60,558 nucleotides of DNA, filler included, from Ranitomeya imitator (GCF_032444005.1; 5 parts of 4 records of this genome joined end to end with filler, not necessarily neighbours in it), one strand, 5' to 3'; positions 1 through 60,558 are shown, counted from the first letter of the whole stretch. Program-made: numbers and translations. Notes: generated by a model from the sequence alone, not told the origin.

Positions 1-11612: not shown

Positions 11613-14600
11613 GAATGGCCATCTCCCAGGAATCACTCCAGTGTGATCGAAGTTTCTTACGGATTCATTGTTCTATGGTTTCATCTGCAAAGATCAAAAA
11701 GAAAGAAGGGTAATGCTACCACACTGCATGCTTACCATGTATTTAAAGGGGTATTACTATCTTAAAATAGTACCATAGTACTGGGATATGGTTTAATGCT
11801 ACAGCCCAATCCAAGTTTACACCTGCCCTGCTGGTTTGCCTTGTTTTCGCTTGTACCAGTGCTGGATTCACAGCTACACTGCTGTACAAATATCCTCCAT
11901 GCTGCTTTATAGTAAGTGTTTATCACCCCAGAGCTGGATGCAGACATACACAGCTCAGTACTGCTGTATAATGCCCTCCATTCTGCTGCTGCTTCTGAAC
12001 AGTCTCCTATGTCACAGTCTGCTGTGTATGGGAGATTTCATAGCAGCTGGTTTATATACACTAGCTCAGAGACAAATGAAAGTTAAAGACAGAGTCTACA
12101 TAGCGGGAAAAATTGTGAAAAACGCAGCATACATGTCATACAATGGCTAAAGAAAAGGTTACTCATCAGGAACTCGGGACACCTTATTCTTAATAGTCAA
12201 CTGAAACGACAGGTACACCTTCACAGGTTGTGGATGGGCTTTGAAATTTGACAATACATCACAGTATAATAGATATCGAAGGATTGAAAACAGATAAGGG
12301 CTTTGCTGAGTAAAATCCTCATGATCCACCACTTGACCAGAGTAAAAAAAATTATATATATATAAAAAAAAAAAAGCCTGATCCCAACTTTGGTGGTCAA
12401 CAATGTATAATGCAAAGTCCTGGTCTTAGTCTTTGCAGCTACGTAATGGTGTCACTACATTAATACGAAGCAGACGGGGGCATTTGCTAACTGGCTTGTT
12501 TCAATTTTGCACTAAAATTGGCAGCTTTTTTCCCCCTTCTCTCGGCGCTTTCAGAAACGGTTAATAAAGTGGGTGATGTTTGCCTAAAAGACGAAACATT
12601 GGAGCAGCAAAATTATTATTTGTCTGGGACAAGAGAAGCCATATATACGCCAAAATAATGTTGTGGTGTTCCCAGAAAATACCAGTCCCATTACATTTCT
12701 AGGTTACGTTTTCATTTTCGGCGACTCCCTATAGGTGCAAGACCTTTCTATAGACGCACCGTAGATGCATGCACACAAATGTCCACCTGCCGCCAACCTA
12801 TGAGGATCAGTAATCTATGAGGATCAGTCATTACAAAGCATCCGACATGTAGCCAAGTCACAAGGAAACCGGAGTGGAGGACAATTAGTGTAACAATTGG
12901 TGAGACTTACACAAAGCCGAGCTCGGCATAACCCTAATTAATTCTCTACTCCGCTCCTGACATATTAATGAGGGTCAATTTCCAGGCAGCGGATAACCTG
13001 GCACACAATCACCCTCTATCTGAACATAGTGGGATAAAAAGACACTTTAAAAAAAAAAATATTTGTGTGCAATTATATAAAGTGCAAGCTTTACATTGGT
13101 ATTAATAAAAAGATCCCCAGGGTGTCAGCTCAGAAGAGGCTGCAAAAAACGCTGCAGTTTGCTGCTATATATCACTGCAAAGTATGCATATAACACAATC
13201 AATATGGGTCTTCTGTGGGTTAGTAGATGGCAGGGGGTTCACCATGCTCAGGAACATCATTAATAGCTGTTCTGCACATTATGGCAAAACATGAGGTTAA
13301 ATTTTACTGTTGTCACTTTAATAAGCTGCAATCCTTTGTTGGTGACATCTAATATGGTAATTGCATTATCTGGTGACGTTTAATTGTATGACGTTTTTCT
13401 GTAAAGCTGTCAACTGCATTGTGGGAGAAACTAATGCATTTTGGGTAAGAAGGTCCTGCTGAAGCAGCCATTTTGTAAGAAGCAGTCTATCAGAACAGTT
13501 GTACAAAACGGTCTCCTGCATTACCGTATGTTATACCTAGAACTCCATCATCCTTTATTAAATCTGATAAGGGAACTCTGTTCTGTGGTATTGTGTATTC
13601 AGAACTGTTAAATCAGACGGCAATTGTTATTAGGTCGTGTTCACATGTACAAGATCCACCTTGCTGTGTGCCTTCACTGTTAATTGTAAATGTCATGTTA
13701 TAGGATATTCCAAACTCAATCCTTATACCTGTTATTTGTATTCTTGTAGTTTCACCACATACATCTGTTGACCAAACAAACTGAGAACGGTCTGCTTATT
13801 TTATAAGACAGACACTTTAGGCTGTATGTCCGATTGCACACCGTGAGAACGTGAAAACAGTAGCTATGATTGTGCTCAGATCGGGCACGATAAGACATTG
13901 CAAGTAGAAAATATTAATATGTAAAAAGTGTTTCCGTAAATGTCTAGTCACAATGACTAGGAAAAATATAAGATTGATTTTGGAAATCCATTCAATAGCT
14001 AAGCCAGACCCCCGCTATGTCTATGCATCAATAGTTACAAAAGAAGGGGGCTGGCTCATGTTGAAATGAGCCATCAGCCGAGTCCTCCTGGCTACCCGAG
14101 TCAAACCAAAGACTTCAAAAGAGCTGTGGGGAAGAAACAGTACTATCAGCAGTCACAGATCGGCTGCAGCAGTCATTTGCCATCTGACATCAGTACATCT
14201 GGTCATTGGGGGAACATTTCTTGAAGGGACAGAACCATTGCCTATCCACAAGAGATGATAAATGTATGATTGCTGGGGGTCCAGCTGCTGGATGGACCCC
14301 AACTTACATAGAAAGTTGCTGTGTGAACAGAGCACATGCTTACCTTAAGACCCCTGTTCTCATGAACGATTGGCTGTCCCAGCGATCATACATTTATCTG
14401 GTGTCTAGGTGATAGAAGAAAACGGGACAACCCCTTTAATTTAAATAATGTAACAAGTTCTGTCCTATTTCTCCCACATTAAAAACTATTGCTTTTTTTC
14501 ACCTGCACAACCCCTTAAATATGCTTCTCCTAACACCACTTTTTAAGAAAATAAATGGGAGGTGAAGGGAACAAATGAATCAGCAGACGCAGCACTAAAT

Positions 14601-14664
14601 GCTGCTCAGCCCTCTGACTCAGCAGATTACATAGCTGCAATTCTCATGACGTGACCACACGGCA

Positions 14665-14990
14665 ATGCCAGCACCTTTTCCCCAGCACTGTATCGCCCAC
14701 CTGCAGAACTCCTGGCTATTACCCCCAGCACAGTGTCGCCCACCCGCAGAACTCCTGGCTATTCCGCCCCCCCCCCCCCCCCCCCCCAACACAGGATTGC
14801 CCACCTGCAGAACTCGGAGATTTTCCCCCCAGCATCGGATCGCCCACCCGCAGAACTCCTGGCTATTCCCCCCACAGCACAGTGTTGCCCACCCACAGGA
14901 CTCCTGGCTACTCCCCCCCCACAACACAGGATTGCCCACTTGCAGAACTCAGGGGCTATTCTCCCAGCACCAGATCGCCCACACGCAGAA
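14665..14990. repeat. C-rich ~45-50-bp tandem repeat (CAGAACTCCTGGCTATTCCCCC...GCCCAC)
   Basis: About six imperfect units with variable poly-C runs. Confidence 0.8.
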
Positions 14991-15379
14991 CTCAAGGTTA
15001 TAAGTAAACAATTTCTCTGTGAGCTTAGAAGTCTTCGGTTCCTCTGGTGAACAAATCAGTATTATATGAGGGCCCTCCCTGTCCTCGTACACATCCGGCA
15101 GATGAGATATGTGCGCAGGAATCTGATGTGTCACCAGCAAAACGAAAAAGTGAATGAAGAGAGCCAAATATAGTACAGTCATTAAAGGGGCGGCACACAA
15201 AACACCAATCAGAAAAGGAGCAAAACTAGGTAATTTCGGAGAGACCCTAACTTTTTTTTGGTTAGTTTTCTATCCATATCTATGGAAGACCAGTTCATCA
15301 GTCACATGGTCCTGCCGCCAAACAGCTGAGCAACAATGCAGCCTGGCAGGGGATAGAGTGGGGAAAACCCATTACATAT

Positions 15380-15960
15380 CCGGTACTGATCCCGAGTTAC
15401 ATGCTGTATTATACTCCAGAGCTGCACTCACTATTCTGCTGGTGCAGTCACTGTGTACATACATTACTAATCCTGAGTTACCTCCTGTATTATACTCCAG
15501 AGCTGCGCTCACTGTTCTGCTGGTTTGAACTAGAAACAGACAAGATCTAGATCACAAGTTACATCCTGTATTATACCCCAGAGCTGCACTCACTATTCTG
15601 CTGGTGCAGTCACTGTGTACATACATTACTGATCCTGAGTTACATCCTGTATTATACCCCAGAGCTGCACTCACTATTCTGCTGGTGCAGTCACTGTGTA
15701 CATACATTACTGATCCTGAGTTACATCCTGTATTATACCCCAGAGCTGCACTCACTATTTTGCTGGTGCAGTCACTGTGTACATACATTACTGATCCTGA
15801 GTTACATCCTGTATTATACCCCAGAGCTGCACTCACTATTCTGCTGGTGCAGTCACTGTGTACATACATTACATTACTGATCCTGAGTTACATCCAGTAT
15901 TATACCCAAGAGCTGCGCTCACTATTCTGCTGGTTTGAACTAGAAACCGACAAGATCTAG
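15380..15960. repeat. 81-bp tandem repeat (GAGTTACATCCTGTATTATAC...CATACATTACTGATCCT)
   Basis: The 27-aa periodicity in the ORFs at 15604-15960 and 15552-15869 reflects an 81-bp unit. A short shared terminal segment (GGTTTGAACTAGAAAC.GACAAGATCTAGATCACAAGTTACATC) occurs twice. Confidence 0.9.
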
Positions 15961-17567
15961 ATCACAAGTTACATCACCCCCTAGGAAACATTTTTCAGTT
16001 CCATTCATAACTCATTTACGAGTGAAGGAGCGTTGCTGACTGGTTGCAGTAGGCCATTAATTCCTCCCCGCGGTCTCCAGGCCGCCCTGGTGACAATCTG
16101 GTTTCTCGGGCTTTGGACACCGGGACAGTCGCCTCTTGTGTTCCTGACTACGATCTGATAACCGGCTTGGCTTCTGTACTTGCACCGGTATCAGGTGGGC
16201 AGAACAAGCTCAGACATGTGCCACTCTGTAACGTGACCCGGCCAAACACATCAGACCTGAATAAGGCGACACAGTTCTGTCACCACAAAGGTCTATTTAC
16301 AGGGTCTCCAGTTACCACCCTAAAATTCACAACACCCAGCGCAGAGGAACACACCGGGGAACAGAAGAGCAGCTGTGTACGGTGCACAGGACGTCACTCA
16401 TCAGGCTACGTCCTGCTGCATAGCGCTTATTTACTCAGAGGCCCAGCCTTCCAGAGAAAAAAAAAAAAGTGTGGCAGAAAACATTACACTGTTCAGACCT
16501 TAGTTCATGTTCCAGATTTACACCCATAAGTGCTTCAAAGTAAAGACTGCCAGCCAAAAAGCGTGCCCCATGTACGGGCACAGATGCCTAGCCTATGGGT
16601 AACATTGGCATATACAAAGGGGGGACAGCATGGCCCTAGTGATGGCGGCCTATCATATGAGGCAGGAGGGGAGTTCAGCCACACACTGTATAATCAGCCA
16701 ACAGCCTTCCCTCTGGACCCCCCATATTCCGGTACGAGGGGCTCAGCAGGACACGCATGTATTTTCAAATTATAAGAGTAGAATAAAGGCCTCCAAATAC
16801 ATTAGATGGGATCGGCCGGCGGTCTAATGTGTACAGGGCGCTGGACGACCGATGCTCGGGAGAGACGTCTATCGGACAATCTCCTTCCTCACTCTTCTGT
16901 GTCAGATGGCACATGACCGCTGCAGCCGATCAGTGACTGCCGATTGTCTGCCGTGGTTATGGGCTATCCACCTTCAAATACAACAGCGAGATTAGCAGGC
17001 AGTTCGGCAAGCGTGCATTAGGTTTATATGTTTTTCAGACCAACAACGGCCAATATTGGTAAATGGAAGGCATGGACAATCCCTTTAAGAACCATTCTGA
17101 TCTGGTAAGGATCAAGAGGGGGAACTTGTACTGTTCCACCGCGGATCATTGTCTGTCTGCAGGGGGGGGGGAGGGGGGGTCGACAAAAGATGCGATCAGG
17201 CGGCTGAAGAGCGTCCGCTGGTCAAGCACTGGGCGGCGATCGCGAACAAACGCTCCTTTATTAGAGTGAGCCGCTCCTATAACGAGGGTCCGGGCGGCTT
17301 CAGTGCAGACGTAAAAGGTAAATGGAAAAGAACCGAAAGCTTTCTGCATGTTGGAAACGTCGGCTCAGTGGGGTCCGGAGACCTTCAGCCGAGAGCGGCG
17401 CCCAACTGTGCCCGTCTACTGTGAGGGGCTCAGCATCCGGACCCCCAGCCACAAACTTCACACCTGTCCAGGCACAGCGTTCCCCGCTAATATAAAACCA
17501 CCACTTCCTGCATGCTGGGAGTAGTAGTTCTGTGACAAATCCGGGAACACTCAGGCAGAATATTTAA

Positions 17568-17882
17568 GGCTACGTTCACACTAGCGTTCGGCTAGTGTGC
17601 GTCGCGCTAGCGTCGGGCGACGCAGCGGCGACGCACGCGTCATGCGCCCCTATGTTTAACATGGGGGACGCATGCGTTTTTGCTTGTTGCGTTTTCCGAC
17701 ACGTGCGTCTTTTTTGACGCTAGCGTCGGACCAAGAAAACGCAACAAGTTGCATTTTTCTTGCGTCCGATTTTCGTCAAAAAACGACGCACGCGTTGAAA
17801 AACGCAGCGTTTGTGTGCGTTTGCACGCGTTTTTCGGTGCGTTGCCGACGCAGCAGCGCACAACGCTAGTGTGAACGTAGCC
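17568..17882. mobile_element. PIF/Harbinger (Tourist-like) MITE, 315 bp
   Basis: TAA|GGCTACGTTCACACTAGCGTT...AACGCTAGTGTGAACGTAGCC|TAA: 21-bp perfect TIR and 3-bp TAA TSD. Confidence 0.93.
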
Positions 17883-18489
17883 TAAGGGGGTTTCTCCACA
17901 AATGCACAAGTAACTGCACGAGTCCTGCACCCCCCAATAACACCAAGGACTGGGGTCCGGTGTGAACTGCGCACATACAGGACTGGTGGGGACGAGGACC
18001 GGACAGTGACGGACCCCTGCGACGGTCGCACTGATGACGTCATCTGTGAGGGACGAGGCCCCCGATCACCGCCCATGTAGGACCCAGGGAAGATAATAGA
18101 GGCCCAGTCCCGCTGCTTCTAGGTTCACCCCAATATTGCAGCAGAATGGGCGCATCTGACCGACGACATGCTGGGTGTTGTAGTTCTCTGGCCATTCGCT
18201 TGCCAGGATCAGTTATCACACAGGTAGAACTAGAACTCCCAGCATTCCCACACTGACCAAAGAGGGGCAATACACCACAGAACAGCCTGCAGAATAGCAC
18301 CGGCTGTGGTACTACAAGACTCAGCGCGCCCAGACTGTGGCAGGCAGGAAGGAGACGTCAGTCACACGTGGCCAAGACCGGAGCACAAGGTAACAGGCTG
18401 AGGACCCGCCATTATCACCGAGAATGTCCCGCCATTATCACAGGGAGGACCCGCCATTATCACAGCGTCCCCCGCCGGACGACACTCAC

Positions 18490-18612
18490 CCGCTCCACAG
18501 CACAGCGGGCACCGGAGCACAATGTCCGCTCCGCTCCCGGCTCAGCGGCCTCCGCTCTCCTAGCAACCGCGACACTGACTGCTGCTGAGAGAGAGAGGAG
18601 CCGCCGCCAGCA
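18490..18612 (-). other. TTLL4: Probable non-coding first exon of the TTLL4-like gene (start approximate)
   Basis: CpG-rich segment ending in a strong donor GCGG|GTGAGT (18489-18484), directly downstream of a promoter-motif cluster. No ATG seen in the exon. The link to the 11684 exon is inferred. Confidence 0.55.
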
Positions 18613-18659
18613 CATGACGTCACAGGAAGAGGCGGGGCTACCACCAGACGGGGCGGAGC
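18554..18659 (-). promoter_or_regulatory. CpG-island promoter: imperfect RFX X-box, CRE, ETS and two GC boxes
   Basis: GCTCTCCTAGCAAC at 18554-18567, TGACGTCA at 18615-18622, CAGGAAG at 18623-18629, GGCGGGGC at 18631-18638 and GGGGCGGAGC at 18650-18659. Confidence 0.65.
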
Positions 18660-18707
18660 CGAGAGAGCAGCGCGGGAAAAAGGAGACGTTACTGCTGCAG
18701 TAGGAGA

Positions 18708-20018
18708 CACGAGGCTGAAGTTGGTCTCTGAGGGTATGTGTCCACGGTCAGGATTGCATCAGTATTTGGTCAGTATTTTACATCAGTATTTGTAGCCAAA
18801 ACCAGGAGTGGAACAATTAGCGGAAAAGTATAATAGAAACATCTGCACCACTTCTGCATTTATCACCCACTCCTGGTTTTGGCTACAAATACTGATGTAA
18901 AATACTGACCAAATACTGATGCAATCCTGAACGTGGACACATACCCTTATTCGTCAGTTTCTTATTCCGTAATTATTTCTATTCTGTTTTTTGCATGTTT
19001 AACAACTAAAAATAATCATCACAATAATAACATACAATGCAGTGAGGAGCCCTAATGTGAATACGCTTAAAAACGGCTACAAAAATAATAAAACTGGCAC
19101 AAAAATGGGCATCAAAGTGGGCACCAAAGAGCACTGAAGAAAGGGTTAAATGCCTTTGGGCCACTGATCTAACACTGCAGACATATAGAACAGGGCGCCC
19201 CGCATCCAAACCAGTTATCTCCAGCCTGGCCCAAATGGGTTCTGGGCACCAGAACTGGCATCAAAGTGGGCAAACAGCACATTTTCACAGATTTGAATAA
19301 GTAACATGTTTTTAAGGGGTTAAATGCCTTTGGGCCACTGATACGACACTTAAAATTCACAGACAGTGATGCCAGGCTGGAGGGACTTGGGTTTGATGCA
19401 GGGCATCACTGTCTGTGAATTTTAAGTGTCGTATCAGTTGACTAAAGGCATTTAACCCCTTAAAAACATCACTTATTCAAATCTGTGAAAATGTGCTGTT
19501 TGCCCACTTTGATGCCAGTTCTGGTGCCCAGAACCCATTTGGGCCAGGCTGGAGGGACCTGGGTTTGATGCAGGGCATCACTGTCTGTGTATTTCATGTG
19601 TCAGATCAGTGGCCCATAGGCATTTAACCCCTTAAAAACATCAGTTACTTATTAAAATGGCAAGAATTGACTGCCCACTTTGATGCCAGTTCTGGTGCCC
19701 AGAACCCATTTGGGCCAGGCTGGAGATAACTGGTTTGGATGCGGGGCGCCCTGTTCTATATGTCTGCAGTGTTAGATCAGTGGCCCAAAGGCATTTAACC
19801 CTTTCTTCAGTGCTCTTTGGTGCCCACTTTGATGCCCATTTTTGTGCCAGTTTTATTATTTTTGTAGCCGTTTTTAAGTGTATTCACATCATGGCTCCTC
19901 GCTGCATTGTATGTTATTATTGTGATGATTATTTTTAGTTGTTAAACATGCAAAAAACAGAAAAGAAAAAATTGCCGAATAAGAAACTGACGAATAAGAA
20001 ACCAACTTCAGCCTCGTG
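18708..20018. mobile_element. Foldback DNA element with long modular inverted arms, CACGAGG termini and 7-bp TSD (TAGGAGA)
   Basis: The left arm (18708-18731 plus 18947-19373) is the reverse complement of the right arm (19402-20018, which has one extra ~175-bp module). The spacer is only 28 nt. TAGGAGA lies at 18701-18707 and 20019-20025. The ORFs at 19006-19209(-) and 19735-19938(+) translate almost identically. Confidence 0.85.
18732..18946. mobile_element. Harbinger-type MITE (215 bp, ~80-bp TIRs) inserted in the left arm of the foldback element
   Basis: GGGTATGTGTCCACG...CGTGGACACATACCC flanked by TGA/TTA. The right arm of the host shows the empty site with a single TTA. Confidence 0.85.
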
Positions 20019-20019
20019 T

Positions 20020-20935
20020 AGGAGAGACAGAGGGGGAGACAGAAGAAGAGGCAAAGGGGGAGACAGGAAGAAACAGAGGGGGAGACAGAGGAGAAGAGAA
20101 ACTGGGAGACAGGAGAAGAGAAAGGGGGAGACAGGAAGAGCGGTAGACAGAGGAGAAGAGACAAAGGGGGAAAGAGAGGAGAAGAGAAAGGGGGAGACCG
20201 GAGAAGAGACAGAGGAGAAGAGAAAGGGGGAGACAGGAAAACAGGGGGAGACAGAGGAGAAGAGACAGGGGGAGACAGAGGAGAAGAGACAGAGGGGAGA
20301 CGGAGAATAGACAGAGGAGAAGAAACAGGGGGAGACGGAGGAGAAGAGACAGGGGGAGATGGAGGAGAAGAGACAGAGGAGAAGAGACGGGGAGACAGAG
20401 GAGAAGAGACGGGGAGACAGGGGGAGACAGAGGAAAAGAGACGGGGAGACAGAGGAGAAGAGACAAGGGGAGACAGAGGAGAAGAGACAGAGGAGAAGAG
20501 ACAGGGGGAGATGGAGGAGAAGAGACAGAGGAGAAGAGACGGGGAGACAGGAGAAGAGACGGGGAGACAGGGGGAGACAGAGGAAAAGAGACGGGGAGAC
20601 AGAGGAGAAGAGACAAGGGGAGACAGAGGAGAAGAGACAGAGGAGGAGAGACAGAGGAGAAGAGACGGGGAGATGGAGGAGAAGAGACAGAGGGGGAGAC
20701 AGAGGAGAAGAGACAGGGGGAGACGGAGGAGAAGAGACAGATGGGGAGACAGGAGAAGAGACAGATGGGGAGACAGGAGAAGAGACAGAGGAGGAGAGAC
20801 GGGGAAACAGGAAGAGACAAAAGGGGGAGACAGAGGAGAAGAGACAGGAAGAGACAGAGGGGGAGACAGGAGAAGAGGCAAAGGGGGAGAAAGAAGAGAC
20901 AGAGGGGGAGACAGAGGAGAGAAAGGGAGAGACAG
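20020..20935. repeat. Purine-rich low-complexity tandem repeat (GGAGAAGAGACAGAGG / GGGGAGAC variants)
   Basis: About 900 bp almost devoid of T. All long ORFs across it (19889-20992 etc.) are low-complexity artefacts. Confidence 0.95.
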
Positions 20936-20959
20936 GATGAAAAATAACTTGGTGACAAT

Positions 20960-21960
20960 ACATTCCCTATAGTTGGAGGGATGACTATTCATGGCTAGTA
21001 TTCCGCATGAGATAGCTATGAAAGCACTAGAATATTTTCTGAAGGCGTTTAGTCAATATTCAGATGACTTAATTAATTTTCTGTTACAGGTAATTTTTTA
21101 TTTATTAAAACAATATATTTCTGTTTGATGAAACAATATATCTGCAAAAGAAAGGCGTCCCTATGGGAGCGAAATATTCACCTTCTCTTGCAAATATTGC
21201 AATGGCATTTTGGGAGCATGAATTCATATTTTCACGTGATAATCCATATTTGCAACACATGATCTGGTATGGCAGATACATAGACGACACCCTCATACTT
21301 TGGGAGGGGGATGTATCTGTCATACCAAAATTCATAGATTATATCAATAATAATAATTATAACATAAAATTTACATACAAACAAGATAAACATAGTATAG
21401 CATTTTTGGATTTAGAACTTCAGGGTAATAATAATCAAGAAATTAGATCAGAAACCACTCAAGGGAAACACAATTTTGCATGCAAAAAGTAGTCACCCGA
21501 AGCATACAATTAGATCAATTCTCGTATGTGAGCATATAAGATTAAAGAGAAATTGCTCCAACTTGGAAGATATGCATACTGAATTCAATGACTTGCAGAG
21601 AAAAATGACCAGAAGGAAATATCCAATATGGACAATAGAAAGAGCAAAAAATATGGCACTATTGAAGGATAGAGAAACATTAATAAAACCGCAAAAGAAA
21701 CGTAGTAATGTGAACAGAAATGAAAAACCGTATGTGTGTTTGAGATACAGTCCACAATTTAATGAAATAAAAAAGATCATATATAAATGTTTACCAATCT
21801 TGTATGAGGATAATAGTTTGGCTAAAATATTGGATTTTGGAATTAATGTAATATCCAGACGTGCGCCAACTATAGGAAATGTATTGTCACCAAGTTATTT
21901 TTCATCAAAAACAAAAAGTCAAAGCTGGTTAAAATATAAAGGATTTGTAAAATGTGGAGC
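20960..21960 (+). mobile_element. Second Penelope-like element fragment (RT core with YIDD, frameshifted), cut by a Harbinger insertion
   Basis: GVPMGAKYSPSLANI...YGRYIDD, SSHPKHT and RRAPTIGNVLSPS. The frame ends at KGFVKCG, where the Harbinger TIR begins. Confidence 0.85.
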
Positions 21961-21963
21961 TAA

Positions 21964-23713
21964 GGCTACGTTCACATTAGCGTCATGCGACGCAGCGTCG
22001 CTGACGCAACGCACGACGGATCGGAAACGCACGCAAAAACGCACCATTTTTGACGCATGCGTCGAACGGATGCGTCGTAAAATGCAGCGTTTTTTGTGCG
22101 TTTTTGTTGCGTTTTCCCAAAAAACGCAGCGTTTTACGACGCATGCGTTGTCAAACAATGATGTTATCTTTCCACACAATTTAGTGTCTAGACACTAGAT
22201 AACACCACCAATGAATAGAAGAGGGTGGGTCTAGTGTCTAGACACTAGATAATGCCACCAATGGGTAGATGAGGGTGGGTATTAATGTAATAGTGGTATA
22301 TATACCCCGGCATAGATTATTTCCAACCATACAGCATCAAGATGGAGCGTCCCATGGAGAGTATCTACCTCAATATTGAGCTGAAATTAGCACTTGCTAT
22401 TGCTTATGCTATTGCCTGTCATGAACAGAGGAAAAGAGACAAACTACGGAGAAGGAGTCGTCGGCGTTTTTGGCTACACCCTATAGTGGAAGTCCGAGAG
22501 AGTCGTGGAGCCTACCATTGTCTGTTTGGCGAATTAAATGAGAACCAGGAGAAATACTTTGAATACACCAGGATGTCACAAAACAGCTTCCGATATCTGC
22601 TGCGTCTGGTGGAAGGAACCATTTCCAGGCAGGACACGCAGCTCCATAAATCGATTTCCCCCGAGGAACGTCTGCTGGTGACTCTACGGTACGTAATGCA
22701 ATGTGAAGGATTTATATGTTCTTGCCATTTTTTAAAGTAACGTGTTTTGGTTTTGTGGGGTGGGGGATTGTAATTAAGAATGAAAAATTCTTTCATAACA
22801 ATTTAATTAATTACATTTATTTTTTTTTCTTCTTGTCAGTTTCCTTGCTACCGGAGAGACCTTGAGATCACTGCATTTCCAGTTTCGGATTGGAGTCTCC
22901 ACACTGTCTGGTATTATTGCCGACACATGCCGCGCATTGTGGGACAACCTCCGGGAGGAATTTTTACCCATCCCTACAACTGAAATATGGCAGGCCAACG
23001 CCCAAAAATTCGAACAAGTGTGTTCTTTCCCTAACTGTATTGGAGCCGTGGATGGGAAGCACATTAGGATTACCAAGCCTTCCAGAAGTGGATCTCTGTT
23101 TTTTAATTATAAAAAATACTTTTCCACCGTGCTCATGGCAATTGCAGGTGCGGACTGCAGGTTTCTCGCTGTGGACATTGGAGCGTTTGGCCGTGCAAAT
23201 GATTCACGGACATTTAAGGAGTCTGATATGGGCCGAAGATTGTACAATAACAATTTTAATTTCCCCCAGCCACAACCTCTTCCCAACACCGAAGGCCCGG
23301 CCCTGCCATTTGTTGTGGTTGGGGATGAGGCTTTTCAAATGAGTGGCAACCTACTTAAACCGTACTCCAGTCGGGGGTTGGACCGCACCAAAACTATTTT
23401 TAATTATAGACTGTCCAGGGCCAGAAGAACTGTGGAGTGCGCCTTTGGCATCCTGGTCTCCAAATGGCGTATCTTAGCATCCGCTATAAATTTGAAAATT
23501 GAGACAGTGGATGAGGTGGTGAAGGCGTGTGTGGTTCTCCACAATTTTATTATTGATAAAGAGAGAGTCAACGTGGAACTCGATGAACCCATACCAAATC
23601 CATTGCCTGATTATCAAGATCATCCTCTGCGGACAACTGTGGAGATTGCTCATATGAGGGACCAATTTGCTGCATACTTTGTTTCAGATGTTGGCCGTGT
23701 TTCATGGCAAGAT
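21964..23713 (+). mobile_element. PIF/Harbinger transposon, left end through transposase (truncated by gap)
   Basis: TAA|GGCTACGTTCACATTAGCGT left TIR followed by a HARBI1-like transposase gene. Confidence 0.9.
22342..23713 (+). CDS. Harbinger (HARBI1/ALP1-like) DDE transposase, two exons: 22342-22688 and 22840->23713
   Basis: A GT..AG intron at 22689-22839 restores ISPEERLLVTLR|FLATGETLRSL. Motifs GAVDGKH, YKKYFS, VVGDEAF and RARRTVECAFGIL..KW are present. No stops occur in the spliced frame before the gap. Confidence 0.9.
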
Positions 23714-23813
23714 NNNNNNNNNNNNNNNNNNNNNNNNNNNNNNNNNNNNNNNNNNNNTTAATTAATTAANNNNNNNNNNNNNNNNNNNNNNNNNNNNNNN
23801 NNNNNNNNNNNNN

Positions 23814-24590
23814 CTTTAAGAGGAGGACATACTGTTCATGTGCGTCATGTGCCATCAAGAACCAAGGCCTGCTGGTCATGTGCCTTTAAGAAACAGGACG
23901 TACTTGACATGCACCTTTAAGTCCAAGACATACTGGTCATGAGCCCTTAAAACCAGGGCCTACTGGTCATTTGCGTATAAGACCAGGGCATACTGGACAT
24001 GTGCCTTTAAGACCAGGGCATACTGGTCATGTGCCTTTAAGACCAGGGCATACTGGTCATGTGTTTATAAGACCAGAGCATACTGGACATGTGCCTTTAA
24101 GTCCAGGGTATAATGGTCACGTGTCTCTAAGACCAGGGCATACTGGTCGAGTACCTTTAAAAGCAGGAGAGTAGAAGTCCCCGTGTACTGGTCACCTTTA
24201 AAAACCACGGCATGCTGGACAAACGCCTTAAGACCAGGGCATACTGGTCATGTGCCTTTAAGACCAGAGCATACTGGTCATGAGCGTACTGGTCATGGGA
24301 GATTAAGACCAGGGCATACTGGTCCCTAGCGTTTAAGACCGAAGAGTACTGGTCACGTGCCTTTAAGACCAGGGCATACTGGTCATGAGTCATTAAGACC
24401 AGGAAATACTGGTAACGTGTTTTGAAGGCCAGGGCATACTAGTCACGTACCTTTAAGACCAGGGCATGCTGGTCACGTGCCCTTAAGGCCAGGGGATACT
24501 TGTCATGTGTGGTCGTGTGCCTTTAAGACCGGGAATGCTGGTCATGCTCCTTTGAGACCAGGAATGCTGGACAAGACCGGGGCATCTTTT
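23814..24590. repeat. 30-bp tandem repeat (GTGCCTTTAAGACCAGGGCATACTGGTCAT), degenerate
   Basis: 10-aa periodicity in both strands (RPGHTGHVPL / HDQYALVLKA). Confidence 0.85.
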
Positions 24591-26053
24591 AAAAGGATAA
24601 TGCCAGAGATGGAATCCCAGGAGGGGAACTAGGTACTCTGGGAGGAGCCGGGATAGGCGCAGCGAAGGCTCCTGAGCTCAATTGATTAAGCACTATGAGA
24701 AAAGGTGACCGGCTCTGCTGGTAATGTGCCCCTTTTACACTAGGGAACTCTTAAGACCAGGGAATCTGGTGAAGGGTTTATGAGAAAAACCATGGAAAAA
24801 GACTGGGGATGCACCTATAAGCCCAGCGACTACTGGGCATGAGACAAGCCCAGCGGCTACTGGGCATGAGACTTAAAGACCAGGGGACCTGAGCCCCAGA
24901 GAATGCGGGTCCCAAGTATTTAAAACCGTGATGTTAGTCCCTTTATGCTGCCGGACGTGCGGATTTGCGGGGGAGGGGAGCGATTCACCTTACCGGGATT
25001 CTGAGTCCCCCATCTGGAATAGCGCTGACCTCAGCGCTGAAAACCGCCGGCAGCAGCCCCTTCCAGAAGAACTAGGGGCCGGAAACTCCGCAGCCCCTTC
25101 CTGAGGTCAGGGAGAAGATGGCCGCCGAGATCTCGTCCTGCCCGAGAAGCGCCAGAATAGGGGGGCGGAGCCGCTAGAGTAAAGCCGGCGGGGGGCGGGG
25201 CTTCCCGGAATGCGGCCTAAACAGGGCCGAAGCCGGGGACTAAATTTATAGAGTCGGCCGGCGCGCACCCGCGGACTGAAGGGAAAGGGACCGCGAAGCT
25301 CTGTGGGGACCCTGCCGCAAGGAGCCCACCTATGACCGCCAGAAAAGTCAATTATTAACGTGCACTTACACCGTACAGGTAGGAGCTGTGCCCGGGTAGA
25401 TAGGACGGTGTAGGGTTGGGGAGCCTCCATCCACCAAACCTGCAGAAGAGGGGTGGAGAGGAACCGTCTGCCTCCTTCCATCATCCGCTTTTTCAGTGGT
25501 GATGCAGTGGGGGCTGCTCGGACGCCACGCTGGAAGGTGCCTCTGTACAGCCGAGGGTAAAACCTGGTGGACAGGGCTGAATGTCCGGCAATAAAAAGGC
25601 CTGGCTGCAGAAGAGGATACTGAAGGTGAAACTCCAGTGCTCGTCTGATAAGGGAGGGGGGAGATCGGTGCCCATGAAGGGGTCCGTCGCCCCTAAAATC
25701 AGCTCAGGCAGTGGCTTCCCACGTCGCAGGAGAGGATACGGAGAGGTGAAACTCCCGTGCTCGCCTGTTGTTGGTTCGGGTGAGATCGGAACATGAAAGA
25801 ATCCGTCGCCCCCTTCGTCCGTTGTAAAAGGTAAAAAGGAAAAAAGGAAAAAAGGTAAAATCTTTGGGTCTGAATAGCAGACCCGTCCGTGTGCCTCCTA
25901 TGGACACTAAGCAAGAACTGGTTAGCTGGGGGCCAGCAGGAGGGTGTATACTGCAGGGGAGGAGCTGACTTTCTTTGTGTTACTTAGTGTCAGCCTCCTG
26001 GTGGCAGCAGCATACACCATGGTCTGTGTCCCCCAATGAGGCGAAGGAGAAAA
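23814..26053 (-). mobile_element. Probable DIRS1-like (tyrosine-recombinase) retrotransposon 5' portion
   Basis: The minus strand starts TTTTCTCCTTCGCCTCATTGGGGGACACAGACCATGG...GCTGCTGCCACCAGGAGGCTGACACTAAGT...AGCTCCTCCCC, which I recognise as an anuran DIRS-type terminus, followed by degenerate GC-rich gag-like sequence. No RT or YR ORF is visible, so the call is from recall. Confidence 0.55.
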
Positions 26054-26319
26054 GTGACCCTATTGGCCTCATAATACTGAATGTATGGCACACAGTTCAA
26101 CAGAGCGACTAGTTCTCTATTAGGTCTTCACCGACTTTAAACGCTAAAGGGGAATTAAATGACCACTATGTTCCCAATTGGTGGAGATCCCAACCGTGGA
26201 AGGAAATAGATATTCAATTAAAAAAAATGGAATTTGTTAGAACACAACGACAACCCAAATATGCAAGAAAGCAACATAGCTTTGACATAAATGTAATACT
26301 GTGCAATTTTAGGCCTCAC

Positions 26320-26496
26320 CTTCAGTGCCAGGATGTTTAAGGACTCCAACAGGCACCATGACAGTAGGAGGTGGGGAACTGAGGGCTCCTGAAGCCTGAG
26401 CCTGTTGCATTGGGGGTATGGTAGAGCAGTACTCCGCAGGGTTGTTTGGGTTTGGGCTCTGAACTGATGCACTCATCATGTTTTCCCATGCTTGGG
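26320..26496 (-). CDS. ZFYVE9: ZFYVE9/SARA coding exon 4: Smad-binding domain
   Basis: AQAWENMMSASVQSPNPNNPAEYCSTIPPMQQAQASGALSSPPPTVMVPVGVLKHPG matches the SARA SBD. AG acceptor and GTGAG donor; 177 nt, phase 1-1. Confidence 0.95.
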
Positions 26497-26836
26497 CTGA
26501 AACAAACAAAAAAAAAAACAGAATTAAAGGGGGATGTCTTGTGAAAACAAGTTATCACCTATCCTCAAGATAGGTTATTGATCAGCAGGGGGAGAAGGTC
26601 GGTCCTGCACTGATCGACAGGGAATATCAGCCCCCTGCACTTACCGGCTGGGGGGTGTCAGCCCTGCACCGATCACTGCTGATCCATTCTGATGGGGATA
26701 ACAGTGCCCGGTTCTGCACTCCCTCATCAGTAGGTATACACAGATGCTTTATGTTACATCATAATCCAAAATATCTCCAGAGAACAGGACGTGCATATTA
26801 GGAGAGGTTGCAGAAAACCACGAGGACATCACTTAC

Positions 26837-26936
26837 CATTGATGAGCACCGAGTGGCAGATAACGCACACGCGAGCCTCTTTCTTATCCATGTAGAGCAA
26901 TTTGCATTTGAGGCTGCAGCAGGCGGCACAGAAGAC
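26837..26936 (-). CDS. ZFYVE9: ZFYVE9/SARA coding exon 3: second half of FYVE finger
   Basis: VFCAACCSLKCKLLYMDKKEARVCVICHSVLIN; CCAG acceptor and GTAAGT donor; 100 nt, phase 0-1. Confidence 0.95.
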
Positions 26937-27401
26937 CTGGAAGAGGAGAGAGAAATGCACTTATTACTGACTATATGCACCAACACATTACTTCTGCATC
27001 AATCACAACTTATAAAGAGCTCAAATCCTAATTTGTGGCAGTAAATAGACTCTGATGGTCACTGAAGAGGTGTCGTCAATAACACTAGAAATAATCTATA
27101 CTTTTTTTTTACATAATACGAAAATCCAACATATCCGATGCTCCTTGCACCTAAAAAATATTCGGGGACAGTCGAGCTTCCCTGGAAACTTTATATTGTC
27201 AGATCCCAATGAAACTGGATGACTTATTAAATGTTTATGGCCAAATTAAAGGGGCTGGCCAGGATTGTGATACTGATGACTAGAATAGGAGCTGCAGTCT
27301 ACAGGAGCAGCCAAGTGTACAGAGCCAATCGGTGGGGGTGCCGACTGTCTGCCCACCACCAATCTGCTACAGATGACCGAAACTATGGATAGGACATAAA
27401 T

Positions 27402-28606
27402 ACATAGTAACATAGTAACATAGTTAGTAAGGCCGAAAAAAGACATTTGTCCATCCAGTTCAGCCTATATTCCATCATAATAAATACCCAGATCTACGTC
27501 CTTCTACAGAACCTAATAATTGTATGATACAATATTGTTCTGCTCCAGGAAGACATCCAGGCCTCTCTTGAACCCCTCGACTGAGTTCGCCATCACCACC
27601 TCCTCAGGCAAGCAATTCCAGATTCTCACTGCCCTAACAGTAAAGAATCCTCTTCTATGTTGGTGGAAAAACCTTCTCTCCTCCAGACGCAAAGAATGCC
27701 CCCTTGTGCCCGTCACCTTCCTTGGTATAAACAGATCCTCAGCGAGATATTTGTATTGTCCCCTTATATACTTATACATGGTTATTAGATCGCCCCTCAG
27801 TCGTCTTTTTTCTAGACTAAATAATCCTAATTTCGCTAATCTATCTGGGTATTGTAGTTCTCCCATCCCCTTTATTAATTTTGTTGCCCTCCTTTGTACT
27901 CTCTCTAGTTCCATTATATCCTTCCTGAGCACCGGTGCCCAAAACTGGACACAGTACTCCATGTGCGGTCTAACTAGGGATTTATACAGAGGCAGTATAA
28001 TGCTCTCATCATGTGTATCCAGACCTCTTTTAATGCACCCCATGATCCTGTTTGCCTTGGCAGCTGCTGCCTGGCACTGGCTGCTCCAGGTAAGTTTATC
28101 ATTAACTAGGATCCCCAAGTCCTTCTCCCTGTCAGATTTACCCAGTGGTTTCCCGTTCAGTGTGTAATGGTGATATTGATTCCCTCTTCCCATGTGTATA
28201 ACCTTACATTTATCATTGTTAAACCTCATCTGCCACCTTTCAGCCCAAGTTTCCAACTTATCCAGATCCATCTGTAGCAGAATACTATCTTCTCTTGTAT
28301 TAACTGCTTTACATAGTTTTGTATCATCTGCAAATATCGATATTTTACTGTGTAAACCTTCTACCAGATCATTAATGAATATGTTGAAGAGAACAGGTCC
28401 CAATACTGACCCCTGCGGTACCCCACTGGTCACAGCGACCCAGTTAGAGACTATACCATTTATAACCACCCTCTGCTTTCTATCACTAAGCCAGTTACTA
28501 ACCCATTTACACACATTTTCCCCCAGACCAAGCATTCTCATTTTGTGTACCAACCTCTTGTGCGGCACGGTATCAAACGCTTTGGAAAAATCGAGATATA
28601 CCATTT
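27402..28606 (-). mobile_element. 5'-truncated CR1 LINE (RT C-terminal half plus 3' tail) in a ZFYVE9 intron
   Basis: ORF 27513-28604: [44 protein letters not shown]. The (TTACTATG)n-like 3' microsatellite is at about 27402-27425. Confidence 0.93.
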
Positions 28607-28689
28607 ATTATATATATATATAATAAATATCCTATTAAACAACAATTCCTAATTTGCACATTACTATTAGCCCACACAGCCTTACCTAC

Positions 28690-30389
28690 CTTTCCGCATG
28701 CTCTGCAGTGGTGCCTCCGCTTGGTAAATGTAAACCTGGCCTCACATTTCATGCAGTTAGGGGCTTGAGAGTCCGGGACCCAGACAGGAGCCACCTCCCC
28801 TAGGGATGCGAACGGCTTGGCGGCAGGAGACCCATACTGCCCAGCGAGGAGGTCATTATCGGGGCTGTCTGAAGACACTGCAAGGCACGGACTTTTGGGT
28901 CCCCTGTACTCTCCGAACAGGTCGCCGTTTGCATTAAAACCAGGGCTGCGCACCGCAGCTTCGCCACGCAGAACGTCCGACACGATAACGTCATTCTGAC
29001 TGGACTTGTTGAACACGTCGTTTTTGTTTTTGGAGCTGCAGCCGGCATTGGGGGGAACCACGTCGCACTGTAACATGTCCGATAATGGCTTTGGAATCTG
29101 AAGCTTGAGATGAGTCGGCTGCTTCGGGCGCGCTCCACCATAGGGGACACTTAGAGGTTGCACGCCGCCAGCCATTCTGGAAGTCTGCCCCTGCGCAGGC
29201 GGTACCTGACTGCTGAGGCCATGCAAGTGGTTTTTTAGGACATCGCCGCTGACATTTAGCAACAGTCCTCTCCCCTCGGGGACGTCGTCCTCTCTCTGCT
29301 CGTAAGCATTAGCGTAATTTTCGGATTTGCACTCCTCGATTTCTTTCTCCTCGGTCACAGAGTCTTCTTTCGACGGTAAACTCTTTGGGTTTTGCGCTAC
29401 GGTTGGGTTTTGCATTCCATAGGAATCACACCCATTTTGGAGAGACACGAATGGTTCAGTTCCTTCGGCGTTACTTTCCGCATCGTTCATCAGAACTTTG
29501 TCTGGGTCGCCATGTTCAAACTTTTTGTCCCTTTCCGGTGTCTCTTGATCCTCAAAATCCCCATTTGTCACGAGAAAGTCTGAGAACTGCTCCCCCACTA
29601 GATCAGGAGACCCCGCAGGCGAGAGTCCATCAGTAGCCAGATCACCATCTGCGAAGGCAATAACTATCTGCGTATCTGTAGATGGAAGAAACGAGGCTTT
29701 CAGATGATTTGGACTTAAATCATCACCTACAGTCTGAACACTGATTATATTTGGACCAAATTTATTTTTATTGTCATTTTCCATAAGGCTAGGAGAGGGC
29801 GGACAAAGCTCGGACATGGGGGGAAAGGAATGGGGTGGACTATTAAGGTCTTCAGTGCCATTTTCACATGAATGACTATTAATACTACTATCGCTCTGCA
29901 CTGCGGCACATGTATTACTTTCAATAGCATCATGGACCTTGAAGTCAGGAGTGGTCAGACCGGTGTCAGTAACGTGTAAGATCTCGTCGGCGTCCACGAT
30001 AACTTGGCTTATAGGGGCGCGGCAAGGAGATAAACACTCTCCAGGAGCAGCGCCTTTATCACAACTCATATTTAGGGTGACCTCAGCCGACGGTGATTCC
30101 TCTTCGCATTGCAAAGTATTTGTACTGCATATGTTTTGTGGCTGGGTTTTCCTGTCCTCAGCCATGCTGGTGTCTTCCGTCACCATACTGGACAGCTCCG
30201 GGGCGACGCATTCAATCTCTCCATTGGAACGTGGGGGCGTCAGGCTGGGCGATCTCTCTTTGAGGTGAGCTTCGATAGCAATGATTGATTTGCTGACATT
30301 GTCCAGTGCAGAATTCTCCGTCAGTCGAGAAGGAGGATTTAAGATGCGATTCCACTTCCCATCCAACAATCGCGGCGAGACGTTCTCAT
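28690..30389 (-). CDS. ZFYVE9: ZFYVE9/SARA coding exon 2 (1700 nt): N-terminal region and first half of FYVE finger
   Basis: Acceptor TTTCAG|AT; DENVSPRLLDGKWNRIL...GGARPKQPTHLKLQIPKPL...GEVAPVWVPDSQAPNCMKCEARFTFTKRRHHCRACGK|GTAGGT donor. Phase 1-0. Confidence 0.96.
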
Positions 30390-30551
30390 CTGAAAGGCAA
30401 AAAGTGTATTGAAAATGACCAAGATTAAAAAAAAATTGCTTCTAATATACAGCGATAATAGAATAGTTCAATAATACAAATGATAACAACAAAAACAGCA
30501 ACAAAAAGTTAAACAAAGCTACAGTCGCCATGTTAAAAGTTACTTCTTCAC

Positions 30552-30621
30552 CTTCGTTCTTTTCAAATTCATCCAACACTTTGTCCAGGTTACACGATTC
30601 CTCCTCGAAATAGTTCTCCAT
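30552..30621 (-). CDS. ZFYVE9: ZFYVE9/SARA coding exon 1 (exon spans about 30653-30552; ATG at 30621)
   Basis: MENYFEEESCNLDKVLDEFEKNE-G|GT resembles the SARA N-terminus (MENYF...NLDKVLDEFE.NE). Upstream acceptor is TTTATAG. Not in the ORF track because it is short. Confidence 0.92.
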
Positions 30622-32348
30622 TTGTTAAGGACCCTTCAGGCTGAAGTCTCTGCCTATAAAAGTAAAAGGATTCCTTTAGTTACTCGGCATAAAGGTTGAT
30701 TACGTAGGACAAGTCATTATTGAACACGGAGAAAGCCCCCGCAAATGTCACATTTACATATGAATGTAGAGAAAATAAATGAATTCTGCAAGTTATAACA
30801 TTAAAATTAAGTGCAGGCACTACAAACAAAGAAAGGAGAGGGAAGAAAGAATCTACAGTCTCAGGGAGGGCAGAAAAAAAAAACAGGCTATAGAAAAGGA
30901 GGAAAGCTCATGAAGGAAAATAAGTATAGGATAGAAGCTGTGCTGATATATGAGCTAATGAAGACAGCAGAAGACAGATTTGTCATCCAACCTATATTAC
31001 AGGGAGGGGACACTCCACAAGAGAGAAGGCGATGCTGGGTTTCCCCACATCCGTGTGTCATGGACCGACAGCAGGTCTCCTGACCCTAACCGAAATCAAA
31101 TTCGGGTCACAAGACCCTTGGCCAATCGGTGTGAATTCGTACTTAAGACAAACACTGAAGATTCAGGCTGTCTATTTAATGGACCGTCTAATAAAAGGAC
31201 TGTCCAAAAAGGAGAACTACGGTAGTTTAAATATTAACCTCCTGCTCACATAATTCTACGTACAACAGACATGTATTCCGCTTCTATGTGACTTGCATAC
31301 AACAGAACTCACAAGGACACGAAAAAAAATGAAAAATGGAATAAATATCAAAATGACTGACACTGAGGACAGAGAAAGGAGTGTATTCAGTGCTGGGAGC
31401 TGTCGGCTAAATTTGCTCTTTCTTTATGATGGATTTGGGGAAATGCATTTATATAGAGGCTTTCTCTCGGGGCACTCACACTGCCTGGATGGGAGGTAAT
31501 CACAGGGGCTTTTCTATGGCAGAAACAGACACAATTGTTAGGGCTCCTGTGTCGGGGAACAATTCTTAGGGTGTCTTGTGGATCTGATTACTAGGGGTCA
31601 CTTTCCCCGCACTTTCCCCGCTGATGCAGGATGAATTACAAGGCAGATACTCTCCTCCCTGCCCTCCTTTCTTCTGTAGGAAAGCAGCGTAAAATAATGA
31701 CGATGGCTAAAATTAAACCGTAATCCCATTCGAAATTCTCAGAAGAAATGACACAAATTTTAAAAACGAAGATTTGGGAGGGAAGAAATAGAGTAAATGT
31801 AAAGCCCTAAGGAGCCAAGCCATAGATTACCAAGCGCGCCCCGACAACGCCACAAGTGCAATGCAGCACCGATGATCGCCAGAAGTGCAATGATCGCTTT
31901 GGCACTTCTTTTTTTTTTTTTTTTTACACAGGACTGCAGTCGGGAAAACCCAGAAACTCCCTTTAGCTAATTTCATATCTTTGCCACTCTCACAGATCAG
32001 TAGCCATAGTTTGTGCATTAAAAAAAAAAATCCTGCAGGTTTGTATTCAATATCATAAATATGTAGAAGTCATTATAAGATGCAGCGATCTCCGTCTGCA
32101 GCTATGTCGCCTCTAACCTCTCAGACGTCAGAACATTAGTAGCAAAGGAGGGATAAATATTCATGACAGGTCCCAACGGACTGTGAAACCCGTGACATTT
32201 TATACCACGCGTCAAAGCTCGCTTGTCGACTCCAATTACAGAAATTAAGCCGGCACATGGATTTTCTCCTTTTTCGTAATCTCTCCGGCAGACATGCTGT
32301 TCAAACGGCCGTCAAAGTCTTCTCGTCCAGCCAAATCGGACCTAGTGT

Positions 32349-32393
32349 TTTGCACTGATGAGGGGAAAACACCCCGAAACACGTGTCTGCAAA
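32349..32393 (+). ncRNA. Minimal type I hammerhead ribozyme
   Basis: TTTGCA [stem I] CTGATGA GGGG-aaaaca-CCCC [stem II] GAAAC-acgt-GTC [stem III, cleavage triplet] TGCAAA [stem I']. All conserved core nucleotides are present. Confidence 0.85.
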
Positions 32394-33289
32394 TGGTTTG
32401 TGGCTACTTTCAGCCCAAGGTGATGCGCTGCTATCTGAAAACAAATGGACCAAAAATACAAGGTAGAAATGTAGAGGAGAACGACGTGTTTATTTCACAC
32501 GCTACAACCGGCAAGACCAGCGTCCATGAAATTCCTGCTATTGCTTGCCACCAGTATGGCTGCGGATATCCAGAACCATTTAATGACGGATGTCACAGTT
32601 GGGTTGCCACATGCGGACTTGCTCCATTAAATACGATTTATTCATCTGCAGACCAAAAGAAGTTAAAGGGGTTTTCTTGTTTTGGAAAACCCTTGTACCC
32701 CGGGGGCTGCAGTTTGTTGTAGAAAACTAAACTGTGCATTACTCATCCTCCCCAGGTCCAGTGCGGAGTCTCCACCACTGCTCCCAGTGTCCGTTATTGT
32801 CTGCAGTGCTGACTCCAGTTTTTCCTTCAGTCCCATTATCTCTTGGTGTATAACATCAGATCCCTCATCCCATGGTGCATAATGTCCAGCCCTTTGTCAG
32901 CCCCCGGAATGTAGCATCCGGCCTCTCTTCCCCAGGTGCATAATGTCCGGCCCTCTGCCCACCCCAAGAGTATAACATCCGGACCCCCACCATGCCGTCT
33001 GCACTTACTAACATGTGACAGAACGGCCGGTGGTGCAGAGATCACGGATACCAGCGCGGTCCCATTATAGGAGCCACCGGGGTAACAAATCCGTTCATTA
33101 AATTTCTGTCTCCTAAATCTTCCCCCATCACCTATGACTAACATTATTGAGAAGTGCCCATAAAGTTACATGGTGGTGGGAGAGCAGGCAGAAAAGTCAC
33201 CAACGCTCTGCTGACTCCATAACTGCAGAGTCCAGACCTCCTCTGCAGCATGAACACTGCGCCCCCGCCAGGAGCTTCATGGCCCTGCA

Positions 33290-46382: not shown

Positions 46383-47528
46383 AGGTAGAGAGTTCCAGAG
46401 TAGGGGGGATACGCGAGAGAAATCTTGTATACGATTGTGGGAAGAGGAGATAAGAGGGGAGCAGAGAAGGAGATCTTGTGAGGATCAGAGGTTGCGGGTA
46501 GGTAAGTACCGGGAGACGAGGTCACAGATGTATGGAGGACACAGGTTGTGGATGGTTTTGTATGTCACGGTTAGGGTTTTGTACTGGAGTCTCTGGGCAA
46601 TGGGGAGCCAGTGAAGGGATTGACAGAGGGGAGAGGCCGGGGAATAGCGGGGGGACAGGTGGATTAGTCGGGCAGCAGAGTTTAGAATAGATTGGAGGGG
46701 TGCGAGAGTGTTAGAGGGGAGGCCACAGAGCAGGAGGTTACAGTAGTCGAGGCGGGAGATGATGAGGGCATGGACTAGGGTTTTTGCAGATTCTTGGTTG
46801 AGGAATGAACGGATTTGTGAAATATTTTTGAGTTGAACTCGGCAGGAAGTGGAAAGGGCTTGGATATGTGGTTTGCAGAAAAGATCAGCATCAAGGATTA
46901 CCCCGAGGCAGCGACATTGTGGGACTGGGGAGAGTGGGCAGCCATTTACTGTAATGGATAGGTTCCTTGGGGGGGTCACGTGAGATGGGGGAAAGATGAT
47001 GAATTCTGTTTTGTCCATGTTAAGTTTCAGAAATGTAGCGGAGAAGAAGGATGAAATAGTGGACAGACATTGAGGGATTCTGGTTAGTAGGGAGGTGATA
47101 TCTGGTCCAGAGATGTAGATCTGTGTGTCATCAGTATAGAGATGATACTGAAAACCGTGAGATTCTATGAGCTGTCCCAGGCCAAAGGTGTAAATGGAGA
47201 AGAGCAGGGGTCCTAGAACTGAACCTTGTGGGACTCCGACAGATAGGGGGCGAGGTGAGGAGGTGGTGTGTGAGTGGGAGACGCTGAATGTTTGGTCTGT
47301 TAGGTATGACGAGATCCAGGATAGGGCCAAGTCTGCGATGCCAAGGGATGAGAGGGTCCGCAGCACCAGGGAATGGTCCAGTGTGTCAAAGGCAGAGGAC
47401 AGGTCCAGGAGGAGGAGGAGAGAGTAGTGTCGCTTGCTCATGGCCGTTAATACGCCATTGGTGACCTTAGTAAGGGCAGTTTCGGTGGAGATAATACTCA
47501 TTTTCTTCCTGAAAATGATTGCAAACAC
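46383..47528 (-). mobile_element. L2-clade LINE RT fragment
   Basis: [61 protein letters not shown]. Truncated at both ends. Confidence 0.9.
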
Positions 47529-48449
47529 AAATAGTATGACAGTATTAATATGGCACTACATGATTGTATCATAACTTATGGAAAATCACATGTAAAAATG
47601 CCACCTAGGGTCCCGATATCCCTTTTGCCCACACGTCTGAGGGTCCTATAGATTATATTCAGCGCCTTATTCTAAGACATCAGGATTCGGGGCTGCATTT
47701 TCCTTCTCCGTTAGTCAGCATTACACATGGAGGAAACGGCACACTCACCGCCTTCCTCCACCCACTTCCTGACCAATTGTTCAGATATTTACACCGGTGA
47801 ACACAATAGTATAGTCATTTTGTGCCAGTAAATCCCTGGGAACCGCTTATGAGTTGTGCTCCGCCGCTCCATTATTCCTTCACGATACGGACTGGACGCT
47901 CGTTTTAGATATGTTTTAATTTTTTTTGGGGGGGGGGGTTTATTTGCGTTGTTTACTATCATGTCTCGCCATTTTTGGTCCCTAACCCGTCCATAGGTTC
48001 TTGGACAGTGTAAACATAACCATAGGTAAAACTATAAATGTATGTGACACCAGGTCACTCCCCACCACCAGAACCGTCACATTTACATCCCAAACGGTAG
48101 TTTTAGTTATTGACATAAGGACATAATTATGTTTAATGAGGTGATAAAACCGCTCTAATAATGGACGCCATTTATCAAAACTGTGTAACAGTCGTCTGTC
48201 TTTGTGGCCCCCTAGCAACCAATGAGAGCTCAACTTTGGTTTGTAAAAGTGCTCTGGTGAAATGAAAGCTGCGCTGTGATTGGTTGCTAGGGGTAACACA
48301 ACATTGTTTTGATAAATGAGGCCTAGTTGCTCAGTTTCAGGCCTCGGCAGCATTACTTCTCACGTTATTTTTTATATTTCAATTTGTGCTTTCCAAAAAT
48401 GGACAAAATACTTGATTGTATGAGCCATTTTGGAAATTTGTATTTTTAA

Positions 48450-49707
48450 CCCTTTCAAGTCGCGGCCCTTTTTGCGTTTTCGTTTTTCACTTCCCTCCTT
48501 CCCAGAGCCATAACTTTTTTATTTTTCCGTCAATATGGTCATGTGAGGGCTTAATTTTTGCGGGACGAGTTGTACTTTTGAACAACACCATTGGTTTTAC
48601 CATGTCTTTTACTAGAAAACGGGAAAAAAATTCCAAGTGCGGTGAAATTGCAAAAAAAGTGCAATCCCACACTTGTTTTTTGTTTGGCTTTTTTGCTAGG
48701 TTCATTAAATGCTAATACTAACCTGCCATTGTAATTCTCTAAGTCATTACGAGTTCATAGACATCTAACATGTCTAGGTTATTTTTTATCCAAGTGGTGA
48801 AAAAAAATTCAAAACTTTACTTAAAAAAAAAAAAGTGCCATTTTCCGATACCCGTAGCGTCTCCATTTTTCGTGATCTGGGGTCGGGTGAGGACTTATTT
48901 TTTGCGTGCCGAGCTGACGTTTTTAATGATACCATTTCGGTGCAGATACGTTCTTTTGATCACCTGTTATTGCATTTTAATGCAATGTTGCGGCGACCAA
49001 AAAAGCGTAATTCTGGCGTTTAGGATTTTTTTCTCGCTACGCTGTTTAGCAATCAGGTTAATGCTTTTTTTTATTGATAAATCGGGCGATTCTGAACGCA
49101 GCGATACCAAATACATGTAGGTTTTTGTTTTTTTTAATTGTTTTATTTAGGATGGGGCGAAAGGGGGGTGATTTAAACTTTTATATTTTTTATATTTTTT
49201 TCATATTTTTAAAAACATTTTTTTTTTACTTGTGCCATGCTTCAATAGCCTCCATGGGAGGCTAGAATCTAGCATAGCCTGATCGGCTCTGCTACATAGC
49301 AGGGATAATCAGATCGCTGCTATGTAGCTGAAATGCAGGTGTGCTGTGAGCCCGACCACAGGGGGCGCTCACAGCAGGCCGGCATCAGTAACCATAGAGG
49401 TCTCAAGGACCTCTATGGTTACCTTCCTGATGCATCGCCGACCCCCGATCATGTGACGGGGGTCGGCGATGACATCATTTCCGTCCGGAAGCGCCGGTTA
49501 AATGCCGCTGTCTGCGTTTGACAGCAGCATTTAACAGGTTAATAGCGGCGGGTGAATAGCGATTTCACCCGCCGCTATTGAGCGCACATGTCAGCTGTAC
49601 AAAACAGCTGACATGTCGCGACTTTGATGTGGGCTCACCGCCGGAGCCCACATCAAAGGGGGTGACACGGCATGCGCAGTAATAGTACGGCGCATGTCGT
49701 GAAAGGG
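48450..49707. mobile_element. Non-autonomous piggyBac-like DNA element (1258 bp)
   Basis: TTAA|CCCTTTCA...TGAAAGGG|TTAA, with no transposase ORF. Confidence 0.75.
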
Positions 49708-51160
49708 TTAATAGAAAGGAAGAGAGAAGTTTCAGTTAATTGAGTATCTGAAAATTAGGATTTTCTCCACTTTAATGTAATAGATATTCTATATAGCCCA
49801 CATGTAGCGTTAGATATCATTCATTGGTTATATCATGGTGCTTCCTAACAGTTAAACCGTGGTGTATCCATAATAACAATATGGCTGCCGTTGGAGACTT
49901 GTAAACCACCAGGACTTGTAAGTAAGCCACCTATGGAGGCTCCTGAGATCCTCATAAGTTGGGTATTTGGTAGATCGTTCCGCCGACACTCCTAAACATG
50001 GAAGCGCTTGCTCGGCCAAGAGCTCCTGTGACGTCTGAGTAGGCTGCCGGCTGACATGTTGGCCTGTGGCTTTTCTCACAGATCGGCAGTCTGAAATTGG
50101 ACGTACGCGGTCAGCATCTCCATTGGCAACATAGACCTTAAACCATCACCCAGCCTGTCAATATCAATGGGTTCAGTTGACTTTAGTCTCGTGTATGGGG
50201 GCCTTAATTCCTCCGCGCACGTTCAGCGTGTTTTTGCCCCTTGCGTGTGCATTCAGCCTGATGAAGGTCAGAATTAGGATATCAAGATAGCACTTGCCTT
50301 ACAAAGTGGGTGAGATAATAGAGGAGTAGGGAGGTGTGATGTTCAGATATGGTCACTATGCCAGCTGAGAGATGTTGGCAGAAAACCGCCCCGTAGTGTG
50401 ACACGTAAAGAAGCAGGCGAGCGTAAGTGCAATTAGGATCGTCCAGCTAGCAATAAGATCATAAAAGGTATTTTGGGGGCTAGGTGTTAAGTTTTAAAAC
50501 GCTGAAAGGCATTTTAAAAACAAAGTTGGAAAACCCCTTTAACGTAAATGTTGGTAGCTATAGTATAATGTCACTTTCTGCAAGGAATTAAATGGAGCGT
50601 GCAGCTGGTGCCAGTTACAACAATCTGACCATAACGCGGATCAAAAACAGACACACTTGAGTCACACTGTCCCCCAAAAATACGGACATGTCAACAGCGC
50701 CATAAATTATAATGGGTGCTTGTTTTATCTGGTAAAAACATGGATAAAACACGTAGGCGAAAAACAGACGTCTGAACAAGGCCTAAGGTTGACAGCTGCT
50801 TTTCTTGTAAAACATGCAACAGGCAAAGTCCATAAGATTTCTAGTTTTTTATGTTTTCTGGCAAACAGACTACAGGTTAGCAGGAAATCTAGTAATAGAG
50901 TATGAAGCACCAGAAAGGACGGTCTGTCTAGTAAAAAACTTACCTGTAAGGCCGGTTTCACACGTCCATGAAACATGGATTGTGCTTGACTCGGAGATCT
51001 TGGTCTGTCCGCTAGGCCACTTGGTATGAGGCAGGTATTCCAATCCAAGCACGTTTTTTTGCGTCACCGTTGTTTTTCTGTTCAGTCATAGGGGTTTCTG
51101 GGATTCTCAGTTCATGATTTATCTTTAAGGCCCCATACACATTAGACGAATCGAATGTAA

Positions 51161-51575
51161 GGGTACCGTCACACAGTGGCATTTTGATCGCTACGACGGC
51201 ACGATTTGTGACGTTCGAGCGATATATCCGTGACGTTCCAGCGATCTCGCTGTGTCTGACACGCTCCTGCGATCAGGGACCCTGCTGAGAATCGTACGTC
51301 GTAGCAGATCGTTTGAAACTTTCTTTCGTCGTCTAGTGTCCCGCTGTGGCGGCATGATCGCATGGTGTAACAAAGGTGTGCACGATATTGTATACGATGT
51401 GCGCATAGTAACCAACGGCTTCTACATCGCACATACGTCATGAAATTATCGCTCCAGCGTTGTACATTGCAAAGTGTGACTGCAGTCTACGACGCTGGAG
51501 CGATATTATTACGACGCTGGAGCGTCACGTATCGTGCCGTCGTAGCGATCAAAATGTCACTGTGTGACGGTACCC
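51161..51575. mobile_element. PIF/Harbinger MITE (415 bp), apparently nested in an older degenerate MITE (about 51129-51817)
   Basis: TAA|GGGTACCGTCACACAGTG.CATTTTGATCGCTACGACGGCACGAT...ATCGTGCCGTCGTAGCGATCAAAATG.CACTGTGTGACGGTACCC|TAA. Confidence 0.92.
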
Positions 51576-53059
51576 TAAGGTAGCTTTGACTCTCTCCAGA
51601 CAGATGATGTCGGGGGAGGTAAAGATCCCTCATGTCCCATTTCAGACTGCCAATCCTTTTGTTCTCTAATATAAAAGCCACTGCCACATGTGTTTGGCAG
51701 CGGCTTTCTCATAGAGAACCTAGAAGAGCTTGGACGAGCGAGCAAGTGGATGAGTCAGGTAAGATAGCTGCCTGCCGAACGATCATCCATCAGATATGTA
51801 AAGTGTATGAGGGGGCTTTAAAGAGGTCGTCTATCCTTAGGGTACAAATCTGTAGTCCCTCTATGTGACTACAGACGTGTGAATCCTCATAGAGCACGCT
51901 GCAACAATTTTCCAGTGAAGGCGCCAGGAGCAATTTGCACATTCCAACTAGACTTGTCCGGCCTGTGCAAGTCTAGTCTGCACATGTTCGAATGTATGCA
52001 AATCACATATGTGCTGTCACGCGCCCTCCGCTCCCAGCACTGGAGAATCTTCACAACGCTCATCGTGCGCGCAGTGAGGATTCACAAGTCTGCAGCCACA
52101 TAGGATACAAGTCTGCAGTCACTCTAAGGCCGGAAAAAAAACCCTTTTTTCTGAAAAGCATTATGTGTAAAACCAAGGTTGCTGCGTATTTCACTAGTGG
52201 CTTTGCATAGGCAAAATCTGTAGCGGGCTACAGTACCCTACAAGTAGATGAGACTTTGCTACTAAAATCCAAATACTAGGTGTTACAAAGCTAAGGATTT
52301 TAGAGTATTTTTTTTTATTATTATTTCTTTATAAATTTTCCATTATATATAATAATACAGCACAGGTAAAATCCCTCTTTGCTAATATACCGGTATCTTT
52401 ACTGTATAATTTGCATTTTTTTTCTATCTCCACATGTGTTTCGCTTTTCATATCATCTGTATGTCTTACTTAGACGGTTAAGACAGGAAGGAAGGATGCA
52501 ACATTCATTACTGCGGTCCAGGACGGCATTTTTTTTAGCTTAGAATAACAAGACCCTATATTAGTACAATCATCTGCTTACTTTCCTCTTTTATAATAGC
52601 ATCATGACCACAGAAACCCGACAGGGAGTGTCGAACATTGCATCAGGCAGGCATCTACATGTGAAACTTTACTAATACTTCAAGTGCTTCCTCCCTATTA
52701 CGACACGAGTCAATTTCACCAATAGATTAATGTATAGAATGTATACGATCTCCATCTCCGCAAATAATTTGCTATGTACGACTGTGAGCACAATTTATAT
52801 ATTCATACTTTTCCAGGTGGAGCAACAGAGGCATGGTAGACCCTCCAAAATCGTTATTTTATCAGTAATTGATTTTATTTTTTTTTACAATAATTGCCGA
52901 GGAGAAGGTGTTTGTGTTAACGTAAATTTGTGGCCTTAATCCTCCCCTCTTAAAATCTCAGTTTCGGCTTCCCCAACATACCGAGACACAAGAATTCTTA
53001 AATCTCTGACTTCTGGGAGGTAGTCTTTTTTTTCTTGAAGCCTTTCATACTTTCCCTAA

Positions 53060-53480
53060 AAAAAGATTTTCTGAAATTTTAGAAAGTTGCAGTAATCTAT
53101 TAAACGCTCTTCGAATGTCTTCGAAATGTGGTATTAGAGAAGGATGGTAACAATACTATGGATGGCGAGAAGAACAAACAAATTAATTTTGGAACAAATC
53201 AAGCCAGACATGCCACTTAAACCAAGGATCACCAAGCTATGACTTGTCTACTTTCGATCATACGAAAAGAGCAGTCAGTGGAGAAAGACATCGTGGTCAG
53301 AGGAATAGAAGGAACAAGGCAAAGAGGAAGACCAGCAACCTGATGGCTTGATACTATCAAGATAACGGTGGAGAAGACCCTGGTGGACCTATCTAGGCTT
53401 CCACAAGATCGATCTTCTTACAGATCGTTCATCCATCAGGTTGCCATGACTTGAGACCACCCTGAAGGCCATCAAGAAAA
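53060..53480 (+). mobile_element. RTE-clade LINE 3' fragment (degenerate)
   Basis: Broken frames read NVFEMW..RRMVTILWMARRTN..ILEQIKPD...IEGTRQRGRPA..WLDTI...QDRSSYRSFIHQVA, typical of the RTE C-terminus, followed by an A-rich end. Confidence 0.75.
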
Positions 53481-55860
53481 AAAGTAAACTCCTGTTATCA
53501 GATATTTTGTCTTGGAGAGGTCAACACTGAAGCCAGGGAGAATTTGGTTCCTCTGCACTCACTGTAATTTGCTCTTGAAGTTTCACAACTTTTTCTGAGG
53601 GGTCACATTTAGTCAGACAAACCTTGATCCAGCAGCAACTTGTTGACAGTTACACATTTACGGTGTAAATTGACGGTCGTTGAATATGAGACAGGTTCTA
53701 GCCTGTTTCCTTCTGTTTTTCTCAAGTCGATCAGCTGCTTCTAAGGCCAGTGGAATATTGTTATGTCGTGCGTTGACTTGCAGGATATTGATGAAACATT
53801 TCCACCTTACAAACCATAGATGTGGTCATGTATGGAAAATGCAAAGATCTGGGCACCAGTCCTCATGAAAGGATGCTAAAGGAAAGGTGTAAAGAAAAAG
53901 AGCCAGAAACCTGATTAGGGACATTGAAGATTTTTGCTAAAAAAGTGATTGTCCCGTAGTGGAGCCCGCATCTATCCCAGTTCCCTACTATCTGGAGAGG
54001 TGGCAGCTCAAACAGGACTAGATATTTGAGCCTTCGAAGATGCGATGACGAAGAATAAGAAGAGAAGCCTTCCGAGCCGAGACATCAGGACTTGCGTCAT
54101 CGATGCTCACACTCTCTACAAGACAGGAACTGACATTAATATTCATTACGAGCTGTCGACCTCCCGCTTTGTAGATCTGCAGCGCAGGCCCATAGATCCA
54201 GCGTGACAGCTCATAGAAATGAAGGAACTTGTAGGATTGTTTCATTACCCTGGTTTACATTCCTTATAATTGACGGGAAAAATGACGACGGTATCGATGA
54301 GAAATATTCCAAGTATGGCATTCGTACAGCCGGGTGACAACTACTAATAATGTGCTTTGTACTTAGTCATTCATGGTACATCTAAGGCCTAAATACTTGG
54401 GTTTCATGTTTAGAAGGTTTATATAAAGAAGTGGAACTGTGCCAAACCTGGTCCCAGAAGATGTCCACTATTTTCCATAATCAGTTGTGTATGATCAAAG
54501 TTTTTACTTGCCGAATTCAGATATTTGGCATTCAGGAGATCGATAGATGAGCCGGGGCCAGATAATGGAGGACTCTTTTGGAGGTCTGGTGGAGTTCACT
54601 GCTCAGTGGGTCAGAGATGGCGAGCTAGATAGTGTTAGGTAGGTGGTAGTAATCTCCTGGCTGTTCGGAGCTTTAATCTTCACGTGTTTCTCTGTGTAAA
54701 TGTACACTTATGCTATAAAGGAAAGTCCTGACCTTGGCCTAAGTCCAACCTTACTAGCTCTGCAGCTGTGAAGAGCGGTGACTCTAGTACCAGGTACCAC
54801 GTATCTATCTAATGTGTGTGTAAAACTGATCAGAAGAACGTCGGGTAAACACAAGAATATTGTTCTGTGTTGACCACAAACATCTCGTAGAGAATGTACC
54901 CATGATTAAATTGCTTGCGCAATGAACATAAGTTATCACTTGTCAACGAAAAAGTTGATAAGTTAGTGTGCGGTGGGGGTCAAATTGCTGGTGCAGCCCT
55001 ATATGAAATGAATGGAGCAGTGGTTGAGCTAGCTAACACACTGCTGCTCCATTCTGACAGGGAAAAGTGCCCTTGTGTGGGTCCCAGCGGTCAGACCCCC
55101 AACTATAAGTTATCACTGTACAACCCCTTTAACTTAAATAACTTTGTTCATGCGATAACAGATATACAGCGTTTTCTAAATCAAAATAATGCATCCTTAC
55201 CTCACTGCCAAGGTTTTTGACATGTAACGTGACAGTGCTCCGCGGTAAACCCCGTGACAGCATCCCATAGATATAAATGGAAAAAATGTAATACCTAATT
55301 TCTCCTGTGGGGGCAGTGCAGGAAAACGGAACACCTCTACTGTCAGGTTTCCGCAAAGATTAAAGCTGATTTCTGGAGGTCACAGCAGTGGGACTTTGTG
55401 ATCTAATCCCATAAATTCTGTCCTGAACTAAAATGGGGCCTGATTGCATTTTAAAAGGTGGCATCATTTCTCGATTTCGGAATGTAGGGTGTCATTTTAC
55501 AGTTCCCCTTTAAGGTAGACGTCGAACATCTGTTTGTTAATCGATGTATAAATGTTTGCATCTTGATATACATTCTGCTCGGCCTACACCGCAGGGTGTG
55601 TGTCCCCCTGAGCGGTGCGCAACAGGAATTTCTGGAAAGGCGAGTCCTACATAAAAAAAACCTTCCTGTCAGTATAATTTGTATGTCAGGATTAAGACAC
55701 ACATCCTCCCAGCTAAATGGTAAAGACTCCATGAATAGTTACCGGAATTGTGCAGTGGGGGGCGCTGCTTCTGATTAACCTTGTACTTGGGTTACGAATT
55801 GAGAAAGATTTGCGTGTAATTGTTGGGTATCAGCAGGGCACAGGTAGCAGTTTGCTTCTC

Positions 55861-56648
55861 TGTTGTGAATTCTGTTGTCGAACTCCCGCCTGTGGTCATG
55901 AATGGTACTTCGGCGAGTTCTGTCTATGGGCTCCCTCTGGTGGCTATGAGTGAAGCTGCTGCTTCTGAGGTTCCTTACACAGGTGACGGGGTTTATCCTT
56001 TGGTTGGCTTCTCTATTTAACTCCACTCGATCGTTACTCTATGCCAGCTGTCAATGTTTTAGCATTGGTTCAGTTCGCTCCTGGATCTGCCTGGTGACCT
56101 GTCTTCTCCTGCAGAAGCTAAGTTCCTTATTGTTATTTTTGCTCATTGTTTCTTTGTCCAGCTGGTTATCTTGATTTTGTCTTGCTAGCTGGAAGCTCTG
56201 GGATGCAGAGTGGCACCCCCTGCACCGTGAGTCGGTGCGGAGGACCCTTTTGCACACTCTGCGTGGTCTTTTGTAGGATTTTGTGCTGACCGCAAAGATT
56301 CCTTTCCTATCCTCTGTCTATTTAGTAAGTCTGGCCTCCCTTTGCTGAAACCTATTTCATTTCTGCGTTTGTGACTTTCATCTTTACTCACAGTCATTAT
56401 ATGTGGGGGGCTGCCTATTCCTTTGGGGAATTTCTCTGAGGCAAGGTAGGCTTTATTTTCTATCTCTAGGGCTAGATAGTTCTTAGGCTGTGACGAGGCG
56501 CCTAGGGAGCGTCAGGAGCGCTCCACGGCGATTTTTAGTGTGTGCGATAGGATTAGGGCTTGCGGTCAGCAGAGCTCCCACATCCCAGAGCTCGTCCTGT
56601 ATGAGTTTAACTATCAGGTCGGGTACTCCTAACCACCAGGTCATAACA
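55861..56648 (+). mobile_element. Solo LTR (788 bp) with 6-bp TSD CTTCTC, same family as 44869-45637
   Basis: TGTTGTGAA...GTCATAACA termini; CTTCTC at 55855-55860 and 56649-56654. Confidence 0.9.
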
Positions 56649-56959
56649 CTTCTCTAAGGGTGAGTGTACAGAACCTTAGAGAGTCTTAGAGTTTTTGAGG
56701 AATTTTGTCATGGATTCGGAGAGTTTCTTTTTCTTTAAAAAAACCCATAGATCCTTAGAACTGTGCTCTAAAATCCCCCATTAGAATAGACAGAGCGTTA
56801 TCTCCACTAGTCCCATAGAGAATGAGCGAAGCAATGGTGCAAATGTGCAACCAGCACTCCATTCTGATGGGTAATTTCAAAGCTCCATTCCGAAGGTTGG
56901 TGGAGGACTTGGTGGTGGAACAACCATCTTTACTTTATTCTTTAGACAGGTGATAACTT

Positions 56960-57620
56960 TTAGGGATCAGGCAGTTTGAATTTACCCGATCCATTTGTTA
57001 CACAGGTAGATGAGCTGCTACCAGGTAGGTCATTAGGGATAATTTTTAGAGATTGCAATAATTGCTTAAATTGTTTGAACCCTTAGTTTTCGTCAAATGT
57101 TTATGGGACCTCCCGTCTCTTCACCGACAGGTGATATTGGGACAAACAAGGATCAGGCAGCTTGAATTCAATCGCTTGAACCTTTTCTTCCCCAGGCAGA
57201 TAAACCGCTACCAGATAAGTCTTTGGTGATAATTTTTAGGGATAGTAATAATCCTTTTAAATTGGCTGAACCCTTAGTTTTCGTCAGGATCTCACAACCG
57301 TCAAATGTTTATGGGACCTCTCGTCTCTTCACCGACAGGTGATATTGGGACAAAGAAGGATCAGGCAGCTTGAATTCAATCGCTTGAACCTTTTCTTCCC
57401 CAGGCAGATAAACCGCTACCAGATAAGTCTTTGGTGATAATTTTTAGTCGTGGTAATAATCCTTTAAATTGGCTAAACCCTTAGGATCAGACAACCATCA
57501 AATGTTCATGAGACCTCCAGACTCTTCCATGACAGATGATATTGGGACAAAAGAAGGATGAGGCAGCTTAAATTCCATCGCTCTACGCTTTTCTTCCCAG
57601 AAATAAGCCGCTACTATATA
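56960..57620. repeat. ~200-bp tandem repeat, about 3 copies
   Basis: CAAATGTT(T/C)ATG(G/A)GACCT...GGTGATATTGGGACAAA.AAGGAT.AGGCAGCTT recurs near 57093, 57302 and 57500. Confidence 0.85.
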
Positions 57621-60558
57621 AGTTGGGCAGCGGCTTGACCCTCCGCGTTCATGAAGACTCATCAGAGCTGGAAGGTCATCAGTACGGAGGAAAGATGAGC
57701 GTTGGTTCGCCAGCTATAAAAAAAAATTCTGCCAGAAGTAAGGAGATTTCTTTCATCTGGGGAGGAGGATGAGCTTCAGGCAGGAGAAAGTATTTCTCCC
57801 TTACTAAACCGTAAAGTGGCCGGCAGAAAAAAGTGGAAATGGTTTGTTAAGTCGAGGACAAAGCAACTTCCTGAAAGTAATCAAGGCCGGAAAAGCGCAG
57901 AAAAGTCAGGAAAGTCACTCTACAAAATGAGCTTCTTGTTATAAAAGTTAATAAAATTGATTGTAAAAAGAAAAAAATAATGTAGGGGAAAGTGTCGCAA
58001 ATACATTTATTCCTAAAAATTTCTAAAACTAACATAAAACAATCAAACTTTAAAAAAAAAAAATACTAAGAGTTTCATGAGCATTTTAACCACATACTAT
58101 ATATGCAGTTTTATAATACTACACATTATTATACAGGGTGCCTAAAGAAAAAAGGATGTTACAAAAAATATTAATATTACAACCACCAAAATAGGTTTAG
58201 TTACTCTTTGTGTCTGCTTAGTGAGTCCTACAAGAGGAAAATTGTGACAGTAAAGTTGGCCACTTGCCCAGTCAAAAGTGACAAATGTCATCATCAAGGT
58301 TGGTCAATTTCCGGATTTTGCATAGAACACAATGGGAGAACCAATTTACCTATTTTTCTCATAAGCCGATTAAAGAGTGTTCTCAGACTAGGCAAATGAA
58401 TGCATCAGCAGTAGAAAAATCAAACTAAATATACTTTTGCCTTTAGACAGGACCTTGAAGTTTAATTTATACAGAAAGTTGTTAAGTATCAGCCATCTCA
58501 TTAGATTTTTCTGTGTGTTATTCAGCCCAGCTAGTGGTGGAGAATACAGCTGCCTGTAAAGGGTTAAGCAGCTAGAGGACATAGCTGCTTGTAAAGGGTT
58601 GATTTGGCTTCAGGAGGACACAGCTGCTTGTAAAAGGTTAATTTGTAAGAAGAGGCAGAAAATAAAGCTACTTGTAAGGGTGATTGATTGCATGATCTGT
58701 GTCATGCTGCATGTATTAAAGACTCCACTCATCGTGATGTCCATAGGCTGCACAATTTTGAAACCAAATCGCTAGGCCATTAGGTTTTAGGTGAGGAAGA
58801 TACATCGGCTACTAAAGGAGTAATCTGCTAGAGGAGGAGGATATAATGTAAACTGTTCATGCTTGCATTATGGTGACTTTCATACACTGTTGGATCCTTA
58901 TACAATTGAGTACCACCAGTGTTCAAGCAGCCCCATTTGGTTTTAGCCGACATTTTGCTGAAAAAAATGATATATATTGGTAAAATAATATACATCATGC
59001 TTGCCAAGTCTCTCAGAATGTCTTGGCAAAATAGAGGAGTGCTTCCAAAACCATGGAAAAACTGGCAATTCTCCTGTGTATACACCAAATCCTTCACTGT
59101 GGCATACACAGGCATTAAGGGAGGTGGCCTAAAAGGGGGAATGGTGAATTGGTGCCACATTCTACCCTCTCTCGGAAGTACATGTTGGGGACTAATATCC
59201 AGTTAATAGTATGTTTTGTTTTTTATTAAAATCTATTCCCTGGGTCAAAGAAGAATTAAAAAATAGAGACACATGTGAGATATGTTTGCATGACATCCAT
59301 ATATCCTCCATATTCAACATGGAGATGGATGCACATACACACCGCTCAGTCTATTAGAATTATCCAATCTCCTATTCATCAAATTCAGCCTCGATGGCCA
59401 CCTCACTTTGCAGATCATGGGATCCTGTTGTTAACTTAGCTGCTGGTCCCAGAGATGACACTTGCGTCTATAAGACATTAATCCTTGCGGGCATGCCTTA
59501 AATGTCCATTTTCACAATACCCCTTAAAACATGCCCCAGGATCCTCGGACTAGTGACCGATAAACTGGTACGTCAGTGGTTCTTCCCACTGGACATGGGA
59601 ATCGCCTTGTATTTATTTGGTGTATTTGTACAAAAAAAGTGCATTCAGCCTAATAATACGCCAAGACTCCGGTTCTGCGCCCACAACTCCATTAATAGAG
59701 TGATCACGGGAATAGAGGCCATCATATAAAATATTCAGCGAGCATCAATATTCAGTTTGGAGCTAATGGTTCTGAAATTCTCTTGGATTCTCATTCATCA
59801 TCTTAGCTGAAAGATTGTACTAACTGATTGAGGAAGAATTTAGTACGGCCGGCGGAGTTTTCCGGGAGGTCCCCGAGCAGCGGTGTATTTTTCAAGTATC
59901 CATTAATATTTTGCCTGTGCTGATCTCAAGGAGTGTCTGTAACTGATATGACCCCATATAAAACTGGGGCTCAATATATAGGTAGCTACCCTGTAAGTCA
60001 ATGTCTAACCTAATAAAGAGCCTCGAAACAGGACTAGGGATGGAGGTGATTTTATGATATGTATCGGCTAAGGACAACAGATAGAATGTCATCCAAAAAA
60101 AGCAACCCTCGCAAACATTTTTCAGTTTTCTAGAAGAGCCCCTGAAATCTGCCTACTCCAAACCTAAAGCCTTGATGTACATAATGATTTTTTTATACCT
60201 TAGACTGCAGCAATGATAATAGAGAATGTTCAACATCTAGCTGAAGGGTTTCACCATCATCGCAGACAGGGATTCTTTACTGTAAGAGCAGTGAAATGAA
60301 TGGGACTTTCTACCACACAATGGTTGATTTCATTCATCATCTTCTGGAGTAGTCTTGATGCCTTCTTGAAAATAAAATATATAAAAGGTTATGAGTGCTA
60401 CATTTTTACAGATGGAACGTTGTTCTGGGATTTGCTCAGCGATTATTAGGATTTTTTTCCCCTAATATGGGGCAATTCTCTTATGACTCGAGAGGTTGGC
60501 CTTCTTCTGGATCATCGAGTTAGAATTATAGGTTTGACAAGGTGGACCTGTGTCTTTT

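What the first reader, a model, noticed from the sequence alone, without database searches (positions are those of the whole stretch)
18701..20025. Near-perfect foldback element with CAC termini and a 7-bp TSD: a Galileo/P-superfamily-like signature in a frog-like genome
Seen: TAGGAGA|CACGAGG...CCTCGTG|TAGGAGA. The arms are about 450 and 620 bp, separated by only 28 nt. They are built from internal modules (a ~175-bp unit present once left and twice right), and there is no ORF. An 8-bp reading (GTAGGAGA) is possible if one terminus is shifted by a base. Established: long, internally repetitive TIRs with CAC ends and 7-bp TSDs characterise Drosophila Galileo (P superfamily). Transib (5 bp), CACTA (2-3 bp) and hAT (8 bp) differ. 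Inference: a non-autonomous vertebrate Galileo-like or otherwise unclassified foldback family. It could form a >400-bp cruciform/hairpin at a gene promoter, and such elements promote inversions.
Basis: partly seen in the sequence, partly recalled or inferred. Interest (0 to 1): 0.72.

Follow-up and report, generated by a model that had tools for sequence, protein, structure and literature searches.

The report
Foldback DNA transposon, superfamily unresolved
This is one copy of a very abundant, non-coding "foldback" jumping-gene family that inserted beside a CpG-rich stretch; it is an ordinary kind of repeat, and its proposed kinship to the fly element Galileo (P superfamily) is possible but could not be tested.

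Summary
A 1311-bp element (18708-20018) begins CACGAGG and ends CCTCGTG. It is flanked by TAGGAGA on both sides, and that 7-mer occurs nowhere else on the + strand of the piece. Its arms are 448 and 617 nt, 97% alike, separated by a 28-nt loop. They are built of 171-172-nt units, with one extra unit on the right.

Public contigs from four coded organisms show that the flank is single-copy while every part of the element is highly repeated. No match runs past 20018. So it is a non-autonomous foldback-type cut-and-paste transposon from a large family shared by related species.

The superfamily stays open. This single copy allows a target duplication of 7 bp (symmetric ends), 8 bp, or formally 5-6 bp. 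No other copy with flanks, no empty site and no autonomous partner could be reached.
- Transib, CACTA and Dada are excluded.
- P/Galileo-like, hAT and Mutator/foldback all remain possible.
- The "promoter" setting is plausible but unproven.

Interest is low to moderate.

The parts
18701..18707 (.). Left copy of the flanking direct repeat TAGGAGA (the 8-bp reading GTAGGAGA starts at 18700)
   Evidence: identical to 20019-20025. These are the only two + strand occurrences in the piece.
18708..20018 (.). Whole foldback element, 1311 bp, CACGAGG...CCTCGTG, non-coding
   Evidence: Summed contig depth jumps from about 16 in the flank to 1e4-4e5 inside.
18708..18728 (+). Left terminal inverted repeat (18 nt identical to the right end) with the start of the subterminal region, up to the nested insertion
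   Evidence: I11.
18732..18946 (.). Nested 215-bp MITE with an 81-nt inverted repeat of its own, flanked by TGA (18729-18731) and TTA (18947-18949). PIF/Harbinger-type TWA duplication with one mismatch. It inserted after the foldback element.
   Evidence: I3. The arm alignment shows the right arm has an uninterrupted TTCTTATTCG at this point. In one search the core 18759-18919 reaches depth 2.5e6, and the ends of relatives read TTA|GGCCACGTTCACACGT.
18947..19139 (+). Left outer arm segment (AT-rich, unique to the family), partner of 19805-19998
   Evidence: I1: 327 nt, 98% complementary..
19140..19373 (-). Left-arm array: one full 172-nt unit and a 60-nt partial unit, in inverted orientation relative to the right arm
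   Evidence: I2, I4 and D5.
19374..19401 (.). 28-nt central loop; its sequence matches part of the 172-nt unit as it reads in the right arm
   Evidence: I4. In one search, unit R1 starts with the loop letters and matches the inside of R2.
19402..19843 (+). Right-arm array: a partial unit and two full 171-172-nt units (19501-19671, 19672-19843). One unit has no partner on the left.
   Evidence: D2 (spacing 172, 171). Joints that 'go back 339' show other copies with more units.
19977..20001 (+). Two subterminal direct repeats GAATAAGAAA, 15 nt apart; candidate transposase-binding sites
   Evidence: positions 19977 and 19992. The function is inferred.
20001..20018 (-). Right terminal inverted repeat
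   Evidence: In one search table 8, six contigs that continue beyond their match stop matching at 20009-20018, and none passes 20018.
20019..20025 (.). Right copy of the flanking direct repeat TAGGAGA; it is also the first letters of the purine-rich minisatellite

Best explanation
**What it is.** The region 18708-20018 is one insertion of a non-autonomous, foldback-type cut-and-paste (TIR) DNA transposon. Its family has on the order of a thousand or more copies and is shared by several related species.

**How it works (inferred).** The element codes for nothing. A transposase supplied in trans would recognise the 18-nt terminal inverted repeats (CACGAGGCTGAAGTTGGT) and probably the subterminal GAATAAGAAA repeats. 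It would cut the element out and join it into a staggered cut in the target. Repair of that cut duplicated TAGGAGA (7 bp if the ends are symmetric, 8 bp at most).

**Internal dynamics.** The arms carry arrays of a 171-172-nt unit. The number of units differs between the two arms and between copies, as expected from unequal exchange or slippage. The arms stay 97% alike.

**History of this copy.** After insertion, a PIF/Harbinger-type MITE landed in the left arm.

**Superfamily.** It belongs to the class with long target duplications (P, hAT or Mutator), and this copy alone cannot decide among them.

**Shown versus inferred.**
- Shown: the structure, the flanking duplicate, the repetitiveness, the right-hand family boundary, and the nested insertion.
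- Inferred: trans-mobilisation, the binding sites, the mechanism of unit turnover, and the TSD length.
For: - Terminal repeat and flanking duplicate: (I11).
- Arms 97.1% identical with one 171-nt indel.
- Near-complete hairpin, -652 kcal/mol.
- No coding capacity.
- Family is real: contig depth is about 16 in the flank against 1e4-4e5 in the element, in four organisms from four studies. Matches of other copies end at 20009-20018 while the contigs run on.
- Joints in other copies skip or repeat whole units (339 = 2 x 171).
- The nested MITE interrupts only the left arm, at a point where the right arm is continuous.
- Foldback families with tandem subrepeats in their arms and no transposase are well described: PMC4079207, PMC3573991, PMC5225508.
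Against: - Only one copy could be read with its flanks, so the target duplication rests on n = 1.
- That duplicate lies at the edge of a purine-rich minisatellite where AGGAGA is common (38 occurrences in the piece), although the full 7-mer with its T is unique.
- The left family boundary could not be seen separately, because only 21-24 nt lie between the terminus and the nested MITE.
- Three of the contig matches stop at 20014, four bases short of the end, so the last bases may vary among subfamilies.
- No autonomous partner is known.
Confidence: 0.85

Rival explanations
1. It is a P-superfamily, Galileo-like family. A THAP-domain P-type transposase encoded elsewhere in the genome would mobilise it and make 7-bp (sometimes 8-bp) target duplications.
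For: - With symmetric CAC...GTG ends the duplicate is exactly 7 bp. Galileo and 1360 make 7 bp and P makes 8 bp (PMC3698922, PMC4168063).
- Long arms built of tandem units resemble Galileo (PMC3573991, PMC3688188).
- Known P-type ends start with CA: Pdre2 begins CATACCTG (bioRxiv 10.1101/2024.03.22.586318).
- P-like elements exist in vertebrates (same preprint).
Against: - No transposase link could be made, and n = 1 for the TSD.
- TAGGAGA is not palindromic and does not fit Galileo's GTANTAC consensus (PMC4168063).
- I could not verify a CAC end for Galileo.
- Foldback shape evolves independently and is mostly Mutator-linked (PMC4079207).
- From my own knowledge, P-type families are a small minority of vertebrate DNA transposons.
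Confidence: 0.25
2. It is a non-autonomous hAT family member with an 8-bp target duplication GTAGGAGA and slightly asymmetric ends (CACGAGG...CCTCGT).
For: - The longest flanking direct repeat is 8 bp (18700-18707 and 20018-20025).
- From my own knowledge: hAT is the commonest 8-bp-TSD superfamily in vertebrates, and the T at position 2 fits its loose nTnnnnAn target pattern.
Against: - The 8-bp reading requires dropping the terminal G, which pairs perfectly with the terminal C at the other end.
- The ends CACGA do not fit the hAT YARNG motif (own knowledge).
- Position 7 of the duplicate is G, not A.
Confidence: 0.25
3. It is a Mutator-superfamily foldback element (MULE or FB-like) at the short end of that superfamily's TSD range.
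For: - Most foldback elements are assigned to Mutator (PMC4079207).
- MULEs have long TIRs with subterminal tandem repeats and 8-10-bp duplications. Aedes families show 8-9 bp (PMC5225508).
- Subterminal repeats are present here.
Against: - The duplicate here is at most 8 bp, and 7 bp with symmetric ends.
- The described MULE terminal motif is G-rich (GGGTCTACCC in Muta1, PMC5499845), unlike CACGAGG.
- From my own knowledge, Mutator elements are rare in vertebrates.
Confidence: 0.12
4. It is not a transposon insertion. It is a local palindrome made by inverted duplication (replication fold-back) of resident repeats, and the flanking 7-mer matches by chance.
For: - The right flank is low-complexity and purine-rich, so short matches are easier there.
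- The inner units are far more abundant than the outer arms, so the centre could be satellite-like DNA.
Against: - The outer arms and termini are themselves repeated about a thousand-fold relative to the flank in four organisms, and matches stop at the terminus.
- The 7-mer with its T is unique in 13.6 kb.
- An exact 7-bp match flush with both ends has a chance of about 6e-5.
Confidence: 0.03

Closest known systems
Galileo (Drosophila, P superfamily)
   Same: Long terminal inverted repeats built of tandem subrepeats. Many two-arm copies without a transposase. 7-bp (rarely 8-bp) target duplication. Other elements are often nested inside (PMC4168063, PMC3573991).
   Different: Here there is no transposase link and no sequence similarity was tested. 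The target is not the palindromic GTANTAC. The host is a vertebrate-type genome rather than a fly. The arms are shorter, at 450-620 nt.
Mutator-type foldback elements (Drosophila FB, Tetris, Aedes Muta1)
   Same: Foldback architecture. Arm length varies through tandem subrepeats. Most copies are non-autonomous. The subrepeats can seed satellite DNA (PMC4079207, PMC5225508, PMC5499845).
   Different: Those elements make 8-10-bp duplications, and Muta1 has a G-rich terminal motif. Here the duplication is 7 bp (at most 8) and the ends are CAC.
Vertebrate P-like elements (zebrafish Pdre2 / THAP9)
   Same: A vertebrate host, a CA start of the terminal repeat, and a long target duplication (bioRxiv 10.1101/2024.03.22.586318).
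   Different: Pdre2 has 13-bp TIRs with distant 12-bp subterminal repeats, an 8-bp duplication and a coding region. It has no foldback arms.
hAT-derived MITEs
   Same: Non-autonomous, short conserved termini, an 8-bp duplication possible here, and abundant in vertebrates (own knowledge).
   Different: The terminal motif does not fit YARNG, and symmetric ends give 7 bp rather than 8.

Membership tests
P superfamily / Galileo | Mobilised by a THAP-domain P-type transposase (an autonomous copy with the same ends) | not testable with these tools
   The element is non-coding. Terminus scans gave only chance hits or nothing.
P superfamily / Galileo | Target duplication of 7 bp (Galileo, 1360) or 8 bp (P) | tested here: met
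   In this single copy it is 7 bp with symmetric ends and 8 bp at most. With n = 1, readings of 5-6 bp are formally possible if the A...T pair belongs to the element.
P superfamily / Galileo | Palindromic target preference GTANTAC (Galileo) | tested here: not met
   The site is TAGGAGA, not palindromic. Only the 8-bp reading shares GTAG (against PMC4168063). A single site is a weak test.
P superfamily / Galileo | [quoted passage not shown] | tested here: met
   Arms of 448 and 617 nt with 171-172-nt units. This feature is not specific to P (PMC4079207).
hAT | 8-bp target duplication | tested here: inconclusive
   GTAGGAGA is repeated at 18700-18707 and 20018-20025, but this reading needs asymmetric ends.
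hAT | Terminal motif YARNG | tested here: not met
   The ends read CACGA. The motif is taken from my own knowledge, not from a paper read here.
Mutator / Foldback | 8-10-bp target duplication | tested here: inconclusive
   The duplicate is at most 8 bp here. The range comes from PMC5225508 and PMC4079207.
Mutator / Foldback | Long TIRs with subterminal or tandem repeats | tested here: met
Transib | 5-bp target duplication flush with CAC...GTG ends | tested here: not met
   The five bases flush with the ends are GGAGA on the left and TAGGA on the right.
CACTA / CMC | 2-4-bp target duplication flush with CAC ends | tested here: not met
   GA vs TA, AGA vs TAG, and GAGA vs TAGG do not match.
Dada | No TIRs; insertion into small RNA genes with a 6-7-bp duplication | tested here: not met
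   There is an 18-nt TIR and no RNA family in the piece. The features come from PMC3706591.
PIF/Harbinger MITE (nested element only) | 3-bp TWA target duplication | tested here: met
   This copy is flanked by TGA/TTA, with one mismatch. The consensus flanks of relatives are TTA...TAA (table 7).

The most novel reading that the evidence does not exclude
The family is a vertebrate counterpart of Galileo: a high-copy foldback family mobilised by a THAP9/P-type transposase that is, or recently was, active in this lineage. That would be the first abundant P-superfamily foldback family described outside insects.
Probability: 0.2. Interest if true: 0.55.

Novelty: new member of a known kind. Interest (0 to 1): 0.3.

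Why it matters
As it stands, this is routine repeat annotation: one copy of an abundant foldback MITE-like family with a second MITE nested inside it.

It would matter modestly in two cases:
- If the family proves to be P-type, it would point to an active or recently active vertebrate P/THAP9 transposase with a large non-autonomous following.
- If this insertion, which abuts a CpG-rich promoter-like stretch, alters the neighbouring gene's expression or local stability.

The 172-nt unit is far more abundant than the outer arms. That makes the family a candidate example of satellite DNA seeded from a transposon.

Tried and rejected
**Search routes to other copies that gave nothing**
- Other copies inside the 13.6-kb piece: none.
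- 17-nt terminus in metagenome contigs: 102 hits, all chance, none extending beyond 20-28 nt.
- 21-nt terminus in prokaryotic genome contigs and in viral contigs: zero hits.
- Codon test of the terminal base. I searched the protein collection for ORFs of other copies that read across the right terminus (19939-20058 on +, 19892-20026 on -). If the boundary codon were always TGN, that would fix the terminal G. No candidates were found, and the collection seems to hold almost nothing from these species (one hit for the 419-aa ORF).
- Full-text search for the terminus sequence: one unrelated bacterial paper.
- Marzo 2008 and Yuan & Wessler 2011 are not held. Galileo's CAC end and the published table of terminal motifs were therefore not checked.
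- Rfam: nothing in the piece.

**Readings rejected**
- Transib, CACTA, Dada, piggyBac/Kolobok (TTAA) and Tc1 (TA): the bases flush with the ends do not fit.
- Two head-to-head insertions: rejected because the outer flanks carry one matching duplicate and the centre lies inside a single repeat unit.

**Empty site.** An empty site in the related organism B could not be read. Its contig matches 18192-18464 and then diverges, and no contig covers 18497-18638.

Full report
**1. What is in the sequence**

The element runs from 18708 to 20018 (1311 bp). It starts CACGAGGCTGAAGTTGGT and ends with the exact reverse complement of those 18 bases (I11). That terminus occurs only at these two places in the window, against 0.03 matches expected by chance.

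TAGGAGA lies directly outside both ends (18701-18707 and 20019-20025). On the + strand of the 13.6-kb piece this 7-mer occurs only there. The shorter AGGAGA is common (38 occurrences) because the right flank is a purine-rich minisatellite.

**2. Anatomy**

- The left arm is broken by a nested element. In place of the right arm's continuous ...GGTTTCTTATTCGTCAG..., the left arm reads ...GGTCTC-TGA-[215 bp]-TTA-TTCGTCAG....
- With the nested element removed, the arms are 448 and 617 nt. They share 433 of 446 aligned bases (97.1%) and differ by one 171-nt block present only on the right.
- Each arm has three parts, from the outside in:
  - an 18-nt terminus with GAATAAGAAA subterminal repeats (two copies in the right arm; the nested MITE cuts through one on the left);
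  - an AT-rich outer segment of about 190 nt;
  - an array of 171-172-nt units.
- The left arm has one full unit and a 60-nt partial unit. The right arm has a partial unit and two full units (D2, I2 and I4).
- The 28-nt "loop" (19374-19401) matches the part of the unit that precedes the inverted junction, so the centre of the element lies inside a unit.
- As single-stranded DNA the element folds into a nearly complete hairpin at -652 kcal/mol.
- Nothing is encoded. The mirror-image 67-aa ORFs have no Pfam match, and Rfam finds nothing in the piece.

**3. Is it a repeat family?**

Contigs of four public runs from four coded organisms and four studies were laid on 18000-20110 at 85% likeness or more.

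- In the run that best holds the locus, the left flank has a flat depth of about 16 and is a single contig.
- From 18710 onward the summed depth is 1e4 to 4e5 for the foldback element and 2.5e6 for the core of the nested element. It falls to 73 beyond 20058.
- The tool warns that summed depth is not a copy number. I read it only as orders of magnitude: about a thousand-fold for the outer arm and terminus, and more than ten-thousand-fold for the 172-nt unit.
- The three other organisms give the same pattern.
- In table 8, six contigs that continue beyond their match stop matching at 20009, 20013, 20014 (three contigs) or 20018. None runs past 20018. Independent copies therefore place the right family boundary at the proposed terminus to within four bases.
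- Joints that skip or repeat multiples of the unit (for example "goes back 339") show that unit number varies between copies.
- The left boundary could not be seen on its own, because only 21-24 nt separate it from the nested element.

**4. The target duplication**

- The longest direct repeat at the two ends is 8 bp (GTAGGAGA, 18700-18707 and 20018-20025).
- The terminal complementarity can be extended by one base outward (A at 18707, T at 20019).
- One copy therefore allows several readings:
  - 7 bp with symmetric CAC...GTG ends;
  - 8 bp if the right end is ...CCTCGT;
  - 6 or 5 bp if the A and/or T belong to the element.
- The 7-bp reading is the most economical, but it rests on a single copy.
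- Bases flush with the CAC ends do not match at lengths 2-5. This rules out CACTA/CMC (2-4 bp) and Transib (5 bp).
- Dada is ruled out because it lacks TIRs and targets small RNA genes (PMC3706591).

**5. Attempts to reach other copies, an empty site or a partner**

- The terminus scan of metagenome contigs gave 102 chance hits, none extending.
- Scans of prokaryotic genome contigs and viral contigs gave nothing.
- I tried a codon-level test of the terminal base. It looks for ORFs of other copies that read across the terminus, where the boundary codon would be TGN if the final G belongs to the element. The protein collection held no such ORFs.
- In the closest related organism, the orthologous contig stops matching at 18464, so no empty site could be read.

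**6. Comparison with known families**

- Galileo and 1360 make 7-bp duplications and P makes 8 bp. Galileo has long arms with tandem repeats that carry THAP-binding sites, and its target consensus is the palindrome GTANTAC (PMC3698922, PMC4168063, PMC3688188, PMC3573991).
- Zebrafish Pdre2 starts CATACCTG and makes 8 bp (bioRxiv 10.1101/2024.03.22.586318).
- Most foldback elements are assigned to Mutator, with 8-10-bp duplications. The foldback shape is thought to arise independently in different superfamilies (PMC4079207, PMC5225508, PMC5499845).

So the shape says nothing about the superfamily. The 7-bp reading and the CA start lean towards P. The prior abundance of hAT in vertebrates and the possible 8-bp reading lean towards hAT, although CACGA does not fit its terminal motif (both points from my own knowledge). 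Mutator is possible only at its lower limit.

My odds are P-like 0.25, hAT 0.25, Mutator 0.12, and the rest other or unclassified.

**7. Setting**

- The stretch 17100-18700 has GC 0.58 and CpG observed/expected 0.94, against 0.33 in the element.
- A CRE (TGACGTCA, 18615-18622) and GC boxes lie within 90 nt of the left end.
- Part of this CpG richness comes from a CpG-rich 315-bp MITE at 17568-17882.
- No transcript data were available, since the single read-laying run went to DNA runs.
- A 419-aa ORF on the minus strand (10377-11636) has one 39%-identical relative. It is probably an exon of an unnamed gene that may start in this CpG-rich stretch.
- "At a promoter" is therefore plausible but not shown. 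Cruciform formation and inversion promotion are conjecture.

**8. Verdict**

This is a real, well-formed, non-autonomous foldback transposon of an abundant family, carrying a nested Harbinger-type MITE. It is ordinary in kind. The P/Galileo reading is a live but unproven minority hypothesis. A genome-wide table of duplications and the identification of the autonomous partner would settle it.

Noticed in passing
window 18732-18946: A nested 215-bp MITE with an 81-nt inverted repeat of its own, flanked by TGA/TTA. Its core (18759-18919) is by far the most abundant sequence on the stretch: summed contig depth about 2.5e6 against 16 for the flank, in all four organisms. Most relatives have different ends, TTA|GGCCACGTTCACACGT...ACGTGTGAACGTGGCC|TAA, so this copy belongs to a subfamily with other termini (GGGTATGTGTCCACGG...).
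   Followed up: partly
window 17568-17882: A second MITE, 315 bp and very CpG-rich, with ends GGCTACGTTCACAC.../...GTGTGAACGTAGCC, flanked by TAA on both sides (PIF/Harbinger type). It sits inside the CpG-rich stretch and inflates the 'CpG island' signal there (CpG o/e 1.2-1.5).
   Followed up: partly
window 20020-20937: A purine-only minisatellite (12/24-nt period; GC skew 0.71 and AT skew 0.96 over 20128-20627). It begins exactly at the right copy of the target duplication, so the foldback element landed at its edge. It produces long spurious ORFs on both strands.
   Followed up: no
window 22342-23713: PIF/Harbinger transposase ORF (DDE_Tnp_4, E = 1.4e-28) preceded by a 132-aa ORF. It is cut off by the edge of the piece and may be an autonomous or recently autonomous Harbinger copy. 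No link to the two Harbinger-type MITEs was tested.
   Followed up: no
window 21163-22198: ORFs of 109 and 240 aa with a weak reverse-transcriptase match (RVT_1, E = 0.0014, below the curated cut-off); probably a decayed retroelement.
   Followed up: no
window 10377-11636 (-): A 419-aa ORF with no Pfam family and a single 39%-identical, 96%-coverage relative (P0001, 435 aa, from a 1.7-kb Logan contig). It is probably a large coding exon of an unnamed gene.
   Followed up: partly
window 14680-14993 and 15384-15934: Tandem arrays of 43-nt units (about 5 copies, C-rich) and 81-nt units (6.7 copies, 88% matches).
   Followed up: no
window 19207-19348 and 19491-19632: The 172-nt unit is 10-30 times more abundant in contig depth than the element's outer arms. 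It may also exist as longer arrays or as a satellite elsewhere in these genomes.
   Followed up: no
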